A stretch of DNA of 48,126 nucleotides from Bigelowiella natans CCMP2755 (lineage: Eukaryota > Protista > Cercozoa): NCBI GenBank assembly GCA_000320545.1, contig ADNK01000336.1, forward strand, positions 1 to 48,126, in the 5' to 3' direction. Numbering within the stretch: position 1 is the first letter of the stretch; each line of letters starts with the position of its first letter. Under the pieces are notes generated by a model, which worked only from the letters and a program-made list of their open reading frames with translations, was not told where the DNA came from and did not search any database. The translations under genes were made by a program, and so were the position numbers. This document shows positions 1 to 48,126 of the stretch, in pieces.

Positions 1-202
1 AACATGTTCAGAAGTGTTATCCTCCTACGCCTTTTCTCTTTCCCTCTCTCTCTTCCTTCTTATGAACCAATACGCGCATGATAAGCACACGTATTTTCAT
101 CCCCCCCCCCTACCCCCCTTCCTTTCTGTGCACCTTTTCTTCTTTTATTTGAAACAAAAACGCGTGTCTTTAAACGACGATGACGACGGTGGTGTGGTAT
201 AG

Positions 203-610
203 GTGGTAGAGCTTGGAGCCATCAAGCCTCTATGCGAGCTGCTAACGGCATCCGACCCCAACCTCGTGTCTGTGGTCCTCAGCGCCCTAGAGTCCATTCT
301 TCAGGTATTCGTGCGTGAATAATGATGATGACGACGATGATGTCGTGTATGCGTTGGTTTCACGTGTCACGTCCTAAGCTATAATGGGTTGTATTCTGGT
401 TCGTCTCTCGCTGACTGCTCGCTGCGTTTGCTCTGTGCTTATTGTTGCGGCGAACAGGTTTCCGAGGAAAATGGCCTGGATTACGATGAGCGGCTGGAAG
501 ATGCAGAGGGGGTTTGTAGCTGAAGTTTTACACTTTAAAAACATGCAATGCGTAAGCACGTGTTACGCGCGCTCGCCCGCGCGGAGATACACAACACGCG
601 CGCGCGCGCA

Positions 611-665
<55 letters not shown>

Positions 666-985
666 AGCGAAATGAACCTACTCCTTAACCGCTATAACGG
701 GCCCCTTTCTTTTGGTGGTGATGCTTCCATCCTAGCTGGACAAATTGGAGGAGCTCCAAGGACACAAGAATGAAGACATCTACCTGAAGGCTGTCAGTAT
801 ATTAGAGAGGTACTACTACTACTACTACTGCTACTGCCCCATTGCATAGAACTTCTACTATGGCATGCCGTGAAAACGCACATACACGACGACTTTTAAC
901 TGCCGTCACAACCTCACATTCGACACCATGTCCATTGTTCATTTGTAAGAGATATGCACTCCATCTTGCGACATTTTTACAACTC

Positions 986-1022
<37 letters not shown>

Positions 1023-1120
1023 AATGTAATATTTATATGATTTTTTAATTATTCCTGCGAATCGGCGATTTTCCTTCCAGGTATTTCCCGGCTGGGGAGG
1101 AGGATGTGGGAGAGGACTAA
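203..1120 (+). CDS. Importin subunit alpha (karyopherin alpha), 3' exons only; 5' part lies outside the window
   Basis: Exons 203-304, 458-511, 736-809 and 1081-1120 have GT-AG boundaries with matching phases. They give VVELGAIKPLCELLTASDPNLVSVVLSALESILQ-VSEENGLDYDERLEDAEG-LDKLEELQGHKNEDIYLKAVSILE-RYFPAGEEDVGED*, which matches the last ARM repeats of importin alpha (GLDKIEELQxHxNEEIY..ILExYF). Confidence 0.9.
598..662. repeat. Compound microsatellite (CG)n-(CA)n-(GA)n in an importin alpha intron
   Basis: Directly visible. Similar compound tracts occur near 13335, 16500, 29700 and 32198. Confidence 0.95.
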
Positions 1121-1431
1121 ATACTGGCGGAATAGCGTGCATTTTACTACGCGTTTGTTTGCTTGATGAAATCGTTGGCAACGATAATAGGAAATAGATA
1201 AATAGATAATCGCTTGTCGTTCTTTTCAATCACGTGGAAGGGCACTGGTTATCCTATATATCGATTTACTGTACCGGAGATTTTTTGTAGTGTCAATCAT
1301 TTGGGCATCGTCCCACTGCGATGCAAGATTTAACAGTCATATTAGCCTGATCAGTTACGCTCTGTCGGATTTATACATACTAGTCACAGCTAGTTATACC
1401 GTACATGTATGCCAGGTGTTATGTGTAGATG

Positions 1432-1469
<38 letters not shown>

Positions 1470-1804
1470 CGCAGGCACAAGCTAAGCGCTGTGTGTAGCT
1501 GTTGTGCTTCTTTTGCATGGCTACGATGCATTAGGATGACTATTGAATTAAAAGATTTTAATCACTTCATTGCATCCGTCTGACATCGCTTGTGCTACAT
1601 ATTGTGTTGCGCAGCACTGCTCCACTTGTCACAATGCTAGCATGCAACACCGCTGCTAGAGGCTGCTCGCGCGGGCGGGGCGGAAACACTAGAACAATGT
1701 GGCTTCTATATGTGCACACGAATGCGATGTTAACTAATACCTATTGATTGTCATGCAGAGACGTTTCTTTTGCAATGCACGTGCAAGCATAGCGTCAGAT
1801 GCAG

Positions 1805-2772
1805 TTATTTCTTGATGAGTGTCTGGGCGTCAGAAGCAGACTTTTCAACTTCACCGTCAAGAAACTTCTTGTATCCATCACGGTCTCCGTACTTCTTGTC
1901 TCTTTTTTCCTTGAATTTGTCGTCAGAGTCGTATTTTTCCAACTTTGAAGAAGCCCATTTATCCAACCTTTCCCTTGAATTTACGTACAATATAGGTTAT
2001 AGTCTGTGTGAATGGTTGTCTTCTCGGTGTACTTGTTTTGGAAAATAATTTTCATGTGATCAAGGGGAAATTGGAAAACGTGAGCAGAGGTGACAGGATA
2101 ACGTACTTGAAATCATCGTATTCCTTTTGAGTGAGCAGCTTCTTGTCACCAATTTTTAGGAGTTCGACGTCGAATACAAGATCGGCTCCAGGGGGGATGG
2201 CACCACCAGCGCCTCGTTCTCCATATCCAAAGTCGCTCGTAATATGCAGGACGGATCGCTCGCCAAGGGACATCTTCATGACACCCTCATCCCAACCCTT
2301 GATAACTTGGCCCACACCAATTGTGAATTCAAAGGGTTGACCACGATCGCGAGAACTGTCAAACTTGGATCCATCCTTCTTCAAAGTTCCCACATAGTGC
2401 ATGGAAAGCTTATCACCCTGATCAGCGATATTTCAAAATTAGAAGCATTCTCGAAGGGTATTCAGATTTCTACCTTCTTAGGAAAGTGCTTTCCATCTCC
2501 TGGGGTTTTGACCTGCGCAATTGGAACTATAATTAGATCAGGATTGATAATCCTTCCATTGGTTGCAAATTAGATGATCGAACTGGCAGAAATGTAGTTC
2601 GAATCCACCGGCCTCTATGTATTATTTTCCCTTTCACAAATTCTCTCCAACTCCGTAAAATCATTCATCCCCACGTGCGCTTCGATTTTTTTTTTAAATA
2701 GATACTCATCTATCCACGAACGGTGGCTCTTCACACTCCCCACGCACTACAGACCTCGACTTCGACTCCCAT
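1805..2772 (-). CDS. FKBP12-type peptidyl-prolyl cis-trans isomerase with a charged C-terminal extension
   Basis: Exons 2772-2755 (MGVEVE), 2512-2474 ([13 protein letters not shown]), 2417-2107 ([44 protein letters not shown]) and 1973-1805; all splice phases are consistent. Confidence 0.95.
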
Positions 2773-3214
2773 TGTTGTTTCTTCTGAATTCTAGCGATGA
2801 CGATAGGACACAAATTACGGAAGAAAATACGTTGCGACAAAGGAAAACACCGATTTTTTAGGTAAAACAAGGCTTTTTTTAATTCGGGAACATTCGCGAA
2901 GTGCGCAGATATCTCCCGGAATCTAGTCCCATTCTCATAAGAAATGCCTAACATCGAAAGACGCACTTCAGAATCAGGATTATACTCGATGGAACTCGAA
3001 AGCATTTTAGAGAAGCCCTTCCTCAATTTTGGCGGGGAAGTTTTCTACATGAAATTCCAGAATATTCATGTCGTTGTTATCCAATTATGTGGCATTGGCA
3101 GAGAGAATTGTTTTATTTTGTACCCTCGTGTCTGACATTGTAAGAACCACACGCTTTCTGCAGCCCGAACTCTCGCTCGTAGGTTAATCTTCTCATCGAA
3201 CGGAGCCCACCAAA
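2773..3214. promoter_or_regulatory. Probable bidirectional promoter between the FKBP and WDR76-like genes
   Basis: The two start codons diverge with about 440 bp between them. Inferred from geometry only; no specific motif identified. Confidence 0.45.
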
Positions 3215-5676
3215 ATGCCTCGAATCAAGCGAAGAAGAAGTTCCGCACGGAATTCTGATGAGAAAGATGGTGAGTTAAACATAAAATATTTTAGCTTGCA
3301 ATTCCTGCCTATCACGAGACAGAATCACATATAAACATAATCGTAGTTGGCGAGCTGATGTCTAAAAACATCAAAGCGATGTATGATGGGAAGCTTTGCA
3401 AAGTTGAAGTCCTTAAGGTTAAAACAAACGAATTTCGTTTATTCGAAAGTGCTTACGTTTCCGTTTTTCAGATGACGGAGAACCCGCTACTCTACCTCGT
3501 GCACTATGTAGGGTGGAACAGCCGTTATGACCAATGGCTTCCGGAGTCAAAGGTGTTTATATCAGATGAGGTCTGAGATTTTATTTGAGTATTAATCGGT
3601 GTGAAAATATTCTGATGAGAACGACGAAATATTCAAATCTATTAGGAAGGGATAGCTAAAGGGAAAGAGAATGCAGGTGAACAAGAAGCCCCATTCCCAT
3701 CAAAGAAATTGAAGAGTTCTTCGAAATCTAAGAAAGTCAAACCCAAAATTGAGCCCATCCCAAAGGAGGAAACAGTAACACCCGGGAAGGTTAAGTCGAT
3801 AAAAAGTGAGACCGAAGGAGAAGAAAAAAATGAGGAATCGCGGGAGATGACTTACGAGTAAGTGAACATCCAGAAGTTAGCAAAATTTAGACCTTCTAAT
3901 TGTAGAGTATCTTTAGAGAACAGAGGTTGGAAAACATACGACGCAATCAGCAATTTTTGGCTATGCTCAATCTGAAAGGAGCTGCTGAAGCAGCTAAAAA
4001 GGTACTCAACCGAGATACTCCAATAACCCCTTTCCCCAGCCAATTATTTAAAAATCGAAATCAGCCCAAGAGCAACAAGATCGTTAGAATGAAGAAGCCT
4101 CCGACGAGAGAACGACGCCTGCCTAAGAGAAGGTTTTTCCTCTTCCATTCATTTTCACATAAATCTTCCAAATAAGAGCTGGCATTGCTGATTCCCTATT
4201 TAGGTCTCTTCGAGTGCAAGGACTAAGTTCGGATGGCAAGAAGCTTCCTGACAACTTCAAGCCTTTGTCAAATTCAGCCCCGTCTTACGAGAGGATTCGG
4301 GTAAGTCTCTGTGACCAAGGTAATTCGCTTGTCTTCACCTTATTGATGTATTTAATAAGGAGGAGGGCACTCTTGAAATATCCGCTTCCAATAAGGACTA
4401 CTTGAAAGAGCTCATGGCAGGCTCAGGGGGTACGGATAATGTGGAAGGGGGAAAAGTCGAGGTACTTCTTATGGTGTTAATAAGCCTGAATAACGTTAAT
4501 GCACCCTTATTCGATGTATCCAGTACCTGCTGATGAAACGCTAATGTACTCCATTTATCCGAACTAAACCCTCTCATTAGTTAAAAATATCTTATGAATG
4601 CTATATTTTTTCCAATCTGCTAATTCACAGATTGGCGCCTCGCTCATGAAGTATGCAGAAAGGATGTCGAAGATGCAGATTTTTGACACGGGTACCTAAA
4701 AAGCTCTAGAAGTAAAATGTTACCGAAAGAAGTATCGCGAAATCCTAAACTTTTCTTCACACTCTGATGGTGCAGGGTTAGTGAAAGTTGTGAAGGAAAG
4801 AATATACTCCGCTGTGTTCCACCCGGGCCCGAAGATAATGGTCGCTGCGGGTGATAAGAGAGGCAATTTGGGCTTCTGGAGAGTAGGGTACTATCCCAGC
4901 CGAGCCTCTTTTCTGCCTCGTTACTTATTCTGTACATATCTTCCAGATCCAAAGGAGAAAACAATGGTGTGGTAGGATTTCACCCCCATGGGAACGTTAT
5001 TGCAGGACTTCACTTCAGTGACGTAGATACGAATAAGCTCTATTCCTCCTCGTGAGTAATGATGACAGTGATAATAATGTTTTTAAATCCTTGCCAAAGT
5101 AACTTCTGGATTTCTTGAGATTTCTTGACACAGGATTTTATTTCACCCTTTAGGTATGACGGTCACGTCCGCATGTTAGACCTAGAAAAGCAGGAATTTT
5201 CTGACGTTATCACGGATAGCGAAGACGAATTCTATGATATAGCTTCAGTGAAGGTGATAAATATAGCTTGAGATAGGCAGCATAGATGAGATGAGTGATC
5301 ATATATTTGTCTTGTAGGGCGAAAGGCCTCTATATGTTTCTTCTAGGGGGGGGTTTGTCTACAAAATTGGTAAAATATTATTTCCCAAAAATCATTAAGT
5401 GAACTACTGTACTCGTCGTCCCTTCTGGGTGTGTTTCTCCCGTAAGTGGATATCGTTAATACAAATTGTTTCCAAAATCTGATGTATGAAAGATCCCCGG
5501 GAGAAGAAGAGCGAAGAATACGCCTTGCATGACAACAAGATTTTTACGTTGAGCTTCAATCAGGTAACCTAGTGTTGTTGTTGTATTTTGTCGTTGGCAA
5601 TGGTGAATTATGTTCTCCGTATTAGAACAGATTTATGTAATAATAATTTTGTATTGCGACTTCCCTACCCCCCTCC

Positions 5677-5714
<38 letters not shown>

Positions 5715-7004
5715 ACTCACTCTTACCTCTCCATCTTTCCATATCACCTTTCTTCTCACCCGCAAGGCGAAGCCACACGAATTTTGTACTGCAAGCTTGG
5801 ACCGAACTGTCAGGATTTGGGATTCCCGGAAACTAACGGTTACACGTGTTCCTAATTCCAAGTAAACATATGGTGTCTCTGTTCTTGTCCCGACTATTTT
5901 CATTTGTTCCTCAGGAAAAACGTACGAAACCGGTATTCCAGATGGTCCATGGGCTGTGCGTTACGGGGGCGCGTTACTCTCCAGACGGAAAGTTAGAGAC
6001 TGATGTGACGTGTGCTTGTTTTTCATTTGTTTTCCAACACTTTAATATGTTGTTCTTGCCTGAACTTGCCCCTCGTTCCAGATACCTCGTTTCTTGCAAC
6101 AACGACTGCCTACTGCGCATCTGGAACACAGCCACGATCAAGAACAAGTAGGAACTCTTGGCTAGAGGATGAGCTTCCGCAATAAAATAACAAAAAGGAT
6201 ATGATACCACAAAATGACTATAAAATAGACTGCATATGGCCCCTGTTGATCTTTTGATCTTATCGCTTATACAGGCGACCAAATGGGCCCGAACCAAACT
6301 CACAGGTTAGACATGACACAAGGACTGGCCGCTGGTTGACAAAGGTAGTGACAACGACGATTATGATTGTCCATAATCGAGGCAAAATGAAAACCCTCCC
6401 ATCTTATCCCCTATTATATTAGTTCAAATGTGAATGGGACCCTAAGCAGAGCAACGTTTTCATCGTCGGTAGTATGGATCGACCGCGATGTGTGGAGGTG
6501 ATGAATTAAAATGATATTGTTAGTTTGTACTGTTGAAGCCAATAACAATATCTGGCACCACGGCCTTAAATCACAATCGGTTCTTCTTGACATCTCTCTC
6601 ATTGCATGGAACGACAAAGGAAAAGGGAAAGCCTCTAATATCGTTTCCAATTTCAGATTTTCGGAGTCAATGATGATGCAAAAGCAAGTCGTATTATGCG
6701 CCTCAGGTTGCAACCTTTTTGCTCTTTATAATTTTATGTTTGAGAATGGTGACTAGTCAGAACATCTAACCAATCGATATTTGCAGGGATGATTACGTCG
6801 GCTCCGTGCAATCAATCAATGTCTTCCATGAAACTAGAGGTTACAAAGCATTCACACATTAAATTAGGAGAACATGTAGAGACGAAGGTTTTTGTTAGTT
6901 TTCAGAATAAACTAAATGCTTGTGTTCATTATTTAAAAATAGATGTCATCTTGAGCGCCAATTCAAGTGGGAGATGCCACGTTTGGAGCTCAGAAGAAAT
7001 CTAG
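3215..7004 (+). CDS. WDR76: WDR76/Cmr1-family WD40 DNA-damage-binding protein with an N-terminal Tudor-knot (chromo-barrel) domain; multi-exon
   Basis: Exons encode YLVHYVGWNSRYDQWLPE (Tudor-knot), RLENIRRNQQFLAMLNL and RRSLRVQG (Cmr1/WDR76 N-terminal motifs), VKVVKERIYSAVFHP..VAAGDKRGNLGFW, KLYSSSYDGHVRMLDLEK, HDTRTGRWLTK, and the terminal ILSANSSGRCHVWSSEEI*. Confidence 0.85.
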
Positions 7005-7969
7005 TACTTCGTAAACGTATGAACTCCCAATTTTAAGCAGGCATCACAGCTAACTACACTGCAACAAATTCGAATCATTGTCATTCATCTGTTGAATGAT
7101 TATGAATCTCTTCGTGTTGTTTGTTGGTGTCCAAGATTTCTTCACACTTGAATCTAAAATTTGCAGAGTGTGCATTGATTAATGATGCCACTAGAAACGT
7201 GCGAATCAAATGTCAAACTAAGAATACACTTTTCCTTCTTATTTCCGACAGGGGTCATTCTAGTACGAACATGAATCTGTATCAACACATATTGCTGCAC
7301 ATGTCGAGGTGTTATTGTAGGCGGGTCGCGTATGATGTGAAATGTACAGCATAAACGTTGTGTCTACCATGTGACACACTAGCACTCACTAGCTCACAAG
7401 CAAACGGTGCAAAAATTATTATGGCCTTTGAAGAATGCTAGAATGCAATAACGCATGGAAATCAAGAAATAATAGTTTTCTTTCTCTATCTAGCTTAGCT
7501 ATCTAGCTGCTCTAGCTATGTCACGCTGCATATGGCGCATCAATATTATATACAAAACACACGCACATGGCATGCTAGCATACATGCATAGAACTCGGAG
7601 CTGTGCACATGCTTGCATGTTTTGCGGTAGAAGATCTGCCTCTATATGCAATGTAGCATCAGTCGAAGAGCTCTACTAGTCTAGAATTTCCATTACTGCC
7701 GGCAACGAACGAGTACATGCATAGTTAGTTATTGACACACAGGGTTGCGCGGAGAATCTTTGCATGCTAGCATGCATATGCCAATTTAATTTAGAAGGTT
7801 CTTGACAGTACTAGAGTAGTGGCTTCTGTATATCTAAATATGCTCATCATATTGAGGAATTAAATATTTTATTTATTTTTGCCACATATTTTGAGTTTTC
7901 TTTCGCAATCAACACAAGGTAGTATGTCACATTTCTATTCGTCCAGCTCATACATCCGCAAAGTTTACA

Positions 7970-9676
7970 TTACGAATTTCTCTCAGAGATTTCCTTGTTG
8001 TCACTGTCAGAGATACCAGGATGCGGGACACCAGTGGAACGTTTGGCCCCTCCCATTCCTGTGAGCACCGAGCCGAACATGATGAACATGAAGGCATATG
8101 TCGGTAGTAACCTTGGAATAAAATCAGCAAGTAGCCACCACACCGGGCCAGTGTACCATGAAACGCTTGTTTCGCCGTGTAATATCGCGAATTTTATTAT
8201 CAGCATAATGATACGAAGCAACGCACTTAGGAAAACTATACATAGAATAGCCTGTAGCTTTCGCATGATGGTCCTGAATCGGGCCTTTTTGATGACCTCT
8301 TCCTCCGTCTCATCTGACCGCTCTGCCAGATTTTCGACATTCCGCAGTGGGCGCATGATCTCATGTCCGGACCAAAACATTGCTGCGAAGAACACCAGGT
8401 TTTTCGCCGCCGAGAAGATTGTGTAGAATGTGTAGTAGTCGTTGTTGAAGAAGTCGAAAATCGTGCCCGAGGTGACACAAAATGCTAAGCCGATAATGGT
8501 GATGACCATGAACAAGCAGTTCATCAAAAGAAGGATGCTTTTTCTAAAAAAGAACATGCTCGCTTTAGCACCAACCTACAAAAATACGGAGAGGGGAACA
8601 AAGAATTTACGTAATCGCAGGATCAATTTATTAATGTTAATGCAAATACACAGGTCCTGGCATTCTACTCTCAGATTTCGGGTTATCACATTCATATATG
8701 CTGCACGAATATCGAAACATCGCTACTATACACAGTCTATCATGGGCGATTTCTGACCGTATCCTGCCATATGGAGCAGATGACGGAGTAGCTGAAGAAG
8801 AACGACACGTTCGCAAACATATGCAACCCTATCGAAAAAAAGTAAGATGAGGCTATTTTCTAGCTTTCTCATAAGTTATAACAAATGAATGTAGGATTCA
8901 GAATGAAAACATAAGCTCCGGTACTATTGTTCTACAAATCCACAGCTGAAAAAAATCACAGCCTTTTGGGACGAATTTAGACGGTGTTGATACCAGTTTA
9001 AAATTTGGCTGGAACGTATTTGTTCGAAAGGATCCCAGAAAAATTAAGAGTGATAATAATTTGGAGAAAATCTGTGAGTGTTTCGAGGAAAAGGGGATAC
9101 CATAAACCCAGGTCTTAGAGCTGCATTTGTAAGCATCGTCAATAGCCATCATGTAGAAGCTAAGACATAAAGAGGTAGTGAAATGAAGCAGTACTGCTTT
9201 TCGTTCGCTCATCACCGATTTATACAACTTGATTAGAACCGTCACTTGCACCAAAAAGTAGGAAGGAGAGGTGTATGCATCATCCAAAGGTCGCCTCTAC
9301 AAACACGCAACACATCTTTCACTTTTTACCGAAAAAGATCCAAAAACGCCATCACGGTCACAGCAACGAAGTAGTTCTGAGATTCAGCACAAAGCAACTA
9401 TTAATTGCTGATCTTTAGTCTTGTTAGACAAGGAAATATCTAAAACCAACCTTTTTACTGAACCATCCTGTCCTAGTGTCACCCTTGTCGGTGAAACTCC
9501 GGACGCTTCCAAGCAAGGCGATCGCAAACAGTATTGTGAACTGAAGAGAGAATATTGTGAGTAAAATTGATTTCGCTTCAGACGTGCGGCAGCCATAGGG
9601 ACACATTGGTACAGACCAAGACTACACCGGCGATGCCGGTGCCTCTGAAGTCGCTCCCGCCACGCTCACAACCCAT
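7970..9676 (-). CDS. Multi-pass (about 7 TM) membrane protein, TOM1/THH1/GPR137-like; exon structure approximate
   Basis: Spliced hydrophobic segments include FTILFAIALLGSV, SILLLMNCLFMVITIIGLAFCV, KLQAILCIVFLSALLRIIMLII and WWLLADFIPRLLPTYAFMFIM. Family assignment rests on general topology; the start codon is uncertain (9676 or 9606). Confidence 0.55.
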
Positions 9677-10661
9677 GATGCCTTCACTGAGACATTTCCT
9701 TTGGAATATCTACAAAAATTGAATATCATCTCAACTCAGCAGTTGACACCCCTCCTAGAAAAATCAAAACTGCTCGCATTGGATTGAATTCGATGACAAA
9801 CCATTCTTCCACACTAATCTCCCCCCCCCTTCCCTCGTCCCTACCCTCCCGTCAAACCCTACTGCCTGGTACTGTTCAGCTGCCAGATGAAATATCGTTC
9901 TGGATGTTGATCGTTGTCGCAGCAATTAAACCGCATGGGATTTTTCCACAAAGGCCAGCAACTACGGCCGAAAAATTCTCTCGCTCATAGATGGACATCA
10001 GTGCTTAGATTGCCAGGGATTCCAAAGGGTGCGACAACGATGTTCGGCTCGGTCAAAATTAGAAAGGAGAAGGAAGGGTTTTGCACGCTGCTGATGCTCG
10101 CCGGGGGCATGGTCGATCGGGTTTCAATGTCAAACTGAATGAATGCTTCATTTTCAGGCCACTCAACGTTTTGGGCTCGCGCGCGGTACTACACACTTTT
10201 CTATGAATAAAAATACGGACGAAAAAGACGATGGGTTAGTCGATCAGTTTCGGAGCAGCTGTGTTCAGACGTTCAGACAGGAGGCCGTGTTGACAAGGTT
10301 AAACGTTCGATGGAAAGACGGAACTTTCTATGACTCACAAAGATTCCTTGTGGGTGGAGCGGTTGTCTTGTTTCATCTGCTTGCGCGGGTATTTCTAGAT
10401 CTATTGCTCGACAATCTAGCAATGCGTACATGCGGTACTAGGGTACGCGATTAGCACACGCAGCAACCTAACAACTGTCATTGAGTAGTCCACATACAAC
10501 AAGTATTATGTACGCGCACTCATCGAACAATAATGCGAGTTCATCGCATGCACTGGGAAATGCCTAAATCCCAGTGTTTATCGATTTCGAGTATTTTCGT
10601 TCGAGAAATCATGATCACCGAGGCAAAACGTGCGTTGCGTAAAGACAAAATGCGAGCAACA

Positions 10662-11147
10662 TCAAGCACGATGCAAGTTGGTTTTAACTGCAAAAACCAT
10701 GAACAACTGCAGCTCTTTGGGAACATACGACAAGTACCTAAAACAGCAGGTAATCAATTAAAATAGACGCTCTCGTGATGTAACTACTTGCTATGAATTT
10801 TTGAGGAATCAATTACGAATGGAGGAAAGCAATGACTGACCCGTTTTTCTCCGATGTTTCCGGCTGGTGCGTAAAAACCTTAAAGCCTTTTGACGCAAGC
10901 AATGCACAAAGCTTGTTCAGCCTGTCACTCACATTCGCCACTTCAACACACACCCTGTCAATTCTCCTCCAGTCTGAGTCTTTGATGCCCTCAGCCACCT
11001 GTATAGAAGAACGATTGAGATCTGTTTCTTTCGAGGAAAAGAAAGGTTGTGCTTTGGGCAGTTCTGACAACGGGTTAAACAGATAATATAACCATCTAAC
11101 CCATGGAATAATGTATGCGCACACATCACACCAGAATATTGAATATT

Positions 11148-11188
<41 letters not shown>

Positions 11189-13331
11189 ACTGCGACTATC
11201 GATAATAATAAACTATTAAGAAAAGCCTGCAACTTTCCGTTATAACTTCCAAACGAAACATAAACTAATTCATTCCGCGTTACATCCACAATTTAGAGAT
11301 GAAACATCATTGCTATTGTCTGAAAGCCACGAAGTGTCGCTCCCCCGTTCCCTCCCCACCCCTCTCTCTCTCTCGCTCTCCCTTGCTGAAACAGTACCGC
11401 AAGCTCCTCCCCCTCCACATCGATCTTTACGAGATCTATTCTCTCTTCGCTGTGAATGAGGTTTTGCCTGGCCAGAATGTCTGACAAAGGCTCGGCACGG
11501 CACTTCTCCTCCTCGCCGTTGCAACCTGTCGAAGTGCTTCATCGTTACTCTTTTGGGGCATTATCAGTTTCAATGACGAACAAGGAGGAGGAGGAGAAGG
11601 AAAAGGAAAAGGTGGAGGGGAGGGGAAGGGGCGGGAGCTTTGCAGGGTCCCTTCATTTTCTTCAACAGTAGAAAGAACTACCGGCTTGTTTCTTTGCTTG
11701 AGCTTCGATATCCTCCATCGCAAGGAGCCGTGATTCGACCTGCCTTTCGCTGTCCCCCCCCCCCCCTTTCCCTGCAGCGGCAGCAGAAGCCGTCTTCGCA
11801 CCCCTCATTTTGGCCAAGTCGGACTCGATCCTGCGCCGGAACACGCGCTGCCGGTGAGAGCGCTCATCGGGATGGCGTGTGGATTCTCCTGGCATTTCGG
11901 GGAAGAACTGGAACGCAACCTCTCCTTGGGACTTTGAAGCCGCAGCCACCTCGACGCACAGCGTGGAGTCTGAAGTGGGTAGGAGACCGGTGATGCGCGA
12001 GGATGAAACCAGAAATAAAGACAGTGTTTTGAGTGCGCGCACTGCCGGTATATACACGCACGTGTTGTTGTCCGTTGTTGCTTTCTCTCTGCTCAGATTT
12101 ACCTTTGAATGCGTCCATATTGTGCCTCAGCACTTCGCTCGTCGCGCGCATCGGCTCTATACACAGAACGCGCGAGGTTGATGGCCAACGACGCTTGCAG
12201 TACAACGCAAAAAGGCCGATGTTGGCACCGACATCTACGATGTTAAGTCGCTGTTTTTCACCAAGATTTCCTGAGTCATTGCCGCCCCCTCCCTCCCGCT
12301 TCATCGCAGGTTCGGGCTCGGGAAGGCGAAGGACCGCAGCCTCGTAGCAGCGTTCTATGAAGATTTCCTTGATAGTGGGGAGGGGAGGCGAGACAAGGAA
12401 CGAGATTGTAGGAAGCATAAGCATTTAAGAGTGATATTAGACAGCATTGCTGCGCGTTTGAGGAAATTGAACGGGAGAAGCAACACCAATGCCTTTTCTG
12501 TGGTGACATGGCATTTGATCACACGCAGTCGAGAGACGAAAGTTAGCATGATCCCAGCACTATAAACCGCCTTATTTCCCATAGTAGGAAGTGCGAATAA
12601 TACGCATTCTTTCATTGAGGCTACGCGTCGAGTGCGGTGGGAGAGTACATCACGACCAGCAGCCGAATTTCACTACTTCCCCAGTTTTTGCTGCATTCGC
12701 TAAAATTTTGGCCATATGTACTATTCTGACCTCCCCTCCGCCCTCCTACCCCCCCCCCCTGTTACCTGGTACAGATAGCGCGTCTCGTCAACGCTGAGGT
12801 ACTTGAATTGCGAAGGAGATGGGAGGGGGAGCAACGGCATTTCGTCCCAAAGACCTAACTTTCCACTCCTTGGAATGCAGCGATGAGCTTGGGTATTCGT
12901 GGCGCAGCTGACTTCATGCTCCCGATCGATCCCCCCCCCCGCTGCTTTCCAAAGGCGCTCTACTTGCGACATGAACTGTGCGCTGATAACCTGCGAGCGA
13001 AGCAAAGGCCGAATCGTCAGCGACACAGAAGGACTACAAGTCTAATGCATGCTTCATGATGTGCACCCTCCATTCCTCGTGTTGTATTGATAAATCGGTA
13101 CTACCCTCACGGATTCTGGGTGTGATATTGCTCGAGCGAGCATGTAGAGAATCTTCTCGGTTGGTAGGCGAGACAGCAGCGCCGCCCTGGCCGAAGAGAT
13201 GCCAGAAGACGATGATGATGATGATATCGATGTTTTGCCCTCTCTTTCTTCGCTGCTACTGAGTTGTAATCCAGCGGCCAAGAGCATCATGCGTAATCTG
13301 ATGTGCGTGTAGTGAAGGTTAGGTTTCGAAT

Positions 13332-13398
<67 letters not shown>

Positions 13399-13601
13399 TG
13401 TGTTAGCGCCGAAATCTATGGTGACTCGCCCTTTCTTCGTCTTCATCATCATCACCATCATCATCATCGTTTCCTCAATTCATATCATACGTTTCATCAC
13501 TGCAAAGAGATTTATCTTCCCGCGTGTCCCCTTCAGTCTTCTCGTTCGGATTGAACCTTGGGTTTCAGCATTATTTGTATCAAGAACCGACCGACGATAA
13601 A

Positions 13602-13636
<35 letters not shown>

Positions 13637-16130
13637 AGAAGAGGAGAAACAAGGCCCCCCTCCTGCAAGAAAAGGGGGCGAAAAACATACCAGTCAATCG
13701 GCCCACCGAAGGTTCTAATCCAAAGCTCGTCCACCGTTCTATCAGCGTTCTGCTTCACCGCCTTCGCGTCATGCACACTCCTCCTCACAACCGCGTGCTC
13801 GCGAGTTTGCGCCAGCAACGAGAGCGCTGCTTTAGCGACACTCTCGCAAACCCGTTCCTCCTCTTCCTCCTTCTCTTCGACTGCAGATCTGGGCACACAC
13901 CATTGATTCACGCTAACGGAAGTCTCCAGCGACGTAACCTCATGCCACCAATGTCGTGGAACATACAGCAGATCCCCGGGGTCTAAGAAGGCGGTGACAG
14001 TCGCCAGCCGGCGTCTGTGATGATGGCCTTGTATGCTGCCGTCAGTGTTGCAAGCGTCGTCGCCGCGGGGAAATCTTAGTTCGGAGTATATGCTGCCTAC
14101 AAATTGCTTAATCTCAATGCAATGCCTGGAGGAACTATTCTCTCTCTCCCTCTCTCTCTCTCCCCCCCCCCCACCCCCCTTAAACCCCCCCCTCTATTGA
14201 CTACTTTCTTCAAACGGAATTCTCGTCGGTAAGGCGTGGCGAAACTGTCCTGGCTCCATGAGCACCCAACGCTTGCGACCGTAGGCCTGCGCGACGAGGT
14301 TGTACCTATGCACGACGAAAATACGGGTAAGTATCGAGCGAAAACCAACATCTTTGACGAACGCAACCGGAAGTGGATTTTCTCGTGGAAAGCTGCTCGA
14401 TATATCCACGCTCCCAAAACGCCACTTCCCTGCTAATCTTCCTTCTATTCTTCACCCCATTATCATCATCATCATCATCATCATCATCATTATCACGATC
14501 ATCGTCGTCGTCGTTGTTGTTCTTCCTCATCATCCTCACCCACGCTCCAACATAGTCGTAGACATCTTACCCGAATGCATCATAGTGCAACCGAGTCCCC
14601 GCCCCTTCAGAACCGATCCAGAGGACAGGTAGCGACGACGAAGAGGGGGGGGAGGAAGAAGCCGAAGAAGACGATCGCGCCGCTCTAAATGATGCAAAGT
14701 CCGTAGCGTCCACAGCCGCCGCTCGCCGATGGTCATCCGAAAACAACGTCTCGAAGTGTTTGTAGTCCATGTAACCCCAGTACTTTTCCGCAGGAAATAT
14801 CGCCGAAATTGCGCCTGCGGAGGTGAGAACTGATGAGTCTGTCTGCGATGTCGAGGCACTTTCCGAATGCCTTGCAAATGCTCGATACTGCTCGTCATTG
14901 CGAAGTTTACGCCGCTGCGGTGATGGTTTCATCATCATCGTCTCCTCCCTCTCATTCTCTCCTGTTTCTTGGCTGAGAATAGGGTTGGTATCACGCCGCC
15001 TCTTCCTCGATTGGGCAGACTGCGAGGTGCACCCCCCTCGTTGTTTTGGTTGTTGGTGCAACGAAAGCCACTCGCAGAAGGCAGCGACGGTGACGTTGGC
15101 ATGTGAGCACTCGGATTCCCATGGAAGTTGACGACGCTTGTCATTCGGCCCTCTCGCTTCGCTTTCTTCATCATTCTGTTTCTCATCGCCTGTTGTCCTC
15201 CATTTTTGTCGGGCCCTTTCCTTTCCCTGCCCCCCCCTCGAAGGTGCGCTGGGAGTGGAGGTGTCGATTGGGGGCGGGGTTGGCGAGGAGATCCTTGGGA
15301 AGAAACGTGCTTCGGAGACGACGGAAGAAAAGTTACTGTGTGCAAGTAATTCAGGCGTCCATTTTTCGATCTTCCAATTACTGGGACCGCCAGCGCTCTG
15401 CTCATCGTCGCTGCTCTTTCCCTCCTCTTTGTTCACGCCGTTGCGAAGGCTGCCGCCTCGGAACACTATCGGAAAATTGCAATCCCTTGAGGGTAGGGAT
15501 GGGGGAGGGGGGGGGGGGGGGGGGGGGTTGAAGTTTTACGATTCAGTGAATGTGCTTTCGTATTGCTATGCTACGACGACTCTACTACTGCCTCTGCTAA
15601 ATAGTTTCTTGAATATAAGTAACATTCGTAACAATGATATCAGGCATTTAGCTACCGTATTATGTCTGCTGCAAGTGCGACCTGACGACCATCTATCGTC
15701 CTGACAACCGCTAGTGAACCCCCCCCCTGTTTCCGTATCTCTCTTTTATCCCGACGATGTTTCCTCTCCTCCCCCCCCTCTCCCTCCGCCGCCTCCTCCT
15801 CCTCCTCCTCCTCCCCCTTTTGCTGGCGATTCTCCTGGTTTTCACCAACGTCGCCATCTCCTGATTGCCTTTTCTCCCATCCGATAACGTCGAGAAATCC
15901 CAATATACTCACATGTACGTCATTCATATCTGTCGCGCCCTGGCATTTAGCCGTTGTCGCAGGGTCAGGCTGCATTGGGGGGGAGATAACTGCATCTAGT
16001 TGAATAGCAATGTCCTCCCTCGTACCAGCACCTATGTTTCGAGTGAATTCGCCGCGCTCAATCTTGTCGCCGACGAGGAATTGGGCCTGGAACCGTACGC
16101 TGCCATCGCCTATACGCTCGATCCGAGAAT
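10662..16130 (-). CDS. Fusion protein: HSPBAP1-like JmjC 2OG/Fe(II) hydroxylase plus FkbM (Methyltransf_21) SAM-dependent methyltransferase; 5' end probably extends further upstream
   Basis: Exons 16130-15656, 15485-14571, 14305-14205, 14096-13691, 13556-13491, 13297-13105, 12990-12766, 12367-12103, 11969-11682, 11525-11398, 10998-10841 and 10737-10662 join in phase with no stop (~1100 aa). JmjC motifs: WGYMDYKHF, LWIGSEGAGTRLHYDAFGYNLVAQAYGRKRW, PTRIPFEESS, LDPGDLLYVPRHWWHEV. FkbM motifs: ETRYLYQEIF, IVDVGANIGLF, IDLVKIDVEGEELAV, WRRIDRVCVEV. Confidence 0.85.
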
Positions 16131-16498
16131 CTATTGTCTACATACAGTACACACACCACTTATCATTTTGCTTCTGGAAAAATACGTTCTGGGGAAATAC
16201 AACTATTCAGCAGTTTCAAGTTAAAACATATGAGTATGCCATGTGGATGGATTCTATTTCTCGCGTGTCTTCTCCACATCGTTTCTCCAGAAACTGCAAA
16301 TGTTTGACTGAAAACATCTACCTACCCCGGTCGCCCATAAAGGCGTTGCCCACTCCGTCATCATCCCAAAAGCTCGCGTGAGAGGCTTCGTCGCCTCGAG
16401 AATCGGTTGTGTGGCATCAACTCTGACGCGTTTACCTAAATCGCAGGGTTGGACGGCACATGTACATCGAATTCACAGATAACACATTACACACACAT

Positions 16499-16552
<54 letters not shown>

Positions 16553-17698
16553 GTAGAATCATAGAAGCGTCCGATGTTTGCGAACGAAAATTCGTTACGA
16601 CTTTCAGACGCTCTCTACGATTTCTTTGAATGGTGTAAAAAAAAAATTCTATTTTATTCGAAACACCTTCATCGACATACGCTCTAATGCTGCTGTTTTG
16701 AGAATCTCCAAGACAATCATTGATAATCCGGAGTGCCTGCCGCAGTAGCATCGTGCTCGGGTCAGAAACTCTCCCACGAGGGCGAAGTTTCTCTGCGAAA
16801 TGGATTCACGTGGGTAAATTAGAACAAGACCAAGGGGCATCGAAAATTGTGGAAGTGTCGTTTGCAGGTGCTCTGCTGCAAATCGACCAAAAAAAAAACC
16901 ATCGGATGATCTCGGTTTGCGTATTCTGTTGGGATGGGGAGATGCGGTTGTTTTTTCGAGCAAAAAGTATTAAGTGCCGACAGGATGAGAACGCTCCCTC
17001 GAAATCTGATGGGCTAGCTATGCGTCCATAATTTGCACGGCGGGGGAGGTGGGGCGTTCACGGGTCGGGCGGGAGGAAGATGCCTGCGACCGAGCCAGTA
17101 AGCCGAACACGAGGAACTTCTCAGATGTTTTGCGTGCACATTTTTACCTAAATCTGTCGCTTCCCAAATAAATTACAGGTGGTTTTTGACCTCCGACTTC
17201 GGCCTCGAAGACATTTCAATCGTGATAGCGCCGGGGTAATTTGCGCTGTCGGTGGAAAGGAAACCGCGAATCAACTATTGTTCAATAAAGTGTTGCTATG
17301 CGGCAAAACGTACAGCGACTTCCTGCAACAGCGGTAGTCCTGAGTTCGGATCCGCCTGCGGTCGAGAGTTCTCGTAGCATGTTCTCCGATCGGAAATCGG
17401 CACGGATGACCCGTGATGGTTCACGGTCAAGGCTTCAAACCTTGGGGGGATTAATTTCTCAGCCGTTCGATTCGGCCTTCTGTGCGTATTCTTTTTTCCT
17501 AATTTCCCGTTCTTTTTTCTCTTGGTTTTCTTTTGCGAAAGCGATTTTTTGTTTCTCGGTTTTCAGCCGGTCGGCGATTTCTAGATGTAGAAACATCGTA
17601 GAAAATCTGTCCAAAAGTTCCCGTGCTTGTGCCGTAGCATCGGGTGCTCGCAAAATACTTCCGCCGCACCACCCGCCATTCCTCGTGCAAGCTAAGCA

Positions 17699-18227
17699 AT
17701 GTCCGACTCGATTAAGATCCCTCGCGACTATGCGTACGTCGTCCTCTCAGTTGGATCGACATGGTTAGAATGCGAGAGTGAGAAGAGGAGGGGAGAAACA
17801 GTGCAATTTTTATCCTATGTCCGTGTCAGTTTGTGCGTCTGCTTCCAATGAGAGAATTTATTTGCGAGTAGGGTGGCCAACTACTTCCTCATTGGTCTTG
17901 TCGCCAAAGCAAGGTGAGAACCTATGTGCTGGTATATTCCTTACCTAAACGGCGTCGTATGGTGTTGTTTACGCTCTGCATTTAGGAAAGAATACGGAGT
18001 TAAGTATCCGAACCTATACGCTGACGAGCGCCACGGCGACTCAGAGCTCAGAGACAAGTCACTACGTGCAATTTTTTGTATAGTGGACCAGTTTTCGGCG
18101 AATTACAATCTCCTGACGCAAATGTTGCTTATTTGGAACAGGTTTAACTCCGTCCAACGTGGCCACCAGAACTTCTTGGAAACATGGCCATCTAGCTGCG
18201 TAAGGCACACGCACGCACGCACGCACC

Positions 18228-18313
<86 letters not shown>

Positions 18314-18744
18314 GTGCCACCGCTCGTTTACTCGCTGAGCTGGATGCATGCACTACGCACTATGAAGCATGAATTGCATTGCCTATATCGCATTCGTAAC
18401 TCTGTTGGAAACTATCTAGGTGCTCATGAGTCTGAACGGGCTTGTTTTCCCCCGGGCATGCGCAGTGATGGGAGGCTTGATCTCCGTAGGACGAATCATC
18501 TACGGCATCGGATACAAGATGGTGATATAGCTAATGTAGGGGTTTCAAGAAAGGAATATACCTTCTTATTTCTCATGTCGATCTTTACGAAGACTTCCAA
18601 CAATTGCTCTAAATATGCATTCTATGACATCAGTACGGGCCAAAGGGGAGGATGCCCGGAGCTATTATCGCGCATTTGGGAGATTTTCCTCTGGTTTTCC
18701 TCACCTTCTACACAGGATACAAGTTGCTCAAAGGAAAGCAATGA
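17699..18744 (+). CDS. MGST3: MAPEG family protein, microsomal glutathione S-transferase 3-like
   Basis: Six exons give MSDSIKIPRDYAYVVLSV..VAKARKEYGVKYPNLYA..FNSVQRGHQNFLE..GRIIYGIGY..GPKGRMPG..KLLKGKQ*, containing the MAPEG signature FNxxQRxHQNxLE. Confidence 0.92.
18231..18310. repeat. (AC)n microsatellite, about 40 units, in an MGST3 intron
   Basis: Directly visible. Confidence 0.97.
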
Positions 18745-19630
18745 AGAAATTTGCAGACTCCGTTTTGCCTCAAGATCTACACCTGAAGGGGCCTAAATGC
18801 GAATCAAGTTGCAAAATCAGCTGCAGCTCGTCTTGCAAGCATTTGTCATTTTAGCCCACGAAGAAGATGTGTATGAATGTGGTACATGGCCATTAGAAAA
18901 ATGTAACCATTTCATCAATCATCCGTCTCATACGTACATGCGTTTCAATGTATACGAGAAATGCCAATCTAGTAATGTGCTACGACGACGCCGAACAAGT
19001 CGAATGCAAGATAAACGCTGCACACACATCACTAATTATACTAGATCGGTCTGCAATTGCATGTGCAGGTTGAGCCAGACTATATATATAGATGGAAAAC
19101 TCCAGACGACTGTTTAGATCCACACCGTATGAACCGCATAGCAGCCGATACGATGCTAGGTGCGTGCGCGTTCTATGTGCGCTGCGATGGACATGCGTGC
19201 AGTTTGTGCATGTTGCAGACATCACATGATCGAACCGCGTGCTAGTGCGGTAGAGTGGCCGCACGTGTGCATGCAACAATGTGCCATATACCATGTATTG
19301 CTAGAGGTTGTGGGATGTTCGGCACGACAAAGTGTTCTAGTCTTCGATCACAGCAACATAAGCCTACTCACTATATGCACTCGCAATGTTAGTGTTCGAA
19401 ACCGTGGCATGTGGTGCATGTCCCGTGTTGTGTTGTCTTTGGGGTGCACTTATTTACACATGCCGCATCACGCCTTATTCAACAAGCTTCGCCTGTAGGG
19501 CGTTTTCTCGCACGCAACATTGCGATTATGACGTCTACATCCCATGCCCAAGTAATGTTACTCGTTGTTCTGCTGACTAAATAAACCGAACACAAATTCT
19601 TCCTTCACTTGATATAATCTAGTTTTGATT

Positions 19631-20284
19631 CTACTTTGTCAATGTCCCATCAGGTTGCACAGGGAGTGAGTTTCCGAACAAATTTGAAGAGTTGTATGGG
19701 AGAGCGATATCCAATTCATTTAGTAGCTTTACCCAATTTGCCTAATTTGTTACGCTTGTTTTCTACTTTGCAATGAATATAGATAAAAAAAGTACCTTTT
19801 CTTCCTGCTCGTTCACTCTTGAAATCGAGAGTTTCAGATTTTCATCGTGATTCTTGACCCTCTGCTCCTCCGTCGCTACCCGTTCCTTTCGGTATTTTTC
19901 TCTTTGATTTTCTATTCTATCTAAAATGACCACCGCTTTGTCGTGCATCCTTTTATTGTGAGCCTATTCAACATAAAAGGTAATCATAAGTACTCAACAA
20001 GATAAATTCTAGGAAAAAAACTTAAAAGTAAACGTAAAGATTGAATCTTACCACAACTGTTTTTCATCATTTTAACGTTTTACCCGTCGTTGTTTGAGAA
20101 GGTGGGCCTCTGCATGCTTCTGTCTTGAATCGAAGCTGGTGTCATTACCAACCACAAAGTCATTTGTAGCTTCGAGGATATGATGTGATGAGCGGGAAAC
20201 TGGTGTTGGCGCTGTTGGCGCCGTTGGCGCTGAGCGGCTTGTCGTCAAAAAAGCGAATAAAACTGTAAGAAGTGAGACGGCCAT
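19631..20284 (-). CDS. Small secreted hypothetical protein: signal peptide, APT repeats, coiled coil (3 exons)
   Basis: Signal peptide MAVSLLTVLFAFLTTSRSA followed by PTAPTAPTP. Phase-0 introns link to AHNKRMHDKAVVILDRIENQREKYRKE..EQEEK and ANWVKLLNELDIALP..DGTLTK*. Confidence 0.6.
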
Positions 20285-20357
20285 CGCTGAATATTGGAAT
20301 GCAGAGATAGATACTGGTGAGAGTGGCAGTGGAGATGATGATTTATTTATTACTCTA

Positions 20358-20359
<2 letters not shown>

Positions 20360-20416
<57 letters not shown>
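20360..20416. repeat. (AT)n microsatellite in the divergent intergenic region upstream of the secreted orphan
   Basis: Directly visible. Confidence 0.97.
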
Positions 20417-20418
<2 letters not shown>

Positions 20419-21227
20419 TTATTTTGGAATCATATAAAGCTACTGTATTTAAAACATAATCGGTGACTAAAATTACTCAGTTTACCACAGCAAGAGAAGA
20501 ATTTAATTCCATAACACAAAAAATGTAAGGCGCTGATTGCATAACACTCTTACCTCTGATTAGCTAGTCGAAGGATTTCATAACAAGAGAGTCATTCGGC
20601 TATATCACGTATGGTAAATACATATCAGGTTGTGAATAGTTGCAAGGAAGGAGAAATCAAAATCCTCGTGTTCGTATAGCCGTATAGCCGATAAACACGT
20701 TATCGAGAGGCAGGAAGAGTTAGAATTGAGGATTTACAGATATCCCTCTCTCCAACCCTTGATTTTCTTTCCCCGATTACATCCCATAAGCCTGTTGCGT
20801 ACCCATTGGCTGTCTTCTAAGCTCGCCTACAATGATACAAGGCCTCCATCATGTGCACGTACGATGATGGGAAAGGTGCTCTGCCAGAGAATTTAAATTC
20901 GAAAAATTAAATTTGAACATTTTTGAATAAAATGGAATGGCGTTTCGTTCGAACGACAAAGAAATAAAAGATAACTTATAAGACTTAATTGCCGGTAGCC
21001 GTAACGGATTAGAAACGTTGAAAACGGACTCGATCGACGCAGGCGACTCACAGAGAGAGCGAGGAGAGATGCTTCGGCAATGAATCTGGTGCTGCGGCTC
21101 TGACAGACCTCCATTTTATCTATCCATCCACTTCCCAATCTCCTCTCCTACACCCTTAACATTATTATGAGAGCATACTTCTCATTCCTTGGATAAACCC
21201 ATACATTCGAGTCGGTAGGTCTTTATT

Positions 21228-22852
21228 ATGGATATGGAAGTCGAGATGTTCGATGGGAGGGACAAACTGAGAGAATACATTCTGAGAGACAGGTTAGGGG
21301 AAGGGCCTAGGTCAATTACTTACCAGGCAGGGAGGAAGGACGGCGACGATGTGGCTCTGGAAGTCATATGGGGAGACTTAAATTACCTGGAGTGTGGAAA
21401 AAAAGCGCTTGAAAAACTGAAAGATTGTGATCACACGGTAAAATTTATCTCGCTTACAATGGGGCTAGAATATACTCATCGAAATGGAGAAAAATCTACG
21501 GTTGATGTAATGGCACTTGAATTGTGTCCGAATGGATCCCTCTTTCCTTACATAAAACATCGCTTGTTTAGTCTGAAGCGTGTACAGGGTTACTTTGGCC
21601 AGCTCTGTTCAGTACTCGAATCCATGAAAGACAAAAACGTTATTCATCGGAATATCGTGCCTCAAAACATCTTACTGGGGGAAAAATGGAACTTAAAAAT
21701 GGCTGGTTTTGGGTATTCTGTCATTGGAAAAGAAGCAAAAGGCCGTGCAGGAACGAAAGGATATATGGCCCCGGAAGTCGATAATTACCCAGCTACAGGG
21801 GAGTCCTATTCCAGAAAGATAGACATTTACAGTTCTGGCGTAGTCCTATTTAATATGCTTTATGGTTGGAATTTCACAAATGTTCGATATGTCGAACGTT
21901 ATCTCAGAAATGGGAATAAACATAAATTTTGGAATAGGCAGTTGAGGTGGATATTACAAAGAAGAGAAAATACACTCCTTCACGCAAGTAGAGGCGAGGA
22001 ACTCTTGTATCAAAGGATTGCTGGCCTCAAAACGGAAGAATATCCAATCGTTATCACATACAGTCTAAATAAAATGGACCCACAAGTTTGCTACGACAGT
22101 AAGGACGTCGAAATGGTTGCTAAAAAGGCTAACAGACTTGCCGAATTAGAAAGAGTTAGAGAGGATACCATTGTGTTTGAAGTGCATAAGATCCTAGAAA
22201 TGGATTTGCTAGATGGAATGCTTGAAACCGATCCTGCTCGTAGGTGGGATTTTGAAGAGATCAAACAGCATCCATTTTATAAGGAGGGATGCGGTTTCTC
22301 CCCAACTAAGCTCGAAGAAAAGCTCGAGGAAAAGTTGAAGAGAATTGAGAAACGCTCACGACCTAAGGAAAGGAGGGATAGTCTTGAAATCAAACAACGA
22401 AGCCGCTTTAGATTGGAAAAATGGAGGGAAGCGCGGGTCGAAGGAGAGGAAGCACAGGTTGTTATGCTGTTATGTCTTGTATTTTGTTCGAATAGATTTT
22501 GCAAAATCCTATTAGTGATGAGTCAGAATAATGCGTGGTTTCACGTTCACGAACTCAACCACGGATATTGGGTCATCATTTTGAGATATTCTCATTCGCT
22601 CCGTGTTTACTCCACACCACCATCGCTTGTTTTATTTGATTCCTACTCCACGTTATGCTCTAGCTTTTGAGTGGAAGAGAGGCAAAGGTGGAAGTGGAAG
22701 CCTCAACAAGCACTAGAGCTGGACCTATCGATAATAAAATAATTGGAACTAAAGGTGTGATGAATTCCGTCTGTATACAACTACTATGAGTCCACTCCTA
22801 CTGTTTGTGTCACAAACTACCCTGGCAATTGACGGTAGTTGATACAATATGT

Positions 22853-22920
<68 letters not shown>

Positions 22921-25900
22921 CAAAATTATTAGTTTAATTACTTAAAATTATAATGGGTATCTCATTATGAGAGATGAAGGCGTAACATTGCCATATAACT
23001 TTAATTTATGTCTTTAGAATATTACAAGAATCTGATTATATACTTATTAAAAAACACATTATCAAAATGTAGATCGTGCTCAGCCAGACGAGGGCACACA
23101 GAGGGAGAATGCGAAAGAACTGACGAATAAACCTACTACGAAGAATGAGGAGATCTACCGGACAGACGACGCCGAGATGCAGTGTGAGCCCCGACTGAGT
23201 GGCGCTGAAGTTGCTCGGTGCTTGCATGAACTGCCATGGAAGGCGCAAAGCAAGGTACAGCTTACAGAGATTTCTCTCCGCTTCGACAAACTCTCATTCG
23301 AGGAAACATGCGGGAAAAACCTACAAAGATTCAATATGCAATTCAAGCGCTATGTGCGGAAGCATATCCCGGGTGTGTTGCGCATACGGCTCCTGAGCGT
23401 TCGTCCAGGGAGTGTCATCGCATATTTTCAGCTTCTTAGGAACGTTTCTACATCCATCAGTAACATCTTAGAAGTTTTTGACAACTCCGATGAAAAGAAA
23501 CACGAGGGGGGCGGCAGCGAATCCGATGGGAATGAAGACCTCGGTGTAGCCTCAGGCATCAAAGTTGTGAAATCTCAGTCAGCGATCAACTTCGTTAACG
23601 AAAGGGAGCAAGAGGGAAAGAAACTAAGAATCGATGAAGTCAAGTCTCATCTCGCTTTCCTGTCCTGGTGCGCCTTATCGAGTAAAGAGAACGAAAACCT
23701 GGATCTAGACCTTGATTCGGAGATGTTTGAGCGTATCGACGAGCTGCCATGTGCTGATGGGAAGAAAGTTGAAACGACACGCTGGAAGGCGACCAAACCG
23801 AATTTAGTGCGAGCTCTAGTCACCAATTGCACCATTTTGCACTATAGCGGTCATGGCATAAAGAATGGTCTTTTATTTGACGAAAAGGGCAAGTCAGTTG
23901 TGATATCCGGTCAAGATTTTCTCAAAGCCATAAAGGATGCTAAAGAGACGGAGACGTATGAACTTAAGCTCGTCTTTCTCGCCGCGTGTCATAGTCAGGC
24001 CGTCGGTAAAGAGGTAGCGAAATTAGTAGACCATGTCATTGTGTGTAAGGAGTCGGAGGAGCTAGGTGACATAAAGGCGCGTATCTTCCAGTACCATTTC
24101 TACCAGTGGTTTTTCCGTGGCGCTACCATATTAAATTCGTTTGAACACGCGAAAGAGTCCATACATAAGCGGGCAGACAGCCTTGCGGAAAGCTACAAGA
24201 ACATGATAAACAACTATAACATCAAGGGAGAAAACGAAACCGCTGCACTAGATATGATCAACGATTATGTCAAGAGCATGCGAAATGAAGCCGAAAAATA
24301 CGTACTGATTCCGGCCGACGGCGACCACAATGTCAAATTTCGTTTCATTGAGTGCAAGCTTCGAGGAAAGAGACGTCGTTATTCTGATTTGAAACATGCG
24401 CGACCAGAGGAATTCATGCCTTACTTGGTAGAGGAAATGAAGACCATCGAGCAGAACTTCGTATCTGATTTAGTGACAGGTTTTGAGCGTCGCGACAGTG
24501 TCAGGAAACGGTGGGTACACATTGTGGGTGCGGAAGGAGCAGGGAAAACCTTCCTTGCGAAAGAGATGGGATGGCGGCTGAGTCATGACATGGACGCGCC
24601 TGACGCAATTTTCTTCATTCAGCTGAAAAATTTATTGAAAAAAGACGACGACGATGGCAATAGAATTTTGACTCACATTGACAGCGAACTGAAAGAAAGG
24701 AGCCAAAAAGGACTGCAGGCGTACGCTAGAACGGGTCAAAAAATCCTGATCATTTTGGATGACTTGGATGTTCTTGGTGTCAATGCGGCCGTAAAAGCGG
24801 CAAATGAACTTCTCGGTTATCCAAACAACCTGGCACTGATGACGACATCTTGCGAGCCCATGCCAATTGGCACACACGCGCTCTTCAGAAAGTACAAGGA
24901 AATCAACCTTATGCCAGAAAATAAAGAATATGCAATGCGACGTTTGTTTCAAAAAGCTCTTCTTGACCTAGATGATGAAGAAGAAGATTCGATGTTGAAA
25001 CGGAACTTAGAATTCCTGGCCAGCAAAAGAGGTGTGCGTTACATTTGGGTGAGGAGTGCGACCGCGAACGGTCTACTGGGGAATCTGCAGAGATCCAAAA
25101 ATAAGCCTTCAAATCCGAAGAACATGGCAAATTGGGCGCTAGAACTCCACAGGTTTTGCAAAGAGGGGAAGGAGGGCGATTCCATTCGTTTGATCGATGA
25201 AAACAAATTTATAAACAAAAGTGAACACATGAATTACAAATTCAAAAGTATGAGAAGAGACATGGATGAAAATGGGAAGAGAGTTTCAATGGAAAAGATG
25301 CAGAACAAAAGCAGGGAAATCATGGGCAAATGGATTCGTCAAATCAAGGAGCCGGATGCTTCAAAAAATCATTTTTACCTTCGTCAGGGCAACAATGTCG
25401 AGGTACCTGCCCACTTGGCATTTGCATTTTCTATGCCTTTGGACAAGCCGGGTTCCATCTTGAACCTAGGAAAGGATGTTGAAATGTTGCAAAAAATGAG
25501 CAAAGAAAATGTTCGTAAAGATGGTACTAAGCTTCACGTATCCAAATGGAGAGCTACTAAAGAAAATATCTCCAAAGCTTTGCGATCGAACTGTTTCGCG
25601 TTGCTGGTGGGTTGCCATTGCACCTTGAAAAAGGGCCTCGAGTTTGAACACGATAATCCTGGAGGAAAGGCAGTCTACGTAAGTCCTGATAAATTTTTCG
25701 AATTGGCGATGGAGGCGCAAGAAACGCCAAAAATGTGTTCTTTGAAAATATTAATGCTGGCTGCATGTCATAGCGAAGCTGTAGCCAAATCATTTAATGG
25801 TTCAAAAGTAGTCGACCATGTGATAGCATGCAACGAAGATTATGAACTGGGCGATCAAGTTGTACGAACATTCCAGAAAGTCTTCTTTGAGAAGTTGTTT

Positions 25901-27266
25901 TGCGGGGCTACGGTCTCAACTTCATTTGAGGCTGCCAAGAAAAAGCTACAGGATATGGCCAATGAGTTAAAGAAAGAGGCTGAGAGTCTTAAGTGTGAAT
26001 ACGATTCTGATCCCAGTCGGATACAAAGTTTGACTAATAAGGCAAATATGCTTAACGAGGAGGTCAAAAAGTACCTCTTGTTGCCAACAGACGGAAATCA
26101 TGACGTCTCATTCTCATTTAGACCGTATTCCTCCCCCCTCACAGCAAAACTTAAAACGTGGATTCCTCCTCAATTGAATAAATTCTATCAATCTCCTTTC
26201 AGTACCAAAATAAATAAGCAACTGAAGTGGGCGATTGATCACTATTTGTTAAGGAATCTATACACAGCCATGCAATCCGATCATGAAAACTCAATGCGTA
26301 GCCGATGGGTGCAAATCACAGGACCAAAAGGGATAGGAAAGACCTCAGTAGCAAAGTTCATTGCCAGCCTTCTAAGACGCTACGACAATGAAGGACCAGA
26401 CGGCATCTTTTGGGTACAGTCGTCATGTTCTTGTGCACAATCACAATTCATAATTAATGTATTTCTTGCATGGACTAAACATTCAGGTTGAGGGAAAGAT
26501 TTATGACGAAGTGATACAAAGTTTCATCAAGCGTCTACCCCAAAACGAATCTTCCCCCACAGAAAAGATCGAAAAATATGATCCTCTTGAAAAGTTCTTC
26601 ACAGAAAAAGATGATCCTCCCACACTACTGGTTTACCATTTTGCTTTTACTTCCCGAATTTGAGACATTCTGAGTTTGAACTAATGTGCCTACTCAGATA
26701 ATCGATGATGTTGATGAAATAAAAGAGGCGGATCACGAGAAGCTCTTCAAATACCTCATGAATCTAAACCGGGGACTCCACATCCTCACAACATCTAATG
26801 CCCCGATCAGAGTGAAGGGCTTCGACTCCAATGTATCATTTGTATTGTTCTATGCACGTGCATGTAATTTATCGTCGAGTGTGGTTTAGTAACCAATCTC
26901 ACATTTGAATAGGTAAAGGATTTGGAGTTGAAATTTCTGACCAAGGAAATTTTCAAAAGAGTTTTTCATGAACGAGCTAGAGACCTAGGAGATTCAAAAT
27001 TCCAGACTCTGGTCAATGAGATCAAGCGTAAACCTTCCTTATTCTCGGAACTATATGGTACATGTGCATCTTGTCATCATTGATCATGTTGTTCTCACTT
27101 GTAATGATGTGGTGTATCAGGGTCAAAGGTGTTCACAGAAATCCACAGGAATCCCCGAACTGCGATCCTTCTCGCACAAAAAATCAAAGAAATGAAGGTC
27201 AAAAAGATCGAGAAATTCCTTTTGGTGGACACCTTTAACAAGTTGGTTGAAGAGAAAGCTCTTTGA
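21228..27266 (+). CDS. ~1743-aa multidomain protein: pseudokinase, TRADD-N/SEA-like domain, CHAT protease, STAND NTPase, CHAT protease, STAND NTPase
   Basis: Exons 21228-22457, 22664-22754, 23073-26413, 26487-26630, 26698-26832, 26913-27057 and 27121-27266 are in phase. Kinase motifs: VALEV, HRN, AGFG, GTKGYMAPE, DIYSSG. CHAT1: ILHYSGHG and LVFLAACHS. NTPase1: GAEGAGKT and ILIILDDLD. CHAT2: LLVGCHC and LMLAACHS. NTPase2: GPKGIGKT, LLIIDDVDE and HRNPRTAILLA. Confidence 0.85.
22856..22916. repeat. Compound (TA)n(TG)n microsatellite in intron 2 of the kinase-CHAT-STAND gene
   Basis: Directly visible. Confidence 0.95.
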
Positions 27267-28261
27267 AATGATCAGTCACGTGGTGTCGCAAATCTGTTTC
27301 TGGAGCATTCGCCAGAACTCTCATTCCAGGAAACGTGTGACAAAAACCTTACCAAGATTCAAGGTCGCATCCAAGCGTTGTGGGCGAAAGCACGTCCCGG
27401 ATTCATTGCGCATGCGGCTCACAAACGCTCATTGGGGAAGTGTCATCGCATTGAATCAACGTGTAGCTGCTTGAGGATGTTTCTACAAGCATCACCAAGA
27501 ACATGTTGCAAATTTTGGTCATTTCGACAACGATTAACATGAGTGCAATTGTAGCGTAGCTCACGCGAAGTCATCATGCGCTGAGTGGTACAAAGTGCAA
27601 CAAAATGCAAAGTGCTGCAAGCATAAACATGGGTTTGACACCGTTCTTGTATTGCTGTCGGTCGCGTCGCGGCCAGCTAGCCAGGGCACATGGCCACTTC
27701 GATGCACAATTGCTAAATTGGGCATTTTGGGGCCTAGTCAGCTAGCAGAATGCGCATCACAGCAACAAAGGGCTAGACAACGGCTTTTGTTGACATGTCG
27801 TAACCCGTCTGATGACTTTGATTGCATAGAGTCAAGTCTAACTGTGCACATCATTTCCAATGCATCGCTGGCTAGCTGGTTGCTGTGGAATACTAGAATG
27901 CGTGTGACGAATGTGTGAGCATCACGTAATGTGTCGTGTAACCATTGAAGTCTAGATGGAGCGTACCGGGTCAAAGGCACACATGTTCCATGAGACACAC
28001 GTGGCTTAATTAGCAAAGAACATGTGCATGGAGCTACACATGTTCGTACCTGCGCGTACGCTATGTAGCTATTGAAGGCTATAGAATATTAGATGTGACT
28101 GCGTGCGGGCGTCAGCACAGCTTGTTCATGCGCGTAGATGTGTGCGGGCGGGCCCGCTAGCCCATGCAATGTAAATACGACTGCTGTGGAGTACACGCTC
28201 TGTGTACCTGTGCATATAGGCAAAGGCACCCTAGCGTGATAATTTACACATCATTTGTTCA

Positions 28262-28687
28262 TCAGTTTTTCCGTTCAGCAGCCTCATCGTTGACAATTGT
28301 AGTGACAATGCAAGACACATTTTTAGCCTTTGCATGCAATCGTTCCTTTCCCATAGATATCACTCTCTGATAATATTACAGCCGCAACGAATCAAAAAAC
28401 TGAAAAAATATTGTGCAGTTGGAAAGCAAATACCTTTGGGACAATCGTGAGCGCTGCGATTGCATCCGCCTCTCGTAGGCCGAACAAAACTCCAAGATTT
28501 ACCACATCATGGACTCCTGTTGTATGTTGTGAAATCAACCCTTCTCATTCTTCTTAATCTCCTCATTCTGACTGCTGTTGTAAATTTTTGACGGATACTG
28601 CAGAAGTGTATGGTATCAGCAGTCATCACCCAAGGTAAGTCATCACGAAAATTCGCATACATATACACACATAAACACACAAAATAG

Positions 28688-28725
<38 letters not shown>

Positions 28726-29031
28726 ATCAAAAATACCTCTAAGCTCCATCGAATGGGTGGCTTCGGATGTTATCAATATCCTCCTCCCTGGTCAGCATCC
28801 AATGAAATGGATCATGGTTTGGAAACGAAAGTGAGAAGGGAAGGGGAGGGGCATGTTTAATTGCCTACCTTTCCTCTTGAGTCTTATGAGCTCAGAAGCA
28901 TTGGAGAATAGGTTTCGTCGGAGCGACTACAGGACAAACAACCCACATATACGGTTACTACACATTCGCTCCTTGTTTCCGACTGCTATTCTTCTCATCA
29001 GCATCCCAATTGTAGCCTCCTTGCCGCCCAT

Positions 29032-29062
<31 letters not shown>

Positions 29063-29208
29063 CCATCATCATCATGAAGCTAAACTGCATCATAAATCGC
29101 AACCTGGTCACGTATAGCTGCAGCGTAGGCAAGTTCGAAGACGATGCCTTTCTTGTCAGCGGCCTGTGTTAGCACGGTGCGGTGTAGATAATGATGGCGT
29201 TGGTGTTA

Positions 29209-29242
<34 letters not shown>

Positions 29243-29713
29243 CGATTGCAAGGGAGCTTATTGCGTTTATCCTTTATCTCTTATTCATGATGCATGTCTA
29301 CCTGTATCATTGGAAGCCGTAAGCGGAACGTCATTCTCTGCCAAAGCTCCAAGCTGATGATTTCTATGCAGTCTAGGGTGCAGCACTACTTTGCAGGGGA
29401 GGGGGTATCGAAAAGGACACATCGGCCACACACGAATAAAGAACAAACATGCATGGACGTTCTTCAATTTACGTGAGAAAGAGAGTGGCGTGTGTTACAG
29501 ATCATTCATAATTAGCATCTCGCAGGTCGGCGACTGCTCATTTGGAGAGGGCTGGGTAGAGGGAGGGAAGGGGGTTCAAAGGGCTGTGGGTGTGATTGTC
29601 ACCTTATCAATTGCTTCTTCTGTTGTAGGCCGCATTGCTACAATATCGAAGCTGGGACCAACGGTAATAATAAACGCAAGGAAGAGAGCAAAAGTGCGCG
29701 CACGCGCACACAC

Positions 29714-29749
<36 letters not shown>

Positions 29750-30596
29750 CCCAGAAAGGAACGCTGTTTTAGTGAAGCCGAGATCAAATTAATACAACCA
29801 TATTGTTATCATTATAGACAACGTGTGGAGCAAACGTTGGCTGGTGGAAAGTACCATTTCCTGTTCTTCGATACTAAAGCGCCTACTGCAGCGACCTCCT
29901 GTTAAGTGACAAATGAAAAGTTAATTAAGAGACATAGGTAACTGCCTGCTCAGACGGAGGATTTCGAACTGAAGAGGGATATGTGCGAAATGGCGAGAGC
30001 AGCGGGTTTGCCTATCACCTGTGCGCTGTCAACCGATATTGTCAGCCGTTGTAGGAGTACTATCTTCTTCGGCGACGGTTCTCCTAAAAGCGATTAGTTG
30101 ATGGAAGAGGGCGCAACATAGGCATGCCAAATCAGTTGAGAAAAAAGATACTAATTTCGACGAATGCAGTCATCTATTACAACCGGGAGTCTCGGGGAGC
30201 GAGAGAGGGCGTGCCTTGTTGTCCTCGTCGTCCTTCTCAGGCGGCACAGCCACCTGCATGTTGTGCGCCAACACGAAGCTGAAATTTGCTACTAGAATGA
30301 AGTTTGATCAAACGCTTTCTAACCGACCACTGGTTCTGGAAGGCCTTTCTTTCGTTCCAACAGTTCCTTAGCCTCGACTATGGTGTTAATTGCGCCGCCG
30401 CTGTATCCGAGCTTCTGCAGCATGGGCTTCACTGTCTGATGATGTGCGAAAACCACTCAATCATGCATGGCCTTAGAGAGGAACAAACAACTCTCATCAT
30501 TCCCACCCTATCCTTTATTTTGGGGCCCCTTCCTACCTTAACATCGTATTTCCCGCCCCCTTTCCGCAGCGGAAGGTTCAGATCGAACGCCAGCAT
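28262..30596 (-). CDS. RPP30: Ribonuclease P/MRP protein subunit p30 (Rpp30/Rpp1), about 12 short exons
   Basis: Spliced peptides: MLAFDLNL, KLGYSGGAINTIV, LLQRLTISVD, FDIVAMRP, KGIVFELAYAAAIRD, RRNLFSNA, GRRILITSEA..ELRGVHDVVNLGVLFGL. The last matches the Rpp30 motif RGPYDVANLGLLFGL. Confidence 0.9.
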
Positions 30597-31043
30597 TCGG
30601 GACTCCGGCTTCGCTTCTGGCTCGATTTGAGCCAGCTGTTTCCAGAACCGATTTAGGATATATTCGGCTTATTTTCCGTGCTATCTTTCTGTCCTGATTG
30701 AGTCAGTCGTCTGTCTTCGACATGCTCGACAGGGATTTTCCCGATAATTTAGCTTTGATTTAGTCGGGAGTATTAGGCAATATCTCTTTTCCAAATCTTC
30801 CGTTTAATTGGGTTCGAGCAGGATAGATGTTTCTAGCGTGTTTTATTTTCTCAAGAGGATCGGGTGAATTAGCGTTGCCCCTTGCAGAAATTCAGGTTGT
30901 CGCATCTATAAAATGGATTATATTTATGGGGATAATTTCTACCAGATTGCGAAATGCGATCCTAAGATCATTAGTCGGAACGAGAGCACAATTGCCCCCT
31001 CCCCCTGTCCCTCCTCCTTCCCCACCACAAAGGGTGATGGACT
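30597..31043. promoter_or_regulatory. Probable bidirectional promoter between RPP30 and the UBA-protein gene
   Basis: Divergent start codons about 450 bp apart. Confidence 0.4.
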
Positions 31044-32198
31044 ATGGCATTGATATACCAAGTGAGGGCAATTATCGTGTTGTTATTCTGTGTTGGGGCT
31101 GAAGCCACGAACAGTTCTCCTGATCCTAGCGCAGCAAAGGGGAGTGGAGGTTTTGCAAAGAGGAAGCCTACATACAAGGAGGATGACCCATGGTCAGAGA
31201 GCATCATCTCCATCCAATGGCCAAGGAAATTTGATTTTTCGCCGGTATGAGTTTTGTGTGGGTCTCTCTCCCTCTCTCTCTCCCGCCCCGCCCTGCCTCC
31301 ATCTTTCTTTCCTAAGCGTTTGCGTATGTGCCTGTGCACTAAAACTCGCCTCCTCGAAGATGTGTTCCTTGTCTCTATTCTCTCTGCTATGCTGCCGTGC
31401 CATACATATTCACTAACGTTCCTTCTCAGCCGGCATCTGGGGAATCTGGCATTGTGAGCGTTGGCGAGACAAAGAATGCAAGGGCCAATCAACAGAACAA
31501 CATCGACCCTTTTTATGACGATGACGACGATAATGTGCGTGGTGATTTTGCTATATTCTCCACCTTGAGCAGCGGCCATGAGCGATTCAAGGCACATTCT
31601 TCGTGTGTATTATTATAAAAACCAAAACGTAACTAGAAAAAAATACTGTGTTTCGCATTTCATTTCGACAAATAATGGCGGATTGCCATCTCCATTTCTT
31701 GATACTCTTCTCCTTTACCCCCCCCTCCCTCCCCATTCTCTTCTCGGTTCTTTTCCTCTTTGATTCGTTGTATCAGTGGGACTCAGATGGCGAAGGAGAT
31801 CCAAGGGGTGCATACCACTCACACAAACACCATGATGATATACGCACACAACAGTTGTGAATATTTCCTCGGTTTTAAGTGGAATCTCCGGGTAAGTCAG
31901 CGATTTTTTTCCTCTCTCTTTATTTTAACAGGCACTCAAGGCCTGATAGAGGAAGAAGTCAAGGTGAGTCAGGATGTGTTATCGCCGTATGGTGTACGGG
32001 ATATGCAATGTAGAAAAACTATGTAGAAGATCTCTCCCCCCCTCCCCCCCCCCACTGCATGAACAGCTATTTGCTAAATTCATAATGATTCGTGACTTTC
32101 TTATGCAGATATTTGGAAAGATGGGGTTCAATGAGGATGGGGCCAGGTAGCGCACGAATAACCCTCATTATATACGACGCTACATTACCTGAAACACT

Positions 32199-32253
<55 letters not shown>

Positions 32254-32513
32254 CTGATGGAAACGTGCACATGTGTAAACATGCGAGTGGTCCTACATAC
32301 ATACGGCGCTGTGAAGCAAGCTGATGGCGCTCTCTACTGTTGCTGCTACTGTGCAGAATGCTCTTGGGGGAGCTCTCCGAGCCTTCTGATCTGAAAGCGA
32401 TGCAAGCATTGCAGATTATGCTCGCGGTCATGGGAAAATGATGACGATGATGATGATGATGATGATGATAGTGATGATGATGATGGCAGTGGTGGTGATT
32501 GTAGTGGATATGC

Positions 32514-32557
<44 letters not shown>

Positions 32558-32858
32558 GCTGATATTATGCTAATCGGCCATAATGGTCTGCTATGGCTTT
32601 TTCCTCTCGCTCTGCCCCCTCTCTTTCTCATGAGTGCAAGTACAACTCAAACGCAACACAACTAACCCCTGCCTGCAGTAAAACATGGGTAGCATAACAC
32701 GCTTATTCTAAATGCCCTGCTATGTGCATTATACAATCCAGAACTACGAGGACTTTGCGGAGAGAGAGAATTCGCCCATTGAAAATATGGTCGACAAGAA
32801 AAATTATATCAGTTATAATTTTATCATGAGAACACACACACACACAAACACACACACT

Positions 32859-32908
<50 letters not shown>

Positions 32909-33254
32909 ATGCATTTTTTTTTTTATATCTTCACACACTCGGATAGATGAATCTTCTTAAGTGCCCCCCCACCTTCCCCCCCCCCCCGTCTCTGACACGA
33001 CACACAGGTTGAGCTAGGAATCTGCGATCGAAGCACCGCTGCATACGCGCTGTATCACAACAGAGGCGATTTGGAGAGAGCGGTAAGGCCATTTTCAAGC
33101 AACAACTTATGATTCATTAACCGTACAACTTATGATTCATTAACCGTACCCTTCGTCGTGTCGTCGTTCACGACTGTTTTGTACTGCTATGTGCTACTAT
33201 TTATAGGCTGATGAGATTCTCTCTCGCGTGGAATCGAAGAAAAATTTGAGTGCG

Positions 33255-33298
<44 letters not shown>

Positions 33299-34414
33299 CA
33301 CATGCACGCACTCGCGCCCACACATCTCTACTACATGTCTACTTTCACTGATAATATCAGCGGATATATGACAAAAATTCAATAGAATCTAACGCACACC
33401 AAAGCGCATGGCCTCGTAATTGTTAATCAATATCACACGTATGCAGGAAACAACGCCCGGGGAAAGCGCCGAACGGGTAGGAGAAATTAGCACAGCTATG
33501 CACGCCGTCCGTCTCCACGCATTCTTTCGGGTGTCAGAAGGGCTTGCTTTCGCACCTATTTCCCTACTTCCTACCTAAAAAGGCAACGGTGGTCATTCGA
33601 AATCGATCGTTCACTTCTTTGCAGAAACAGAGAAGTGGTCATTGCTGCTGTTCTCCGTTTGAGTCGTCATGCCACGAGTAGTAGGCTGCTGCCTCTTATT
33701 CTATGTTTAAACGCTAAAAGGCAAAGCTCAGCCTGTCTTCGATCGGAGCGAGGCCATGGAGAGTCTAGTTGATGACATCAGACGAAGGTATTAGCGTAAG
33801 GGGGAGGAGGATGTATATGTGTGTGCTGTGTGTGTGTGTGTGTGTTTGAACGTACGATGAGCGGAAAGGATTGACCCTTCTAACTTCGCACGTTGGACAC
33901 GCAAAACCAGAAGACATCTGTGTTTTGTCGTTTTGATGATAACGTCCTCTTCTCCCAATGACGACGAAGAAGCTCATCTAAACACGAAATCGTTGCGCTC
34001 AAAATCAATCCCAGTGGATTTGAGGACGCTGACGTATGAAGTACGATTGTTTCTCTTACAAGAGTGCTCTTTTTCCTTTTTTTTTCCTCCCCCCCCCCCC
34101 CCCCCCCCCCGATTTATTCAGGCTGCACGTAAACTTGGGAGGAGGCAGAAATGTAATGAGCCCATGCAATCACGCACATCTGGTGTATTTTTTTGGAAGA
34201 GGATAACCTCTTTCACTTCCATGAAGAATGTCTTCAGATTTATGCTCGTACAATTCGTGCTATTTGATGATCACGAGTTGTTCTTGTTATGATCATTAGA
34301 TGATCGTTCGGTTATCCTCCGCGGAGGACATCTCCAATGCTGTATTCACGGCATTATCACGGTAACATCTACAACGTATGGCCACAATATAAAGAAGTGA
34401 TACATAATGTATAA

Positions 34415-34461
<47 letters not shown>

Positions 34462-34881
34462 TTTGCATCCTAAACCAGCACGTATAAAACACGTGATAAC
34501 ATGGCATGATCCCGACTTGATTTTCAAATTTGACATTACTTGGATGCTGATCATAAATCGATACTTTCTGATCGCTATAGGAGGGAGGAGTCGCGATTGA
34601 ATGATGACGAAAAGGCACCGAGAAGAAGAGAAGAAGAGAAGAAGAAGAAGAAGAAGACTAGGAACACATTTATATTTACACACACTCATACACACACAGA
34701 GAGAGAGAGGGGGGGGAGGGGTGAAGGAATGTGATGAACAGGTTTGAAATGTAACGTTTTGACGTGTATTGGGTGCAGATAGTGAGTTTCCTGCTTATGC
34801 ATCCGTCTATACCAGTACTACTACTCGTCTGTATGATTTGTCCTCTGATCACACCATTGTGTGTGTTGTGTATGTGTGTGT

Positions 34882-34924
<43 letters not shown>

Positions 34925-35187
34925 GGTATGTGTGCGTGTGTGTTTTATTCTGCTTAGTTCGCTGATTTCCTGCAGCGTTCATATCTCTACAAATATGCAA
35001 AGTAAGACATCACGTTTTTCCACGATTTCAGATTTAAACGTATCGTTGTGAGACTGTTCATTTATGCTGGTGGCGACTAATTTTTACCCTAATTATCTTC
35101 AGAGATGTGCTTTGTGAGTATCAAAAGAGGGAGAAGGCAGCGAAGGGAAGGTGGGTAGATTGCTTAGCGGCGTTTTTTGTGTGTGTA

Positions 35188-35219
<32 letters not shown>

Positions 35220-35779
35220 CATACACAGCAAAGGTTGCGTAGAAACATTCTTAGTCATTGGCAAAGAAATGGTTCCTGAAAAGACCTAATTGAATCCATT
35301 CAATGCTGAAACAGACGGCGTATGCACAAGCTGCTACTTCGACAGCAGAAGAAGCAGCACAGCGCGCGGCGGAAGAAAGTATATGAATACGATGATGCAG
35401 ATGCAAAGGACGAGTTGAAGATTAGGGACTTAGAGGTAATCATCAACCGCTGTGGAGGAGTGAGAGCTGACCGTGACTTTCAAGACAGTTTCTAGACAAT
35501 GTGTCGTGTTTCGTTTGAGCTATTTTGCGAAATAATCTTGACGGAAATGACCAAATAGCATGAATCCGCAGAAAGGGAGGGAGGAGAGTGGTATACGAGA
35601 TGGCGATTTGTTATAGCGTGAATACTTCACTATCTCATCATCACCACCTTCTTCGGTCTTTAAGATTGTATATCATATGCGTTAGGCACGAAGAGAACGT
35701 CGCCGCCATCGTCGTGTATCCTCCCCGTCTAATAAGTATTAGCACATCCAAAAAGCCCAGGAGGCCATGTATTCAGTAG
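31044..35779 (+). CDS. Signal-peptide protein with one or two UBA-like domains and a basic C-terminus; many micro-exons, 3' end approximate
   Basis: Signal MALIYQVRAIIVLLFCVGAEA, then acidic DPFYDDDDDN-WDSDGEGD. Spliced EEEVK-IFGKMGFNEDGAR-MLL and ENM-VELGICDRSTAAYALYHNRGDLERA-ADEIL follow the UBA pattern. Later exons are K/R-rich (RRMHKLLLRQQKKQHSARRKK). Confidence 0.55.
33102..33149. repeat. Perfect 23-bp tandem duplication (ACAACTTATGATTCATTAACCGT x2) in an intron
   Basis: Directly visible at 33102-33124 and 33125-33147. Confidence 0.9.
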
Positions 35780-36298
35780 TTTTGATGTCTTGATGACGGT
35801 ACATTTGTGAGTGCAATCCACATGTACTATGTGAGAAAGTACATATAGAACATAAACATAAAGGTTGGGTTCATGTTCTCACGACCCCCCTGAAATCACC
35901 ATGCATTATATGCCATTCATGTTCTCACGCGCTGCGGTGATATTGCTAGATCATTACGATGTAGCGTGCACAGTGACACATGTCGTACGCGCTCACGGCT
36001 GCTTGAGTGTGCTAGCTGTTGGCACATACAACTCTTTGAAGAATTTGACTTTGCAGCAATCGTACGATATACTAGTATACTGTGTTGGCTAGTTAATGTC
36101 ATGTCGTCAGCAAAAGCTGATAAATAACAACCAAATTCCATGCATGCAAGAGCATTGACAGCGCCGCTGCTCAATAATCCGTAGTGCACAGCTGCTTTCT
36201 TCACATCGAATTCGTAGGTGGCGCAGTTGCATAACGATGAACAATCGCGGATCTTCCTAGAGATTACGTCAAAACACGTTGTGTGTACTACCAGCTGT

Positions 36299-37630
36299 TT
36301 AGGATGATCTTTTTCTTCCGCCTTTGCCTTTCATGTCCAGAAAATAAGAGCTTTCATCCCTCGCCTTGTACATCTCCTTTTCCCAGCTGCCGATGCATCC
36401 TTGCGGTGGGAACAAACGATTGCTTTCATCAGCGATGGAGTCAAGCTTCTTGATGTCATCTTCGTCGAGCCGGACGATGTACTGTGCAAGAGGGTCAGGA
36501 TTATCGTAGGATGGCGCGAACAAGCTCCCAACCTCAACGCCCTCCCGTTTCAGCGCCGCTACTGTCCAATGGAATGTGATATGCTCGTGCTTTACAGGGA
36601 ACCCGCTTAACAGGTCCACGTGCTTCTCCTTCACCTCTTTCACAGAGTGTCCCACAGCTTGCACGTACTCCCATCCCCCCGCTCTCCGCAGAATTTCGAA
36701 TGCGTTTTGCATCGAGGGAGGCATCTTGGTCAGATCAAGGTAGTCAGGCCGCGGAGAGCCGAACCAGCGCTCGTCCAGCCATCCTTCGCAGCTCGGGCTT
36801 TCGAGCAGGAGAGACACGCCGGACGACTTAGCCACCGAAACGAGGCTGTTTTCCGCCCTTCGATCAAGGATGCTGTATGGGATTAGATTTGACCTTAACT
36901 GGATCCCCTCGCCGATGCACGCCTCTATCTGCTTCGAATCCATGTGAATTCCGCCCAAATGTTCGATGAAGCCCCTTCTCTGCAGTTTCTGATGGATGCC
37001 TATCGCGTCCATGAGCCGGCACGGACCCCAGTGTTGCAAGCAACCGACCTGAACAAGCGGGAAGCTAGGACTTTCGAGCACTTCCAAGGGTTCTATGTAG
37101 TATCTTCGCATGATATCCTCCTCGGAGTTCTCGTCAAAGTCAACCAATGAGGGGTCAAACGTTGGAATGAAGAGAATCTCCGTGAGAAGATGGTATTTTT
37201 TCTTCTCCCATTTCCGCTTCAGCTCTACTAGGCCCTCCAGCATGGCTACACCCGCCTCCTCGTCGGCAGGGAGGGCAGGAAATTGAAAGGCGGTGAATCC
37301 TAGCTTGGCGAGTCCGAAGAGGATATCGCTGGCTTGCGAGGGGTTGTAACTCTGCAGGATATTTCCGGCATCGATGATTGTAAGTGGGGCGCTAATGTTT
37401 CCTATTCTAAAGCGTGGAATCTGGTTAACAAGCTCCTCCGATCGATATCGTGGAGGCTTGCCTTCTCCCCTGCACCGCGTCAGCTCAGTCCTACGCCCGT
37501 GAACAGCCCCTCGGAACACTGACCTCGGTCTAATGATGGATCTTCCCGTGCGCGATGGGGAGACATCGAACCCCACCGCCGTGGTAATGAGAACAACGAT
37601 GCAAGGAGGCAGGAGGGGCCATGCTCGCAT
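36299..37630 (-). CDS. Intronless aldo-keto reductase-fold protein (RSP5-like/plant plastid AKR subgroup) with a bipartite signal+transit presequence
   Basis: Signal MRAWPLLPPCIVVLITTAVG, then an R/S-rich transit-like segment ending TRCRG. AKR-like segments: GFIEHLGG, SNLIPYSILDRRAE, GWLDERWFG, PSMQNAFEILRRAGGWEYVQ, RLDEDDIKKLD. Confidence 0.75.
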   Translation of the reverse strand: MRAWPLLPPCIVVLITTAVGFDVSPSRTGRSIIRPRSVFRGAVHGRRTELTRCRGEGKPPRYRSEELVNQIPRFRIGNISAPLTIIDAGNILQSYNPSQASDILFGLAKLGFTAFQFPALPADEEAGVAMLEGLVELKRKWEKKKYHLLTEILFIPTFDPSLVDFDENSEEDIMRRYYIEPLEVLESPSFPLVQVGCLQHWGPCRLMDAIGIHQKLQRRGFIEHLGGIHMDSKQIEACIGEGIQLRSNLIPYSILDRRAENSLVSVAKSSGVSLLLESPSCEGWLDERWFGSPRPDYLDLTKMPPSMQNAFEILRRAGGWEYVQAVGHSVKEVKEKHVDLLSGFPVKHEHITFHWTVAALKREGVEVGSLFAPSYDNPDPLAQYIVRLDEDDIKKLDSIADESNRLFPPQGCIGSWEKEMYKARDESSYFLDMKGKGGRKRSS

Positions 37631-37923
37631 CTCGATCTTCGGATATGCTGTTAGAGAAAAAGGGCTTTTGTGATGGGAATTTCGTGCTGCGACAACGATT
37701 ATTTCCTCCTTTAATGTACTCAAAATTTTAGATATTTTTTACCTATTTTTCCCTATTTTTCCGCTTTAAGGAGAAACATTCCCACTCGAACACCGCGAGG
37801 TGTTTTTGTGCTGCGACTGGATTAAAGCCGTTGTCGCCGGGATGTTATGCGAAGGATTTCATGATATTTCGGGGAGATTTCAGCCCAGCAAAGGAAGGGT
37901 GATACCCACATCACAGCGAGGCA

Positions 37924-39646
37924 TGAAGCGAGGCGACGAAGAGACGCGCGAACAATTCTTGTACCTCCTACGGAATACGTGCACACCTCTGCAATGTGGG
38001 AGAGGGAAGAAAGGGGAGACGGCGATTTTTGGCTGCCTGTTCCTATTTCGTCGCAACTCACTCTTTTGTTCACTATGCGCATCACAGGCGAAGAAAGAAG
38101 CGGCAAAAACACATCGGATACGTGCCCTTCGTGTCCAGCGGTCGGGGTGGCGGCACACGAATTCGTGCGCCAGCACCCAGAGACACTGCTGGGCCAGATG
38201 AGCACAACTTTCAAGTGATAAGAGAATCGGTTAGGGCTGGGGTTAAGGTTGGGGTCAGGGTCAGGGTTAGGGTTAGGTGAGAAATGGAGCGTCCAAAGAA
38301 CAGTTTTGAGCCTTCCTTTGTTGAGCGAAGTTGAGTGATGTGAGTGAATTTTGGCACACATCATGTGACATGCTACTGATTGTGTTCTGTCCGCCAATGA
38401 TGTGAACAATTTGCCAAAATCATCAGCTAGGATTGCCGAATGGCAGGCTGTCGAGTCCCAGCGTTTCGCTGAGTGAAGATCGGAGAGGAAGAAGACGGGA
38501 GGGAGGCAGTTTTCGAGGGCGGGCAGGCCATCGTCATGGAAGGGGGTGGAGGGGTCATTCAGAGAATGTGCGAGTTCATGCAAGCATTCGGAGGGATGGT
38601 GGCAACCCGAGACGTGAGCTCCAGGCTCGAGCTGGAAGAGGAGGAAGAGGTGAGAGCATGGAGGGGGGAGAGAGGATTTTCTGACTTGGTGAAAACCATC
38701 TCTTACCTTGCATTTCTCATGCACATTTGCGATGTTTTCATAATCGATGCTCGAATCCTCGTTTCTGCTCAGCTGGCAATGCCATTGTTCAATGCCCCTC
38801 CCGTTCCAGTTCGGAATTGGAGCTGGCAAAGCTAAGGGCGGAGTTGGCAAGGGCAAACGCGGCGCTAAATCGGGAGAAAGTGGAAAATGAGATCAAGCAA
38901 AGAAAAATCGAAGAGCTCAAAAAGGCAAATGAGGAATTTTCAAAAGTCGAAGTGCAGCAGAAAGAGGTAGTTGGGGGGACGTGAAAGAACCACGATGCGT
39001 GTCTCATCCGCTACCTTGCCTGCTTTTGAACCCGAACGGGATTTACATAGACTCACGTTTTCGAATTTGGAAAAACCAAAAAACCAACTCGAACCCCAAA
39101 GTGTTCACATCGAAATCCCTGTGATGACGCTGAACCAGAAGCCATAATTTTGAATTCCTTGGAACTTGTGTAATCGTCGTAGTCATCATCATCTGAAGCA
39201 TTCCACACACGAAGGTGAATGAGAGGCTCAAGGAGAGAGCAGAAAAAGCTGAAAAAGAGTTGTGTGAAGAGAGAGCAAATGCTGATGAAAGGGTGAGAGC
39301 CGAACGATTGAACGCGAGGGAAAAGAATGAAAATATGAGAAGGAAGAGGAGAATGGCTCGGAGCCGATCTGACAATGACGGTGCGGATGCAAATCGGGAG
39401 GACAGCGGAGACCGTCACAATCACATTGATGATGATGACGATGCCGACGACATCGATTGCAAGGAGGACTATGGGAATGAGGATCGAGAACACTGTGATG
39501 GATTTTGTGCGAATCAGGACGATGGAGGACGGGGAAACCTCGTCAATCTCTCGTCATCTGAAAATGTCAATGGAATCAGAAGTCAGGGCTTCAGCTCCGA
39601 AGGTTGTTTTCTTAGATCGAGTCTTAATCCGAAGAGAAATACATGA
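37924..39646 (+). CDS. Hypothetical RG-rich/coiled-coil protein; possibly the N-terminal part of the downstream HECT gene
   Basis: In-phase exons ..RRELQARAGRGGR-AGNAIVQ..ELAKLRAELARANAALNREKVENEIKQRKIEELKK..-VNERLKERAEKAEKELCEERANADER. First exon and stop are uncertain. Confidence 0.45.
38231..38277 (+). repeat. Degenerate interstitial telomere-like hexamer array (TTAGGG variants)
   Basis: TTAGGG CTGGGG TTAAGG TTGGGG TCAGGG TCAGGG TTAGGG TTAGG. Confidence 0.75.
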
Positions 39647-40178
39647 AGATGATGATGATGATGAACATGATGGTACATTTTTAATGATGGAAGTCATTCA
39701 CTGAAATAATTGCATGATGAAGTAGTTTGTGTACAATAATCGAAAAAAATATGTAACGGACACAAAATTGTTGAATTTTCTTATGATGAGCATTTTACCA
39801 CCACCAATGTCTTCACATTGTATTCGCTCTTTGAATGCCATGAAAAGACCAAATCGGCAACTTTCGAGCTATTACAAATACGTGCCTTCACCATTTGCGA
39901 GGATCAAGCAGCAACGCCTTCAAGGGCAGCAACATGTCGGACGACTTTTGTGTAGAATGACTTTGAAAAGAAATAGTGAGCAATAAATATGACAAACTCG
40001 AAAGCTTGTCCTAATTTAGTTAGAAGTTAAATTGCAGTCTAAGAAATTGTATAGTTTTATAGCGTCTCAGCTTTATCCATAAATATTACGGCACACGTAT
40101 GGACACACACACACACACGCACACATATATATACACACACAATCCCTAAAACGAATCCCTAAAACTATTCACATTTGA

Positions 40179-40217
<39 letters not shown>

Positions 40218-40756
40218 TGTGTGTGTGTGTGTGTGTGTGGAGGCAATATGACAAGATCTTCAATAGTGAAGATGATTTGTGTGTACACTAAACAGAAACC
40301 TGGACGATTTGACGTACCCTATATTATCTGAAAAAATCGACGAAAAGCGCAGAATTCATCTCTGGTGGAAAAAACAAATGGAATCATGAAATCATATCAA
40401 CCAAAATACTCGAGGATTTTGTTTCATAGATACCACATTTTGTTACTTCCCCATATTGCATCATTTACCCTTATCCATAAAGATAAATAAATGTAATAAT
40501 GAGAAGAATAAGATATGTTTTTACGTCTGCCTCAAATATTTCCCATCTAAACAGATTCCTAACAATTGCCGGTGCATGCTGTCTTGCAATGCGATATCAA
40601 CATATTCGAGGCTATTTTTCACACCCATGACGATGAAGAGAAGTGATAGTGTAGGATTTCCTTAGCTTCGTTACAGCGCAAGAGTTTTAATTTTTGTTAG
40701 TGGGTACCGTGGAAAACTGCTCCATTTTTGAAATAATCTAAATGCAATTTACACAG

Positions 40757-40912
40757 GTATGGAAAATTGCCCAAAATCACTTTTAAAATCGGCAGTTCAC
40801 GGAAGAAAGAGAAAGGAAGGGACTTTGGTGGTCTCACGAGCCATTTCTTCACTGAACTTTGGGCTGTGAGTCATTAAAGCAGACGAACAATAATGACAGA
40901 GATGCATAAACA

Positions 40913-40952
<40 letters not shown>

Positions 40953-40968
40953 CATGTGACAACTAGAG

Positions 40969-41004
<36 letters not shown>

Positions 41005-42577
41005 AAAATACATGTTTCAGAATTTGGCGGAGAAGAAGGTTGGCGGGAAGAAGCTCTTTACATCGATAGATTCTAATCTCGGTATGATGCTTCCCACACG
41101 ATGCTCAGCCAATCAGCTCTCTTCGGAAACAAGACGTGCATATTTAAACGGTAGCTTTGGCGACTTAAACATGATGCAACATGTCTGCGAAAGATTCATC
41201 AAATATATACATTATGTACATGCACATATATCCGCACATCATTTTTTTCATTCTCGCCTGTTGCTGCTACTCACTCTATCCTTACCATCACAAATGTGGT
41301 CATTGCCAACGTCATTACAGTCGGACGATTCTTCTGCATCTGCATCCTGCACGATAAGAAGATACCGATGAAGTGGTAAGCAGTAGCTAAGACGACAAGA
41401 CATAATACCCTCAATTGACTCATTCCTGATCGCTGATATGACATACAGGATGCCAGGGCTGCTCCTGGACTATTTGATGTATATTGAGCCAAAGTTTGTA
41501 ATGCACGCAGATAACTATAGGAGTAAAAACTGCCATGATCTCCTGAAAGATGTGGAGGATTTTAACTTGAACAAGAACGTAATCTGCAGGAAGATACTTA
41601 CGAATATCAAAACCGAGTAACTGAAATAATTGTCATTATCCTCGATCATTGTCGTTCGCCTTAATCACCATAATCACAATCATCATGAAACATCGACGAA
41701 ACAGCATGGACACACGATGGGGGCAGATGAATGAGCTCCGTCATTCATTCCAGCTGCCGAAAATGGAGAAGGACGACGGCGACATTCTGACACCAAAGGA
41801 TACGATCAAGTAAGAATACATAGATGGGGTGTTGTGTTTAATTCAAAATTCATAGTATTACCATTAAAGTTCTTTTCATTAGAGAGCTTGGAAACTTCAT
41901 GCAAAACTTTTTCATCGATTCGAGAAAGGTAATAACATGATAGGTATTGATATTTGTGAGAAGTATCGTATTGCAGCGGAGATACCATTATCTTCGACGT
42001 CATAACCTTTTTTCGTGCATATGGTAGACTGCGTTGGAAGCCATCCGAGACGGATTTCGTTTGGTAAGCGAGGATGCCAAGATATTGGAGATTGGCGAGA
42101 AATAATGACAAAAAGCACTCAAAAGCTAGTTATAATTCTTCGCATATTCATCGTCGTCATCATCAATATCACATTCATTATCCTGACCATAATGCATCAT
42201 CGTCTGATCACACATCATCACCATCATCACCATCAATCATATCATCATCGCCATTTATCCATGTGGACGTAATCACCCCAGGTTGGGGTGAATGAGTCGA
42301 GTGAGTGCGGTGCTCCTATTCTTGGTGATATACTTCGATACACTGTGCACACGAGAAAATCTCGACTCAAAGCGATAAGTTACGAATGATTCACAACACC
42401 AATAACGGCATCATTAATTAAAGTATTTCACAAAACACAAAATACAAGTGAGAGTAGTGTTTACAACGATAGAGCCAACAGTTTGACACTATTTCTTGCT
42501 TGGCCGTACTGCTGCTCAAAATCGGTGTGTTTGTAGAGTTTCCACAAAAGGGACATTTTTAAAATTATAAATAAGTA

Positions 42578-42611
<34 letters not shown>

Positions 42612-42996
42612 ATACACCATCTTCACTCACGGTGGCTTCCTCCTCCTCTTCCTCTCACAGCCCTTCCTCCGGTGGACGAAAACACGCGTAAACTCACTAT
42701 AAATGCAATCGTGTCAAGAGACCAAATAAAATCAGAGGAGGATATCGTTCAGGTTAAGGAAAAGACTGTCCAAATTTGTTGGTAGAGGAGAACAAATATA
42801 TCTTTGATAAACTCCTCATCTTTCATCTTTCGCCTTTCACCATTTCTGTTTAGGCCGTGCGTCATTATTTGAAGCACTGCTCTATTAAAGCACTCGAGGA
42901 ATTTCTCATGTGTTTTACTGCGGAGTAAGTGCTCGAGTAGAATGAGCAGATCACTGCGAAGAGACCAGCAAACAGCATGCATTTTGTGAATATATG

Positions 42997-43080
<84 letters not shown>

Positions 43081-43786
43081 GTGTGTGCGCATGTGGGTGC
43101 GGGTGTAGTATACAGCGACGGTTTCATTGCTTCTCCTCTTCGCTCTCTAGTTACCATGTTCACACACACATCTACTTTGTTGCTGCTGAACCTACAGGCT
43201 TGCAGCGCCAACGAAGAAAATCCCTATCTATGTCAACCCCGATCTCTACGCTGTATGCCGTAGGAAAAGTAGCAGGGAGAAATGAGAGTGAGAGAGAGAG
43301 AAAATTAGAGACAAAGTTATACATGTATATGGTTTGCGCTTATAATGAGTTTTATCCCTTTGCCAGCCCAGAGCCCAGACATGTGAAATAGTGCGAAGTA
43401 TAGGCTTTCCTCCTTATCAATCCAAGGCCGTGTCTCTACAAACATGGTATAACTCTACCGAAACGACGACCTCAAATAAACTAATTCGTGGTTATGTTGT
43501 CTTTCGGAGAACATCCGATCGGACTCATAATTTGACGGCCAGAATTCCACATTTTTTGTCGAAATCTCGGTTGAAATGACAGATTTAAATTTCACACTGG
43601 TTTGTTTTCTACTTTCTTTCAAAGTATGCGTGCTACGTTGTGATAGTATCCAATTAGTAAGAACCATAGGAAAACGATATTGGAACTTCGTATTTACTTG
43701 CAATAATTGCTTCTAGGGTGAAGGAAAAAATCGAAGAAACTGTGCTAAATTCACGCGACAAATATGGAGCTGCTGCTTTGGAGTAG
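40757..43786 (+). CDS. Divergent HECT-domain E3 ubiquitin ligase (HECT-encoding exons; 5' extent unresolved)
   Basis: Spliced ITFKIG..EKGRDFGGLTSHFFTELW, RAYLNVGRFFCICILH, TALEAIRDGF, LEEFLMCFTA, and PRAQTCEIVRSIGFPPYQSK..WVKEKIEETVLNSRDKYG*. The last corresponds to the HECT C-lobe LPxAHTC..LxLPPYxS..LKEKL with the catalytic Cys present. Confidence 0.8.
42990..43080. repeat. Interrupted (TA)n microsatellite in a HECT-gene intron
   Basis: Directly visible. Confidence 0.93.
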
Positions 43787-45102
43787 TAGATGTGCAGTCA
43801 CTGTTGCATGACCGAATTGCAAATTGTGAAAGTCAGGCTTTTAGTGATTAGATGCATGTGTTAGTCTACATGCTTAGCTGCTTTCATTTTGACCATCTTT
43901 GTCCCATGCCTGTCAGCACTCTCGCTCGCTTGCTCCAATGATTGTCGAGAGATTGCTAGATTGCTCTCGCTTTGTCTCCGTTGGCTAGTTGGGTGCAGGC
44001 TTGCCAGCTAGCCAGTCCTAGCTAGCTAGAGTCGCATGCTGGCTAGCTGGCATGCGAGCTAGCGAGGTTCACAGTGCTGGAGTGAATGCACAGAGTCGTT
44101 CAATGATGAATTCCAATCATTCGCGATGGTTTGTTGCAGCACAACGCCGCGCTGAAAATCCAGCAGCACTTGTTGCTTTTTGCCATTCGCAGCACGCATC
44201 GAGCACCGATGATGCAAGAACATGCAGCGCAAAGTTGACGATCAATTGAACCTTGAGCATTGCAGGCTGCACAGCACGATGGTTGGGTTTGTGTTCTTAC
44301 ACGATCACCTGCGATTCACAAGTTCAGTGTTGTGATGTTCATCACTTTTCAAACGTTTGGCTTGCAATCATTCAGGCGTTCGTCTCCCAATTGAATCAGC
44401 TGTTCATTGATCAATTGATGCACGCGTTGCATTGACGATTGGAAATGATGCAAGCCACAAAGTGTGCTGACTCGGTGTCTGAGACGTGAAGGTGCACTTG
44501 CACGCAGTCAACCAAGTAGATTTGATCAACGCTTTGTTCATTGTTCATTGTTCATTGTCCAAGCTAGCAAGGCAACAAACAAACAACCAAACAAGCGTGA
44601 TGCAGAACCACACTTGCAATTCCAAATGTTGCATGACGTTTGCAAAGTGCGAAACGCAGTGCCTCGAACTAGCTTCAGTGAGGACCAACTGAATTTGAAA
44701 ATTTGGCATTCCAGCTGCACAGAGCAGCGCAATTGGTTTAAACGTGGAGGCGACGCAAAGTGACGCAACGCCTGCTCTTCGCAGGAACTTCCTGAAGGCT
44801 GCACTGCATGATGGTCCGCGGCTCGGTGTTCCGAAGGAACATCCAGCAAGACATTAGTTTTGGTGGAGTCAGAGGCATGAAAAAAAGAGGAGCAGGTGTA
44901 GCAATTGGGAGCAGGCAATTGGGAGCAGGCAGGCGAAGAGGGACCCAGGGTGCTTCCACCATTTCCAACCTTGAATCTTGCAATTTTGGCTCATTTTCTG
45001 GTCGCACTTGAATGTCGCACGATCATTTCGCCTCGCATTTGAAAGAAAGCATTTTCCGATTTTTTTTCACTCGGAAACGCCAAAACCATCCAGAACGCCA
45101 TC

Positions 45103-46684
45103 ATGGGAGAATTGAGCACAATGTCCACCGCAGCGTTGCTTCTCATCCTTGCAGGCGCGCCCCCAGTGGCGCAATCTGCCGGTAATCCGCATCCATCTTC
45201 GAGGATGAATCGTTTTGCGCATTACACGCCCGCGAAGAAGAGTGTGGAACAATCAGAGTTGATTTTTAACGTGTTCGACTATGGCGCAAAGGGGGACAAC
45301 TCCACCGATGACACTGCTGCGTTTGCTAAAGCCATTGGCGCAGCCCGAGCTGCAGGCGGGGGAACAGTGATTGCGCCAAGTAGTTTATATCGATTTTCCG
45401 GCCATCTCACCATCCCTAACGGTGTGACACTGCGTGGCAGCTACAACGTGGTGCCGTCCCACGCGTTGGTTGATGGGGTGCAGCTGGACGACGGCACGGT
45501 GTTCATTCCACTCGAAGGTCGAGGGGCAGCTTCAGGGCCACCGTTCATCACGATTCAGAGCAATGCGTTGTTGTCTGGGGTGGTGATTTACTACGAGGAA
45601 CAGGAGAGGGTTCAACTACCGGTGGCGTATCCTTGGACGTTATTCATGACAGGCAACAATGCGGCCGTGATGGATGTAGAGCTCCTGGGCTCATTTAATG
45701 GGATAAATGCAACTCTAGCTCACAGGCATTACATCGCGAGGGTCCAGGGGCAGCCGCTGAACATCGGTGTGTTTGTGGATTCGACGTATGATATTGGAAG
45801 GTTAGATGGCAGAATCTTAGACGGGATCTTAGCATGGAGTAGGGGTAGGGGTACACGATTCACCAATGATTTCCGATTAGATCCGACGTGCAAAGCATTG
45901 AAATAATTTTTTCGTTGTCGTACATTACATTGAAAAGGATTGAGGATGTGCACTTCAACCCTTGGTTCTCGAATTCGCAGCCCTTCGTGACCTACCAACT
46001 CACGCACGGCCGTGCCTTCGTCTTCGGCCGATCAGATTGGGAATGTGCGATCTTGTCCTAACACGCACCATGACGATATGGCCTCAATTCTAACACCAAA
46101 CTCCTCTATCCTCAGATGTCTTCAACACCTTCGCTTTCGGCTACGCCATAGGCTACCATTTCATCTCTACCCCTACCGGTCAGATGAACGGTAACTTTCT
46201 CGGGATCGGAGCAGACCTCGCTACTAACGTCTCCGTCTTGGTTGATGCGTCACAAGCTCCTGGTATCCTAATCACCAATGGGGAGTTTACAGCTTTCCAT
46301 GACGATCAATGGCTTCCAAACTCCACGGTCGAGTCGTCGCATGTTGTAGTGAGCCCGACCAACACCGGGCCGGTAAAGTTCGTTGATTCTAGTTTCTGGG
46401 GGCCAGCATCACAAGTTGCTCTCCTTGAAGGAAAGGGGTCGACAACTTTCTCAGGATGCCAGTTTGTGCAGTGGGATGAGCAGAAGAAGGATGGGCGCTC
46501 GGCGATTCAGATCAAAGCTGGGAGGTTGGTGCTGCAAGGGAATGAGTTCGGGCAAGACAAGGCGCAGGTGGAGGCATGGGAGGGTGTGGAGAAGGTGGTT
46601 GTAACCGGAAATTTATTCGCAGCAGGCGAAAAGATTACTATACGCGGAGGAGACACTGTGAAAGCAATTGGCATGAATGCATAG
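45103..46684 (+). CDS. Secreted right-handed beta-helix carbohydrate-active protein (Pectate_lyase_3/GH55-like N-terminus), 3 exons
   Basis: Signal STAALLLILAGAPPVAQS, motif FNVFDYGAKGDNSTDDTAAFAKAI..GGGTV. Exons 45103-45800, ~45938-46044 and ~46116-46684 give DIGRIEDVHFNPW..FVFGRSDWEYVFNTFAFGY..GNFLGIGAD. Confidence 0.85.
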
Positions 46685-47697
46685 CCGGAGAAGCTGAAAA
46701 CAAAGTCTAGCCTGCCTGTCTGTGTGCATACATGGTATTCGTGTCGTACCATCTGGGTAACTCGCTTAGATGCATTCAAGACGCATCAAATCCACAGTTT
46801 CGTGGGTACAGCAACTAACAGAAACAAATAGCAAGACTGTGTGTGTAGATGGCTGTGTGTGGATCACCATATTAGCCTGCTGGTGGCAACAACGAATAAT
46901 GACGACTACAAAATGTATCATTTTGTTTTTGGAGTGAGTAATACAATGCTAATTTAGCACGTGCGACCTGGTAGCGATGGGGGCTCGCAAATTGAAAAAA
47001 ACAGTAGTTGCTCGATGTTGAATTGGATGACATCTTACTACGACGTGCTCGAACGCCCTTGCTTGCTGCTGCTGAGCCATGCTAAGCATGCTCGCTGGTC
47101 CAAGCTAATCGCTGCGATGATGAGCATACCAGATTTGTGTACCTAATATGTGTCACGCTTACCATGGAATGTATAGATTCCATTCTGTTGGCAGGCGCAA
47201 AGTAGACCGTACGAACACAAATATGCTTATTGACTTCGTAATTCATTGTTAAAGCAAAAATTTTTGTTAAAAGTTGGTTTCGCGCGCGCGTGTCTTGTAA
47301 ACTTGAATCACATCGCATCACAATCCACGCATGCAGCGTTGCCCAGCATCTAGACATTATTGCCGATGCTCAATTTCAATATTAATGGCTAAAATGGCCG
47401 GCCGAAAGCATTTCATAAGCACGGGCCGCGTGAGCACTTATCAGCCATACATCGCGCAGGTATAAAAAAACTGTGCAATTATAGAAGCCATATAGAGCAC
47501 TGCTTTCACCCTTGTGCACGCATCGTCGATCACTAGCAGCATAACACGGAAACTGCCGAACTACTTCCTTAGCTATTCATGGAAAGATAACAATACAATA
47601 GGCGTACAACCAATGACTTACATCCGTGACAGCTGATATATCACAAGACTTTCATCTAGCTACGACAAGATCGATCATCGTTACATCTGTAATCCTG

Positions 47698-47911
47698 CTA
47701 CGAGGGAGGGGGCGGCGCTGCACCGGGATGTTGGGGCGGGGGGGCTGACGGCAGCGGTGGAGCGAAACCTCCCCCCCCATAATGCTGCTGAGAATTGCTA
47801 TAGCCCATTCCAGTATGGATACCCGGCATGGCAGAGAGATGTGGCCGATGTGTTGCTTGCTGCTGCTGCTGCTGATGATGATGATAAGGATGAAGCTGAT
47901 GCTGACTCATG
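47698..47911 (-). CDS. Terminal exon of a gene extending beyond the window; Q/H/P-rich low-complexity C-terminus
   Basis: AG acceptor, then MSQHQLHPYHHHQQQQQQ..GGGGFAPPLPSAPPPQHPGAAPPPPS*. Confidence 0.55.
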
Positions 47912-48126
47912 CCTGTTATCCCCACGCGTAGTCACAACATGCACCCATTAACACACAAAACCGTGTCAAAATCATCTAGTTTCGAGGACGAAATGTGTCG
48001 GCAATGTTCCCCTCTAGGGTAGAATCTTATGTTGTACAATGCATATAATTGTTATTATTCTATAACAATATGTGTGTGTGTGTGTGTATAGTGGACAATC
48101 ACACACACACACACACACACACACAC

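Follow-up and report, generated by a model that had tools for sequence, protein, structure and literature searches.

An expressed seven-exon gene of Bigelowiella natans encoding a pseudokinase followed by two predicted CHAT protease-NTPase cassettes

Gene structure and transcripts

The window analysed here is a 48,126-nucleotide stretch of genomic DNA from the marine alga Bigelowiella natans. At positions 21228-27266 of its forward strand, on which all features described below are read, lies an expressed, spliced gene of seven exons with a product of 1743 aa. The domains of this protein follow each other in the order pseudokinase, linker and 'adaptor' region, CHAT domain with a short NB-ARC-like NTPase (unit 1), charged linker, and a second CHAT domain with a short NTPase (unit 2). 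The coding length is 5232 nt, i.e. 1743 codons and a stop codon at 27264-27266, as given by phase arithmetic in agreement with the splice dinucleotides.

All six introns are of the GT..AG type and are backed by spliced transcript contigs from runs X1, X5 and X6, which belong to three different studies. The splice joints are 22457/22664, 22754/23073, 26413/26487, 26630/26698, 26832/26913 and 27057/27121. That the contig runs are RNA libraries is a guess, but joined forms without introns show that they derive from RNA. In each of the three runs, a single contig links the kinase exon through exon 2 to the large third exon. Exon 2 (22664..22754) is a 91-nt linker exon with joints at both ends in all three runs; it has no recognisable domain and no Pfam match. 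In the one run of raw RNA reads, expression of the gene appears low. The sequence-only reading of this DNA had joined two open reading frames of 480 and 1104 aa and four small exons in phase into one polypeptide of seven exons, and the transcript contigs bear this out. That the gene model wrongly merges a kinase gene with one or two separate CHAT-NTPase genes is highly improbable: the closest relatives of every segment are separate genes and no contig spans the whole locus, the middle of which is one uninterrupted exon, but exons 1, 2 and 3 are spliced in phase across GT..AG introns in contigs from three studies, and units 1 and 2 share one stop-free exon.

Domains of the encoded protein

Exon 1 (21228..22457; 410 aa) encodes a kinase fold at about residues 17-350 of the protein, including an insert of about 100 aa. 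It matches Pfam Pkinase (PF00069) at 96.8 bits (cut-off 31.7; E 1.9e-27), and PDB kinases down to 2e-17. In alignment to PHKG2 and ULK3, its catalytic motifs read VALEV, HRNIVPQN and GFG. Thus, the beta3 Lys is replaced by Glu (codon 21360), the Asp of HRD by Asn (21651), the catalytic-loop Lys by Val (21657) and the Asp of DFG by Gly (21705). Because all four catalytic residues are replaced, we regard the product of exon 1 as a pseudokinase; the activation segment and the APE motif are retained. The nearest paralog, P0164 at locus C3601, is an intact standalone protein of 522 aa, which is 68% identical and keeps all four residues in VALKV, HRDIKPDN and DFG. Its best PDB matches indicate a CAMK-like kinase. 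About 32% of the residues differ between the two, and the chance that all four catalytic positions are among them is about 0.01 by our own arithmetic, which assumes that the differences are randomly placed. The dead kinase of the sequence-only reading was therefore correctly recognised. Further pseudokinases of the same subfamily, encoded at C2623, are unfused, so that the death of the kinase need not relate to the fusion.

The start of exon 3 (23073..23626) comprises a unique linker (23073-23176) and a region of about 150 aa that had been labelled an adaptor. Elsewhere in the B. natans genome, this region was found only at loci C590 and C1201 and in one relic. The fold of this 'adaptor' is not identifiable: a Pfam search gave no match, the AF2 model has a pLDDT of 38, and the Atlas yielded weak leads only (SEA 0.82, TRADD-N 0.80). 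The relic is a frameshifted second adaptor directly 3' of the stop codon (27316..27507; tblastn 3e-6), with 74-76% identity to the adaptor DNA of C590 and C1201 in blastn.

CHAT domain 1 spans 23627..24376, with His226 at codon 23852 and Cys271 at codon 23987, in the contexts YSGHG and LAACHS. CHAT domain 2 spans 25400..26146, with His814 at codon 25616 and Cys864 at codon 25766, in the contexts VGCHC and LAACHS. Residue numbers of the CHAT domains follow the open reading frame from 23177, and all four codons are those named before. A Gly is usual beside the catalytic His; in unit 2 and its seven paralogs, all of which keep VGCH, this position is a Cys. The model of domain 1 has a pLDDT above 90, and its best structural match is the SAVED-CHAT protein 8tl0 (Z 23.1, rmsd 2.3 A, 197 aa). 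The same protein is matched by the unit 1 sequence in phmmer at 1.4e-4 and by the family profile at 9e-18. Pfam CHAT matched 38 of the 43 homologues (best 9e-15), among which H226 and C271 are nearly invariant, and H814, C864 and a Ser are invariant in 41 sequences. The protein's own sequence scored 20.8-21.8 bits with Pfam CHAT (PF12770), below the gathering cut-off of 24 bits, and the His-Cys stretch is likewise matched, weakly, by C14, C25 and C13. Profile, model and dyads support the prediction that both domains are CHAT-clade proteases of the caspase superfamily (clan CD) with intact dyads, as had been proposed. The scores of the protein's own sequence lie below the curated Pfam cut-offs, and both this assignment and the NB-ARC assignment below rest on family profiles and the model.

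NTPase 1 (24495..25276) is NB-ARC/NACHT-like and is followed by a charged linker up to about 25399. Its motifs are a Walker A GAEGAGKT (24527-24550), a Walker B ILIILDDLD (24743-24769), TTSC (24842-24853) and a GLPL-like NP (about 25109-25140). NTPase 2 (26321..27266) is encoded by the end of exon 3 and by exons 4-7 (26487-26630, 26698-26832, 26913-27057 and 27121-27266), whose joints all occur in transcript contigs. It has a Walker A GPKGIGKT (26321-26344), a Walker B IIDDVDE (26698-26718), TTSN (26788-26799) and a GLPL-like HRNPRTAILLA (27144-27176). Its Walker B is split by an intron, since IIDDVDE comes after the LL that closes exon 4; exon 5 aligns to the Walker B/TTS region of unit 1, and the end of NTPase 2 resembles the short B. 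natans forms P0011 and P0003.

Both units carry a Walker A of the form GxxxxGK[TS] and a Walker B of the form hhhhDD. On the 1104-aa open reading frame, Pfam NACHT reached 34.0 bits over two stretches (cut-off 26.7) and AAA_16 34.8 bits (cut-off 32.6), and on a single unit NACHT reached 25.3 bits, below its cut-off. The family profile matched AfsR (1e-19), Apaf-1 (4e-17) and plant CNLs (1e-11); the NTPase's own sequence alone matched no STAND protein in the PDB. In structural comparison, Cdc6/ORC, NSF, NLR and CED-4 were tied at Z scores of 12-14, and residues 409-694 of the unit 1 model align to the NBD plus lid of Cdc6, CED-4 and NLR. By family profile, both NTPases are predicted to be of the NB-ARC/Apaf-1 type.

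Both NTPases consist of a P-loop domain and the first helical domain only (NBD + HD1). No winged helix of the MHD type was detected after unit 1, where a charged or helical stretch of about 100 residues, modelled with low confidence, leads to unit 2; unit 2 itself stops 33 aa past its GLPL-like motif and leaves no room for one. Other family members continue for another 230-690 residues. Furthermore, the sensor-I Arg (TTR, RNBS-B) is absent: unit 1 has Cys in its place (TTSC) and unit 2 reads TTSN, while T[ST]R is found in most homologues. The loss of the sensor-I Arg, the lack of space for a winged helix in unit 2 and its non-detection in unit 1 make canonical ADP/ATP switching and oligomerisation uncertain. 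Hence, the two STAND-type P-loop modules of the sequence-only reading stand by Walker motifs and family profile, but in a short form that lacks the sensor-I Arg, and its 'apoptosome-like oligomeriser' was overstated. Its remark that a C-terminal repeat sensor is missing was right; neither unit has repeats.

Family and mosaic origin

In the B. natans genome, about 30 or more loci carry the CHAT-NTPase cassette. The gene is a member of this CHAT-NB-ARC (NLR-like) family, relatives of which are found both in bacteria and in other chlorarachniophytes. Homologues of the cassette carry TPR, LRR, SH2 or SPRY domains. C590 and C1201 have NB-ARC (3.7e-13), DUF7779 and TPR ahead of adaptor-CHAT-NTPase in one open frame, and C2355 encodes a standalone cassette of 600 aa (JGI model P0167, Bigna1 135602). 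None of these three loci has the pseudokinase or a second cassette.

Each segment of the gene has its closest relative in a separate gene. The kinase segment (21139-22352) has 83% nucleotide identity to C3601, the adaptor-CHAT-NTPase segment 87.5% to the tail of the NB-ARC-TPR NLR genes, and the unit 2 segment 74% to C2355, introns included. The protein identity of unit 1 to C590/C1201 is 76-86% and that of unit 2 to C2355 is 72%, and the two units are 36% identical to each other over 346 aa (E 2e-50). Values of dS are lowest in unit 1 (0.17), followed by the kinase segment (0.23) and unit 2 (0.46). These sequence comparisons show a mosaic gene of three sources and young age, in which copies of a kinase gene and of the adaptor-CHAT-NTPase tail of an NLR gene were placed ahead of a resident standalone cassette gene; its two cassettes did not arise by local tandem duplication. 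The dead kinase therefore occupies the spot that the NB-ARC-TPR sensor has in the paralogs.

Pairwise dN/dS against the donors is 0.71 for the kinase segment and 0.84 for unit 1, high values that diversifying selection and relaxed constraint explain equally well. For unit 2, dN/dS is 0.27-0.34, which shows purifying selection. The high values of the kinase and unit 1, together with the adjoining adaptor relic, the mosaic breakpoints in the DNA, the low depth of raw RNA reads and the loss of the sensor-I residue, would fit an evolutionary by-product: a recent chimera of a high-turnover gene family, which undergoes transcription and splicing but is not selected for any function as a fusion, and whose kinase and unit 1 drift. 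We consider this unlikely, as the frame of 1743 codons is unbroken over six correctly spliced introns, both His/Cys dyads and both sets of Walker A/B motifs are intact, and the kinase, 68% of which is unchanged, has lost precisely its four catalytic residues.

The combination of a pseudokinase and a double cassette was absent from the 150 best homologues and from the literature searched, and among these homologues the pseudokinase fusion was not found in other species. Proteins that join CHAT and STAND domains are already known, as CHAT-NLRs from fungi and bacteria. The 'all-in-one device' proposed earlier is a young, lineage-specific chimera within a large, fast-evolving family rather than a conserved machine.

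Comparison with known systems and possible function

In fungi, CHAT-NLRs are known as well as CHAT proteases that cleave gasdermin, such as Q2L-6 of P. anserina, which cleaves a neighbouring gasdermin (PMC8851545, PMC10197012). Fungal CHAT-NLRs and HET-Q2-like proteins resemble the B. natans protein in that a CHAT protease is joined to a STAND NTPase within large, variable gene families. However, fungi have either tripartite forms (protease, NOD, repeats) or the repeat-CHAT type (TPR-CHAT Q2L-6), with a single protease and usually a gasdermin neighbour. In contrast, the B. natans protein lacks repeats, begins with a pseudokinase and has two cassettes with truncated NODs, and a gasdermin search, itself uninformative, gave no match. 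In bacteria, conflict systems repeatedly combine caspase-like, STAND and kinase domains, but as multi-gene operons (PMC7159879, PMC8195603); no bacterial protein with the B. natans domain order was among the top 150 matches. SAVED-CHAT, the best structural match to CHAT domain 1, has a protease that is activated by oligomer assembly, but its switch is the cyclic-nucleotide-binding SAVED domain rather than an NTPase.

With Apaf-1 and CED-4, the protein shares the hhhhDD Walker B, TT(R/S) and GxP-like motifs besides the profile match to the Apaf-1 NB-ARC, and it may share the logic of an NTPase platform that activates a caspase-type protease. It differs in that protease and NTPase are covalently linked, the NTPase ends after HD1, neither WHD/HD2 nor WD40 repeats nor a sensor-I Arg were found, and oligomerisation is putative. 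Plant NLR-IDs and the pseudokinase-guarded ZAR1 likewise combine a dead copy of an active host kinase with an NLR-type machine (PMC9528084, PMC10561179), but in another lineage, with another NOD and with CC or TIR instead of a protease as effector domain; a decoy role of the B. natans pseudokinase is our inference.

Our preferred reading, held tentatively and with somewhat less than even confidence, is that the gene encodes a regulated NLR-type protease in defence or cell death, in which the dead kinase provides the input and the NTPases would drive CHAT activation. The kinase is taken as the input module because of its location where the paralogs have the NB-ARC-TPR sensor. It could imitate the active paralog kinase or serve as its decoy, and so be bound or modified by a pathogen factor; alternatively, it could be a docking site for partners of that kinase. 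A change in the input would free a nucleotide-dependent association of NBD-HD1 within a chain, between chains or with other family members. This association may gather the CHAT domains and so switch on the cleavage of substrates, much as in proximity-activated caspases and SAVED-CHAT filaments, and the end result would be defence or cell death.

A different purpose follows if the protein is an endogenous switch, in which the pseudokinase serves as a scaffold or phospho-acceptor that couples the alga's own kinase network, including P0164, to protease activation in stress-induced or developmental cell death or in protein processing. The retained activation segment and APE motif, the intact standalone paralog and the SH2 domains on family members in other species, which suggest coupling to phosphorylation signalling, are consistent with such a switch. 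Nevertheless, it seems doubtful, since a large, fast-evolving, modular family with NB-ARC-TPR/LRR partners is the signature of a conflict system rather than of housekeeping signalling, and the fusion, of recent origin, did not turn up in other species among the best homologues.

Within the preferred reading of a defence or cell-death protease, a mechanism that combines decoy and cell death is plausible. The decoy idea gains some support because the pseudokinase, copied recently from a standalone kinase that looks active, stands at the position of the NB-ARC-TPR sensor. Of the two marks of an integrated decoy, descent from a host protein targeted by an effector and activation of the receptor by effector binding, this approaches the first only. 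We know of no pathogen or effector of B. natans. A true integrated decoy, in which the dead copy of P0164 would bait a viral or parasite factor and fire a repeat-less double-protease machine, is quite unlikely at present. If it were true, however, an NLR-ID-style receptor would have evolved independently in a rhizarian alga, and the swap of its sensor, from NB-ARC-TPR to pseudokinase, would be visible between near-identical paralogs.

Structure and transcripts of the fusion gene

Transcript contigs from runs of three studies were mapped on positions 21290-27289. All six GT..AG joints of the seven-exon structure (22457/22664, 22754/23073, 26413/26487, 26630/26698, 26832/26913 and 27057/27121) were present in each run, and one contig per run bridged the kinase exon, exon 2 and the big third exon. 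The exon lengths of 1230, 91, 3341, 144, 135, 145 and 146 nt maintain the frame, giving 1743 codons followed by the stop codon (27264-27266), while the ATG at 21228 is preceded by a stop three codons upstream. Hence, the sequence-only reading of 21228-27266 (forward strand) as one in-phase spliced polypeptide agrees with the transcripts, and the His and Cys codons and Walker motifs that it named were all located.

Intron 2 (318 nt) contains a compound (TA)n(TG)n microsatellite at 22855-22917, where the reads appear cut. At 25204-25291, high-depth contigs showed replaced or duplicated letters. These contigs, like the odd joints at 25204, 25256 and 25291, are cross-mapped transcripts of two paralogs, on contigs C590 and C1201 of the same assembly, which have a tandemly duplicated 'RDMDENG' motif there. 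Judging by contig depth, these paralogs appear more highly expressed than the fusion gene. An Rfam search of 18000-31000 gave no match, the ORFs neighbouring the fusion gene showed no informative domain, and the ORF at 14570-15466 (minus strand) had no Pfam match.

Kinase, protease and NTPase modules

Exon 1 encodes a protein-kinase domain (Pfam, 1.9e-27), with ULK3, PHKG2, BRSK2, Aurora and AMPK as its top PDB matches. Compared with the PDB kinases, it reads VALEV for VAIK, HRNIVPQN for HRDLKPEN and GFG for DFG; thus four catalytic residues are gone, and the kinase is dead, as had been proposed. Its closest relative, 68% identical, is a standalone kinase on contig C3601, represented by the complete 522-aa transcript P0164, which retains all four residues (VALKV, HRDIKPDN, DFG). 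No cassette was found within about 11 kb of that gene. The same subfamily has live members on C2423 and C478 and more dead copies, arranged in tandem, on C2623. The two dead copies of the latter contig (C2623:20249-23939) have HRN plus GFE or AFE replacing DFG, and could form a tandem-pseudokinase gene; the second is divided over several exons.

The kinase is followed by a linker ('adaptor') and by two cassettes, units 1 and 2, each consisting of a CHAT protease and a short NTPase (residues numbered from 23177). Taken as a single sequence, the protease scored 21.8 bits against Pfam CHAT, just under the 24-bit cut-off, and 1.4e-4 against the SAVED-CHAT protease 8tl0; the caspase, gingipain and legumain families matched the same stretch weakly. 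An exhaustive homologue search yielded 976 relatives, of which 43 were aligned. Pfam CHAT was matched by 38 of these 43 (best 9e-15), and their profile matched 8tl0 at 9e-18. The AlphaFold model of residues 1-774 had a pLDDT above 90 over residues 150-400, and superposed on 8tl0 with a Z score of 23.1 and an rmsd of 2.3 A over 197 residues. Across the family, His226 and Cys271 of unit 1 show hardly any substitution. The two units share 36% identity over 346 residues (E 2e-50), and in an alignment of 41 sequences His814, Cys864 and Ser866 of unit 2 are conserved without exception. The claim of two caspase-superfamily CHAT domains therefore stands, for unit 1 by profile and superposition and for unit 2 by homology to unit 1, with His and Cys kept in both. 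Seven paralogs that are 51-68% identical share the unusual VGCH context around His814, which is thus a subfamily trait rather than decay. A complex prediction of the two CHAT domains scored 0.00, which is no answer and has no bearing for or against their pairing.

Both NTPase units carry GxxGxGKT, hhhhDD, a TTS motif and then a GLPL-like NP motif, the second Walker B being interrupted by intron 4 (LL/IIDDVDE). Among the 43 homologues, NACHT was matched by 25 and NB-ARC by 20, and the family profile matched AfsR (1e-19), Apaf-1 (4e-17) and plant CNLs. The fusion protein alone reached 34 bits against NACHT, above the cut-off, with both units summed, whereas one unit (25.3 bits) did not pass. A single-sequence PDB search with the NTPase 1 region gave no meaningful match and no STAND protein, and structural Z scores of 12-14 did not separate STAND, Cdc6/ORC and classical AAA+. 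Furthermore, the TTR/sensor-I motif has Cys instead of arginine in unit 1 (24842-24853) and Asn in unit 2 (26788-26799). According to the alignment, the arginine is also lost in the unit-2-type B. natans proteins P0003, P0008 and P0011, but kept in most family members. Of the two STAND-type P-loop NTPases proposed earlier, the Walker motifs hold, and the family profile points to NB-ARC/Apaf-1; support from the single sequence is thinner, and the modules are short and lack the sensor-I arginine.

Because the NTPase module stops after the first helical domain, we describe these NTPases as 'short' NODs that lack sensor repeats. In unit 2, the chain ends 33 residues past the GLPL-like motif, as in P0003 and P0011/P0167, short proteins of B. 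natans, so that C-terminal sensor repeats are indeed absent; other family members extend 230-690 residues further, into TPR, LRR, SPRY or STAT-type SH2 regions. From its predicted length, unit 2 is too short for a winged helix, and no such domain was seen in unit 1.

The adaptor had no Pfam match, and an AlphaFold model from three sequences was unusable (pLDDT 38). The ESM Atlas gave weak leads only (SEA 0.82, TRADD-N-like 0.80), under the level that counts; the SEA-like 'RPGSV' resemblance is therefore not supported.

Mosaic origin and paralogs

DNA comparison revealed that the fusion gene is a three-part mosaic on the forward strand. The kinase segment (21139-22352) has 83% nucleotide identity to the C3601 kinase gene, the adaptor-unit 1 segment (23181-25320) has 87.5% identity to the C590 and C1201 genes in their 3' part, and the unit 2 segment (25365-27291), introns included, has 74% identity to the C2355 cassette gene and 69% to C3059. 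The C2355 gene encodes the standalone cassette P0167 (JGI Bigna1/135602) at about 98% identity. In addition, 50 nt past the stop codon, a frameshifted adaptor relic (27316-27507, forward strand; 74-76% identity to the C590/C1201 adaptor) suggests that an older cassette copy formerly lay downstream. Each cassette is closer to relatives elsewhere than to the other unit, and the two fall in different subfamilies; an internal tandem duplication is therefore wrong.

The exon 1 kinase and its C3601 relative gave a dS of 0.23 and a dN/dS of 0.71, and unit 1 and C590 gave 0.17 and 0.84, whereas unit 2 had a dS of 0.46-0.77 and a dN/dS of 0.27-0.34. Hence, the resident unit 2 is constrained, while the newly acquired parts are fast-evolving.

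The C590 gene consists of a single 2253-codon open frame, which encodes an NB-ARC (3.7e-13), DUF7779, about 22 TPR repeats, the adaptor, CHAT and a short NTPase; the C1201 gene is similar in build. In these paralogs NB-ARC-TPR precedes adaptor-CHAT-NTPase, whereas the fusion gene has the dead kinase there. From this domain order, the dead kinase therefore occupies the place that a full NLR sensor and switch has in the closest paralogs. The region C590:20000-38900 is a cluster of NLR-type genes, with a second NB-ARC-TPR ORF downstream of the 2253-codon frame (L021:103-2688, minus strand) and another cassette at 32649-33749.

No further locus in the 91.4-Mb assembly pairs the kinase subfamily with a cassette, and neither a kinase motif nor two CHAT motifs occur in any of the best 150 representative homologues. 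Similarity searches were run by single exons. With the kinase exon, the protein search returned the paralog transcript P0164 only; with the 1113-aa exon 3, no match was obtained among 8000 word-sharing candidates, a blank rather than an absence. The nearest database relatives are proteins of B. natans, Norrisiella sphaerica and Partenskyella glossopodia. PADLOC gave generic kinase matches only and nothing for the cassette, and NCBIfam matches were generic as well.

Proposed activation and meaning

In characterised relatives, an NTPase or filament platform brings caspase-type proteases together and thereby switches them on, as in Apaf-1 and SAVED-CHAT, in agreement with the title of entry 8tl0. 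The CHAT protease Q2L-6 of P. anserina cleaves an adjoining gasdermin, and other fungal CHAT proteases occur in NLR-like architectures (PMC8851545, PMC10197012); a Pfam Gasdermin search of the B. natans genome gave no match and no substrate candidate, although the controls were silent too, which makes this blank uninformative. Because these characterised relatives work so, each cassette would be an assembly-activated protease, with the dead kinase as its probable input. An integrated decoy (PMC9528084) would have the appearance seen here, a recently inactivated copy of a live kinase in place of NB-ARC-TPR. Just as well, the pseudokinase could serve endogenous signalling as a docking module, or the fusion gene could be a drifting by-product. 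A relative-rate test for faster evolution of the fused kinase gave no clear signal, with unique changes of 14 versus 12 with one outgroup and 10 versus 2 with another. With about a third of the residues differing, the chance that all four catalytic positions differ is, by our arithmetic, about 0.01 if differences are random.

CHAT with STAND is known in fungi and bacteria (PMC8851545, PMC10197012, PMC7159879, PMC8195603); the literature searched, including these papers, does not mention it in Bigelowiella or chlorarachniophytes. The new elements are the pseudokinase in place of the sensor, the presence in one chain of two cassettes from different subfamilies, the truncated NODs, and the recent, traceable assembly of the gene. 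The fusion gene is well supported and instructive, yet young and lineage-specific, and its function is predicted.

NLR-type immune and cell-death machines have been much studied in animals, plants, fungi and lately bacteria, but to our knowledge hardly at all in free-living protists. Loss of the sensor-I arginine bears on whether the NTPase modules hydrolyse or merely bind nucleotide, and a NOD truncated to NBD and HD1 poses the question whether a minimal module can drive assembly. The same protease/NTPase cassette occurs in three settings, by itself, after an NB-ARC-TPR sensor and after a recently inactivated kinase copy; with a few constructs, this natural experiment allows a direct test of what can act as the sensor of an NLR-like protease. 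The integrated-decoy idea, if true, would reach beyond plants; if the fusion gene is a neutral by-product, it still records the dynamics of exon shuffling in an expanded protist NLR-like family.
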